This document shows positions 1 to 64,000 of a stretch of 64,000 bases of DNA, piece after piece. The stretch's first letter is position 1; each line of letters starts with the position of its first letter. Origin of the DNA: Podarcis pityusensis (taxonomy: Eukaryota); the NCBI GenBank assembly GCA_964106645.2, contig OZ067048.1, one strand, 5' to 3'. Under the pieces are notes generated by a model that was not told the origin of the DNA, ran no database searches, and was given only the letters and a program-made list of their open reading frames with translations. Position numbers and translations under genes: made by a program.

Positions 1-68
1 GCAGGATTTGTCACCATGGGTAGGATTTTCATCTAAATCATGAGGGGAGCGTGTACAGCAGGCTCCAG

Positions 69-398
69 AAGGTAAAAGGTAAAGGTAAGGGACCCCTGGA
101 TGGCTAAGTCCAGTCAAAGGTGACTATGGGGTGCGGTGTTCATCTCACTTTTCAGGCTGAGGGAGCCAGTGTTTGTCCACAGACAGCTTTCCAGGTCATG
201 TGGTCAGCAGGACTAAACTGCTTCTGGCACAACAGGACACTGTGATCAGGTCGGCAGTTCAAATCTGCGCAACAGGGTGAGCTTCTGTTGCTTTGTCTCA
301 GCTTCTGCCAACCTAGCAGTTCCAAAGCACATAAGTTCAAGTAGATAAATAGGTACCACTGCAGCAGGAAGATAAACAGCATTTCCGTGCGCTCTGGC
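69..398 (-). mobile_element. Sauria SINE (Squam1-type) with inverted 5' half
   Basis: 69-245 is the - strand 3' half with an (ACCTTT)n tail. 244-398 is the + strand 5' half with B-box GTTCAAATC. Both halves match the intact copy at 27928-28300. Confidence 0.8.
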
Positions 399-1142
399 TG
401 CTGGAGATGTGCAACTTGGAGGGTGGAGCTAAATGCATGAGCCATCCCACCCCATTTCACCACACTTGCTCCCTTCAGGCAATAAATGCCTGAAGAAAGC
501 TAAAGTGTAACCCAAATGGTTAAAATATCTAGACAACTGAAATGAGGTATTATGTACATGTGTACAAAACTTCCTAAAAATGGGGTACCAGATGTGCTGA
601 CATTTGGTACACACGTAATCCAAGGCATCCTGTTTCCTAAGGAAGACTGAAAACCACACATCTGTATATCTAAATAAAACTGAGGAAACATGCTTCATAA
701 TACAAGCAGCAATCCAGCCCTGAGCAAAACCCTGATTTAGACCATGGTATTTCTAAATACTTATGGATAAGGAATTGTTCCAAGGACTACTTTTTTCCTC
801 CTCTGTCAATTTACACATCACTTTCACAGCTACTATCTAACATAAGGTAGTTTTTCCAGGCCAATAGTTTCATATAACACCTGGAGGGCATAACATTGAT
901 TAATTATGCGCACCAACCACAGAGCAGTAGCATAGGAAGGCAGGGGCAAGGTGCATTGGGCATGGGGGGGGGTGTCTGCAGGGTGGTGTCTCCTAAGAAA
1001 AGCTCAGCAACTTTGGCAGGTCTCCGGAGGCAGGGGTTGCTACACCACTGCTACAAAGTGTTCTTTTCAGCTTAGGTGACAAAAATCAAATCAATCTGCA
1101 GGGTTTACAAGCATCAAAAGCCAAGCAGTTTATTAGTGGGTA

Positions 1143-1373
1143 CAGTGGTACCTCGGGTTAAGAACTTAATTCATTCTGGAGGTCTGTTCTTAACCTGAAA
1201 CTGTTCTTAACCTGAAGCACCACTTTAGCTAATGGGGCCTCCCGCTGCCGCCACACAATTTCTGTTCTCATCCTGAAGCAAAGTTCTCAACCCGAGGTAC
1301 TATTTCTGGGTTAGCGGAGTCTGTAACCTGAAGTGTCTGTAACCTGAAGCATCTGTAACCAGAGGTACCACTG
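1143..1373. mobile_element. Tc1/mariner (Tigger/pogo-like) MITE, TIR CAGTGGTACCTC
   Basis: TIRs with TA duplication on both sides. Homologous copies at 5033, 32354 and 55947. Confidence 0.85.
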
Positions 1374-2226
1374 TATAACAAATCAAGAATCAAGGAGTTA
1401 AAAAAAAAACCCCAGCTTTTGCCTCTGAGAGAAGCTAGAATTTTCATTTTGGCCTTATATCAACCCCATCTGCAATCTGGAGTAGAGAAGAATGCTCTCA
1501 TTCATTGAATCACTCCCATTTATTAGCCTCTTAAAAGTTTTCCATGATTTAAAGTTTCAGGACTTTTCTTTTAAAAATAAAATAATGTTTTTCTTTTAAA
1601 TTAATGCTATGTACATTACTATGAAGCCTGAAATGTGACTGCCAGCCTTTTACAGCAGGACTTACACCAATATTTCCAGTCTCACTTTCCATTTGTAGAG
1701 AAGTTCAGGCTTGGCGTGCAAAGGAAACATGCTCTCAGGAGCCGATTTGGGACCAAGACATATGAAAATATATAAAGTTCCCTCCCTGTTAACAGAAGAG
1801 CATTCTCAGTGTGGCTTAGACATACGATCCCAAGGACCACGGCAACTTGGTATTTAATTAAAAATATCAAGAACACAAGTTTCCCAACACCTAAAAATGT
1901 AGGGTCTCATTAATAGTTGCCAAAAGAAACAAAGAAGTCTCTGTTGCCTGCCCACAGTAAATACTTTCAAGGCCTCCTTTCAGTAAAGTCTATATATGCC
2001 ATTGGCACATATACACTTTAAGGGTAAATCTAACTGTGTGAATAAGCTAATGTCTGAAATGTATCCCATGTTGGTCAATATTAAGTTTTAGGCCCATTTG
2101 GTGGACTGGAACTCAGAATGCTTTTCCTTTTCTCCATGCAAGGCTAGTGTTGCCCTATTTATCCTCCACTCTTTTCCTAATTGCTGCATCATCCTAGAAC
2201 TCTAAAGCCTTTCTTAGGGTGTAATC

Positions 2227-2790
2227 CAGTGGTTTTCATCCAGTGTGGCATGGCACCCTGGGGTGCCTTGAATGGTGGTCAGGGGTGCCGCGGGCAACGC
2301 TGGCCTCTGTCCCTCTTTCCTTCCCTCCCTCCTCTGATGCCCTCTCATGTCTCTGCCTCCTGAAGGCTTCCACAGCTGTTTGTTGCAGCAGCCCTAGCTA
2401 CAAGCTCCACAGGCGAATGGTGCCTCTGGGGCTGGCCAGGGGGTGCTGGTTGCCAGGAGCAGAGGCAGCATCTGAGTGAGCAAGTGAGAGCCCAGCCAGC
2501 CAGTCCACCAGCCCCTGCTGTTGGGAATGGACAGACAAATCCCAGGCCCCTGTGGGGAAGTGTCAGGAGGCACCTCTCCTTGGGCAGGGGGGCAGCTCAG
2601 AGGACTCCCAAGGAGAGGAGAAGAGGCTGAGGGAACCCTCCACAAAGGAGGGTGTTCAAGAAAGAGTGAGAGGCTGCCAGCTCTGCAGGCAAGGGGTGAC
2701 ATAACTGGGCTCCTGAGCCCCCCAGGGGTGCCGCAGAAAGAATGCAGTTGGTTAAGGGAGCCATGGACTCAAAAAGGTTGAAAACTGCTG
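2227..2790. mobile_element. hAT non-autonomous element
   Basis: TIRs CAGTGGTTTTCA / TGAAAACTGCTG. Perfect 8-bp TSD GTGTAATC (2219-2226 and 2791-2798). Confidence 0.85.
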
Positions 2791-5032
2791 GTGTAATCCA
2801 ATTTTGCACTATGATGAGTTATCCATCTGCTCTGTACAAGCATTGCAGCTTGCCGGAGGGAGCAACCCCCATCTCCTCCTCCCCAGGTCCTGTTCTGGGG
2901 TCCCCCCAAGCCAATTTCCAGGGGTGCATAGGGAAAAGTTCTTGCATGGCGCTTCTGTTGACAGTGCTTGTTAGATGAATTGCACCCTCAAAGTTTGAGC
3001 AACGGACTATGACATTCTAAGATTCTGCTCAGTGCTATTTTTCTAGAAAAAGAGGTTCCAGAACTTGCCATGAATGCCTCCCTTGCTCTCTTATAATGGC
3101 AGTGGTGCCCACCTGAGAGGGACCAGAACTGAGTTCCAGTGAGTTCTGGCTGAAAAAAAGGTATTTTGCTGTACTCGAAAGTGTACAGGAGTGGGTCTCA
3201 AACTTTTTCTCTGGGCCAATTTTTCAGAATAAAAATTCACTTGTGCCACACCAATTTTTTTATTGATAAGAAATACACTAGAAAACAATAAGAAACACTT
3301 CCTAGCAGTGCTTGATTTATAACATAGAACACAACAACTTTATAATATGATCATGGGACATAAAGTACAAAATAATGCAGCTACATAAGAACATGAACCA
3401 TTCCCAAAATATGATTAGAAACGAGCCTCTTACATATGTACCTTAAGTATGTATACAAGCTCAGCAAGAGCTGTGAACTTGCTTTTGCCAGGTAATCACA
3501 TTTATTTTATGTCTAATTTGAGACCAATTCTCATCTCATCACAAAAAAAGCCTTGGTCTTGCTCTTATTTTTTAAAGCTATCTATCCATAGGCTGAAAAA
3601 AATATTTTGATACACTGAAATGTTTAAATGTTTCTTTGATTGTCCTTGAATTTTCCTGGCACTCTTGCCATCCTCTCCTGCCACACCAACTTGTGTAGAG
3701 TATGAATATCCAACACAGAGCCCTCCTAGATGTTGTGGGGGCCGACTTCCATCAGCCCCAGCGAGCTGAGCCAAGAGGACACTATCTCAAAGCCTAGTGA
3801 GACACTGGGCTTTGGGAAGGAGGCGTGAGGCTCCAACAGGGTCCTAGAGTTCTCCTGCGTCCTCTCCAAAGTTGGCTTAGCATTTTTCCAGCTTTGGGAA
3901 AGAGGTGGGAGGGCGCTAGGACCTTGTAGAGCCCTCAGTGCCTCCTTACCTGACAAGGATATGGGGTATGTGCCAAATTTTGGCCTCAGGCCTCAGGCCA
4001 CCATAGTACCAAAGTCCACCACTGATGTAACCATAAGGAACAGGTGTGCCACCAACATTGCTGTTGTAAACTCCAGTTTTTGCAGATCATTTTAACTTCT
4101 GTATTTTCAGCTCTTGGGAGTACACTGGGTACATTTCACACAGCTGTATATAGACAGACTTTACCACCATTGTTTGTTATCCTTCGCTTTATAAATCATC
4201 CACTGATTTAAAAAAAATGCATTCCAGTTCAACAAAAGCGGGGGAAATCTCTCTCTTTAACAGCACTGTAGCCATCTAGTTGTCATCTCCTCTTCTGCAT
4301 CTGCCGATTTGGCCTGTGAACCTACATACTGTCAACTTCCATTAAGGCTTTAGATTGTGAATCTCTTCACTGAACAAGTACACACATTTCCTATACCTCA
4401 TTTAAATAAACAAGAGATTATCAGTTGGAAATATAGAATAGGACAACAAATATTCATATGGTCCTCTGTTTATTTAAACACAGCTTTCATTGATTTCACC
4501 AGAGAAGGAAAGCTCTTAAGAATCTGATTCATTTGTTGTAAGGGGAGAGTTCCCCCAGTGCAAAAGTTCTTCACATCAGCTTAACACTGATGTGGCAGAT
4601 CCATGATCATCATAAAACAGAGCTGAACAGAAAACAGAGACCCCTCTTTTCTATTGAATGCAAAACTTTAGATACTGTTTTGCATGAGTCAAGGAAGCTA
4701 ACCTCTTAATACAAAAATGAATCATATAAGTAAAAATGAAAGGCTGTTTTTGACTTCTGTGGTAGTTAAAATTGGCATGAAGATCAAATGCTTAAAGACA
4801 AAATGTTCTGTTTCCTATCATTTGTCTTTGCTTGAACAAGCACAGCTATTAAAAGAGGAACAACAGCATTTTATATATGCAGACAAACCCAGTGTATTTG
4901 GATTAAGTATTTTATATTACAGTACAGGCACTGAAATCCACATTTCTCCATACTTTTCAAATTTATATTTTTGCAAACAGTATACTTCCCCCTCCTTGCA
5001 AGCAGTATAGTATATATGCAAAATCCCCCATA

Positions 5033-5241
5033 CAGTGGTACCTTGGATTAAGAATTTAATTCGGTCCGGAGGTCCGTTCTTAACCTGAAACTGTTCTTAA
5101 CCTGAGGTACCACTTTAGCTAATGGGGCCTCCTGCCATCGTGCAATTTCTGTTCTCATCCTGAAGCAAAGCTAACCCGAGGTACTATTTCTGGGTTAGCA
5201 GAGTCTGTAACCTGAGGCGTCTGTAACCTGAGGTACAACTG
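5033..5241. mobile_element. Same MITE family
   Basis: High similarity to 1143-1373, slightly decayed TIRs. Confidence 0.8.
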
Positions 5242-8200
5242 CATTTGTACCAACTACTCTTTAAAAAAATTTCACCCCCGTTTGTTAGCTTTAAAACCAC
5301 TGCAGAATCTTGATGAGTGTGGCAGATGCAAGTTGCAGAATTACACACATGTTCAGTATAACTTGGATACACTTCCCCAAGTATAGAACCCCAATTAAGA
5401 TTCATAGTCTCACTGCTGCCTAACAGACTCTAGGTTGAAATAGCTGACTAATATAATGAGATACTTAATTATTTGAATTAGCAATTAGCATCATGTTGGG
5501 GATATTATATTTATTTTAAACACAGTACTAAAACTCAGATAAGAGAAGCCATTTTTGGTATTTTCTCTCACAGTGTAGGAATCTGGAATCTAATTTATCA
5601 TAGCTGGACATCACAGTCAAAATAGCTTAAAAATAACATGCTCAACTTCCTTTGGTATTGCAGAAGATCCATATGGAAAAGATATACTGGTACAGGTTTA
5701 GTTGCAGAGCACCAGTGTCAATTGCCTTTAGTTTTTATTCTCACTGGCACAACCACAGTATGCTTACCAGGTCCAAGGAAACAATCACCACTTTTAAAGA
5801 TAACCTTTCTTCCCATTTGAAAGTTCCATTTTCAGCAAGTGAAACATACAGTGGGCTGGTGATGTAGCCTTCGCTTTCAAGCAGTGATTAACTGAAGTTT
5901 TACTTAAAACTGTGCAAGATGCAGCAGAGATCTCCTTATAACCCTGAAGTTGTTTACCAAGACAAAATTTCACGGTTTGCAATAAAACTCTTGTTCTCCA
6001 GAACACCGGTCACTTTCTCATCTGTGCTGTGAGAATGATGGTTAGTACACCGCGAGTGGGTGGTACAGGACAAGTGCTATGCTGTGTTGCAAACCCTGCC
6101 CAGTTTTTGCTCTGGCTCCACCTACTAGCAACATATGACCCCTAACAAACGCTGTCCCCAAGGGAATACAGCCCTCAACCCCACTGAAAATAGCAAGAGC
6201 AGGGCCAGCCCAAGACCTGAGGCAAACCCCAAAATGGGGGCCTCCTCCCCACCAGGAAAGACAAGGTGAGTGAAGATCAACATCAGGAACAAGGGAATTA
6301 AAGAACTATCAACACTGCAATCTGCTGCCCCTGGGGACCCTGCCGCCTGAGGCGGTTACCGCACCTTACCTCGGGGGTTTAGCTGGCCCTGAGTATGACA
6401 CACTTCTAAGCAAGCAAGCATAAGATTGCATTGCAAACAACTTGGTCCCCTGCCAAGTTGCATTTTAAAGTTTTGCCTGGCTGTTGCAACACTACCCTTC
6501 TTTCTCTGCTAATGCTGCGCTAAGTACTCAACATTGCAAATGTCCTATTGATGCCAGAAATGGCATGCATTCGAAAATATATACCAACTATATAACAAGA
6601 GCTGTGTGTATATAAGTAAGATTCTAGATGTTATTTGTTCCCATAGTCTATAGCAGAGGAGCCATTTAAATGTAATCACTAATAAAATAGAAACTTCATT
6701 TATAATCATCCTAAGACTTTCAACTATAAGGTTACATATAGCATCAAAATAAATTCCTACACATTTCCCCTTCCTTTATTGCACTGTTAAATGTGTTTAC
6801 GAACACATTGCCCTTCAAAAGAAGTTGAGTAACATTATAAAGGACACCAGTTCAGATACATAGGATGACTTGCACCAGAGCCACAATACAAGATAATGTG
6901 GTCCTGTGTGCATATGTATGGCACATATTTGGAGTAGGTAGCTTCTTAGGAACAAGATAAGCAAGACATTTCAACCCAGACAGCTTAAATTAACAACCAA
7001 GTGTACTGTGAAGTCAGCATCCAGAGGCGGAGGGGTCAGTATCAGGTTTAAGAGCTCATACACCCAAAATATTAGGTCTGAAGTTCATTCACAGGCAGAA
7101 AGAGCAAGAAAATGGTAGTGAGGTGGTTGTAGAGATGTCATGGTCTGCAGCAGCATTTCCAAACCTAGGCCCTCCAGGCACTTTGGACTACAGCTTCTAT
7201 CAGCCCCTGCTCACATGGCTGAATGGTTGGCAATGGGAACTGCTGGCTGGTCTGCAGCAAAACTCCTTAAAAATGGCAACTGAGCAAAAGGCACTGGGGG
7301 AAACAGATGCAAATGCAGGTTATTTGTAACCAGTTCATAATGAGCACAGTTCGTATGCTCTAAAGAGGAAGGCAGAGCAAGAATCCCCAAAGCAACCAGA
7401 CGCCTGTGCCTAAGATTGATTCTGCAAACAGCCTGGCATCCCGGCCACTCGACTGGGGGCGAGAGTCAGCAAAATGTGACCATACCTCCTCTTTGAGAAA
7501 GCGAGCTATGTTATATATAATAGGAATGCTGGTAGGTTTCTAGATCCCATTCTAAACTATAACTGGCTTTCTCCTTTTGTCTTCCATAGAAGATTGCTGA
7601 TTTTTTTATACCATAGTGGATATAAAAGAGCAGTGCCGAAATATTACTGTTACAGAATTATACATAGTACAGATCAAGTGTTATGGAGCAAGAACACTTG
7701 GCAACACCTGAATCTTCAGTAGGGCATTTAAGTCCCCTCTGAATCACATGCACATCTTCAAAGCGACTCCCCAAAGGCCTAGGAAAAGATTCCCAGAGGC
7801 TTTAGAATGGTATTAGTTCCGAGAAGGGCTTCAGGCTGTAGGAAATGCAATCCATACTGGGGAAGACAAGGGCATCAAACCCTGCCTATGATTCTCACAC
7901 CAAATATGAGAAGTGAGCCTATGTAAATCATACCATGCCAACATGTGCCTCGCTGACCTTGCAGAGGTTTTTGAAAAAAGGAAAGAAAATAGAAAATAGG
8001 TTACACCAGCAACAATTCTGAATGTCATGTTTTGCATTTCACACTCATGCCATTGAAGAAAACTGTTTTAATTTATATTTAAAGTGTTCAGAAAGTCAGG
8101 ACTAATATTATTAAGTTACAATATCACTTGCATGAAATATTCCAAGAGTGTATCAAGCAACAAACAGAAGATATTGTATACAATGAAGCATTTATACTAA

Positions 8201-9016
8201 CACAACAAGGCACATTAATATTTCCCTGAGAATATTTTAGCCAGTAGGCTTTTGCTGCATCACTTTTGAACAACTACAAAATGTGTTAAGAATACAGCCG
8301 ACTATTAAAATTTATGCATAAAAATACATTTTGTGGTTTCTATGAAGTATGCTAATACAAAGCTGTTGGCAGAGTTTTAAAAAGCTTCATGGATTTTCAA
8401 CAAAAGCAGGGTTTAATTATTTGGCTCTAGAGATACTTGCGCAAACTGTAAATGTGAACTCTGCAGAAGTTGTGGCTTTGGAATTTCTCAGTTTTCTTTG
8501 TATTTGTAAGTATAGTCCTGCTAGACAACCCATGTTCTATCCTATGATGCCTGCTCACTCCTGGCCCCTCCCTCCCTCCCTCCCTCCTTTCTAATTGCCA
8601 TTGCTTCATAATTAATTGGGGGGGGGATGCCCTTTGTAGCTGCACCAAAAAATTGAGAACACTGTTTAGATCTCTAATAAGATTCTTAAAGGCAGGGGAA
8701 GCTTTAGTCCAGTTTAACTGTTATGAAGTGCTAATGTTGAAAACCTGAGCTCTTTGTTTCCAATGACCATACCAAATGTTCTGTTGTTGTCTATTACAAC
8801 AGAATGCATATGATGGGAATCCTTTGGGAACAGCAGAAAACCAAGACAAAGTATGTAGAACAACATAATCAGCTAGTAAACATCCTACAAGGCTTGTTAA
8901 AAAAGACCAGCAAGGCAGGTGGAAGAGAGGCAAGAGGTGCACCGCACACTTAATCTCTAATATTTTTGACATCCTTATCAGAGGGAAAGGGTTTGTACCA
9001 TGCAGATGGTTGCACT

Positions 9017-10297
9017 TTAATGGCTGTGCTGATACAGTGCTTTGTCTCTTAAATACTCCTCCAAGCAGTGAACTGCAAAGGGGTCATAGTCAGTGTCAAA
9101 CTTGTTGGCAAAGAAGTGGTGTTTTCGTAGCATCCAGTTCAAGTCTCCCACTCCAAAGACACACACAGAGCGGATGTGAATTCCATTACAAGGTGGGTAC
9201 GGAGCACCCCGGGACACATCCCCCTCAAAGTAATGCCACTTAACAAACCTGGCAAGAGCATTCATGTCAGAGACATCATATTTCTCGCTGGCAGAGACTG
9301 CACCTGGAACCTCGGGAATTCGCTGAACAGTAGCCCACAAGTATTCATCAGGACTGTAAGTATCTTTGGCCCATTCTATAAAAGTAAGGATTTTGTTGTT
9401 CTCTAGGACATATTCAACAAACCTCCGACTAACAACAAAGTAAGCACTGCCAGAGAAAATGGGTGTATTAAGAGGTGGGCGTTGTTTGTCTATTCCCATA
9501 TTCTTCACTTTGCCATCAACAACTTCATAATGCTTCTTCCATCGTGTCTCCTTGTTTGAAGGCATTTTCTCGGTTTCCAAACTATTTTCACCCTTGAGAG
9601 CTTTTAGTTTCTCTACTATTTCTTGGTTAGTCTTGATAGGAAAATCCATACCACAAAGATTGATCAGGTATTTCCAGCTTGCGCTCCTCCTGTAGAGATC
9701 CTTCATGCAGTTGAGGTCTGCTTGCACTCTACTCCACGAAGCATATACTACACTCTCCAACTGGCTGGCAACAAAGACATTGTCAAAACATGAAGCAATC
9801 CCCTTCACTGCAGCCAAGAAAGACTCAGGAGACTTCTTATCAACATGAATGCAGTAATAGTTTTGTGGTGCGTAAATCGATCTCAGAAGTCTATCAAACA
9901 TGTTAATTTTGTGATAAATTACTATTGAATATGCTATGGGAAACTCAGCTTCTTCTTTGCTCAGAGGCTGCATAATATACTTTCGCCTCTTAATAAAGGA
10001 GTTGCAGTCTGCTGTCATGTTGATGTAATCATTTGGAGTTAGTTTCAGGCTCTTTTTAAAAGAAACAGTTAAGAGCTCCAACTTCACTTTCTGAATTTCC
10101 TCTGGATCTCCCTGCAATATCTTGGAGCAGTTGATGTTACTATTTGGGTATTCATCAGTTAGCTCCAGACGTCCATGATGTATGTAGCTTGGCTTCTGGT
10201 GGATTTTGATAAGGGACAAGGTGCCTGCTGTAAAAATCAACACCAGTAGAAACTTGAAGCGTAGGTTATGACAGTGACGAAGTTTCCTTCTCAGCAT
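9017..10297 (-). CDS. GCNT1: Core 2 beta-1,6-N-acetylglucosaminyltransferase (C2GnT-L, GT14), single coding exon, 426 aa
   Basis: ORF 9017..10327. Likely start MLRRKL at 10297, with an in-frame upstream ATG at 10327. Type II TM segment FKFLLVLIFTAGTLSLI and GT14 motifs IAYSIVIYH, YCIHVDKKS, WKYLINLCGMDFPIKTN, FSGSAYF, YSPDEYLWAT, FFANKFD. Splice acceptor cactattctAG places the exon start at 10399. Synteny with RFK and PCSK5. Confidence 0.97.
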   Translation of the reverse strand: MLRRKLRHCHNLRFKFLLVLIFTAGTLSLIKIHQKPSYIHHGRLELTDEYPNSNINCSKILQGDPEEIQKVKLELLTVSFKKSLKLTPNDYINMTADCNSFIKRRKYIMQPLSKEEAEFPIAYSIVIYHKINMFDRLLRSIYAPQNYYCIHVDKKSPESFLAAVKGIASCFDNVFVASQLESVVYASWSRVQADLNCMKDLYRRSASWKYLINLCGMDFPIKTNQEIVEKLKALKGENSLETEKMPSNKETRWKKHYEVVDGKVKNMGIDKQRPPLNTPIFSGSAYFVVSRRFVEYVLENNKILTFIEWAKDTYSPDEYLWATVQRIPEVPGAVSASEKYDVSDMNALARFVKWHYFEGDVSRGAPYPPCNGIHIRSVCVFGVGDLNWMLRKHHFFANKFDTDYDPFAVHCLEEYLRDKALYQHSH

Positions 10298-12695
10298 TTC
10301 AGAGTGTGTTTGCAACCTCCCATGCATCTAAGAGACTTTCTTCATACGCATGATCAGGATCCAGCTTCAGAGCCTTCTGTCTGCATTTCTCAGAAGTTCC
10401 TAGAATAGTGAAAGTACACATAAATTCTAATGAAAAATTAAATTCTGCATTTTTTATCTGTGTCACAGATAATCTGTGGAATGTTAAAGGTGCAATGCTT
10501 ATTCACTAGTAGTTCTGTTGTGCCATTGGCATGCCCAGTCCAGGGCTAGTCTAGGGTCAAGGGTAGCCAACTTGGAGCTGTCCAGATACTATGAGCTGCA
10601 AATCCAATCAGCCCCAGCCATCATAGCCAATACACAGGGATAATGGGGTTGTAGTCCAAAACAACTGAAGGGAATCGTGTTAGCTATCTTTGGCCTAGGT
10701 TGTTGTCTCTCTCTCTCTCTCTATATATATATGGCCACTTTACACATTATGCTGGGACCTCTCAGGAACATTTGTCATCTCATAGTCCTAATTAATTTAT
10801 AGGAAAAACTTAAGGTATGCTACATCATCTGTTCTGTTTTATATCTGCTAAAATCATAAACATTTTAGTTACAATATCATTCTAATTATCAATGGCTGAA
10901 CAACCTTCGGGCTCCTACTGCAAGTTTACAATCTAAAAATTACAGACAGGAAAAGAGGAAGGTAAGTAAGTAAAAAGGAACAACAACTGATTTGATAAGT
11001 TTATTATTACATTTATGTTCTGCTTTTCCTCCAAGCCACTCAAGGAAGCATATAAAGTTTGTGTACAGAGCAAGGCAAACAGGTAGTGAGTGGCTCAAGG
11101 TTGCTTCGCTTTACGGTTGAAGGGGGAGCTGAACTTGACTCTTCTTTGTCCTAGTCAGACACTCTAACCATTATTATACCTCTGACCCAGAAAATATCAC
11201 ATGAATTAAGGACAGTAGAAAATAGAAGATTAAGAAGCTGCTTAAATAAAGACAAAGAGGAAGCAAACTTGATATCAAGAGGAACAGACGTCTGAGCACA
11301 GGATGCAACAAAAGTGATGGGGGTGGGGAACTTTGACTGGTATTTTAAAATACAACACATGTGGTGATGTGGGAGAGGGAGGTAAGAAAAGAGAAACCAG
11401 TGAAGGCGCAAAACTACAGAAAGTCATGCAACCTGACAATAGTTACTCAGAATCCTAATTCTGTTCAGTCGATTTTGCTCTCTAGTAAGCCTACAAAGGA
11501 TCAAGACTGAGCCAGGTCATTTTGCTGCTAGAGGCAAAAGAAAGAATGCTGACCTCGGCAGCCCCCTTCCCTTAGTCATCACCTGAGGCGACTGCGGGGG
11601 GGGGGGGCTGTTGAGTGAAAGGAGGCCAAAGAGGAGCAGATGGCGAGGGGTCGCAGGGGAGGAGGCAAAATGCTCCTCAGAGGCCAGATCCACCGCCTCA
11701 CCCAGCCTCATGGGTGGGCTGGTCCTGCACTGGGATGGATCTAATGCTGGTCCTGGAACAGACCTGTTGAAATTAATGAACTTAAGTAGCTTAGGTTCAT
11801 TTATTTCAATGGGTCTACTCTGAGTAGGACCAGCATTGGTTACAACCCAAAGGACTGCAACCCTAGACACAAAGTAGCTGCAGTAGTTTATACTGGATAG
11901 AAGCAGTGAAGAGAAACTAAGATAGAATTGTTTAACTGGTATAGTTTTCAACCTTTCCTTTGATATGTTTCCTTTCATATCCAACTGCAACAGTTGTTGT
12001 GGCCAAAAGTCAATAAGCTGCATGATCACATGTTAAGACTGAATCAAGCAAATGGATAACTCCCATGATGGATGTAAGCTGGCACAGAAGACCAAGTCCT
12101 TTTGTCTAATTAAACATAAATCTGAGATTTCTCATGGAAATAAAATACTAGGATATTTAGAGACAGGCTGAAGTTTTCTGATTTTAAGACACTAAGCAGC
12201 TAACAGTGCATTTCTTCAATCTGTAATTATTGGTTTTTTTAAGGTATCCTAGCATTACTTTTGACACCACAGAATTAAACAGTGATTTAAACTGAAAATC
12301 TACAAAGAAAGAGAGATAATGAAAGTTTTCTGAAAGCCTTTAACTTAAAAGATGGGTGCTTGGCTAAACATTAATGTTACCTTAAACGAAAGTTTACATT
12401 CTTTGGAACCTCTAATTATATTCTTATTGAATCAGTCTGAGAAAAAGATCACTTCTCATCAAGTTCCAGCAGAAGTTTATAGCAAATAAACAATCAGCAC
12501 AGAGAATGGGGCATCATTCATTTTACCATCAACTCATTTATCTGTGGTAACATACATTCCATGCACATCTAGGACCAGAACATCTGAAAGCAGCCCATGA
12601 AGTCCCATTTCTGAAGCTAAACAAATGTGGCCAGAGTGCGAATGGAAGAACCTGGTAGAAGCTGCCCTGAGTTCTGAGAAGCAAAGGCAAAAATA

Positions 12696-13500
12696 CAGTA
12701 TTTCATCACATAATCACCACAGACTTTACACTAAATCTGTGATGCAAAAAAGGGGGTGCAACCATTATATGAGGCCCCCACCTGCGCCATGTTCCATGCC
12801 AGACCTCCGGCAGCTGCTTCTGCCCCAGGGGGTCTGTCTGGCTGTTCAGATTATTGCTCCTCCACCCTTGCCATCTTCATCCCAGACCACAGAGGTGGTG
12901 GCAGTGAGCAGCTTCTGGTCCCTGAGCCCACACCTGCCCTCTCGCTCACGTTCACCGCCCCTTTCATGGCAGCTGATTTGGAGACTGGGGGAGGGCTTAT
13001 TCAGCAACTCCATAAAGAATCCTCCACTCCACAGCTTCAGATCCAACCTCCCCCTCCCTTCGCTTTCATGTGAGGGGTCCTTTGTTTCCCACCCCAACCT
13101 GCTGTCTGGCCTCTGGGAGATGATCAATATGCACCTAGAGGTGCCTGAAGGTTCTGCTGGGGGCAGAGGCAGACAAAGGGGTCATGGACAGGTGTTGGAG
13201 GTGGTTGCTCACCGGCTGCTTTCCCTTCTTGGGTGACGTATCCCGGGCCGCTAACGCAGAACCCTCATCGTTCTTGTGCTGCTCTTCAGGCAAGGCAGAG
13301 CAGTCCCGCAGCAGTTCCTGGCCGTTTGCCAGATGCCCAGGGATGGCCTGGGAGCTTATGGCTGAGACGGCGAGGAACGAGGGGAGCAGGGTGGCAGCTG
13401 GGGGAGGAAAGGAATTTACCATGCGACTCAACCAATTTTTGGACCGAAAAAACAGAGTGTGGCAATTATGTGGTGGTGACAATTATGCAGTGAATTATGG
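12696..13500. mobile_element. Old Tc1/mariner (Tc2/pogo-like, CCGTA-type TIR) non-autonomous element with GC-rich interior
   Basis: TA|CAGTATTTCATCACATAAT ... ATTATGCAGTGAATTATGG|TA. CpG-decayed TIRs and subterminal layout resemble 50966-52498 and 47142-47350. Confidence 0.55.
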
Positions 13501-14396
13501 TACAACTTTCAGACTTGGGATGTATAAGGTTTAATTACAGAAACTGACTAACACGTTGAAGTTTGACCTCTTTTTACACCCCACTGCCCCTTCCTCCTCC
13601 TTTCTTCCTGAACAGCAATCAGGGTTCACCTTTGTTTCGCCCCAGCCAACATCCTGAAGAGACCACTGTGTCAATTTTCCAGGCAGAGACCTGTAAATGA
13701 TGAACAAAGTCCTGGTTAACGGTCTTGGCTGGAGTTAGTGCCATGAAGTCCACACTGTTCAACTCCCTGCTAGCAAGGTAAAGAGAGATTGATGAAAGAC
13801 TCAACTGTTGCTACAGCACATAAAAAGCAACCTGGCTATATTAATGCCCCCTCCCACCCTGCTAATTTATACTGACTTCACTACCACATTCTGCATACTT
13901 TTGGTTTAATTCTGATGACAAAGATGAAACACAGAGACACCAATCTAATTTGGCCTTCCTTGTAATCTCCCAGCAATGTCAAGGCACAGACAGGAGTAAG
14001 GACCCCAAGGTACATCCTGTAAGAAATAAAATGAGTGTCTGCTCATAGAAGAATACTTCATGGGGGAGGGGGAATGTGATTTTTACAGCAGCATGTGAAA
14101 GAGCAGATGGTCTGATGTTTCAAGAAGGCAAGGAAACACCTAGCAAAAGATTTGAGTCACAGGATAGAACATTGTAAGTAAGAAGAAAATTGGAAACTGA
14201 TCTGCTTACCAAGTAGTGTTCACAGATTTTGCCTGTGGCAAGTGACATGCTCTCTTTGAAATTCTGGATCTCCTAAGTCAAGAACAGGGTGTGCATTCTG
14301 CTTCACGCATAACTAGAGAATCTGCAAGAGCAGAACTGTAAGTCACGTGCTCTTCTGTGGCTTCTGCTGAGCTTTCAGGCCCAGTTTCAGAGCTTA

Positions 14397-14479
14397 CCTC
14401 ATGAACATGGTGTTATAACTGAAGGAAGACTAATGCCATCTTGAGCCAAACAGTTCCCACTTGGATTTCAGTAATCATG
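14397..14479 (-). other. GCNT1: Candidate GCNT1 5'UTR exon
   Basis: Long polypyrimidine tract ending ttgcatttcAG (14481/14480) and donor GAG|GTAAGC (14397/14396). No transcript evidence. Confidence 0.3.
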
Positions 14480-15085
14480 CTGAAATGCAAGCTTAAGAGA
14501 GGAACAGAAAAATAACAAAGAAGAGGAAAAGATATAAAGGAAAATTATAGAAGCATGCCAGGGCATGACATTCTATGAACAGGAAAATGGCATCTGTGGT
14601 TAAGCTAGCAGTAAGACCATATCACTGGGTGTCTTGCCTATATATGATGATAAAAGGAGAGTGTAAACAGAGATTGAGGTTCCACCCTCTGATTGCTTTC
14701 CTGGTTGCTTGCTGTAACCTTTCCTGCTTGGGCAAGAAATAAAACTTTGCTTTTAGAGAGTTCCCAGGTGTCACTCATCATTGCTCGTGAGTAAAGGACT
14801 TGGCTGTGCAATGGACCTTGGCTGGAGTTTCCTCGCATTGGTGGTGGCAAGCAGGCAACCAGGGAAAGACCAACAGAACACATGAGGATTAGGAGGCTCC
14901 CCTGGCACTTTTGTCTTTAGGTGCCAGGAAAAAACATTCCTCTTCTCTCAAGCCTTTGACTGATTAAAAAATCTATGGCCTTTTAAACGGTGTGTGAGGG
15001 GGGTTATTGCTTTTGCTACTGTGGTATGTATTTTTGTGTTATATTGTAATTCCTGTGATCCTTGGATGAAGAGTTGTATAGAAAT

Positions 15086-15136
15086 GAAGAAGAAGAAGAA
15101 GAAGAAGAAGAAGAAGAAGAAGAAGAAGAAGAAGAA
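15086..15136 (+). repeat. (GAA)17 microsatellite at the tail of an L2-like 3' end (~14900-15085)
   Basis: Pure GAA run. The upstream sequence resembles the L2 3' end at 54610-55115. Confidence 0.9.
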
Positions 15137-18100
15137 GGAGGTGGGAAAAAGCTGAATGACCATGATTCTGCAAGTCATAGGGCTATGCAGGATAAAAATG
15201 GGGTTTCCAAAGACTTTTAAAAGGATTGTGTTGTGTGCTTAAGCACTCCCCAAATGTTGTGCTGCTGCCACAAACTTGTTTGGTCCACCATACAGAAAAC
15301 CATGCAGCCTTGGACATTGTCAAATCTTTCATTCAGTTTGGGTTCAACAGCAAACTCCAACTCACATGGCATAGTAAGATATATACGGTACTAAGCCTGC
15401 AACATGCTGGACCTGAAAGGCATTTAAATCTGAGCTTGCATTTTAAGTATGACTAAGAGAGAAAACATTGGGTATGTATGTGTATATCTGCCTACTGACA
15501 ATAATGCTTCACCACTGTTGGAGTGGACAATGCTTATACATTTTTAAAAAGAAGTGGCTACTCTTTAACACATAGTGGATCTTGATTTTTCATGTTAAAA
15601 GATGCAAAAGAGTTCAGCAATAACAAATCCAGCATCAAGATTTTTAGTTCGGCTTAGCATGACTGAGCGAAAGTACAGGTTCTGTGAGTGAAGACTGAAG
15701 CTACAGCATGACTTCTCTGGTCCTGCTGCTGCTGCTGCTGCTGCGCTACCCAGGGCTGTGTTCTCTTCAACCTGGGGCTCGTGATCTGTCTTACTCTGGA
15801 CAAACCATGGGCTGTAACCATCTGTGGTTTGTCTGCGGGAAACAAACCACAAAGACAAGTTCAGGCATAATGCTAAGTTGGTCACACAGAATATTGATCT
15901 AGATAGGCCTTTGGTCTAATCATGTCATCAGCCTAGTAAAATGCCAAAGAGAAGAACAGTAGCAACACAATGGATGTGGAATTTTAAGCACTGTTGAAAG
16001 GTTTTGAAAAAAATGACCTTAATAAAGAAATGATAGAAAAGCAGGAGAACCACTACATTTCCTCCTAGTAGACTATGGATACCTATAGTCTACATCCTAC
16101 GTTGTCCTACTCACATAGGTGATGCAATTGATGTAAAATCCTTCTTGTCCAGTTCTTGATCAATCCTCCCCTCACTATCGCTCCCTCCCTCCCTCTTTCC
16201 ATACTGCTGTCTACCAAACTCCTATTCATGTGCTCTTCCCTCTGGCTGGGTAACCATAAACTTCATTGCATAATACAAAGTCTGCTAGAAAACTTAGAAA
16301 TTAGGATATGCTGTGGAAATTAGAAGTGCTGTTTGAGAATCAGATGGGTAGAGGAACTTAGAAAGAGGCCAAATCTTCTGTTTGGATGATTGATGGCTTT
16401 GTCAATGCAATTACAACAGCAATCTTATAAGTACTATATTGCTATCTTACTTTGAATCAAACTGTAGTGATATAGAGCAAAGTTCAGACTAACATTATCT
16501 TCCATATGAAGAAATTATGTGCTTTGAATGAAGCACCATACAACTGATTGATTTGTTTCAGTTACAGTCTTAAATCTGTGGTCTTTATCACTGGTCATTC
16601 TTTATTCCCTGACTTTCTGGGTTGTTAATGAGTGACCCCTGATTAGATAACCACATTAAACATAAGACTGTTCTTTCTTGCCTTCTCTTGCATTGTTTTC
16701 CTGTGTAGGATTCACTCTGGGAAATGAATCAGTGGGACCTTCATGGTGGAACTATTCTCCCTCCTCCATATCTTTTTAAAGAGGGACAGATAAGGGGTGC
16801 CAAAAAAAAGAAGATTGTTGAAAACAAAAACCATACTTCTAACATTATTCCCTGCCTATGTGTAAACCACACCTCAGAGATACCGGCTAGTTTAATCAGG
16901 AATCAGAATGAAGTCACCTGGTATTAATTCAGCTGCAATCAACATAGCCAATGGTCAGAGGGAGTGGGCGTTGCAGTTCAACAACATCTGGACTATATAT
17001 ATTTCCAACCCTGAATTATAGGAACCATCCTGTGTTACTGACCATCATTTTTAACCTATTAATTTGCATAGTTTACAAAAAAACGCAGAACTGTAGCTAC
17101 AAGAAAAGGGATTTGTCTTTACTCTTGCATAATAGGATCATTTAAGCAACTTAAATATGGATTCCTTAAACCTTAAATTCTTATTGCATTTTAGAAGGCT
17201 TTTCTCAGATTAGTCCTATGACCAACTAAATTTAATCTTAAACTCAGAAAAAGACATTATAGTACTTTAATCCATAGTTAAGTGTCTTTGTAGAAGCGTT
17301 TGGGGGGTTGTTTCCTGTTTAGTAACATTAGGTTTTTAAAAAGATGAAATAAATATGAGCTAAGCTCTAAAGGAGCCTTTCCATTATCAAAGGTGCCCAG
17401 TGCCCCATTTGTATTCACAAAATTTTGCAGTGCTGCGAGACAAGATCTAGCAACTATTCAGCCTTTCTTAATGAACCAATGCATCCATAGAGATTAAACT
17501 TATATGGAAGGCCTAAACAACATGCTATGTTAATCACAGTTTTAATTTTAAAATCAGAAAGGCAAGCTTCATTTTGAAGGAAATGCAGCCCCCCAAATGG
17601 TACTTTCAGGAGCAAAGAGGCAGTTGGGGGAGGAAATTGGTGCCAAGTGTTCTGATTTTAATCAACACCATACTGGGGGCCAGAGGCTGCTTTACCTTAA
17701 AAAGAAAGAGGGTGAATTAAAAAGCCTTTTAAAAATATTATTAAATTAACATGTGGCTTGACACACACTCTGCCGAAAAAGAGATACAAGTTCAAAATAG
17801 AGGGCTCTGTGTAACCGCCCTGAGACCTACAGGTATGAGCGGTATATAAATTCAATAAAATAAAATAATAATAATAGGTGAAGTTCACTTTTATAAATGA
17901 TATTCGATACATAACTTTTCACTTTAACTTCCACGATAGTCAAGCTTATACAGAAGGAACCATTTAAAAAATGCAGTAGGAAAACCAGAAGAGAGCCACT
18001 ATGGTATATCTGGGGCCAGGGATATCTTTGCCCAAATCCCTGTTAAAGCACAAAGTGAACTGGGTGACAATGAATACTAAGACATAAAACAAAGTTTTTT

Positions 18101-18983
18101 AAAAATGGGACTGGGATTGCTTGGGAAAGCATTAAAACAGGTATATAATGTGAAAGGAACCAAACACGAGCTGGACTGATGTGATCAAACTCGTTGTCAG
18201 AACTTACAAAGTTCTTACTTCACCACCAAAAGCTTCACACCCCCCCAAGCAGTGCCATTGGAGTGTTGGGTGGGGTGAAATTCTAGACCTGCAGCTTTCA
18301 ATATGCAAAGTCCAGCTTCCCTCCCGGTCATTCTTGTTATATGGTGTCCTAAGTAATAGTTGCAACAGTTTGGAGACAGTTTCACAGAAAGTCAGTTTCC
18401 CAGAAAGCCAGATGAGCCACAAGTAACAAGATGAAAGGAGAAGAAAATGAGTCAAAACTTGAAGAAACAGAATCAAGAGTAGCCAGAAAAAGATAAAGAC
18501 AGTGACAGAAGCAGAAAGGAATAAAAGGAAACTGGATCATGAGTCTGGAAGGTCCTGAAAGAAATTATTCCTAATGACCAGAAACTGGGAAGTACATGAG
18601 GTCGGAACAACGTCAAAAATATGCAGTCTGCATGTGAGAAGAAAGTCTATACATGTAAATTCTCTATGCAGGCAGGGGGAGGGAAATCATCCAGCCAGCA
18701 ACAGCAAACTCAGGATCTCCCACCCCTCAGGTGAGTAGGAGAAGAATGCCAGAGCAGAAAGTGGATCCCAAGACCAGAATTCTAGTCTCTATGTGATGGG
18801 TATATTGTAGTCTCCAAAAAAGAGGAATAGATCAAAATATTCCCTTTCTGAATTCAAGGAGAAAAGACCAAGGGTGAAAAGAAGTGCAAAACATGTTTTC
18901 TTTTATAAACAAGGAGAAAAATGACACTGACCAGAAAAGAAAGAAAGAATAAACAGGATGTAGTAAAGACAGAGGAAAACATA

Positions 18984-19048
18984 CATAGAATCATAGAACT
19001 GTAGAGTTGGAAGGGACCCCTAGGGTCATCTAGTCCAACCCCTGCACC
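18984..19048 (-). mobile_element. Very short CR1 3' tail
   Basis: catagaatcatagaactgtagagttggaagggacccc. Confidence 0.7.
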
Positions 19049-20482
19049 AGGAAACATGACAAAAGATACTTACACATTCCAATGTCATTTATGCACATAT
19101 CACAGAAGAGAAAGATGAGTAGCTCTTAAAACAGCTAGTTATCATATTTGAGAACTGATGTTACCTTGGCAGCCTATTAAAAAACAACTATAGTGCCCAC
19201 CATTAAACTTGAGGATGAAATATGCACTCACATAATTTTATGTCCAGGAACATTAGAACAAACCAGTTTGAGAGTACACCTTGTGGAAGAAAAAGGAAAT
19301 TGCCACAAATCAACATGGTTTAACAAATTATTATTACAGACAGCAGAGACATTCTTGGTAAGGAATTGGTTCCAGCTAATTAAGGAAATGCAATTAATTT
19401 TGTTGTACTTTTAAGGTAGACCCGGTACAAGTTGTTGTTGCTGAAGTGAAATGTGGATTAGACAGTGCTACTATAAAACATATAAACAGCTGCCTAAAAG
19501 ACTGCATGCAAAAGGTATTAGGAATGGAAAAACAGTGAATAATGCTGGTCAGTGTTTTCATTAAGTGCTGCTGATAACACACTTTTAACATGAAACAGAA
19601 AGAAGGACTCAAGAGATAAGACTCTGAATTCTTAAAGACTGAAGAGCTAGCAGTGACTGAAAGAGAGTTAAATTCTTTAGGCTACAATCCCAGCCTCACT
19701 CTTTGATATAGCAGAACTTATTTGTGAATACACACGACTAGGATTGCACTATCAGTGTAGAGTGCAATCCCTAGTGTAGCCATGCAGGATAGTCTGGCAT
19801 CCTCAAATTGCACATGGCCAAGGGCTTATACAGGCAGCAACAATTTTAGGTACATCCAGTTGATGCGCAATTGCCAACATGCGGGTCCTTTTGGACCTGG
19901 AAAGGGGCAGAACACAACAGGGTGGGTTGGGTTGGCATGCTTATATATGTTCTGCTGACGTGTGTAGGGGCCAGGAGCAGAACCCCTGTGCAAAATGATC
20001 ACCACCTGTAGTAGCTTGACTTAACAGTGACTTGCCCTTGACTCCTCAGTTTTGCTTATGGCTGAGCCAATATTTGAGCAATATTATTCCCAGATCATGC
20101 TTTGAATGTGCTTCAATATAGCTAGTAACAAACTAGCAGGAAACTTCCTTATATCAGACCACTGGCCTATCTAATTTAGTATTGTCTACACTCAAAGCAG
20201 CTCTCTAGGGATTCAGATAGGGTCTTTCTCAGTCATTCCTGAAGACTGAATCTGTAATCTTCTGCATGCAAAGCACATGATCTGCCACCAAACTGGCAAT
20301 TCTTGAACTATTGAGGATTACAAGAGAAAACTAAAATCCTGTTACTATATGGTAAAAAAGGGAGGAAATACAAAGGTAGGTTTTACTGACAGAATAATGA
20401 CTTATACATAATAGCATAGTAAGACTGCGCTGATTATGACCTTACACAGCATAGCATGCACTGTGAGTATGATTTAAGTGGT

Positions 20483-20718
20483 TAGAATCATAGAATCATA
20501 GAGTTGGAAGAGACCACAAGGGCCATCGAGTCCAACCCCCTGCCAAGCAGGAAACACCATCAGAGCACTCCTGACATATGGTTGTCAAGCCTCTGCTTAA
20601 AGACCTCCAAAGAAGGAGACTCCACCACACTCCTTGGCAGCAAATTCCACTGTCGAACAGCTCTTACTGTCAGGAAGTTCTTCCTAATGTTTAGGTGGAA
20701 TCTTCTTTCTTGTAGTTT
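20483..20718 (-). mobile_element. CR1 3' end
   Basis: (ATTCTATG)n tail on the - strand and a typical CR1 3' hairpin region. Confidence 0.85.
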
Positions 20719-22574
20719 GGTTACTCACAGCACTATGGGATCATTTCCTGTGCCATCTTCTGTTAGTATACTTAACAATATTTGTATATAGAATCCATAA
20801 GGGTGAGGGAAATTATAGGGGTCCTTCTCAGCTGGGAGGCAGGGCACCCATAAAATGGTGAAAAGACATCACTGACGGCATCCACGCAGGAGAGGCAGAT
20901 TTAGGGGAGTGCAACTGGTTCAGTCATACTGGATGCAGAGCCTTGGGGCCACCACCAGGGATGCCACAATTATGATTTAGAATGGAGTGCGACAGGTGGA
21001 GGGGCGCTGAATTTTGGTGCTGTACAGGGCACCACTGAAATTTAAGACCCCAAGATCCACCATTGCACACAGGGACAGATCAAGGCCATGAAGGTGCCTG
21101 GGATACGGCCATAGTAATAGAAATCTACACAGATAACATTTTGTCATAATTAATACTATGGCAAGGAGTTCTGTAGGATCTTTTTGCCTCTTTGAATTCC
21201 AAAATGAATTCAGAAGGGAAGATTATGCACTGTTCCTTCAAGCTGGTGAGCATTTGCTTACAAACTTTCCACAACTAAAAGATGTCCTGGTTATTATTAG
21301 TATTCATTCTTCCACAAACTAAAAGAGATAATTTCCAAAGAATGATGGCTACTAATTGCTCATTCCCGTTTGGCCTGGGCCAGTCAGGGTCATGTAAAGA
21401 AGGACAGCTTCTGCAAGATACCACACCATTGTTCTAAAAAGAATGTGACTGGAAGTGCCAAAGAAAAGTTCTTGCAATGGGGAAAAGCTCCAGGGAACTC
21501 TTGCAAACATTGCTCTTGCTTGAGACAAATAAGATTATACAGACTTGAAGTTTATGAATGCAGCGGAGAACAGTCATATAATAAAACAGCACGACAATAT
21601 AACCTCCTTTAAAAGGCAGTGTTTCAGAAGGGTATTTGTTCATTGTGAAAAACTGGGTGGGACCAGACAGCAATCATAAACTATGCAGCACTGTTACTGA
21701 TCATCCCTTTGTGTTTTTGCACAATATTTGTATTCATAGAATTCTTCCCTGTGGGGGACTTCCATTAAGCCCTATCGCTGTTCAGTCTCCCTTCTTGCCT
21801 ATGGGGCTTGCTTAACACCCTGACAGGAGCTCCACTGAAACAGATGGTGGCTGTGTAGCAGGAATGAGATGACAATCAAGGCTTCCACTGACACCACCTT
21901 ATTAAAGTTCCTGAAAAGAAACCCAAGCTTACCCTGACCATCCCGCGATGGCAGGATAATTACTTCTTACAAATTAAAAAGGAAGAGAAGAGAATAAGTG
22001 AATTTTAGCAGAAAGGATAAACCAGCCAAGAGCTACCCAAAACAGAAAAGGCCTTTGTGCCTCGGCACAACAGCTTCTATGTTCTTGGCGAGCCTGAAAT
22101 CTGTTACCTCCAGCCTTATTTAGAAGACCTGTTTGGAGCAGCACAGATTCCAAATGGGCCACTCACACCCCTGTTTAAAAGCCACCAACCCCTCCTCTTT
22201 CTTTTAAACAGATATCCTTTTCAGAACACCCTAGAAAAGGAGGCCTGAGGCCAGATCAATCCTGAATTGCCTGCTCATGACTGCTCATCATAAATAGCCA
22301 CAGATAGTCAATGGGGAATAGCTAGGTATCTGCTGCCCTTGAGCACCAGGGATGCTATTTAAGACTGGGGGCTTCAGTTGATGGGAAGTATGGAAACAGT
22401 ACAAGTAAATAAATAATTTTTAAAGCATGTTTGTTTACGCACATGCACATTTCAAGTTAGCACACAACTTTCCCACAAGGTAGTGAAGTAGTCAGTCCTC
22501 AAGAAAGTCGCAAGAAAACTTAAACAGAGAACTTCCACCACTTTTGTACTCTGAAGGTTTGCACAGTATTTTTA

Positions 22575-24324
22575 GACTTCCGGGTTGGCGCCATCGCCGA
22601 ATGGCGGACTCCCTCCGAGCTCCGGAGGGAGTCTGCTCGGCAGGGGCTGGGTCCTACCGCGCCGGCGACGCGGGGACCCTTAAAAACCACGGGCACGGAG
22701 CCCGTGGACATGGGTGACTCGGCTGGCACCATTAGCGCCCTTCCGACTCGTGAAGGAGCCTTTTTAAAGGCTTCGGATCGGGTGCCGGGGAGCGGCGTGG
22801 TGCTTTGAGTCCTCTGCTTTCCCTGCCGAGCGCAGCCGCATGCCATTCGACGGAGAGCGCTGACTTCTTCTATTGGAAATTTGGACTATTAACAACAACC
22901 CGTGAGTAAATTGGGAAACCGGGTTCAAAAGGAGAAAAAAAAGGGATTTTTTTTTCGGATTTGGCACGAGCGGGGGCGATCTAAAAAGGAAGTCAATCCC
23001 CCCCCTATTGTAAACATTCCAAAACAAGGACTGGGTAACCAAGGTCGAAAGAGAAGTATATTCCTGATAAAAATCATTAATTCCACGATGGGAAATTATA
23101 AGAACTGTGCTGGAGGAGAAGAGTGGAGGGTGAGAAGGAAAATGCAACCCCCCCCCTGGGAACCGGGGCGATCCGCGGAGCCTGGTGAAGAGAGACGGAG
23201 ACTTTGACAGCTGTCAAAGTAGCTGTCAAAGCCGGAGAATATAAAGAGGACTTTGTTATGAGGACTTTGCTGGTTAATTTTGTTACAATTTGCTACAATA
23301 TGGATATAAACTGTTGGAAAATAAGGAACAACAATTTGATTTTTGGATTAGAGGATACAAAGTTATTACAATCCCCCTAGAGGGGTTTCGGGACATTACA
23401 AGAACGGTTGTAAGTGGAAAAATACTCCGGGATTCACACAGGACTTGTTATCTTCTGGGAAAGCTGCAAAACTGAAATAGTATTTTGTCTACAGAGGTAT
23501 TTACATTAAAGGAGACAATAGAATTTTCTATTGAAGAAAGGAAGGGACTGGACGTAAGTTTTAGTTCCTGAATAACAAACCTCTGTAGAGACACCAGATT
23601 TCTGAATTAGAACGTTTTAGCAGCTGAACAGGACAAGAAACCTGAGAAAGTGAGGAATAAGAAGAACAAAGGACTGACTACGACACGGAAAGAACAATGG
23701 GAGGAGTGGTAAAGATCAATGAAATTAAAGGCCTCTGTTAGATTGGACGTTTGAAGTTAAATATTATTAAAATTAATAAATTAAAAGAAAATCGGCAAGA
23801 TGGAATTGGGGAGAAATTTGGCCATGACTTGAGACCTCCAGGCTGATAACATATAGACTGATGGACATGGGGAATTCAAACCGGGGAATGGGGGGGGGAG
23901 ATTTGAAATCCAAAGGCTGTGTAACCATCTTTTGAATCTTTTTATATCTTTTATTTTCTATTTCTTTATATAACTTACGTATGTCATTTTATCTTGATTG
24001 GACGTGTTTAAAAAAGGGAATTCGTGGAAGGAACTGGGGTGGATCTTGGGGAAAATCCTTTTTCTTTTCTTGTTAATGATGTGGGACGGTGGCAAGATTT
24101 GTACAATTCAATTTGGATAGTGGGTTAAACAAATTAAGTTTCAAATTGGGAGTGAGAGCTTGTAGAACCAAATTAAGGAAAGGGGAATACAGTAGGGAGG
24201 GGGAGGGGGGAGTCCCAGAAAGTAGGCAATGAAAGCAAGGTTTTAGGTTTTTTTTTTTGTTTTTTTTTTCTTTGTATTTCTATATTTCTGGAAACTTTAA
24301 TAAATATGATTTAAAAAAAAAAAA
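22575..24324 (+). mobile_element. Full-length non-autonomous L1-like retroelement (1750 bp)
   Basis: 5' end GACTTCCGG...ATGGCGG with a CpG-rich leader, AATAAA plus polyA tail, perfect 21-bp TSD AAGGTTTGCACAGTATTTTTA (22554-22574 and 24325-24345). No ORF2. Confidence 0.85.
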
Positions 24325-25254
24325 AAGGTTTGCACAGTATTTTTAATAGGCTGGAAATGTGTCAACCTCTTTGTCCAAGAGTGTTGCATTACAGATCAAA
24401 CAGAATCATTCAGCAGCTGCAGCTGCATTTTTTTAACAACTCCTCCTGAAATACCTATGTGAAGGTATGTTTTAAAAAAGAACAAACACATATTCAACAT
24501 GCTTCAGGACCTTCTGGATAGCTTTTAACTACACTCATGCAACTTAAATTACTTTCAATCATATTTGCATTTAAATTAAGTAATCAGCCCTGATGAAAGC
24601 TGCGAAATCATCAGTAATAAGGGCAAGAACATCGTTTATGGTGTGCAATTGTACCTACCTTTGTTTTACCAGTTACATATTGAGCGGAGATTGTTCTAAA
24701 TAATGGGTTAGTGTGTCCACAGTCCCAAATCCTTCTGGCTAATTTAAAACAAAAACATAATGGCGATCTGACCAATGCCAATTACACTGCTCTAAATTTA
24801 CTCCCCCCTCCCCCCGCATTTTATGCTACATGCCAGTGGGGAATCACAGGCAAAAAGAAGTGTGTGGAGCAAGTGATGCAACTCTACCTTTTGTACAGGA
24901 GGCTAAATTCCAGGCATGTGCAGGTGAAAAGTTTCTACATGCGCATACACACCCCAAAAAACCCCCACATTATCTCTCCAGGTTTCATCTAGATAACATC
25001 ACAGTTCAAGGTACATTTCAGCTAGGAAAGAGTCCTTGAAAAGGTCACACAGCAGGGCCAGTGAAGCGTGAGGTCTGAGGAGGCAGGGGCTGGAGAAAGT
25101 CCAGAGGGCTGGACAGAGAGGCTGGGTGGATGGAGTATATTTGGTCCCTGGGCTTAAGATTGCCCACCCCTGCCCCACAGCATTCTACACAGGGCAAACA
25201 AAGCAGATGCCAAGCAAAGAACAAAACAAATCCAAACCTGACATAGGCTTAGAT

Positions 25255-25568
25255 CAGGGGTCAGCAAACTTTTTCAGCAGGTTTCAGCTGTTCCACTGTC
25301 CCTGGGGGGCCGGGCTATATTTTTTTTTGGGGGGGAGAATGAATTCCTATGCCCCACAAATAACCCAGAGATGCATTTTAAATAAAATCACACATTCTAC
25401 TCATGTAAAAACACCAGGCAGGCCCCACAAATAACCCAGAGGGGCATTTTAAATAAAAGGGCACATTCTACTCATGTAAAAACACGCTGATTCCTGGACC
25501 ATCTGCGGGCTGGATTTAGAAGGCGATTGGCCGGGATTCGGCCCCTGGGCTTAGTTTGCCTACCCATG
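25255..25568. mobile_element. hAT MITE with internal ~72-bp duplication
   Basis: CAGGGGTCAGCAAACT...AGTTTGCCTACCCATG. TSD GCTTAGAT/GCTTAGAA. Confidence 0.8.
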
Positions 25569-26499
25569 GCTTAGAACCATATTCAGAGGCCTGAGGGGAA
25601 ACATTTCAACCTCCCAGTACACTGGTTTTAAGAGGCTGTTTTTCATGCAAATAACCTCAAAAGAGAGATTTTCCAGCATTGAAGGACAAAATTATGGTAT
25701 CACCTGTGGTGTGAATAGTTCTCATTAACATGTGTTAATTAGCTGACCAAGGTAAAGGCATCAATATGCTGTGTGAATGCTCACTGGTCTTATTTTACAT
25801 ATATTTAAATTTCAATGTTAATTGTCAGTTTACTTTTTTACACAGTAATTTCTTCAGACCTCACAATATGAGGATGGTAGACCTACAGCCATGTGCATAT
25901 ATATTCTTGCTGACTTCAGACAATACATACATCATGCATCTCACAAAGTGGCCCCTAGTCCATGAAAGTTGATGTTATGATAAACCTGTTAGGCAGCAAT
26001 CCTAACCCTACATACCTGAGTGCAGGTCCCACTGAATTCAACAGGACTTAATTGGCTAGGGTTGCACTGTGAGTTGCTAAAGCTGACTGCCTTGTTGATA
26101 CCTCTTCAGAAATCATTCAGCAATGTAGGGCCTGAACTGAAATTATGCCGGCAGGAACATCAAACAACCCACTCAAGCAAAACAATTACAATATTTGAGA
26201 GCGGGAAAGACATCCTGCTGTTAAACCAGAAATCCATTTTTGAAACTTTTCTCTTTCAAAGGAGCCACATGCCTCCCCCCCCCCCCCCGTGTTCCTTTGC
26301 CAGCTGATAACGACTCTAGTTCTAAGAGATACTGGCACGGAGTTAACGCTTATCAAAGCCTCACAGCCATTTCCGAGCACACCATTTGCACCCAGTTCCC
26401 TTTTCTTTTTAGCAGGAATTCCTCCATGAAAGCGGCTTCCCCTCCGCCCGCTTCAAGCCCAAAGGCAGAAGCGAAGCTTGTCTGGAACGCACCGTCTTA

Positions 26500-27260
26500 C
26501 CTGTATAACCTTTCCACTGATAATCATGAACGTGTGGAAGAGCTTTTTAGAACTGAATGCCTGAATCAGATCCCTCCCCCCCAAACACGTGAAGCTCGGG
26601 TGCAGCAAGCAAGCAGATGCAAAAGAGCTGAGGATCGCACCTCCCTCGCCCGCCTAGCGCAACCCGCTGCGCGCCCACCTTGTTCCGCGCGGCTCATTCC
26701 CTGGCGGCGCCTGGAGGAGAAGGCGCACGTTCAAGTCCGATTCGTTTCCTTTCTGTGCGGAGGCGGAAGCGCGAGCTGCCCCGCGAGGAGAACACGAGTT
26801 GCGCGGCAAAGGTAGCAAGCCCTCCCCGAAGTCAGCCGGCCGCGAGTGGCGCGCATCCTCGGGAGACGCCAGCCCAGAGCCAGGAGGGCGAGGCGCCCGG
26901 CTCCCCGCTGCACCTCGCCTCTGGCTCTCGCTTCTGGCTCGGAGGCGCCTCCCTCCGCCACCAGCTTCCCCCTCGCCGGGCCTGAAGCCCCTCCCCGCCC
27001 AGGAGCCCAGAGAGCTGCCTCGCGCGCGCTCCTGGCCGCGGAACCCTCCAGGCGCGCCGCCGCTCACGCCCAGCTACCTGCCGCCGCCGGGAACCCCGCG
27101 CGTGGCCGCCTTGCGCCGAAGCGGGGCGGCAATCCTGCGCGCACTTGCCGACTGAGCGCCTCCGAGGGGGCAGCATTTCCTCTTACTTCTCTCGCGGCTG
27201 ACAACACCGTCGTAGCGAACACGGAAATACCGTTAGAACGAAGCCTTAAACAACAACACC
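26500..27260 (-). promoter_or_regulatory. GCNT1: CpG island, probable GCNT1 promoter and first non-coding exon
   Basis: Dense CpG/GC, GC box ggggcgg near 27123, tgcgcgca near 27136, cacgtg near 26586. Strong - strand donor CAG|GTAAGA at 26501/26500. Assignment to GCNT1 is inferred from orientation and position. Confidence 0.7.
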
Positions 27261-27678
27261 CGAAATAAAACAGCAACAATAGATTCCGCCAGCTGTGCAT
27301 TAAATCGCAAATGCCTGCTGGGCAAATGGAGCGGCTTTTACCTTGTGCCTCAAAGTGGCCATTGCAGGGGGAGAACAATGTCAGGCCGAAGAGAGGGCGC
27401 AATCTGGAGGCTCCTTCCACCTGTGCTGCGCCTTGTGTTGCCACCTGGCTAGCAAAGCTAATGTTGGGGCAACAAGAAGGGCATCTCTGGTTGATCTTAG
27501 TGGTTAGGTGGGCACTGGTGGTTGGTGCCCATTGGGCAGGCAGTTGGAAGCACAGGCAGAGCCGCCCACCGACTGGTTGTAAGAAGGCTGGCAGGTAGAG
27601 GCTGGCTAAGGTTGTTGCCCCTTTCATCCTAACAGTATTGCCCCACCTTCAGCCTCTGCTGAAGGTGGGGCAATACTG

Positions 27679-27927
27679 GAGAAGGTGCTCCTTCAGCTAC
27701 CTGGGCTCAAAGTCATTAGGGGCACAATAGGATCAATACTTTAAATTGGGTCCAGTAGTTCACAGACAACCATTGCAGAGATGTGATGATCAGAGTAATA
27801 TGATCTCCTCTCTCCACTCCAGATACCAGCCAAGCGTCAGTATTCTGCAGCAGCCGCAGCTTCCGGACAGTCTTCAAGGGTAGCTCTACATATGATATGT
27901 TGCAGTAATCTAAACAGGAGGTTATTA
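27679..27927 (-). mobile_element. Degraded L2 fragment
   Basis: TSCLDYCNISYVELPLKTVRKL..LQN on the - strand. Confidence 0.65.
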
Positions 27928-28300
27928 GTGGCGCTGTGGGTTAAACCACTGAGCCTAGGACTTGCCGATCAGAAGGTCAGCGGTTCGAATCCCCGCAATG
28001 GAGTGAGCACCCGTTGCTTGGTCCCAACTCCTGCCAATCTAGCAGTTTGAAAGCACGTCAAAGTGCAAGTAGATAGATAGGTACCGCTCCGGCGGGAAGG
28101 TAAATGGCGTTTCCGTGCGCTCCGGCGGGAAGGTAAATGGCGTTTCCGTGCGCTGCTCGGGTTCACCAGAAGCGGCTTAGTCATGCTGGCCACATGACCC
28201 GGAAGCTGTACACCGTTTCCCTCGGCCAATAAAGCAAGATGAGCGCCACAACCCCAGAGTCGGTCACAACTGGACCTAATGGTCAGGGGTCCCTTTACCT
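27928..28300 (+). mobile_element. Sauria SINE, near full length, with internal 33-bp tandem duplication
   Basis: A-box tggcgctgtggg, B-box ggttcgaatcc, 3' end ggtcaggggtccctttacct. Adjoins an L2 fragment. Confidence 0.88.
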
Positions 28301-31300
28301 AACTGAGGTGAAGCTGCCCCAGTCCAGGAACAACTAGCTGGTGAACCAGCAGGAGGCAGGCAAAGGTAATTCTTGCCACTAAGACACTTGGGCCCCCAGC
28401 AACAGAATTAAGAAGTAGAGGCAGATTTAGGAGAGCACAACTGGTTCTCCTGCACTGGGCCAAGAGGGCACCGCAGGGGGTGCCACAACAATGAGTTGGA
28501 ACAGAAGACAAGAGGCAGGGATTGCCTAATTTTGGCATCACACAGGACACCCCTGAAATTTGAAAGCAAGGAGTGCCAGCAAGCTATGAACCTGGTCTGT
28601 TGGCAGGAGTGCTATCCCAGGTCACGTCAATTCTCAGGATTCAGCTGCAGTCAATAGTGATAAAAAAAGAAGTCCATAAACTACCAGTATTTGCTCTTAT
28701 TGTAATAGCACCATCACTGTACAGCAGGGAACCCTCCAGATGCTGTTGAACTCTATCTACCATCAGCCCCAGGCAGCAGAGCCAATTGCAGGGATGATGG
28801 GAATTGTAGTCCAAGAGCATCTCAAACTTAGCTTCCTGTATCATACAAAATGCCCTGGGAAGCTGAACAGTTGAGAAATGTTTAGTATGCACAGAGTTCA
28901 TGAATAAAATGCCTTTACTTTTAGTTCAGTGACCTGAACCAATTGACCTACTGTAGGTATGTTTCTCACAGACATAATGATAGTGAAAGCTTCCCCAGCC
29001 TACTGAGATCATTCCAAGTGAAGATCATACTGGAAATGCTTTATGTGAAACACTTCCCAGAATTTTTCAGTATCAGGATGCAGCTTGAGTTGGTTTGGCC
29101 ACTGCTGCACAAAAATATTTTGTGGAGAACTTTTCCTGTCTAAAGGGTGGCAGGAAAATCTATTTAACCATATAATTTAGCAAGGAAAAACAGGATAGCT
29201 TGGATCCAGAGTTGTGCAACTCTGTATATGTGAGAAAATGTGAATGCAGGATCACTGGGGCAGTGCCGCAGAGTTGCCATCCTGGCACCAGCGTTGCTGC
29301 TACTTACGGAGGTGGGACAGGGTGGTGGCAAGGTCAGGGTGGCACCCCAGGGGAGCCACCCGGGCACTCTTGCCAGCACACCCATGCAGCAGCACCCACT
29401 CACTGTCCAGGTTAGCAGCAGTCATTCTGGTGTTGGGAGGGTGACTCTGCAGCAGCAGAGGGTGACTGTGCCAGCTGCTTCTGTGTGCATGAATGTCTGT
29501 GTGTGGATGTGCAGGTGGGGAAATATTATGAGGAATGGCCCCACACACTTTTGCATTGGTCTGGACCACCACTGTCATGCAACCCATGTTTCTCCCTCTC
29601 CCCCATAGGTCACCTACAAGGTGTTGCATCCACGTCCCTGGCTTATGCTTTTAGCCTTTACTGCAATGTTTTCTTGGGATGGTAGTCATGCCTTTATTTT
29701 TTCAGGGCTCCTTTTTATGTACAACTGCATGATAGGGGTAAAGACAACAGGGACAATTTTTTAATAGCATGGAGATGGGAGATATGGAAAGCTTCTGTCT
29801 GTTAAAGTTGATCTAAAAAATTGTGATGGCCCTACTTCTAGTTTATGCTTCTAAGTTGTGGTCACTTGGTTGCTGAAGGCAACATAATGACTGGTGTATT
29901 TTGGGACACTCTGATGTGTGCTACCAGTGGCTTCTGGCTGCATCAGAGAAGGAGGAGGGAGGGAGTCCAAGGCTTGCTGTAGCTTGTATTGTAATACTAA
30001 ACCTGGGGTGGGGAACCATTTCCACCCACTATCAATCCCCTGATGTCACCAGACAGACCATGAGGGATTAATTGCTAATTCATTCTGGGAAACATAGTAC
30101 TGTGAAGGGAAGGGGATCTCCCAACAATTTTCAGCACCCCAAACAAACTGCAGTTCCAAGGATACTTTAGACTATGATATAACAAATTGTATAACAGTGC
30201 TTTAAATGTCTGGTGCAGGTGTGTGCTGAAGGCAGAGGGCTCCTTCTCCACAATTCTCCTTCACCAAAGAACCCCCTTGTGTGTTTTAAGTGTGACATGA
30301 GGCCAGAGTGATTATAGCCCCAGGGAGCACATCTTACTGTCTGACATGTGTCTCTTTATATCCAGGTGTTGGTGTACTCTGACTGGGTACAGAGCTATAC
30401 CAAATTTTATAAGTTGTTTTGTTTTGTGGGCAAAGCAGTAAGAGATTTTCATTTTGCTGTTTCCTCCCTCACCACTGAGCTCAATAGGTGAACTTTTCCT
30501 TATGCCCGCTCTATAGACATCTTAATGTTGTTAAGGACATGGATGGGGTCTGAAGTGTATAGCATTTAGCATCAGTCTGCTCCTTCTATGTCCTGTACAC
30601 ATCTGTGTCCCATTTTGGTTGCTACACTGGCACGGTTGTGTTGGTGACACAGACACACAAGGATAGTTCTTGTGCCAGCATTAGTAATGCCAACTTTGCC
30701 AGCATAGCAGGGAGCTTCTGCCATATGGCCTGCAGGTCCTCTGCCGGCACATCCTGATTAAAGGATTGTGCCCTAAAAACTTGTCTAGAGAAATTCCATC
30801 AAGTTAAAGAAAGTGAGCCAGTTCTTTAAGCACTGGAATTTCCTGTAATGCATCTATCATTAATTATGCAGGAGAATTTCAGAAATGAATGTGAGCTTTA
30901 AGAGTTACAGGACATTACATTACACAAATATGCTTTCTGGCTCTGCAAGTCTGTTTAACCTGGCTTGCTTTCTGTTTGGGTCAACAGTTGCCAATAATAT
31001 AGTCCTTTGCCTGTGGGTTAAATGCTTACTTCCTGGAAAAACTAGATACAGAGAAATAGAAGGGTTGCATTAAAACTCTCTTTGGTCACCACTGGAAAGT
31101 CATGCTAGTTGTGGATCTGATGGAGGCCCAAGGCATCCCTGCTTCAATCTTTGATACCTTGATTATGCCCCTTTAACCTCAGTGCTTAATGACTCCCATG
31201 TTGCTCACACACAGACAGCCTAATCAAACTGAGGCATAACCTAGATCAAGGTGTAGCCAGGATTTTTGTGGTGAGGGGAGGCTTTTGCTAGGGGGGATCA

Positions 31301-31676
31301 GAACCTCAGATTTGTATTGATTTTGATTTATTTAGGGGGGGCAGCTGCCCCCCGCCTCCCCTCAGCTACGCCCATGACTGAGCTGCAGAGTAGTTAAAAG
31401 AAAGTTGGCCCAGTTACCACTGCTGCATATCCCTCCTCCCCTTGACTTGCCTCTCTCCCTCACTTCTGCCACTGATTCACCTCACCCAGCCTCAGTTCCC
31501 TCTCACTTGCAGCAGTCCCTTCCCCCACTTGCTTCCTCTTCCTCTTCAGTTCAAAACAGAGTGTGTGCTCAGAAAAAAACCACATTTTGATGCATGGATA
31601 AAGGAGGAGACCACACTTGCTTGACAGAATGCTAATGTGGAATTATGGCCAAGGCTGATTTCCCCAGGGCTACACA

Positions 31677-31858
31677 CAGTGCTTTTTTTCTTTAAAAAAA
31701 ATGTTTAGAGGTACTCTCTTTTTTCTACTCATATTGAAATACTGCCCCTCAATGAGGCCAAACTTAGATTCACAGGGGTATGCCTAGGGGTATACATTTA
31801 GGGGCATAGGGGTTTAGGGGTATGCGTACCACTGCATCCCCCCAGAAAAAAAGCACTG
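31677..31858. mobile_element. hAT MITE
   Basis: TIR CAGTGCTTTTTTTCT, perfect 8-bp TSD GCTACACA. Confidence 0.85.
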
Positions 31859-31955
31859 GCTACACACATTGTTAGAGGAGGTATCTTTTTTCACTGGATT
31901 ACGTTAGGTTTCTGCTTTCAATGAGCAACTTAGATCTCGCTGAAAACTTGATGGT

Positions 31956-32644
31956 CAACACACACAATTGCCTCATTACGTAAATCATGTTTAGAACACC
32001 ACAACACAGACGTAACTGGCTGTAAAGTAACATAGCATTATATGTAATAAAACTGTGATTTAATCGTCATATAAAAATATTGCAAAGCACAGTTCCTGAT
32101 GGCAATAACATATCATATTACTATTAACCTTCTATATGTATTATTATCGTAAAGTCCAAGGATTGTCAAGTCCAAAGATTGTCACGTTCAATTATTACAA
32201 CGTACAGTTCCTGTTGCCAATGCTTGACTTGACAAGCTTTGGACTTCACGACAATAATACATGTAGAAGGTTAATAGTAATATGATATGTTAGTGCCGTC
32301 AGGAACTGTGATTTGCAATTTTTTGATATGACGATTAAATCACAGTTTTATTACAGTGGTACCTCGGGTTACATACGCTTCAGATTACATACGCTTCAGG
32401 TTACAGACTCCACTAACCCAGAAATAGTACCTCAGATTAAGAACTTTGCTTCAGGATGAGAACAGAAATTCTGTCCGGCAGCGCAGCAGCAGCAGGAGGC
32501 CCCATTAGCTAAAGTGGTGCTTCAGGTTAAGAACAGTTTCAGGTTAAGAACGGACCTCCGGAACGAATTAAGTACTTAACCCAAGGTACCACTGTACATA
32601 CAATGTTATGTTACTTTACAGCCAGTTACGTGTGTGTTGTGGTG
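31956..32644. mobile_element. Unclassified fold-back insertion with ~176-bp inverted arms
   Basis: Arms 31997-32172 and 32226-32644 (excluding the nested MITE), about 13 mismatches. Flanking direct repeat (TG)AAAACTTGATGGT. Confidence 0.8.
32354..32594. mobile_element. Same MITE family, opposite orientation, nested in the fold-back element
   Basis: TA|CAGTGGTACC...GGTACCACTG|TA interrupting the right arm of a long inverted repeat. Confidence 0.88.
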
Positions 32645-33459
32645 AAAACTTGATGGTGTCAGAGTCTCTGCACTATCAGTGCTTCTAGACTATCAGTTCT
32701 GCCCTGGTTCCTTCTAGTCCAGCTGAAGGAGGTAAGCTCTGACCAGTTTGCTGTCACTCAGCTGTTGGGCTGGCTCAGTACCAGCCAGGAGAGGTAGGAG
32801 GAGGAGCAGCAGTAGGAGGCATCACTTTAGGGAACAGTGCAAGATGCTGATAAGCACACACACATTCACCACAGTTCAGAGATGTGACTAACAATCTGGC
32901 CCCTCGTCTGACCTCCTTTCCATTGGCATATTCTTTTCTGGTTTTCTCCTCCATTGTTTGGAATCATTGCTATCCATCCATTTCCTTGACTCCCCCCAGC
33001 CCATATCCTCCCTCCTTTCCTCTTCCCCCTTCATGCATATCTGCCTCCTCTAAAGAAAAGTCTCCCTCCAGCTAACACCTCATTCATTTAAAATCTGCTC
33101 TGTCTTCCTCTCATCACTCCAAATCCTCCCTCCATGATTGCATCCTTTCTCATGTCTTCTTCCTTCCTAATTTCTGCCTATTTATATCATCTTAATTCTT
33201 TGCAGCATCAAGTCTTATTTCCTCAAAACAAGACTGTGTATGCACACACACAAACTTTTCTTCCATGCAAGTTGCTGTTATTTACATCACAGTTTCAAGT
33301 GTGTGTATGAAAAACATAAGTTATAGAGGTCAAGAAGGCATGATGTCACCCAGGAAAAATGCTGAAGAGGCTGCAGCTCCATTGGCACATACCTCCGTAT
33401 GTGGTGGGAATGCCCCCAAATTTAATCAGTGCTGCAGTAAATCTGCAAAATAACAAAAC

Positions 33460-33700
33460 AAGTAGTAGAAGCAACTCCAGAATTAGCCCTATTAAATACA
33501 TTCCAAGACAAGGATGCACATTCACATGACAAGGAACTCAAAGTCACTCTAAGCAGCTAGAGGCATCATAGCTAGCTACTGGAAAGACCTATCAAGAGTG
33601 AATATAGATCACTAGTACAAAAATGTATGGGAAATGTATGGAAAAGTTAACCCACAAACTTAAACAAACTTAAACTGGCCCCACCTTTTTCCCTGACAAG
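33460..33700 (+). mobile_element. Degraded L1 ORF2 C-terminal fragment
   Basis: Translates to ELALLNTF...AARGIIASYWKD...YKNVWE with stops and frameshifts, resembling AARVLLAQNWK of the L1 at 58 kb. Confidence 0.5.
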
Positions 33701-34689
33701 GACAAACACAAAAGGCAACACCTATTGATATGAATGGGAAAGACCAATGTTCTTCCCCATATACAAACTGAAATACAAGTGGGTGTGGACTACTTCAGTG
33801 CCATTCAACGGGTGGAAAAGTGGATTAACAACTAAATGATGCTCAAAGATGGATAAGCCCTTACATTTCACGGCTTTTTGGCTCCATTGTTAACATTTCC
33901 CCCCTGTGTACTTTATTTATGGATTAAAATAATTTATACCCTACCTTTCCACTACGGAATAGCACTCAAGGCAGCTAACAACATTCAATTGTTCAATCCT
34001 GTCCATATTTACGTGTACTTGGAAATAGGCACCACTGAACACCATGATGTCATCTGCAAATTTGATGAACATCCCCTCAATTCCTTCATCCAAGACATTA
34101 TAAAGACATTGAACTACAACAGGCCCAGGACAAAGGCTTACTCCCAGGTAAACGAGCTTAGGCTTGCAACCTAAAATGATAATAAATGAAATAAAACAAA
34201 TAACAATAAATCACAAAAAGATATGAAAGATAAATAAAAATAACATTTCAGTATAAAAATTAAGACAAATTGAAAAGTCTGCCTGAAGAGAATTAACTTT
34301 ATTAAGGCAGCAGAAACTGAAAACCTCAGCTCATGGCATATTCTTAGGTGGGTCTTTACTAACTTCTAAGGCACACTGATCTTGCAAAATGGAGACCAGT
34401 AACATTACTGGTTGAGTCACACAGCAGTTTCATGCTGGCTGAAGATATCAGATCCCTTCTCAGTAACTTCCGTGCAGGTGAGCAGTGATGTCAAAAGTAC
34501 CTTATTGCTGCAGGCCTTCTTTGGTGCATCTGCGTCAAGTGTGGGAAACCTTTTTCAGCCCAGAGGCTGCATTCCTTCAAGACCAACCTCCCAGGCTCCA
34601 CATAGCGGTAGTGGGTGGGGCAATAGATGTCCCTCTTATATTTGTGCAGTAGGAGACTGTCCAGCCGCTCACAAGTCAGCAGTTTCAAT

Positions 34690-35250
34690 AATCATTACTA
34701 AATTAATTTTTATACTGCCTAATGCTAATAAAGGCTTCTAAGTGGCTTACAAAACCCAGCCACACAAGCGTTAAAATATGAACACCCACCATTAAACTAG
34801 GCAATAAAACAATCCCATTAAAATTAAAAACAAGAGACAGGTGGAGAGATCAAGGGAATGCCCATGTAAAGAAGTACATCTTCAAAAGCCAGGGGAACCC
34901 CAATACAGATGGTGCCTCTCATTTTAAGCAGGGAGTGCTTTCCATATTACTGGTCCCTGTCACCACAAACCAATGAGGCTAGGGCAAGGCTAAGCTAGTT
35001 CCATTTGTTGCTATCAATGCCCTTACTGGGCAATGGAGGGAAGTCACTCTTTCAGGTAACCTGGCTCAGAGTTGTTTAGGGCTTTTATATGTAAGTAACA
35101 AGAACTCAACCCTTGTTGAACATAAGCAACCAGTTCAGAGCTTTTAGCACAGGTGTATGACCTGTAAGGGGCACTGTGCCCTACCTGCGTGGGCCTCAGC
35201 AGTCGTAAGGAAAGCCCCACATAGAGCACATCACTGCAGTCCAAACCAGT
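34690..35250 (-). mobile_element. Degraded L2 3' fragment
   Basis: LDCSDVLYVGLSLRLL and IKALNNSEPGYLKE. Confidence 0.65.
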
Positions 35251-35269
35251 GCATTCTATTCTATTACTA

Positions 35270-35447
35270 TGGGTAGCTGCCTTATACTGAGTCAGACCTT
35301 TGGTCCATCTAGCTTAGCATTATCAACACTGATTGGCATCAGGTCTCCAGGATTTCAGACTGGGGTCTATCCCAGCCTTACCAAGAGAGGTCAGGGATCT
35401 TCTGCATGCACAGCAAAGGCTCTACAACTGAGTTATGATCCTTTCCC
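35270..35447 (-). mobile_element. tRNA-derived SINE with CR1-like 3' end (related copy ~20135-20305)
   Basis: The two copies share gccttatactgagtcagacc..ggtccatctag..ttctgcatgca. Confidence 0.55.
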
Positions 35448-38400
35448 TGTTGCCCAGCCAAAGCAAAAACAGCAACTTCCTCTTCAGAGTTATTCTCCTG
35501 TAAAATTAGTTACTGTTCAGCAACCTGCACTTGGAATTGATCTTCTGGATCCCATTGCCAGCTTCAAATTCAAGACCTCAAAAATGCACTTCCCCTATAT
35601 TTTCATAAAGTGCCTGCACAATGTCAGGTTCACGCTCTAACACCCACACAGGCGGTGAACTGTAAGACACACTTTTTCCCCTGTGTGTGGTCACGTAAGA
35701 ATGAAGCCCCACCTAGGCCAGCATCCTGTTCTCACAGTGGCCACTCAGATGCCTGTGGGAAACCTGCAAGCAGGCAATGGGTGCAACAGCACTTTCCTCA
35801 CTTGTGAATCCAAGCAACAGGTAGTCAGAGGCTTACCACCTACAGCTGTGGAGGTTGTCCGTGGCCGTCATGATTTGCAGCCAGTGATAGGCTTATTCTC
35901 TAGGAATTTATCTAATCTCCTTTAAAAGCCACCAAGGCTGATGACAAATCAAGAACATTTGAAAAAGTGGGGAGAGCATTTTTATTTTATTTTTGTCTTA
36001 GGGAAATCTTCTGTTAGTTTAGAATGTTTAATTGATTTAGAGTCTTATTTACAGAACAACTGTTAAGGGTGTGTTTATGAGGAAGTGAAGTGGCAGTCCA
36101 ATTGCCACCTTAACAGTAGGCTGTACCAGGTCCTGGAATCAGTTAAGCAGGTGAATAATTGCATTTAAAGCAATATTTTAAATTCTATTTACATATATGG
36201 CAGAACCATGTGAATCATTGATTCAGTAGAACATTTTGCTTAACAAATATGCTAATGGAAAAATAAATGGTTCACAGGTATTGTGTCACTAATTGAACAT
36301 TATATTTGCCATTGGTTTTCCCATTGCTATTTCTTTAACATGCAGATTAAGGACCTATTCTCTTTACTACTGTATGGCATAGTGGTATCAGATTTTGTTT
36401 TCCTCCCATTCAGTACTGGAGTCCAAGAGATGTAGCTTTTTTCTTCTAAAAGGTAGCTTTTCCCAGCACCACAATGATCATGGAGCAATTAAAGTGTGCC
36501 CTACAGTCCAATCCTATGTCTGCTCTGAATTAAGTCTTTTTTTACTACAGTAGGGCTTACTCCCAGGTGAGTATAGGATTATAGCTTTAATGAATGGGAA
36601 TTAAATGGGCGTATGCACATTCTTCAATGGGGGGGGGGGGCAGGGCAAGGGACATACAACTCTAGGTGCACATTAATATACAGCAGAGGCCAAAAAATAA
36701 GTGGAGAACTACAGATTCTTGTTGTGGTGACATTCATACTTTTTAATTGTGTAGCCTGAATATTGCAATGTATCATGTATCAATAATAATAAATCAGCTA
36801 TCACAGCTGGATGTTGTGCTTTGTCTCAGATGGAGAACCCAAAACAGAGTTTGAACAAGATACCAGCAGATTCCAGATATCCAAGGAGCTTATTAGCAGA
36901 TTAGTCTCCAAGCAGAGATCTTAGCTATGAATTACATAGCAGCATTATACAGCAATCTGCCCTAAAACTACTGACTTCTACTCCTGTCCTGAAGTAACTT
37001 AAATTGTCCTGAGAAGCTATTCTTGAATCTAAAAGTAGATGATCTGTGCCACCCAGTGGACAGAAGAATATTTAAACAATTAGCCTGAATTTTCTGAACA
37101 TGATAGAACCTTAAGAAAGGTTAGTCTATTGCAGCAGAAAACCATAGGAATTTGCATTTTCTGTTGTGGAGTTTTAGAATTAAAGTCATTATGTTGACAT
37201 AACACTGGTTTTGCCTTCCATGCTGATTCTCCTAACCTATATTTGAACTAGGAAAATTGGGATGAGCATTCCCTCCTCCTTTTCCTGTGCAAATAGTTGC
37301 TGGCCAGAATTCAGATTCAAAGTACTCACAAACCTGACTGTGGACTGGTTGTTTTTACAATCCAAGCACTGCCCACCAATCTGTACTGGCCATCTAGTCT
37401 TGACAGTCCCACACATCTGCCACCAATCTTTCACAAAGGGTGCACTTACCATGCTTATATTATTACACATAGGGTCTCTGCCATATACACCATATATTAA
37501 AAGTGTGTACTAGCATTATCCCAGTTAATGTCCCTACTGCCATCATTTTAAGTAAATAATAGCTTTGAATGCCTTTTCTTGCTAGATATAGACAGGGGAT
37601 GAACAGACCAGAAAATGAAGATTGGAAAGTGAGATGTATTACAATTTATTAAAGGTTACTATAATATAAAATAATAGGTTTATTTACAGGTTGGATATAT
37701 AACAATGTTGCTTCACCAATGTTAATGTTACTGTTATTTTAAAGAAGTGACTATATAGTTGCTGTAGATCCTACCTTCAAACATTAGCCAATTAACCTTT
37801 TAATCTTCACCCAAGTTAAATCACAGGCTATTTAGAGTTCACGATCTTTGCAGTTTAACAGCCAACTGCAGGTATATTGCCTGCAGTTCTTTCATAGTAT
37901 TGCTACTGGAGTCTTCCTCTCACCCTTGCAGATCTTCTTAGCTTCTATCTTTAATGATTTCAGCTGTGAAGCATTGGCTCCTTCCTCTATATCAACTGCC
38001 TAGCCCTGGGGGCCCCAGTCTGGCACCTGTGGGGACCACAGCACCCTCAGGTACCCTGTTTGGAGCCTGCCAAAGTCCATACTCCTCCCCGCTTTATTAT
38101 TATTGAGTTTTTGAGCTTGTTAATCCTGCTGTTGTATTTTTTGCAGGGGGGAGGTTGTTGCCTACTTTTTTGTCAGTTTTTTCCCCTTTTGGTGGGGTGA
38201 GGGTGTTTGTTTGTTGGTCATCCCCACCCCACCACCAAATCTTAAAGCTTCAATATCTCTGTGTTGGGAAACTGTGAAAGGAAACCAGCACCTGTGAAAG
38301 TATCAGTGCTCTGTACCAATTAAAGGTAAAGCTGAAATCAGAGTTTGGAAGCATGACTTGACACTTATTTATGAGTAATAAAGACCACAGCCAAGGAAAA

Positions 38401-39379
38401 TCCCTGGTGCTACCTGTTTTGCTTCCAGCAGTGTGCCAAGACTTTTTAATGCAAGAGCACATACGGGATCATGTGACACCTATGGCAGCCAGCCAACAAA
38501 AACAACATTGTCTGCATGCCTTGCCCATGAAGGTGACCCTGCACACTTGACAAAACAAGCACCTCCGCTGTGTGGACAGGAAACCTGAGCACATGCCAAA
38601 CACACCATGTGGCTGAGGCGTGTAGCTGTGAGGCAGAGTAGGCAAGAGGGCAATCACTCTCTTTATATGGTATCTTAAGGAAGTAGAAATGGTCAAAGCA
38701 TTCTCAGGGCCAGCCCACCCAGGAGGCAAAGGGAGGTGACCACCTCAGGCAGCAGGATTCACAGGGGCAACAGATCCCAATGTAGATCTTGGTCTTTAGG
38801 TAGATCTCCACTCACTCCTTCCCTGGTGGAGGAGATAGAATTTTGTTCTCCTAAGGGGCCAAGGTGTCTTGGTTTGGCCGAGCCTTATTGCCATAATCAG
38901 AAACTCTGCAAAAAGGAATCACAGAATTGTAGACTTGGAAGGGACCCCAAGGGTCCTCTAGCCCACCCCCCCGCAGTGCTCTTCCTGTGCCTGCTTCCTG
39001 CACCATCTTCCCTGATGGAGAGTTCTCATGGGTGAAGTCAGGGAAGAAGTAAAAAAAATAAAAATACTTAACAGAATTTGTAGAAAGGTTTTGACAGGTT
39101 TCCCCGAGCCCTTGGGGGTCAAAGGCAAGTCATTTAAAAGAAGTGTTGTTGGGACATTTCACTCCGAATCTGCTACAGGGTCAGACAGAGGATGGTGCCA
39201 GGAGGGCGTCCTGCCCCGCCCCCCAACCCTGGCTAGGCCCTTGAGGCTTCTGGAAGTCTTGCCCCCCTTTTCGTGACGCTGCCTCGCTGTTCATTTCGAG
39301 GGCCTTAGGCTTTTTAGGGGCGGGGAAAGGCAGTTCCAGGGCTCCTTCCAAGCAGAAGAATAAAGCGTTTAGTACATAA

Positions 39380-40330
39380 GCATTTGCTGTGGCGGAAGGG
39401 GGTCGCGATTACTACTCGGGTTGACACGCGTCCTCGAATACAGACGAAGCGAGCCCCGCTAGCGCGCAAGGCAGCTTCTCCTCCCAGGATTCCTCGCGCG
39501 CTGCTCGCGGAGGGGCTGCTGGCCGCTGGCCGGCCACGCGCAGGCGCAGAGGCGCCCCTTCCGCCGTCGCTCCTCCTCCCTCCCCACAGCCCCGGAGCGG
39601 GGAGCGCGGTGGCTCCGCCCACCAGGGGGCGGGCTCGAGGCGCGGTTGGCCGCAAGAGCTGGAACCTTCCAGCGGCGTTTCGCCCCCGCCTCCTGTGACG
39701 CGGCGCGAGGCCCCGCCCCTTCCGCACCGGCACAGCAGCCCGAGTTCGCCGGCCGCCGCGCGCATTCTGGGCGGAGTGGGCTGCGCGTGCGTGACTCGGC
39801 CCGCTCTCTCCTCGCCGCCGAAGGTCTTCCGAGCGCCGCGCCCGCCCGCCCGCCCGCTGCTGCCGCCGCCTCGGGGCCGGACCGGCCTCCTCCGTGGCGG
39901 CGCGGGGCTTCTCTCGGCTGGCCATGAAGAGCCTGCCGTACTTCTGCCGCGGGGAGGTGGTGCGCGGCTTCGGCCGGGGCTCCAAGGAGCTGGGCATCCC
40001 CACAGGTGAGCGCGGCGGCCGCTCGGGGCCTTTCCCGGAGGGAGACGGGAGAGAGCCGGGCCGGGCCTCCCTCCCTCCCTCCCTCCCTCCGTCCCGGTGG
40101 CGGGCTTCGGTTTCGTTCCGCCCACCAAACGCTGCTTCTGCCGCGGCTTCAGAGACTTCTGAATGCCCCGGGTCCCGCATGCCGAGTGTCCCGGACTTGA
40201 AGCCAAACGGGGAAATATCCGCGACCTGTTTAACCGGGATGTTGTAAGGAGAGAGAATCTGATACCGAAACCGGCTTCTTGTGCAGGAATGCGGGACCGT
40301 GTTCCCGACGGCGGCATAACGAAGAAGAGG
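39380..40330 (+). promoter_or_regulatory. RFK: CpG island, RFK promoter with GC boxes and a CTCF-like motif
   Basis: CpG-dense region spanning RFK exon 1. ccgccc/gggcgg boxes. CCACCAGGGGGCGG at 39619-39632. Confidence 0.85.
39924..40005 (+). CDS. RFK: Riboflavin kinase exon 1 (MKSLPYFCRGEVVRGFGRGSKELGIPT)
   Basis: gccATG start context, GFGRGS(K)ELGIPTAN signature, donor CAG|GTGAGC, 82 nt, phase 1. Confidence 0.97.
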
Positions 40331-42027
40331 CAGCAGGGAGCCAAGTAGATAAATAAATAGAACAAAATCACCCTCTGCTGGTGGATCAATAGCTTTGGAA
40401 AAATCTGATTTAGAGGGAAAATGGGATATAAATGTAGCTGTTGCTTTCAGTATATACAGTAATTTGATCTAAAACCGAATTTAGCATTAATGTTCAACTG
40501 ATGCAATTGTGGGAAGTTAATATTTATCATCCAAACAGCAGGGACTTTTATATTATGGAGAAATAGTGTTTTGCCAACTGCATTTTGCATGATTTTGGGC
40601 ACCATCCTACCCTCACTTGTAAGCCAGATGAGTGACCTCTGGAAACAGAACAGGTGCTGCTCCACTGGAGATGGAAGCCCCCTTGAGAAGTCAGCTGGGC
40701 CTCCCGCAGCCAGTGGCTTAGCCAGGGTGGGCCGCACTGCCAAAACTATGTCCCTCTCAATTCCCCCCACCTGTGACACAGTGTGTAGATGCTGGCCCAA
40801 CCCTGTCTGCAAAAGCAGCACAGAGCTGGAGTCCGAGCCACTGCATTCCTGTGGGGCACCCTCCTGCTGGAGGGAGGTGGTGGGCAGATGCCAGCCCCTT
40901 GTTGCTTTTGTGGGCGGTGCACTGCAGACCCCACATGGCTTGTGGGGCCAGCATGTGCCAGTTGCGTCCTTCTCGGCCACCCTGTGGTGTCTGGCGCGTT
41001 CTGCAAGCCCAACCCTGGGCTGTGGTGCTTTGGGGGGGGTGATGCACTGGGCTCTGGGGTGCCTGGACCTGTCTGGAACCATGGGCTCTGGCATGCCACC
41101 CCAAGGTAAGTGCCACCTAGGGTGCCCTGCCCCCCTTGCTATGCTACTGCCCACAGCAAGTATTGCTGGCTAGTAGAGTAGGGGGAAATGGGGTGTGCTG
41201 AGAATAGCATGGAAATGCCACATCCTTTGTCCCTTCATTTCCCAGATACGTCTCATGTACGGGCACCAGTCCTATACTTGGCATAGCTAATTCACTCTCA
41301 TTGCAGACAGTAAATGAGAGGATAAATTAAAAGCTGCCTCAACCTCCACCCTGTCCACGGTGAAAAGTCAGGGCGGCAGATGTGGCAGTTGCTATTCCAG
41401 TGCAGCTCTCCCTTCCATCAGTGTAAAAGTAGGATTGGTGTACGTTATTCCTACCCACCTCATTTTATTCTCACAGGTAGGCTGGGCTGAGCACCAGCGA
41501 GTGTCTTGTGGTCACTCACTGAACTCCATGGGACTAAAGTTCTCCTAGTTTAATTTGATGCACTAACCACTCTGCACCAAGTTGACTGTCAGGACTTAAC
41601 CTACAGACTTGAAAATTTTGTGGAGGATTGTGGCCCTTGTCTTAAAATGTTAGCTTGCTTAGTGGTTTTGCAGATGTACAGAGAAAATTTTTGCATCTCT
41701 AAAGAAATAGAAGTACTAGAGGTTTTTGGATTATTGCAGTATAACAGTATAGCCGTTGTGTTATTTTTTTTATAGCAACCAATTACTATACACAATTGTT
41801 TCGCAAACCATGACTTGATAAAGAATTGATTTAAATGCCATCTTTCTTGGTGACCTAAAACACTGGCTAAAACTAGGACAATCAGAGCCCAACCTTGATT
41901 TGGATTCTAATCATGTACCATCTAAATAGGAATACCAAGTTAACTGAACTGACCTGGGGCATCGTCCTTTTCCTATCGTTTATGAAACGTTTTAATGTAA
42001 TTGTTTTGTTTCATTTATATTTTTCAG

Positions 42028-42179
42028 CTAACTTTTCTGAGGAAGTGGTTGATAGCTTCCCATCTGATATATCTACTGGCATATACTATGGCTGGGCTTG
42101 TGTTGGAAATGGAGATGTGCATAAAATGGTTGCGAGCATAGGCTGGAATCCATATTATAAGAATGTTAAAAAATCAGTG
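42028..42179 (+). CDS. RFK: Riboflavin kinase exon 2 (ANFSEEVV...GIYYGWA...SIGWNPYYKNVKKSV)
   Basis: tttttcAG acceptor, GTG|GTAAGA donor, 152 nt, frame continuous with exon 1 (completes the PTAN motif). Confidence 0.97.
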
Positions 42180-42326
42180 GTAAGAACATGATATTTTATC
42201 TAGCTTATGAGAAAACCAATGTACTTTCAGTTGGAACAGTTCCTGAGAATATTCCTTGATAATGTCAGAGCTGATCTGAAAGCATTAAGGTCTGCATGCT
42301 GCTATGCTCACAATTAAGGAGTTTTC

Positions 42327-42363
<37 letters not shown>
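42327..42363 (+). repeat. (AAT)12 microsatellite in RFK intron 2
   Basis: Direct inspection. Confidence 0.9.
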
Positions 42364-42985
42364 GCATGGGGGGAGAGTCCCCTTCTGCTTTATAGGAAAT
42401 ACATTTCCTATTTCTGATCCTTGATGACAGATAAAATACTGATATTTAACACTTTAAACTGAAATTGGGATACATGTATTGGCTGTGACAGAATGCACAG
42501 TGATCAATGGTAGTTACTTTTAAATTCTCCAAGAACCCAGGTGTATGCCTGCACTTACACGTTCTGTTACGTGCTTCATCAGAACTAGTTTGGCTGGAAG
42601 CTGTGTTAGCTCATGAGGAAGTGCTCACTGAACTGAAGGAGATACACAGTTGCTATTTCAAACTGATTTCACATGAAAGGCTAATATATTAGAAGGGTAG
42701 GTAGAAATAAAATGGTACGAGAAAGTTAGTAGCAGTAAACTGTTGTGTGAAAGTGCAACAGGAATATATTCAAAGGACTAGCAACCTTAAAGGGTTTCTG
42801 CCTCTATTGCACTGTATTGTTACATGCGTAGCACCTAGAAAGGGGTTTTTGTTTGTTTTGAAAGTGTAAACTGCAGTATAGTGTGAAAACTGTACTCTGC
42901 CTTCTATAGTATGTAGTATCTGGCCATTAGGATTGCTAAATTCTCAATCAAGCCTATATATTAAATTACGAAACTGTTGTTCTAG

Positions 42986-43088
42986 GAAACACACATCATT
43001 CACACCTTCGCAGGAGACTTCTATGGAGAAATACTTAGCATAATTATTGTTGGATACATAAGACCAGAAAAAAACTTCAGTTCTTTAG
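42986..43088 (+). CDS. RFK: Riboflavin kinase exon 3 (ETHIIHTFAGDFYGEILSIIIVGYIRPEKNFSSL)
   Basis: gttctAG acceptor, TAG|GTAAGT donor, 103 nt. Catalytic Glu in ETH, plus DFYG and YIRPE motifs. Confidence 0.97.
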
Positions 43089-44001
43089 GTAAGTCCTAAG
43101 TACTTTTTGTAACCACTGTCAGTGTAGCTATAGCAGTATTTATTTATTTATTTATTTATTCATTATTTATTTACTTTAATTATTTACTGTACTTATATAC
43201 TAACTTTCTGCTGAGGGACCCAAGGTCTAACTAGTCTAACTAGGGCAGCCCCAATGTTGTCTTTGCCTGCCACCCTTGTTCTCTTTTTCCTTCTCAATAC
43301 ATCCTCTCATGGTAATGACACCTGTAACAAGCTAGATATCCCTTTGTCAAGCTGCCCAGACATTAACTATTATTATTTAGTAGCTTCTTTTTTGAGTGAG
43401 GTGGAAAAACTGTATTTTGGAGTTTCCTATATCAAGATACATGCTCCCCCCTTTTTTCCAGCTAACTAGACATTTCCAGGATGCAGTTGTGTATTGTTTG
43501 TATGTCCTTGTATGTTCTCCCTGTGTACTGCCAGTGCATTTTATAACACAGGGTTATATTAAGGCAACTGTCTTAATAGGAAATGTATTTACTCTCAATA
43601 TGGTGTACATTTCTTGGAGGATAGGTGGGAACAGAATGTAAACTTACATTTACAGTACCAGACTGGTAGATCTCAATTTGGCACAAAACAGAGAAATGTA
43701 ATACCAAATCATGCCTTTCTCTTTTGCAAACTACAGATTGTGCAAACCATACTTTAAAACATTGAGTCAGTTGCAGTTTCCAGTTTGGGGTTTTTTTCTT
43801 TATATTTTGTCTGAATTCAGTCAAACTTAGGAGATGTACTAAGGTTCTTGGATGGTTGTCATCAAGGCAAAGACCAGATCTGTTTGGCTTAGGAAGCTGC
43901 ATTATGTGCCTTGAGACACTGGCTCGTCCAATATGGATGTAATGGCAGCTGGTTTGCTGTGCAAGAGGAACACTGTGACAAGTCTGATGCTTGTCCATGT
44001 A

Positions 44002-44233
44002 CAGTCATACCTCTTATTACATTTGCTTCAGGTTGAATCTTTTCAGGTTGTGTCCTGCGGCGAGCCGGAAGTAACGGAATGGGGTACTTCTGGGTTTCGC
44101 CGCATGCGCAGATGCTCAGAATGACGTCACACGCAGACGCGGCGAATTGCGACGCGCAGACGTGGGTTGCGTTCTGCTCATGATGCGAACGGGGCTCCGG
44201 AACGGATCCCGTTCGCATCCAGAGGTACCACTG
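44002..44233. mobile_element. Related Tc1/mariner MITE (CpG-rich) in RFK intron 3
   Basis: TA|CAGTCATACCTC...GAGGTACCACTG|TA, imperfect TIRs. Confidence 0.75.
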
Positions 44234-44401
44234 TAATGCCAAACTGGTTTGCTTGCTGTGTCTGAACCAATATTGAGTCTGCCCCTTATCTGTGATAAAG
44301 TACCTTTGATACTTCTGAAGAAGGCTTTTAAGAATGTTTTCTGAATCTTTTATTCAGAATTAGTCTGTGAAATGGTATCAACTTCTTTTCATTTTATACA
44401 G

Positions 44402-44535
44402 ATGCACTAATAGCAGCTATTCAAGATGACATTGAAGAAGCTAAGAAAAAACTAGACTTGCCAGAACACCAGAAATTAAAAGAAGACAACTTCTTCCACA
44501 CTACTACTGTTACCAACATAGCTAATGGTCATTGA
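44402..44535 (+). CDS. RFK: Riboflavin kinase exon 4 (DALIAAIQDDIEEAKKKLDLPEH...NGH*)
   Basis: tttatacAG acceptor, TGA at 44533-44535. The four exons sum to 471 nt = 156 aa + stop. Confidence 0.96.
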
Positions 44536-47010
44536 GTGATGCCACTCCTTAATTTTCACTGTATATTGCACCAATTTTAGTGGCTGTCCTTTAGAGAAAA
44601 AAATCTGTAACCAGTATTCCTGTGGTTTAAGAGTTCTGCTTATATTGGTATTGAATTAAAATAGTTAGGCAAAAGTAACTTTTATTAGTCTACATATTAT
44701 CATGGCAAGTTAGGAAAAAGGTTTCACCATACCCCGGGCAATGTGTACACAGTTACTATTACTAGGTCATCCAAGGCTCAGAAACAGTTGCTTAATGTTG
44801 ACTGGTAATTTGTAAATGTTTCTAATGATGGTTAGCTAATCTTTAAATGAGCATCCTTTTCTGGTTTTAAAGGTCAGAGCAATCATGCCAGACGCTCTTG
44901 TACTGAGAGAAATACAATGGTAAAGTAGACTTCTCTTTTGGATACTTGGTTTTTATTTGGTACATAATTAAAAATGGGTGGCATCCAGAGGAAAACTAGT
45001 CACATTTCAGGATTTATGTTGTGCCATTGATTTTAATGAGACTTCAAAACAGCATTTTTATATACTTATAATAGAGTTTGTCTACTGTACTTAATTCTCA
45101 AATAGGGTGCAAAGACCCTGGTTTCCAGAGAAGCATTTGAAACCAGATAAATCAGAAACTTTTAAATAGCAAATATTCTTTTCTTTATTGTAGAATGATT
45201 AAAGACACATTTCAGTCTTTGTCTCACCATATCTATGCACAACGTAACTTTTACAAAATGGATTCTAAAATAAATGGAGATTTCAGTGATGAATTTAGCT
45301 TACTTAGAAGATTTATGGGGCTTGCGTTGCTGCTATATAAATTTAGCAGTTGCCTCTTGGTGAAATGTCTGTGCATAAGCACTCATTAGCTACATTGCCT
45401 GGTTGTGGATTAAATATGGTATAGCTTTGATTTATGACTTGCCTACAACGTTAGTGATATACATAGGGTGGAAAGCAAGGGGGATTGGCCCTAAGCAACT
45501 TTCAGCTTTTGCAGAAACCTAATTGAGATCAGAATTGTGTCTAATTCTGATTCTATGTTAAACCTTCTTTTAGAAGTACACATAGTATACTTCTAATTTT
45601 TTGAAGCCTTTTATGTTAAACATGACCAAAGTCCTACAATGAAATGTTAGACTGCTTAGAAAAAATGGGTTGGAATATAAACTTTTGGGCATTTGTGCAG
45701 TCCCAGAAAGAGCCTAATTTAAGAATAATGTGCTATAATTGTAGGGAGCTATATACACAGCAGTTTTCACATGGTTAAATGTGTAAACATGTTTGTGGGC
45801 AGTGAAATTGCAGTGGGAAGTCCTGCTATGAATCTGTGTTGAAGACCTACAAATGAGTATGCAAACTGAACGTGCATTTGAAGATCATACTTTTTCCAGA
45901 GTTCACATGCACACAGGTTGGAAATAAATGCAGGGCTTGTCATTGTGATCTTGTTTGCCTCCTATGTGTTTGTTGTATCTTTTTTGTGGGAAAAGTGCTT
46001 GTATATTTCAGAATTTTCCCATTGTGTTGATTTGCAAAGAAACCTCTAGTCTCCTTTTGTCATTGTTGAAATGTTCCTATATCCATATCTGAATGATGTA
46101 GTTAAGTTTAAATATTCTGGTTTTATTCAACTAACTTTTACACAAAGTACACCCATTGAAATGAATGGCTATAACTAACTTGGGTCCATTAAGTTGCAGT
46201 CCATTTATCCTGAGTAAAAGTTAGTTGAATACTAAGTTAGTTTTTAGTAACATGTCCACTATTCTCCCCCGCCACCGCCCATGCCCAAACAATTAGGCTT
46301 TCCTCATTTTTAATATATTAGATATTTATGATTTGGGTTTCCACTGACTTGCAAGTTCTCTGTGTGCCAGGTAATGTGTATGTTCTAGCATGCAATTAGC
46401 AGGCCTGTAGCAGCATGTTTCTGCTTCTTCCAGCTTCAGGGTTGAGCAGCACAAAATTAGGTGGACTTAGAGCCAGAAAAAGCACTTCTTCCTACTACAA
46501 AGTTCTGTAGTGCCACATGGAAAAGTCCCCTCTCTGGCTCAGGAGAGGGAAAGGAGATGCCATGCCAAGCTGAGCTATTGCTTCTGGAAAATAGGTTTGT
46601 GGAAGCTTAGCCCACAATAATTTAATGTTAGCAGTTGGAAGTAAGCATACTGTCTGACGGAGGTGATAACATAAGCTTAACGGTCTGAGGTCTTGATAAT
46701 GTTGCTACCTATGATTGTTTACCATTTGTGTTGTCTTTAGAAATGAGTGCCTTCTGGAAGGGTTTATGAATCTTGAGCATTTGACTTTGAATGAAGAGAA
46801 TGTAGTCACAGAGTACTTTAATTTTGCGAAAAACTGCACTATAAAGTATGAACAAGAAAAATGTTCATTGTTCAGTCCAGATAAAAATACATGAGTGTAT
46901 GAAATCATTTATTGAATTCTATCTTTTTATATGCCTGTATTTAAGATGATTCATTTTAAATTTACCACTGTAATTTTATTAAGGGTTTTATTTTTCTACT
47001 CATTTCAACA

Positions 47011-47016
47011 AATAAA
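47011..47016 (+). terminator. RFK: Probable RFK polyadenylation signal (3'UTR ~2.5 kb)
   Basis: AATAAA after a U-rich upstream tract, followed by GT-rich sequence. Confidence 0.55.
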
Positions 47017-47141
47017 AGTATGGAAAATGTGTATATGTAACTATTCAGTTTGTCATACTTGATGTACAAAGAATACAGAATAACATGCCTAGTTTGTCCA
47101 CATCTGGCACTTCACATTGGGGTAGCAGTTTGCACTAACTG

Positions 47142-47350
47142 CCGTATTTTTCCATGTATAAGACCATGTTTTTTGCTAAATATTTTTGGTCAAAAATTGG
47201 GGGTTGTCTTATACACAGTTGGTGAATGCACAGGGGTTCAGGCTCTGGTGTGGGCAGTCTTGGCTCAGGCTCTGGTCCGATTTCTTAATTTTGGGTTCAA
47301 AAAAACGGGTTGTCTTATACATGGGGGTGTCTCATACACGGAAAATATGG
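47142..47350. mobile_element. CCGTA-type Tc1/mariner MITE
   Basis: CCGTATTTTTCCATGTAT...ATACACGGAAAATATGG|TA. Confidence 0.7.
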
Positions 47351-47532
47351 TATTGTTTACTGCACAATTTATGGCAATGTTTATTGTGAATATTTTATGC
47401 TATTATGTGTGAATTGTGTACTGCTCCTGATCTGCTTTAATTGAGCAATGAGAGATTATTTGCTTTGGGACTACAGATTCTGTCAAATATTTACAAAACT
47501 GATTAAAAAGTATGCTCCACTTCATCCTTCAC

Positions 47533-48295
47533 TAATAATAATAATAAATAATAAATTTTATTTATATCCCGCCCTCCCCAGCCAAAGCTGGGCTCAGGGC
47601 GACTAACAACAATAAAACAGTACAAAAGTACAGCACAAACAACACTCTAAAATCATTCATTATAAAATTAATTCAAATCAAGCCACTGGCAACCATTGGG
47701 CCAGAGCTCCGCGAAGATTGCTGAGGGAGGGAGTCAGGCTGTGCCCTGGCCAAAGGCCTGGTGGAACAGCTCTGTCTTGCAGGCCCTGCGGAAAGATGTC
47801 AAGTCCTGCAGGGCCCTAGTCTCTTGTGACAGAGTGTTCCACCAGATCGGAGCCACAGCCGAAAAAGCCCTGGCTCTGGTTGAGGCCAGCCTAACCTCTC
47901 TGAGGCCTGGGACCTTCAGGATGTTTTTATTTGCAGACCGTAGGTTCCTCTGTGGGGCATACCAGGAGAGGCGGTCCCGTAGGTACGAGGGTCCTAGGCC
48001 GTATAGGGCTTTAAAGGTTAAAACCAGCACCTTAAACCTGATCCTGTACTCCACTGGGAGCCAGTGCAGCTGGTATAGCACCGGGTGAATGTGATCTCGC
48101 AGCGAAGACCTTATAAGGAGTCTCATTTCAGCATTCTGCACCCGCTGGAGTTTCTGGGTCAGTCTCAAGGGCAGCCCAACGTAGAGCGAGTTACAATAAT
48201 CCAGTCTGGAGGTGACCGTTGCGTGGATCACAGTGGCTAGGTCAGGGCGAGAGAGATAAGGGGCCAACTGCTTAGATTGGCGGAGATGGTAAGTG
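47533..48295 (-). mobile_element. Young 5'-truncated L2 LINE
   Basis: Open frame LRQSKQLAPYLS...TSRLDYCNSLYVGLP...LHWLPVEYRIRFK...F.RACKTELF, with a (TTA)n tail. Confidence 0.9.
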
Positions 48296-50965
48296 GCAAG
48301 ATGGTAAGTGGCAAGAGCAGGGCCCTCAGACACTCACACAGGGGAGTCCTCCTGGGCAGCAGAGCAGTCCTTTTGAGGCTTCAGGCCCCGCCCTGGGCCA
48401 GATGGTAAGTGGCAAGAGCAGGGCCCTCAGGCACTCACACAGGAGAGTCTAACAAGTATTAGCAACAAGGCTGTGGTCCAAATGTTATCTATTTATTTAA
48501 AAACATGTGATATGAACAGAAATATCTATTAGCTAAAACGGCACTAAAGCCTTTCTCCAACTCTTTACTTGTTGCCTTTAATCGTAGAGACTAATAATTG
48601 CCCTTTTAAAAGAAAGAAAAATGCAAAGTCTATGCCTGGGTAAGTATGCAAGAATGTTTACGCTTTCTCTCATAGCTGCATATTGAAGTATAGACCTATC
48701 ACATCTATGCAGAGGCTACTTTTGGGTGCCAAGTGCGTTGGTGGGGAGCCAGGAGCAGTGAGACCATGTAGAGCCAGACCCAACCTCGCAAGGAGGAGCA
48801 TGAAATGCTTCCTTCATGGGAACAGGAATTCTGATGGCCTGGGCCTCTGGTACCATGAAGAAAGCCAACATGCACTGTAGCTAGAAGATGCTGCCAATGC
48901 GCCCATTGTCAAGGGAATGGAGCTGGCCCCATGCAATCCCACCAACTCCTTCATGCATTTCATAACTAATGCTTAATGATTTAAGAAGAGCTTCCATTCT
49001 TACCTAAACTTCAGAGTATTCTGTGAACTCTTCAGGGAAAAATGTGGGCAATAAATTAGGTCATTCCCTCCCCCACCAAGGAGATTCACCAAGTAACACT
49101 GATTGGTCACTACCTTCCCAACATTAAACAAAAATAGGCAGCAGTTTTTATGCTTGCATTATCTACAAAATAAATGTGCAAGTAACACATTAAAGGTATC
49201 AGAGTATCTTGTCCAACTTTCTGGATGACATAAAACATGGACATTTGCAAGCTTTCATAGAAAAATAATTCCAGTGGCAGCTTTCTGGCAGAGCTGTGTG
49301 TGTAATGAGGCAATCCAATATCAAATATTTCAACGCCATTGGATTAATTTACTGTTTACAGCAGTCTGAACTGTTGGAATTCTTTAAAGGTTCAATTTAT
49401 CTTAAAGATACAACTACTAGCTAAAAGTTCAAACTACATATCCTGTCATGAATAAGCGCAGCAACCTATAAAAATGTTGCTAACTAGTCATACACATGTT
49501 TGCAGCGACTTCAATTGGATTACTCAAGAACTTTGTTAATAAAACGACGGTTTTCTCAGTACCCAAAAAGTATGTTGGGAAGAATTGGCATAAGTCTCTT
49601 GTTCTCCAAAGGTTTTCTTTTTGCTAGTATTACATAAGTTGTTTGTATGCTTGGTCCTCATGCCACCTTTTTAAACAATTCCATCTGTCAAATGAAGTAT
49701 ATGCCTGTTTTTACTAATATTTCCTTACTTGCGAAATATGCTGGAACTGCAGTATCTGCTATTGAAAACTGTCATTTAATATTTGAGGCATTCATTTTTT
49801 TAAAAGACTCATTTCATAGGCATATGCAGCATATTTCATTAGGGTAGGCACCTTGGGAATTGAAACACAATTCTGACTATGAAGCCCAATAATGTCAGAG
49901 TGAGCACAAGGCAGAAGATCACAGACTCAGATGCATGCACACACAAAGGTGGGGGGGGATAAAAAGAAGAGGTGGAGACACAGGCATGCCCACAAGCCCA
50001 CCCCACACCTATTCTCTCTCCCCCCCCCCCCAGCCACTACTTGCACTTCATGACTTTGCACACACTGCACACCTGGAGAACAAACTCTCCATTGCTGCTG
50101 CTACTCCTGTCACACACGCAAAACGGAGCCACCCAAGATGGCACTGCTGTACTCTGACCGTGTCTCCAAACATGAGTAAAATGCTGAGGCCACAGCCTCC
50201 TTTTTCTTGCAACATTAAGGTGTGCCTGTACATACCTGGTGCAATTCATAGCCTATAACTCATTTAGAGTTTAAGAAAACTCAAGTGATTTGATAATTGC
50301 ACGGGTTAATTTTACTCTTCCCTAGTACTGGTCATCTTCCTGTATCTGCCATTCAGCATCTTTTACAGCAAGCCAAAAAAAGAAACTTTCCCCAATAGCC
50401 ATTCATAGGAAAGAGTAGGGCTAGTAAGGGCCGCATAGTTTAAAGTCATTATTTTTTAAAATTATCAATTATATTCTGCAGTAAAGTATTTGTTTAAACA
50501 AGCCATTTATTTTTATTGTCTGCTTAGAAATAGTAATGATTACTTAAAGCTATTTACAAGGAGGGTGTTGCAGAAAGGAACCCCAAAAGTAACCTAGCCC
50601 AACCCCCTGCAGTGCAGGAATCTCAACTGAAGCATCCAGGACAGATGGCCACCCGACCTCTGCTTAAAATTCTCTAATGAAGGAAAATCCACCACCTTCC
50701 AAGGGAGTCCATTCCACCGTCAAACAGCTCTTACCATCAGAAAGGTCTTTCTGATATTTAGTTGGAATCTCCTTTCTTGTCATTTGAAGCCATTGGTTCA
50801 AGTCCTTCGCTCCAGAGCAGGAGAAAACAGACTTGCTGCCTCTTCCATGTGACAGCCCTTGAGTTATTGGAAGATGGCTATTTATCTCCTCCTTTAAAGC
50901 AGGCAGGTGTCTGCTTACCTCCTCTCTTCCTATCTTGGGCTGCAGGTTCCTCTTTACATCATTTA

Positions 50966-52498
50966 CCGTATTTTTCGGACCATAGGACGCACTTTTTCCC
51001 CTCCAAAAATGAAGGGGAAATGTGTGTGCGTCCTATGGAGCGAATGCAGACTCCTCAGCTTCAGCGATAGCAATGCGAAGCCTCCGAAGCCTGCGCTCCG
51101 GAGGCTTCGCGTTGCTTCCGCTGAAGCCAGGAGAGTCTGCTCTTTGAGGCTGGCGGTGGGGGAAAGCAGCGCTTCCCCCATCGCCAGCCCCAGAGGATGG
51201 GGGGCAGCGGGAAGGCGCGCGACGCCTTGCCGCTACCCTCCAACCCGGCTTCGAGGCTGGCGGTGGGGAAAGCAGCGCTTCCCCCATCGCCAGCCCCAGA
51301 GGATGGGGGGCAGCGGGAAGGCGCGCGACGCCTTGCCGCTACCCTCCAACCCGGCTTCGAGGCTGGCGGTGGGGAAAGCAGCGCTTCCCCCATCGCCAGC
51401 CCCAGAGGATGGGGGGCAGCGGGAAGGCGCGCGACGCCTTGCCGCTACCCTCCAACCCGGCTTCGAGGCTGGCGGTGGGGAAAGCAGCGCTTCCCCCATC
51501 GCCAGCCCCAGAGGATGGGGGGCAGCGGGAAGGCGCGCGACGCCTTGCCGCTACCCTCCAACCCGGCTTCGAGGCTGGCGGTGGGGAAAGCAGCGCTTCC
51601 CCCATCGCCAGCCCCAGAGGATGGGGGGCAGCGGGAAGGCGCGCGACGCCTTGCCGCTACCCTCCAACCCGGCTTCGAGGCTGGCGGTGGGGAAAGCAGC
51701 GCTTCCCCCATCGCCAGCCCCAGAGGATGGGGGGCAGCGGGAAGGCGCGCGACGCCCTCCCGCTACTCTCCAACCCTCCTGCGGGCTTTTGCGGGAGATG
51801 GGGGAATTCCCCCACCTCCCGCAAAAGCAGGCAAAAGCCGCGCGCTCTTTAAAGGGGCTCCGCGGCTTTTCTAGGAGGTGGGGGAATTCCCCCACCTCCT
51901 AGAAAAGCCCGCAGGAGCCACGCACCCTTTAAAGAGCGAGCGGCTCTTGGGGGCTTTTCCCCAAGGAGGGAGAAGGGACTGACTGGCCGAGTCAGTCCCT
52001 TCTCCCTCCTGCGGGCTTTTGGGGGAGATGGGGGAATTCCCCCACCTCCCGCAAAAGCCCGCAAAAGCCTCGTGCTCTTTAAAGGGGCTCCGCGGCTTCT
52101 GCTGGCTTTTCTAGGAGGTGGGGGAATTCCCCCACCTCCTAGAAAAGCCTGCAGGAGCCGCGCACCCTTTAAAGAGCGCGCCGCTCTTGGGGGCTTTTCC
52201 CCGAGGAGGGAGAAGGGACTGACTGGCCGTTTCAGTCCCTTCTCTCTCGTGGTCGAAAAGCCCGCAGGAGTCGCGCGGGGCTCCTGTGGGCTTTTGCGGG
52301 CTTTTGCGGGAGGTTGGGGAATTCCGCCACCTCCCGCAAAAGCAGGGAGAAGGTCTTGGAGTAGCGGACAGGCTGCGTGCAGCCTGTCCGCTGCTCCCAA
52401 AGCTGCGGGGGGGAAATAATATTTTTTTCCTTGATTTCCCCCCCTGAAAACTAGGTGCGTCCTATGGGCCGGTGCGTCCTATAGTCCGAAAAATACGG
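50966..52498. mobile_element. CCGTA-type Tc1/mariner non-autonomous element (1533 bp) inserted in a CR1
   Basis: 27-bp TIR CCGTATTTTTCGGAC(C/T)ATAGGACGCAC with 1 mismatch, TA TSD. CR1 ORF2 peptide continues across the insertion. Confidence 0.9.
51146..51776. repeat. 106-bp GC-rich minisatellite, ~6 near-identical copies
   Basis: Unit gaggctggcggtggggaaagcagcgcttcccccatcgccagcc...aacccggcttc. The 106-bp period is also visible in the ORF track. Confidence 0.95.
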
Positions 52499-54375
52499 TA
52501 TCCTGTTATCACCAGGTTGGGCATCACTTTCCTTTTGGGTGAAGACCAGAGGCAAAGTAGGTGTTGAGTAGTTCCACCTTCTCTTTGTCACCAAATAGCC
52601 ATTGTCTCCACACAATGGACCTACCACTTGTTTGCTCTTCCTCTTGCTTTGAACATAGCTGAATAAACCTTTTAAAACTATTTTTAACCTGTCTTGTAAG
52701 CCTGAGCTCATTCTGAACTTTAGCCTGCCTGACTTTCACCCTACAACTGTTGGCTACTTGTGTATACTCCTTTGTGATTTCCCCTTTCTTCCATTTCTTA
52801 CATGCGCCCTTCTTAAATCTTAGCTCATCTGTAAGCTCCATATGCAACCACACCAGCTTCCTTAGATGCCCCCCTCTTTTCTTGTTGGTATTTGGGTCTT
52901 CAATATTTCACCTTTAAGAGACTCCCATCCATCTTGGACTCCCTTCTCCCGGAGTATTTCTGGCCATGGGATCTCCCCCAGTAGCTCGTTAAGCTTTTAG
53001 AAATTGGCCTTCCAGAGTGCCTGTCTGACTACACTCGGCTTTCCCTTTCCTCTGTATCATGAAATGCAGAAGGACATGATAACTTCCACTTTGACAGTCA
53101 GTTCCTCCATGTTGATGAGGACCAGGTCTAAGATAGATGATCCTCTTGTTTCTTCCACCTTCTGGAAAATGAAATTGTCAGCAAGGCAATTGAGGATTTT
53201 TTCTGAATACAAAGTCTGGATCCAACCCCATAGTCATCTATGTATTCTGTACTCTAGGCATCTTGTATTGATATCAAAATGTCTCATAATAAGCATTGTT
53301 TTGATTAAGAAATAAAAAGACAATTCTGATACAGAGTGAGGGACTCAAGTAATCTCTCTGTCCTGCAAGACTGCATCCTTCTGCATTCTTTCAGTGCAAA
53401 ATAAATTGTAAATGTGGGTTCTTTTTCTTCCCCCCAGTTTAGTATAATACACAAATGTTTTTAGTTGAACTGTGTAATGCTTACAATACAATCTAATCAG
53501 CATACTTCTGTATAAATATTTTTTTTATCTGCTGTCATAGGCATGACAGGTTTAGTGTTTGAATTACAAGTGAACAAATCTTGCATTCCTTAATGATACT
53601 GTTTCATTTTTGCATTCCATTCATTTAATTTATGTTTTGGTGCAATGTTAGGCACTCCTCTTCCTATCATCATGAGCCATACAATTAATAAGAGAAGTGG
53701 AACGATTAATTTCCTTGCATTTACCGGTAAGTGCCATTAAAAAACAACCAGTTCTGCACAATCTTTTAAGGAACCAAAAGACAGTAATTTTTGTCGAATT
53801 TATAGGGTTTCTCCCCAGATGAAATGTGCCAGTCTGTAGCCTGGGAAACAATCAAATACATAATTTCCAATATCAGAGTGTTTCAAGAGTTATGCAAAAA
53901 ATTTTAGATTTATTGTAACGTTAGCTTTGTTCCATTTGTGGCGGACATGGGCAGAAACCTCCAGGTTAGGTTATTTCAACACATTATATGTAGGGCTGCC
54001 TTTGAAGATGCTTTGGAAACTTCAACTGGTGCAGAATTTGGCAGCCAGGTTGATCACAGGGGCAAGATGGGTTGAGCATATAATGCCAATCCTGTCCCAA
54101 CTGCACTGGCTACCAATTAGTTCCCGGGCCCAATTCCAAGTGCTGCTTTTGATTTATAAAGTCTTAAATGGCTCAGGACCACAATACCTCAAAGGCTGCC
54201 TCTTCCCATATGAACCTACTTGGACTCTGCAATCATCAACAGAGGCACTTCTTTGTGTGCCTCCTCCACAAGAGGCCCAGAGGGGAGCAACACAAGAACA
54301 GGCCTTTTCTGCGGTGGCTCCCCATTTGTGGAATGCTCTCCCCAGGGAGATTTGGCTGGTGCCTACATTATGTAC

Positions 54376-54607
54376 CCATGTGGTGTAGTGGTTAGGAGCG
54401 GTAGACTCGTAATCTGGTGAACAGGGTTCGATTCCCTGCTCTTCCTCTTGCAGCTGCTGGGTGACCTTGGGCCAGTCACACTTCTCTGAAGTCTCTCAGC
54501 CTCACCTCACAGAGTGCTTGTTGTAGGGGAGGAAGGGAAAGGAGAATGTTAGCCGCTTTGAGACTCCTTCGGGTAGTGATAAAGCGGGATATCAAATCCA
54601 AACTCTT
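54376..54607 (+). mobile_element. tRNA-derived SINE (Squam3-like)
   Basis: A-box tggtgtagtgg, B-box gggttcgattcc, 3' end aaagcgggatatcaaatccaaactctt. Confidence 0.8.
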
Positions 54608-54673
54608 ATACCTTCAGGTGCCAGGCGAAAATGTTCCTTTTCAGCCAGGCCTTTGGCTGATTGACATCTGATG

Positions 54674-54965
54674 CAGACTCTCTAAGAGTCCCTACTTTCC
54701 AGGGGTGTCCCTGATTTAAAGAAGCCATCCGATTTCTCATTTGATCCCAGAATGTCCCACTTTTCCTGACGATGTCTCTATTTTCATTGGAGAAATATTG
54801 GAGGGTATGGAGTTATCTGACCCCGAGCCGTTTGAAGGCAATCCTGTTGGAAGCTGCCCAGAGTGGCTGGGGCAACCCAGTAAGATGTGTGGGGTTATAA
54901 ATGGTAAGATTATCTTTATGGAATGGGACGTCCCTATTTTCATCAGAGAAATGTTGGAGGGTACG
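54674..54965. mobile_element. hAT-like MITE with an embedded L2-like tail
   Basis: Ends CAGACTCTCTAA / TTGGAGGGTACG, flanking CTGATGC duplication, internal direct repeats. Confidence 0.55.
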
Positions 54966-55946
54966 CTGATGCCCTTTTAAATGTGTTTGTGGTTTGTGTT
55001 TTTATTTTGTCTTTGTATTTATTATCTATTTTGTGTTTTTATCTTGTATTTTTATGTTGTGAACCACCCAGAGATCTACAGATGAAGGACATTATACAAA
55101 TTTAATAAATAAAAATGAACATTTACACAGAATGGTATTTGCAGCGACTTCCATGAGAAATGCGCTTTAATGCATACTAGGAAACATTAAAAAGCCGAGA
55201 GACCTAATAAATTTGGTGGCAATATACCCTGAAAATGGAGACTAGTGAGAGATAAATCCATCACAAAATGAATTTCAGTGCAAACTATAATCCACCGCAG
55301 CAAGTAATATCATGAAAGCTCATTCCAGTATGGTTAACTATTTAAATATAAATACATCTCTCTTAATAACAGTACATAATTTAACAGATTGGCAAGATAT
55401 TTGGGGCTAATGGCATGATTAACATACTTGTGTGTAATTGCTTGATGACTCCCAGGTGAATGTATTCTACTTCATCTCAATTAAAAGTGAAATAGAAGGA
55501 AGTGACCTGAAAGCTCTGTCTGTGCTGCAGATTAGTGACACCAGCCATCAAATTAGGAACATGCATGTATGAATTGGAACTTTTGCCTGACCTGTTTCTT
55601 TTACATTTGTATCATAGCTGGATGAATGGGATGACTTTTGCCTCATGTGGAACAACCCAAAAGATAGAGCCATAGAGTGACACCCACAAGTAAGGCTTCT
55701 CTCCTCTCCTCCAGGCTGCCCCGGAGGGTTGGGGGGCCTCCTGGAGCAGATTGGAGGGCCCAGGAAGCAGCAGGAAGGAGAGGAATGGGTGTTCCTGTCA
55801 TGTCTGTTGGTGCCATATCAAGTCATGGCCACGGTTATGTAGGGGCTGCATAAGAGCAACGCATTATCTAATCTAAACCCCAGTATTCCCAACAAAACAG
55901 TGAAAACAAAGAACACAGGCTATGGGTGGGGAAGCTAAACCTTATA

Positions 55947-56188
55947 CAGTGGTACCTCGGGTTAAGTACTTAATTCGTTCTGGAGGTCTGTTCTTAACCT
56001 GAAACTGTTCTTAACCTGAAGCACCACTTTAGCTAATGGGGCCTCCCGCTGCCGCTGCGCCCCCGGAGCACGATTTGTGTTCTCATCCTGAAGCAAAGTT
56101 CTTAACCCGAGGTACTATTTCTGGGTTAGCGGAGTCTGTAACCTGAAGCGTCTGTAACCTGAAGCGTATGTAACCCGAGGTACCACTG
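55947..56188. mobile_element. Same MITE family, downstream of the PCSK5 stop (probable 3'UTR)
   Basis: Perfect 18-bp TIR CAGTGGTACCTCGGGTTA with TA TSD. Confidence 0.88.
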
Positions 56189-56893
56189 TATTGCATTGGA
56201 GCATGCATATTTATTGGATGGAATTCAATGTTGTGCTATGTTGAATGTCCCATCTGCAGAAGCATATCAGCTTGCCAGATGGAATGATTCCTCCTTCCCC
56301 ACTGTTCTGGGTATTCTCCCGAGCACAACAGGGAATTTCAGGGGACAATGGGGTTGCCAGTCTGCCAGTTGCATATGGAGCTCTGAACCATTGTAACCCA
56401 TTCCAACTCTTTTTAGCATTGTGTCACACAAAATAAGTAGACTAACAGTGAAGTGAATAAAGATATGTCAAATTAAGAAGACACCAAGTCATTTTGTTCC
56501 ATGCTTAGAGTGGTGGTCTTCTTCATTAAAGAGGACTATAAGTTGGACATTCAGCTCAGGTGTTTCGTGTACTAGAAATGTATCATGAGCCTTAGGGACA
56601 ATATAATATAATAATAAGAGAACAGGAGGAAGCAATTATATTCAAACTATATTTGAAAAAATTCTGTGTGGATATAGACAGCCATTTACCAAGGTGCTAA
56701 TTTAGGGTAGTATACACATAATTACTTGATAAGCTGAATGCCATCTCCTCCTTCAAAGCAGTAAGTATTCCACATCCACCCACACTCACATACAATGGTT
56801 GCAAATATATCTATTGTAAATGGCTGTCTGTATCATTCAGGTGAGATTCTGAGTGTGCAGGAAAGACAAAGTGACACATAATCTAACTAAAGG

Positions 56894-57306
56894 TTATCTA
56901 AAGGAGTAACTTTCATCATCATACTCCAGTTCATCTACTTCATCATCTTCTAGAAGTCCATATTTAAATTTGCGATAGACTGTGCCATCTTGGCCCATAT
57001 AAACAATATCATCGTCATCATCGTCATCATCATCTTCATCCCGGTCCTTGTATTCAATCACTTGATCTTCATAATAACTGGTGCCCTGGTAGTGGTTGCT
57101 TTTGAGAGAGGCAAGTGCCTTTGCATTATCTCCCAGCTTTTCATATCCACCTTGCTTTACTGGCTTGGGCTTGGCCCGTGATCTTCTCCATATGAAAACA
57201 GGAGCTCCAATGGCAAGGAGCAACAAAATGAGTACGGCAATAACCAAAGCTGCAGCTTTGCCTTTCAGTCCCTCTGGCAAGTTAGCGATGCGTAATATAC
57301 ATTCAT
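56894..57306 (-). CDS. PCSK5: PCSK5 long isoform (PC5B/PC6B) terminal exon: TM helix and cytosolic tail
   Basis: gtttttcAG acceptor at 57308/57307. Encodes DECILR..., TM AAALVIAVLILLLLAIGAPVFIW, YEKL, and acidic clusters DEDDDDDDDDD-IVYMGQDGTVYRKFKYGLL-EDDEVDELEYDDESYSFR*. Confidence 0.95.
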
Positions 57307-57684
57307 CTGAAAAACAAAGCCTTCATATATATACACATATATACACACAAGCACATATGCATGCACGTGCGTTTTTAAAAGTGGAAACAAATTTTAGGAT
57401 AAGGATGAAGAAGCTTTTCCACCCAGTTTTGAATTCATCACTAACAACTGATTTGTTCATGCACACAAAGATATAAACATGAATTTCTCTCTTCACACTC
57501 ACACAAGGCCACCACTGCCAATACTAGTTTTGGTTACAATCGTAACCCTGCTTGCTTGGGAGTAATCCCTAACTCAATAGGACTTAATTTTGTGTAGGCA
57601 TAGTTAGGAACAAACGACACTAGAGAATCAGCAGGTGAATTCCCATTGATAAAACACCTGAAGAAATTTTGAGGTGTATTTATA

Positions 57685-58346
57685 TTTTTTTTTTCATGCA
57701 TAATTTTTATTAATTTGCATAATACAAAATACAAAAAACAAAATATAAAAGTTCGATTCTCATTTTCACAGGTTTTTAAGTATGACTTCCTTCAACCTTT
57801 CCACAAATCATCCGTAATAATCTTTTATAAAAGTTCGCATTTCTTAATTTGTAATGCCATTAATCATTCTAGTTCTTCCATTTCTCTTTAGACAATACTC
57901 TTTTCTTTTTACAGAGCTCCTTTAAAGCCCACTAGCGTTATCTGTCCATCACTTAAATTTTCCAGATATTTCGTAAAACTTTCCCAATCCTTAATGAACC
58001 TCTGGTCTTTTGAATATCTAATTTTCCCTGTCATCTTATCCATCTCCGCATAATCTAATAGTTTTGCTCTCCATTCCTCAATTGTCGGTAGGCCCTCTGA
58101 TTTCCAATTTTGAGCTAATAAGACTCTTGCTGCCGTTGTTGCATACTGGAACAGCTTGTGATCTTTCTTTTTTATCTCCCTTCCTACCAATCCCAACAGA
58201 AAAGCCTCGGGTTTTTTAACAAAAGTATATCTTAGAATTTTCTTCATTTCGTTATATACACTCTCCCAGAACCCTTTAACCTTTTGGCATTCCCACCACA
58301 TATGGTAGAAGGTCCCCTCCCTTTCCTTGCACTTCCAGCATTTATT
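57685..58346 (-). mobile_element. 5'-truncated L1 (ORF2 C-terminus with zinc knuckle, 3'UTR, polyA)
   Basis: CWKC...YHMWWEC CCHC motif, frame open to the stop at 57909, 22-bp TSD GAAATTTTGAGGTGTATTTATA (57663-57684 and 58347-58368). Confidence 0.93.
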
Positions 58347-58647
58347 GAAATTTTGAGGTGTATTTATAGTGTCTGCTGCTAATCCTCTGTGACACAAAGC
58401 TTTGTCCATTAACAAAGAGAACCAGTAGGGCACAGGAGTATTGTGTTACGACCAATGCATGTAATAGATGCACCTCTAAGGTGGTAAATCTGGATTTTAC
58501 CACTGCAGTCTGCTGATTTAATTTCACACTGCAATTCTTCACAGGACTTGGATACAGGAGGGGGAGCAGGAAGGAAGAGAAGAAGGAGAAGCTACTGTGT
58601 ACAAGACCATTAAACATTTCCCATCAACCCTTTCTGCTCATTATTAC

Positions 58648-58834
58648 CTTGCGTTTTACTGCAGTCACAGCACTCCTGAGTTTGCACAAGTTCAGAACTC
58701 TTACAGCATGGCACACAACGATTTTCATCCAGGTAGATCTCCATGTTAAGATGGCATTCTGTACAGTTGAAGGGACCAGGCCCCTTACACTGCATGCAAG
58801 TGTCATGACATTTTTCACATCTTGCTGGGTGCTC
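58648..58834 (-). CDS. PCSK5: PCSK5 furin-like Cys-rich exon (EHPARCEKCHDTC...ECCDCSKTQ)
   Basis: AG/GT boundaries, 187 nt, phases consistent with neighbouring exons. Confidence 0.93.
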
Positions 58835-59662
58835 CTTAAAGTCAGAAACACAGGAAGAAACTTTGACTTTGACTCTATAAGGTGAAACCTACCATACAAT
58901 ATGAAACTGTCTGGTCCCAAACAAAAAGTGTACATGCACCAGGCCAGGTGGCTTTCCTATAGCCCTTTTTAAAAAGCCAGAATCCTGCTGATAAAGCTGT
59001 TTAGCTAGGAAGAAGGAGCAGGGAGGACTAAATGCAGCTATTGAATAGCCAATCAGAAATATTTCACCTTTAAAAAATCTGCATGTGTGTAGTTCTGCCT
59101 GTTGCATGGGCTAGGGAATCATGCACACTGTACCTATTTGTCCAGTTCTTTATCCAGTTCCTTATTCCTTGCAATGCCATCTTGACTGCGAGTCCTGCAA
59201 GACCTGCTCCTGCCTTTTTCCATTTGGCTTGGAAGAGCAGAGCCCTGACTGACTCCAGCTACAAAGGTGAAGCTGCTGAACAGACACTTGGGCTGCGGTG
59301 TTGTTTAGGGTTCTTTTTTGGGGTGGGGGTTGTTGTTGCTGTTTTTTGTATCTTTATTTTTGAACTTGTGATTTATGTGGAAATTGTTCAGTTTGGTTGT
59401 GTATTTTTTAATGTTTTGTTTATTGTATATTACTACTTTTGTTACATTGTAGTTATGTGTGTTTTTCATGTTGTAAGCTGCTTTGAGCATGGTTTGAACT
59501 GTGACAAGGCAGCATACAAATAAAATTATGTATGTATGTATGTATGTACCTGTGCAGAAGCTTATTTACATGCATGTGCTGCATGTAGCTGGATCAGGGC
59601 CCCTGATAACCTTGGGAAGCTGGACCATGGGATCAGGCTAGAGATAACTGTTCTTATTTGTT

Positions 59663-59772
59663 ATCACAGAATCACAGAGCTGGAAGGAACCCTGCAATGC
59701 AGGAATCTTTTTGCCCAACATGGGGCTCGATCCCTTAACCCTGAGATTAAGAGTCCCATGCTCTACCAACTG
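59663..59772 (-). mobile_element. tRNA-Lys(CTT)-derived SINE with CR1-type 3' tail
   Basis: 59712-59772 matches the reverse complement of vertebrate tRNA-Lys-CTT lacking its 5' end, fused to gattctgtgat. Approximate TSD ttatt(t)tgtt. Confidence 0.75.
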
Positions 59773-60207
59773 TTATTTTGTTTCAGCATGCAAAGATTTG
59801 GCCAGCAAGTTCTGCTTGTTTAGTGACACAAAGATCTCTTTGCTGTGCTTCTGTCTACCTTAATCATGGTCTTCTCACAATGGGTTGTAGATAGCCAACT
59901 AAGTCATACTTAGATATTTTCTAGAAGCACCATTGATGCAGCAAGTCCTTTTATCTGTATTACAGGATTGTACTCTGTTCTTAAATCTAATCTTGCTCCT
60001 CCATTAGTTGCTTCATATATGAGAATAAGCGAGTAGGAAAAAAATATGACAGCGCAATGGGTGCTGGTAATAATTTGTAACAAGGAGAGAACGGGAAGTT
60101 AATGTATGGATCGCTTGGTGAAATGTTTCACAATCACTAGTTTAATGTAACAATGCCAGTGAAGGGGTGTGTGTCTGTTTTTCTTTGTCGGTTGGTGTAT
60201 GAAGTAC

Positions 60208-60308
60208 CTCTGAGGTTTTGTATTCTCCTAGCAAGCATTCTGAGTTGCAGATTCCAGCAGCGAAATGGTAGCTCCATACACAGGATGTGCAGAAGAGGGG
60301 TCCTTTCC
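60208..60308 (-). CDS. PCSK5: PCSK5 Cys-rich exon (GKGPLFCTSCVWSYHFAAGICNSECLLGEYKTSE)
   Basis: ttgttttaAG acceptor, GAG|GTACTT donor, 101 nt, phase 1 to 0. Confidence 0.9.
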
Positions 60309-60734
60309 CTTAAAACAACAAATAAAATCACTTAAAAAAGGTAAGTAATAGAAAATCACCCAACTTGTAGTTCAGTAGTCTTCAGTCTTTGCAGTCCTTT
60401 AGGCCAAACAGATAATCGGGAGCTCATTTCATCTTATTATTTTGTAAGCTGGTGCTGCGCTTGGTGCTGCACCTTAGATCAGGCAGCAACACAGTAGTGT
60501 GTCCCGACTCACCAGTTGAAGACCAGTGGTTTTTCATTTAATTAACAAAGTAAATAGAGTAAAATAAGCAGGTTGCAGTGTTTGATCCCTAAAAGCTTAA
60601 GCTGATTTTGAAACAAAACCATTCTAGAGGTATCTTGTCTAGGCTCCAGTTAAATAATTCAACTATTACAATATCAGTTTCAGACACCCCCCCTTCCCCT
60701 CCATAATTACACCTGGGGAATTGTGGTTGTCTTA

Positions 60735-61690
60735 TCAGCCAGCCCTCGGGTCTGCAGCTGCTGAATGCCAGGTTAGCTCTGAGAAAGACTTCCCTCATCC
60801 ATGGTCTGATTGTGGGTGAAGAGGCCAGTCTGACCTGTATCACTGAAACCTGGGTGGGTGAGCAGGGTGGAGTTGGTCTCACCCAGCTGTACCTATCTGG
60901 GTACTATTATCAGGGCAGACCTGAGGGCCAGGGAGGGGGAGTTGCTGTGCTCCGTAGAAATCCCCCCCCCTCCCAGGCTCTCTGTCCACTTGCAGGGGAA
61001 TCTAGTGTGTGTGTTCCTGGCTTTGGGCAATCAGGATACATTAGCGATTCTGCTGCTGACAGAGCTGGTCTCAGAGGCAGTGCTGAGGACCCCCAGACTG
61101 ATAGTTTTGGGGTGCTTCAACTTCCATGCCGACATTGCCAAGGCAACTGGTCCTGGGGTGGCTGAGGACTTAATGGTTGCCGCAGTGACCATCGGGCTGC
61201 CCCAACATGTCATCAGCCCATGTGACAGGCCACACTCTGCCCTTGTTTTCTTAGTTAGGCAGGAAGAGGGTGATCTGAAAGTGGAGGAACTTGACATCAG
61301 TCCCTTGTGGTGGTCAGATCACTTTCTGTTGAGATTTAGGCTTTCAGCACCTTTCCCCCTCTACAGAGGCAGGGGACCTACTAGGGACCTACTAGGATGG
61401 TTCAGCCTTGGAAGCTGATGGATCCAATGGGTTTCCAGATGGCTCTGGGGAATTTTCTGGTGAAGCCCCATCTGACCTCTGATGGATGACACTATCATCC
61501 CTGAGCTCCCCCTCCTGCTTCGTGGAGCCTGTTTGGTATACTTCAGAGCTTAGACGAGGAAACAAGCTGAGAGACATATCAAATGCAAGTGAAAGAAAAC
61601 TCCAGTTAAATGCAATAGAACACTGGTGAGGGCTCATCATTGAGCCTACCTAGTGGCAGTGAAGGCAGCAAAGAAGAAAAAGACTTTGTG
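60735..61690 (+). mobile_element. Degraded L2/CR1-clade APE endonuclease fragment in a PCSK5 intron
   Basis: LLNAR, CITETW, GGGVAV, LGCFNFH and WSDHFLL motifs with frameshifts. Confidence 0.8.
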
Positions 61691-61720
61691 AATGCAGAAG
61701 CATATAGTGTGGTATCTTAC

Positions 61721-61938
61721 CATTGCAAGTACGGCAGGTTGGATGGCACCGCTCACAGCTGCCTGCATCACGATCAGCATAGTAATTTTCAGGACAGGAA
61801 ATGTGACATTCATTTTTGTAGTGAAGCAGGAATAAATCTTTATCACAGGACAGACAGTCTGTAGATTCTGGTCCCATACACTTCTTGCAACTTTTGTGAC
61901 ACCTCTCACAAGAGCCAGTAGAATTGTCTGCATAGTAC
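61721..61938 (-). CDS. PCSK5: PCSK5 Cys-rich exon (YYADNSTGSCERCHKSCKKC...CHPTCRTCN)
   Basis: gtttcAG acceptor, ATG|GTAAGA donor, 218 nt, furin-like repeats. Confidence 0.94.
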
Positions 61939-62462
61939 CTGAAACAGACAAACAAAGCACACAAGGATTCTAGAGAAGGGTAATGTCTCTTGATTCTCTT
62001 TGCATTTTGAAAATCTGAATTGTTAACAGATGCTGGGTGTTTGTGCTTTGTAATAGCCATGAAGTTCTAACATGAAAATGAGTGAAAGGGGAATCTCGCA
62101 AAAGAAAAAGGGAGTGTGTGTTTGGTATTATTGCTATGCACCTTGATCATTTTGGCAAGGATCGCTCATAAATTTAGTCTCACTATCTTGGCATTCACTG
62201 TTATGCTACAGCCAGCAGTTCTGAAAGAGTTCCAACTTATAAACTAAACCTTCTTTTCGGGGAGTTGCAATATTAGTAAATATTGGTAAAAATATCTTCC
62301 CCTTTCCTCTTGGGTGTTAGTTGATAGGAACATTAACGATCATTTAGATTCAGTATGCCAGAACATCCTCAGGCTACACTCCTCAATTCTAAGGGAATTA
62401 TGTTACAGTTTAGCATAGCTCCTATCCAATAGAGCTTTTTAACTTGAGACCTAATGTCTTAC

Positions 62463-62640
62463 CCAGTTGTACAAATTGATACACATCCCTTTTCTTGCTT
62501 GTACCAGCCTGGTGGGCAGGACAGGCACTGTCTGCTGTGCTTCCCATTGCAAGTCTCACAAGTCCTGTGGCAAGTGTGGCATTGGCCTTCATCCCTGTCC
62601 ATATAATATCCATCTGGACAGACTTCAACACAGGTTCCAT
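62463..62640 (-). CDS. PCSK5: PCSK5 Cys-rich exon (GTCVEVCPDGYY...CVSICTT)
   Basis: ctctgcAG acceptor, TGG|GTAAGA donor, 178 nt. Confidence 0.94.
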
Positions 62641-63136
62641 CTGCAGAGAGAACAGCACCAAATTACAGACAGGCAGCATTCCCTTTTTGCACTGCAATAA
62701 GAAACATCAACTCAGCTGTGCTTGGGGATACTGAAAGAGTCTTACAAAAACCAATTCTTTCTCATTTTCACTTGTAACTCAGGAAAAGGTTATGGAAATC
62801 CTATGGCGGAGTTGCCAGGCACTATCACATGAATGTCAGTGGCAAGCTGGTGTTAAGGTGCAAGGAGTAACTGGTTTGGAAAAGTCAGTTGCCTAGATAA
62901 ACTCTACTGGAAGATTCCCATTAGCAGAAGGTTTGAGACTCTCATGATCTGATCCAGAGCACTTGCCCACTTTGCATGTTTCCCAATCTCCTTGAATTGA
63001 TTAGACAGCTCTGTGCAAGTTGCTTACTTTTGTGTTTACGTGATTTGAGTCATTCACAGAATAACTTAAATACAGAAGACAAAGAAACAGAAGATGACAA
63101 AGAAGGATACAACCTTGGGAAAGGGGCAATGCTTAC

Positions 63137-63367
63137 TGAGAAGAAGCATATCTTGGGGACAGCTGAAACACTGATCTTCGGCAGGGCCTGTACATTCCAA
63201 ACACTTCCTGTGACAAGGCCTGCATGCTCTGGTATATCCATCATAGAACTCAGTGCTGGAACAGCCTTGGGGCATCTCACACAGGCCTGAAGTAGTCATC
63301 AACAGACCTTCTGCACAGGTAAGGCAGCCAGTGGAAGAAGAACAGGTCTGACATGTCCTGTCACAGT
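63137..63367 (-). CDS. PCSK5: PCSK5 Cys-rich exon (CDRTCQTC...CFSCPQDMLLL)
   Basis: atttcAG acceptor, TCA|GTAAGC donor, 231 nt. Confidence 0.94.
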
Positions 63368-63904
63368 CTGAAATGTGAAGAATCACAACTATTTGTTCAA
63401 GGCTCTTACAAGTCCCAGATGGCTACCTGGCTCCTTTTAGTCTATTTATACAGTTAACTGTCAATCTCTAGCTTTACCTATTGCAACTGTTTTTGCATCC
63501 ATATCTGTCCTTTTCATAGAATGCATGCTGTACCAGGGATCACGTTACATTTATTCCCACTGCACTGGGTGGGCACTGTACTAAGAACAGGCACCCACAG
63601 CCAACACAGAATTAACACCAACTGATTGATAGGTGGTTGTGGTTTTGGGGGAAATTGCTTTAGGGACCAAATTGGACACCACCGGGGGTCCATAAGTCAA
63701 GCAATCCCCACCTCTGGGGTAAACTTGCCTATAAGAAGTGTGTGCACATGTGTGTGTGTGGGGGGGGGACGGGGACGATGACGACAAATAAGCCTCTAAT
63801 TAGTTAAATTGTTGCATCCATACCAGTGGAACATCGATGTCTTCTGGCAGGGAATTACTGATCAAAATGACTTCTGACCTCTGCCTCTGAATTGAAAAAC
63901 ATAC

Positions 63905-64000
63905 CTTTACAGATGTCAGTCTCTTCTTCATTATAAGTGCCATCTGGACAATTTGAAAAACATTCACCATTGTATAGATAAAAGGAACAATCAGTGCAGT
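63905..64000 (-). CDS. PCSK5: PCSK5 Cys-rich exon, partial (CTDCSFYLYNGECFSNCPDGTYNEEETDICK)
   Basis: AAG|GTATGT donor at 63905/63904. The exon runs off the window end. Confidence 0.9.

Follow-up and report, generated by a model that had tools for sequence, protein, structure and literature searches.

The layout of insertions left by EN+ Penelope-like elements (PLEs) is described in several publications. PMC8557442 gives as typical of PLEs the presence of partial tandems, of a 5'-truncated copy in inverse orientation and of a tail of 30-40 bp at one end, and the account in PMC3846280, which includes Pen2/Pen2a, describes inverted pLTRs with a target-site duplication (TSD) of 8-10 bp and a 31-bp tail, as well as mobilization in trans via the pLTRs alone. 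For a lizard element, PAc of the anole, PMC11167929 reports cutting and extension of both strands by the PLE protein, with two start sites on the RNA that bound the tail. The insertion studied here lies in a 64-kb stretch of lizard DNA (hereafter, the window), and it and the repeat family to which it belongs share with these insertions the head-to-head truncated copies, the tail at one end, the TSD, the partial tandems and the two start sites. They differ in that the family unit has neither an RT/GIY-YIG ORF nor a complete hammerhead; the tail is 41 bp long, compared with the published 30-40 bp (PMC8557442), and the TSDs measure 10-16 bp, compared with 8-10 bp in rotifer elements (PMC3846280). 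The first-pass annotation had called the structure unclassified, a label that has to be given up, as the layout is on record for PLEs (PMC8557442, PMC3846280), and we regard the insertion mechanism as ordinary. We suggest that the locus is very probably a head-to-head insertion of two truncated end copies of an ORF-less family of ~1.17 kb, likely made in trans by a PLE RT-endonuclease and later entered by a MITE. The family would best be labeled a non-autonomous family of Penelope type for which no partner was found.

The insertion is flanked by an exact 15-nt direct repeat, with the left TSD copy at 31941..31955 and the right copy at 32643..32657. Read by eye, 3 nt at the left junction (the last 3 nt of the left copy, which also fit family read-through) and 2 nt at the right junction fit the element sequence as well, so the true TSD is 10-15 bp; of the 13-15 bp proposed at first, the exact repeat stands and the length is corrected. 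Next comes a 41-bp tail (31956..31996, minus strand), which spans the interval separating the family's two fixed start sites, is matched by our tail pattern and is present on the left arm only, as had been noted. The left arm follows (31997..32172, minus strand), corresponding to family positions ~42-217 by inverted-repeat search and family alignment. The so-called loop (32173..32225, minus strand) is the left copy running on to its truncation at ~268-270, plus the inversion junction, and other copies match through 268. The right arm is inverted and tail-less. Its inner part (32226..32353, plus strand) ends in the TA at which the MITE inserted, and the final 2 nt of its outer part (32597..32644, plus strand) are common to the target duplication.

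The two arms bear out the first description of 176-bp arms with about 13 mismatches: 13 of 175 aligned columns differ, with 92% identity over the 130-nt inner pair (32043-32172/32226-32355), 94% over the 50-nt outer pair (31997-32046/32595-32644) and a spacer of 53 nt. Folding of the strand gives z = -29.7 against 20 shuffles, as expected of any long inverted repeat. The loop had been singled out as a feature in its own right, which it is not: 32173-32223 is simply ongoing family sequence, and the motifs reused in it belong to the family's set of internal repeats, a 16-bp tandem among them. The nested MITE was correctly recognized. It is a high-copy element with terminal inverted repeats (32354..32594), bracketed by TA at 32352-32353 and by the TA duplicated on its insertion (32595..32596, read from the sequence). 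Three more copies with 85-93% identity lie inside the window, and hundreds of contigs from four runs mark its ends by departing at 32352 and 32596-32597. We take it to be Tc1/mariner-like from the TA duplication; the label mariner-like, together with Neptune and Sauria SINE, is presumptive. Another small element of high copy number, whose inverted ends are 15 bp long, occupies 31677-31858, ~80 bp to the left of the insertion.

A genome search with 31956-32353 gave at least 96 matches among the best 40 of 69 candidates, and most of the top matches span the query from position 1-50 to 268. The matches are continuous across tail, arm and loop, and the three are therefore one family sequence. The tail pattern was found 28 times in the genome and the arm pattern 67 times, with no match to either reversed control. 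After further genome searches, one of which covered the best 40 of 41 candidates, 77 loci collapse to 43 distinct places, most of them without a second arm. Copy starts cluster near position 1-5 or 30-50, two sites ~40 nt apart, and far ends are variable. Divergence from the column majority averages 4.3% over 25 other copies, and a second subfamily is ~75-80% identical; a search with this divergent subfamily (best 40 of 426 candidates) brought no new place linkable to an ORF among its 72 matches. The family is probably uncatalogued. We found no publication on a non-autonomous hammerhead Penelope in a lizard, a result that says nothing on absence from Repbase or Dfam. At about 11 of the 43 places (e.g., L059, L060, L061, L065 and L078), the family segment ends within a few bases of ~528-536, five of them at the identical base. 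This cluster sits ~36 nt downstream of a TATA-like stretch, and the family RNA may have its 5' end at position ~528-536.

The full extent of the family is seen at locus L029, where one 1165-bp unit is followed by a 225-bp repeat of the unit's end, that is, a partial tandem. At three other places the sequence passes beyond the tail and into a next unit, and overlapping independent copies tile one 1165-bp circle. No stop-free stretch in the unit exceeds 67 codons, so the unit has no coding capacity, and there is no poly(A) tail, as the first-pass annotation had noted for the insertion itself. An old internal duplication of ~215 bp is present in the unit (L029:840-1055 versus 1190-1405, 71% identity). 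It is possible, if not our preferred reading, that the origin is Penelope-type all the same and that what we see is the end, or an internally deleted relic, of some autonomous element that has been lost or has diverged too far to be recognized, and not a unit that moved by itself. The whole ~1.17-kb unit is present at L029 only among the 43 places, there are two subfamilies, and our genome searches scored the best candidates only (40 of 69, 40 of 41 and 40 of 426), all of which favor such a remnant. Against it stand the independent copies that overlap and tile an ORF-less circle, and a search with the inner part of the family in which all 16 candidates were scored and none leads into a Penelope-like ORF.

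The head-to-head layout is seen in the window and at 24 other places. An exact flanking repeat of 8-16 bp is present in 15 of 19 head-to-head copies; 13 bp is the commonest length (6/15), and 14 reach at least 10 bp. Among mismatched end pairs (n = 342), none reaches 10 bp and 21 reach 7-9 bp. Six further head-to-head places, several of them diverged, have repeats of 12 and 16 bp in two cases and none in four. Tabulation across copies, a check put forward at the outset, thus gives a flanking repeat of 8-16 bp in 17 of 25 head-to-head copies and none in 8, counts that cover head-to-head copies. Of the first 15 TSD-bearing pairs, 14 carry the tail on a single arm and none carries it on both.

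We propose that a Penelope-type head-to-head insertion would arise as follows. Staggered nicks 10-15 bp apart would provide two 3' ends. One would prime synthesis from the outer of the RNA's two start sites and yield the tail, the arm and the loop, ~270 nt in all; the other would prime from the inner of these sites, ~41 nt further in, and yield 176 nt. The two copies would end prematurely and be joined at 32225/32226, repair would duplicate the target, and the MITE would enter one arm later. The intermediate would be an RNA, with the left copy read from the window minus strand. Both window arms carry six non-majority alleles in common, one of which occurs in 0 of 25 other copies; this fits a single template, and later gene conversion could add to the sharing. 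Junction microhomology averages 1.73 nt over 26 junctions, compared with 0.70 nt in a null simulation in which 0 of 5000 runs reached 1.73, a statistic that leaves out 4 of 30 junctions as unalignable, takes the window's two values by eye and uses a null that ignores target preference. The excess is a hint of double priming at nicks and no more, and it differs mildly from the account of priming in PMC11167929, where the priming sites are described as lacking homology to the cut DNA. One-sided tails in 14 of 15 pairs, arm-shared alleles and a small excess of microhomology fit two-strand priming at two RNA sites, as was seen in vitro for the anole element. An alternative model for head-to-head pairs is self-priming on an antisense template (PMC3846280). 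No palindrome is found at the window's inversion junction 32225/32226, a single junction, and self-priming may still apply.

The same genome holds an autonomous PLE family that serves as an internal control. It has a 910-aa ORF with RVT_1 and GIY-YIG domains and a CxxC linker, and we take it to be Neptune-like, a tentative clade label drawn in part from PMC8557442. A search for the GIY-YIG family (best 150 of 1184 candidates) gave three matches, of which one led to this control family and none to the window's family; a search with the control itself matched in 144 of 144 scored candidates (best 144 of 3353). From the match list, we hand-picked 18 opposite-strand pairs, a choice that selects for the head-to-head layout and not for TSD or tail. 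An exact repeat of 11-18 bp flanks 17 of the 18, one of these being inside a microsatellite and uninformative; 13 bp is the usual length (8 pairs), and the outer ends are offset by 29-49 nt in 16 of 18. The resident family thus resembles the window's family in its head-to-head pairs, its TSD and its one-sided tail. It differs in having a complete minimal type I hammerhead, near-identical scores and many long open frames, and in DNA sequence, where comparison of the two families gave only short, chance-level matches (E 0.04 or worse). The idea of a retro-inserted hairpin, raised in the first-pass annotation, is accordingly supported by both the family data and the in-genome control, and two of the options listed there, the tailed pair of inverted pLTRs and the head-to-head insertion by double priming, turn out to be one and the same thing and fit both data sets. 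Control copies such as L129:1724-4486 and those at L111-L128 have near-identical scores over the 144 scored copies, with many long or intact ORFs, and many are head-to-head pairs with TSD and tail; the control family looks recently active.

A tblastn search with the control protein found only nearby fragments of the control family, at 2 of the 43 places, and none in 18 larger stretches, and searches of this genome found no RT or GIY-YIG sequence joined to the window's family. Since no autonomous partner was found, the mobilizing enzyme is something that we infer. Four architectural features of EN+ PLEs are present in the family, namely the inverted truncated copy, the tail at one end, the TSD of variable length and the pLTR-like partial tandem, and because an ORF is absent we do not file it as an autonomous PLE.

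Longer family copies have a hammerhead-like core at ~430-460, made up of CUGAAGA, one additional A, a stem II of 4 bp and GAAAC. A helix of 6 bp, with GUC upstream, closes the core, and helix I is at most 1 bp, compared with 4 bp in the control, where the minimal motif (defined in PMC4209133) is complete. The CUGAAGA core with stem II and a GAAAC-like motif occurs in 31 listed family segments, again with a helix I of only 1 bp, and a hammerhead-shaped pattern was found at eight places in the genome, all in the window's family and none in an autonomous element. An Rfam scan of seven loci at E up to 5 returned 10 weak matches and no hammerhead. The earlier remark that no hammerhead is visible in the window is correct, and the reason is that the window copy stops at ~270, before the core. 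We considered extra conservation of the hammerhead-like hairpin between the subfamilies and rejected it as weak (52-55 of 60 positions versus ~79% elsewhere, with neighboring bins at 80-90%). An additional internal inversion is present in L006, L023, L068 and L138, with its breakpoint at or near the hairpin (~400-435).

Non-autonomous PLE derivatives (MRC1 and other non-autonomous Chlamys, as presented in PMC8557442) and animal non-LTR retrozymes (as presented in bioRxiv 10.64898/2026.07.22.740005) are likewise ORF-less, with a pLTR-like partial tandem, presumed mobilization in trans and a hammerhead-like core. The unit of ~1165 bp is longer than the 51-972 bp given for retrozymes in that preprint (reptile mean, 176 bp), whose tandem-repeat search was limited to a 1000-bp period. 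The family also differs from both groups in that no array with two complete hammerheads and no similarity to an autonomous partner were found. Only a partial tandem with one core is present, and we therefore do not classify it as a non-LTR retrozyme. A bolder and rather doubtful version of the Penelope-type reading is that the family is an orphan retrozyme-like passenger of ~1.17 kb, moved by a PLE enzyme with which it shares no sequence, carrying a hammerhead core that lacks helix I and primed at both nicks via 1-6 nt of microhomology. If true, such a passenger would show what cis-signals are minimally required for double priming of the Penelope type. More generally, an ORF-less passenger would offer a compact means of testing what signals in the RNA are required by the enzyme.

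It is improbable that the family is instead a SINE-like RNA inserted by a LINE of L1, CR1 or RTE type through twin priming. LINE-type priming is also compatible with TSDs of 10-16 bp and variable truncation, and fragments of LINE-like ORFs, identified by eye, lie in the window and in the fetched family loci. A poly(A) or simple-repeat tail is absent, however, and in its one-sided tail and its partial tandem the family agrees with the resident PLE control. Twin priming by L1 takes the inverted part from upstream of the direct part, whereas both arms here cover the same stretch of the family, each beginning at one of two fixed starts.

A fold-back DNA transposon, or a MITE with long terminal inverted repeats, would account for the long inverted arms, the absence of an ORF and the flanking direct repeat, and still we consider it very unlikely. 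Arm, spacer and TSD lengths vary from copy to copy, neither the termini nor the TSD are fixed, the second arm is absent at most of the 43 places, and ~40 extra bases sit on one arm. That the insertion is a cDNA of a viral copy-back or panhandle RNA, another of the options first raised, has the hairpin shape alone in its favor and is scarcely credible for a dispersed host repeat that extends ~900 bp past the part seen in the window, whose copies average 4.3% from the majority and mostly lack this exact hairpin.

The insertion is not private to this genome. Contigs of related organisms cover the right junction (A, B, C and D), the left junction (A, D and E), and the inversion joint and arm-MITE joint (A and D), where the run of organism A may share its source with the window. 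With junctions found in contigs of five related organisms, the insertion is common to these relatives. No empty site was seen among the joints listed from two contig comparisons, the first listing all but 249 of its joints and the second covering the left flank. No RNA run was listed as containing the sequence, and two runs that we guessed to be RNA gave one and two contigs resembling other family copies, which are uninformative for the window locus. Contigs of D and E have three extra bases at 31962, as does the family, so the window allele carries a small tail deletion there. As for the locus itself, the insertion is decayed, is common to several relatives and shows no sign of function. What it offers is a record of Penelope-like integration, and together with its nested MITE it could act as a common marker among related organisms that carry both.

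The flanking genes named in the first-pass annotation were found. A Branch-family ORF, GCNT1-like, lies at 9017-10327 on the minus strand, and a weak Flavokinase match, corresponding to an RFK-like exon 1, falls within 39795-40244 on the plus strand. GC-rich bins occur at 26-28 kb and 38-40 kb of the window, and we infer that the first of these islands is the GCNT1 promoter. The insertion is ~4 kb from the first bin and ~7 kb from the RFK-like start. An ORF at 56894-57322 (minus strand) had no Pfam match; we take it to resemble PCSK5 at its cytoplasmic end, in convergent orientation to the RFK-like gene. Two GC-rich tandem arrays lie between the RFK-like exon and this ORF, one at 51142-51776 with six 106-bp units (99%) and one at 51774-52248 with two copies of a 240-bp unit.
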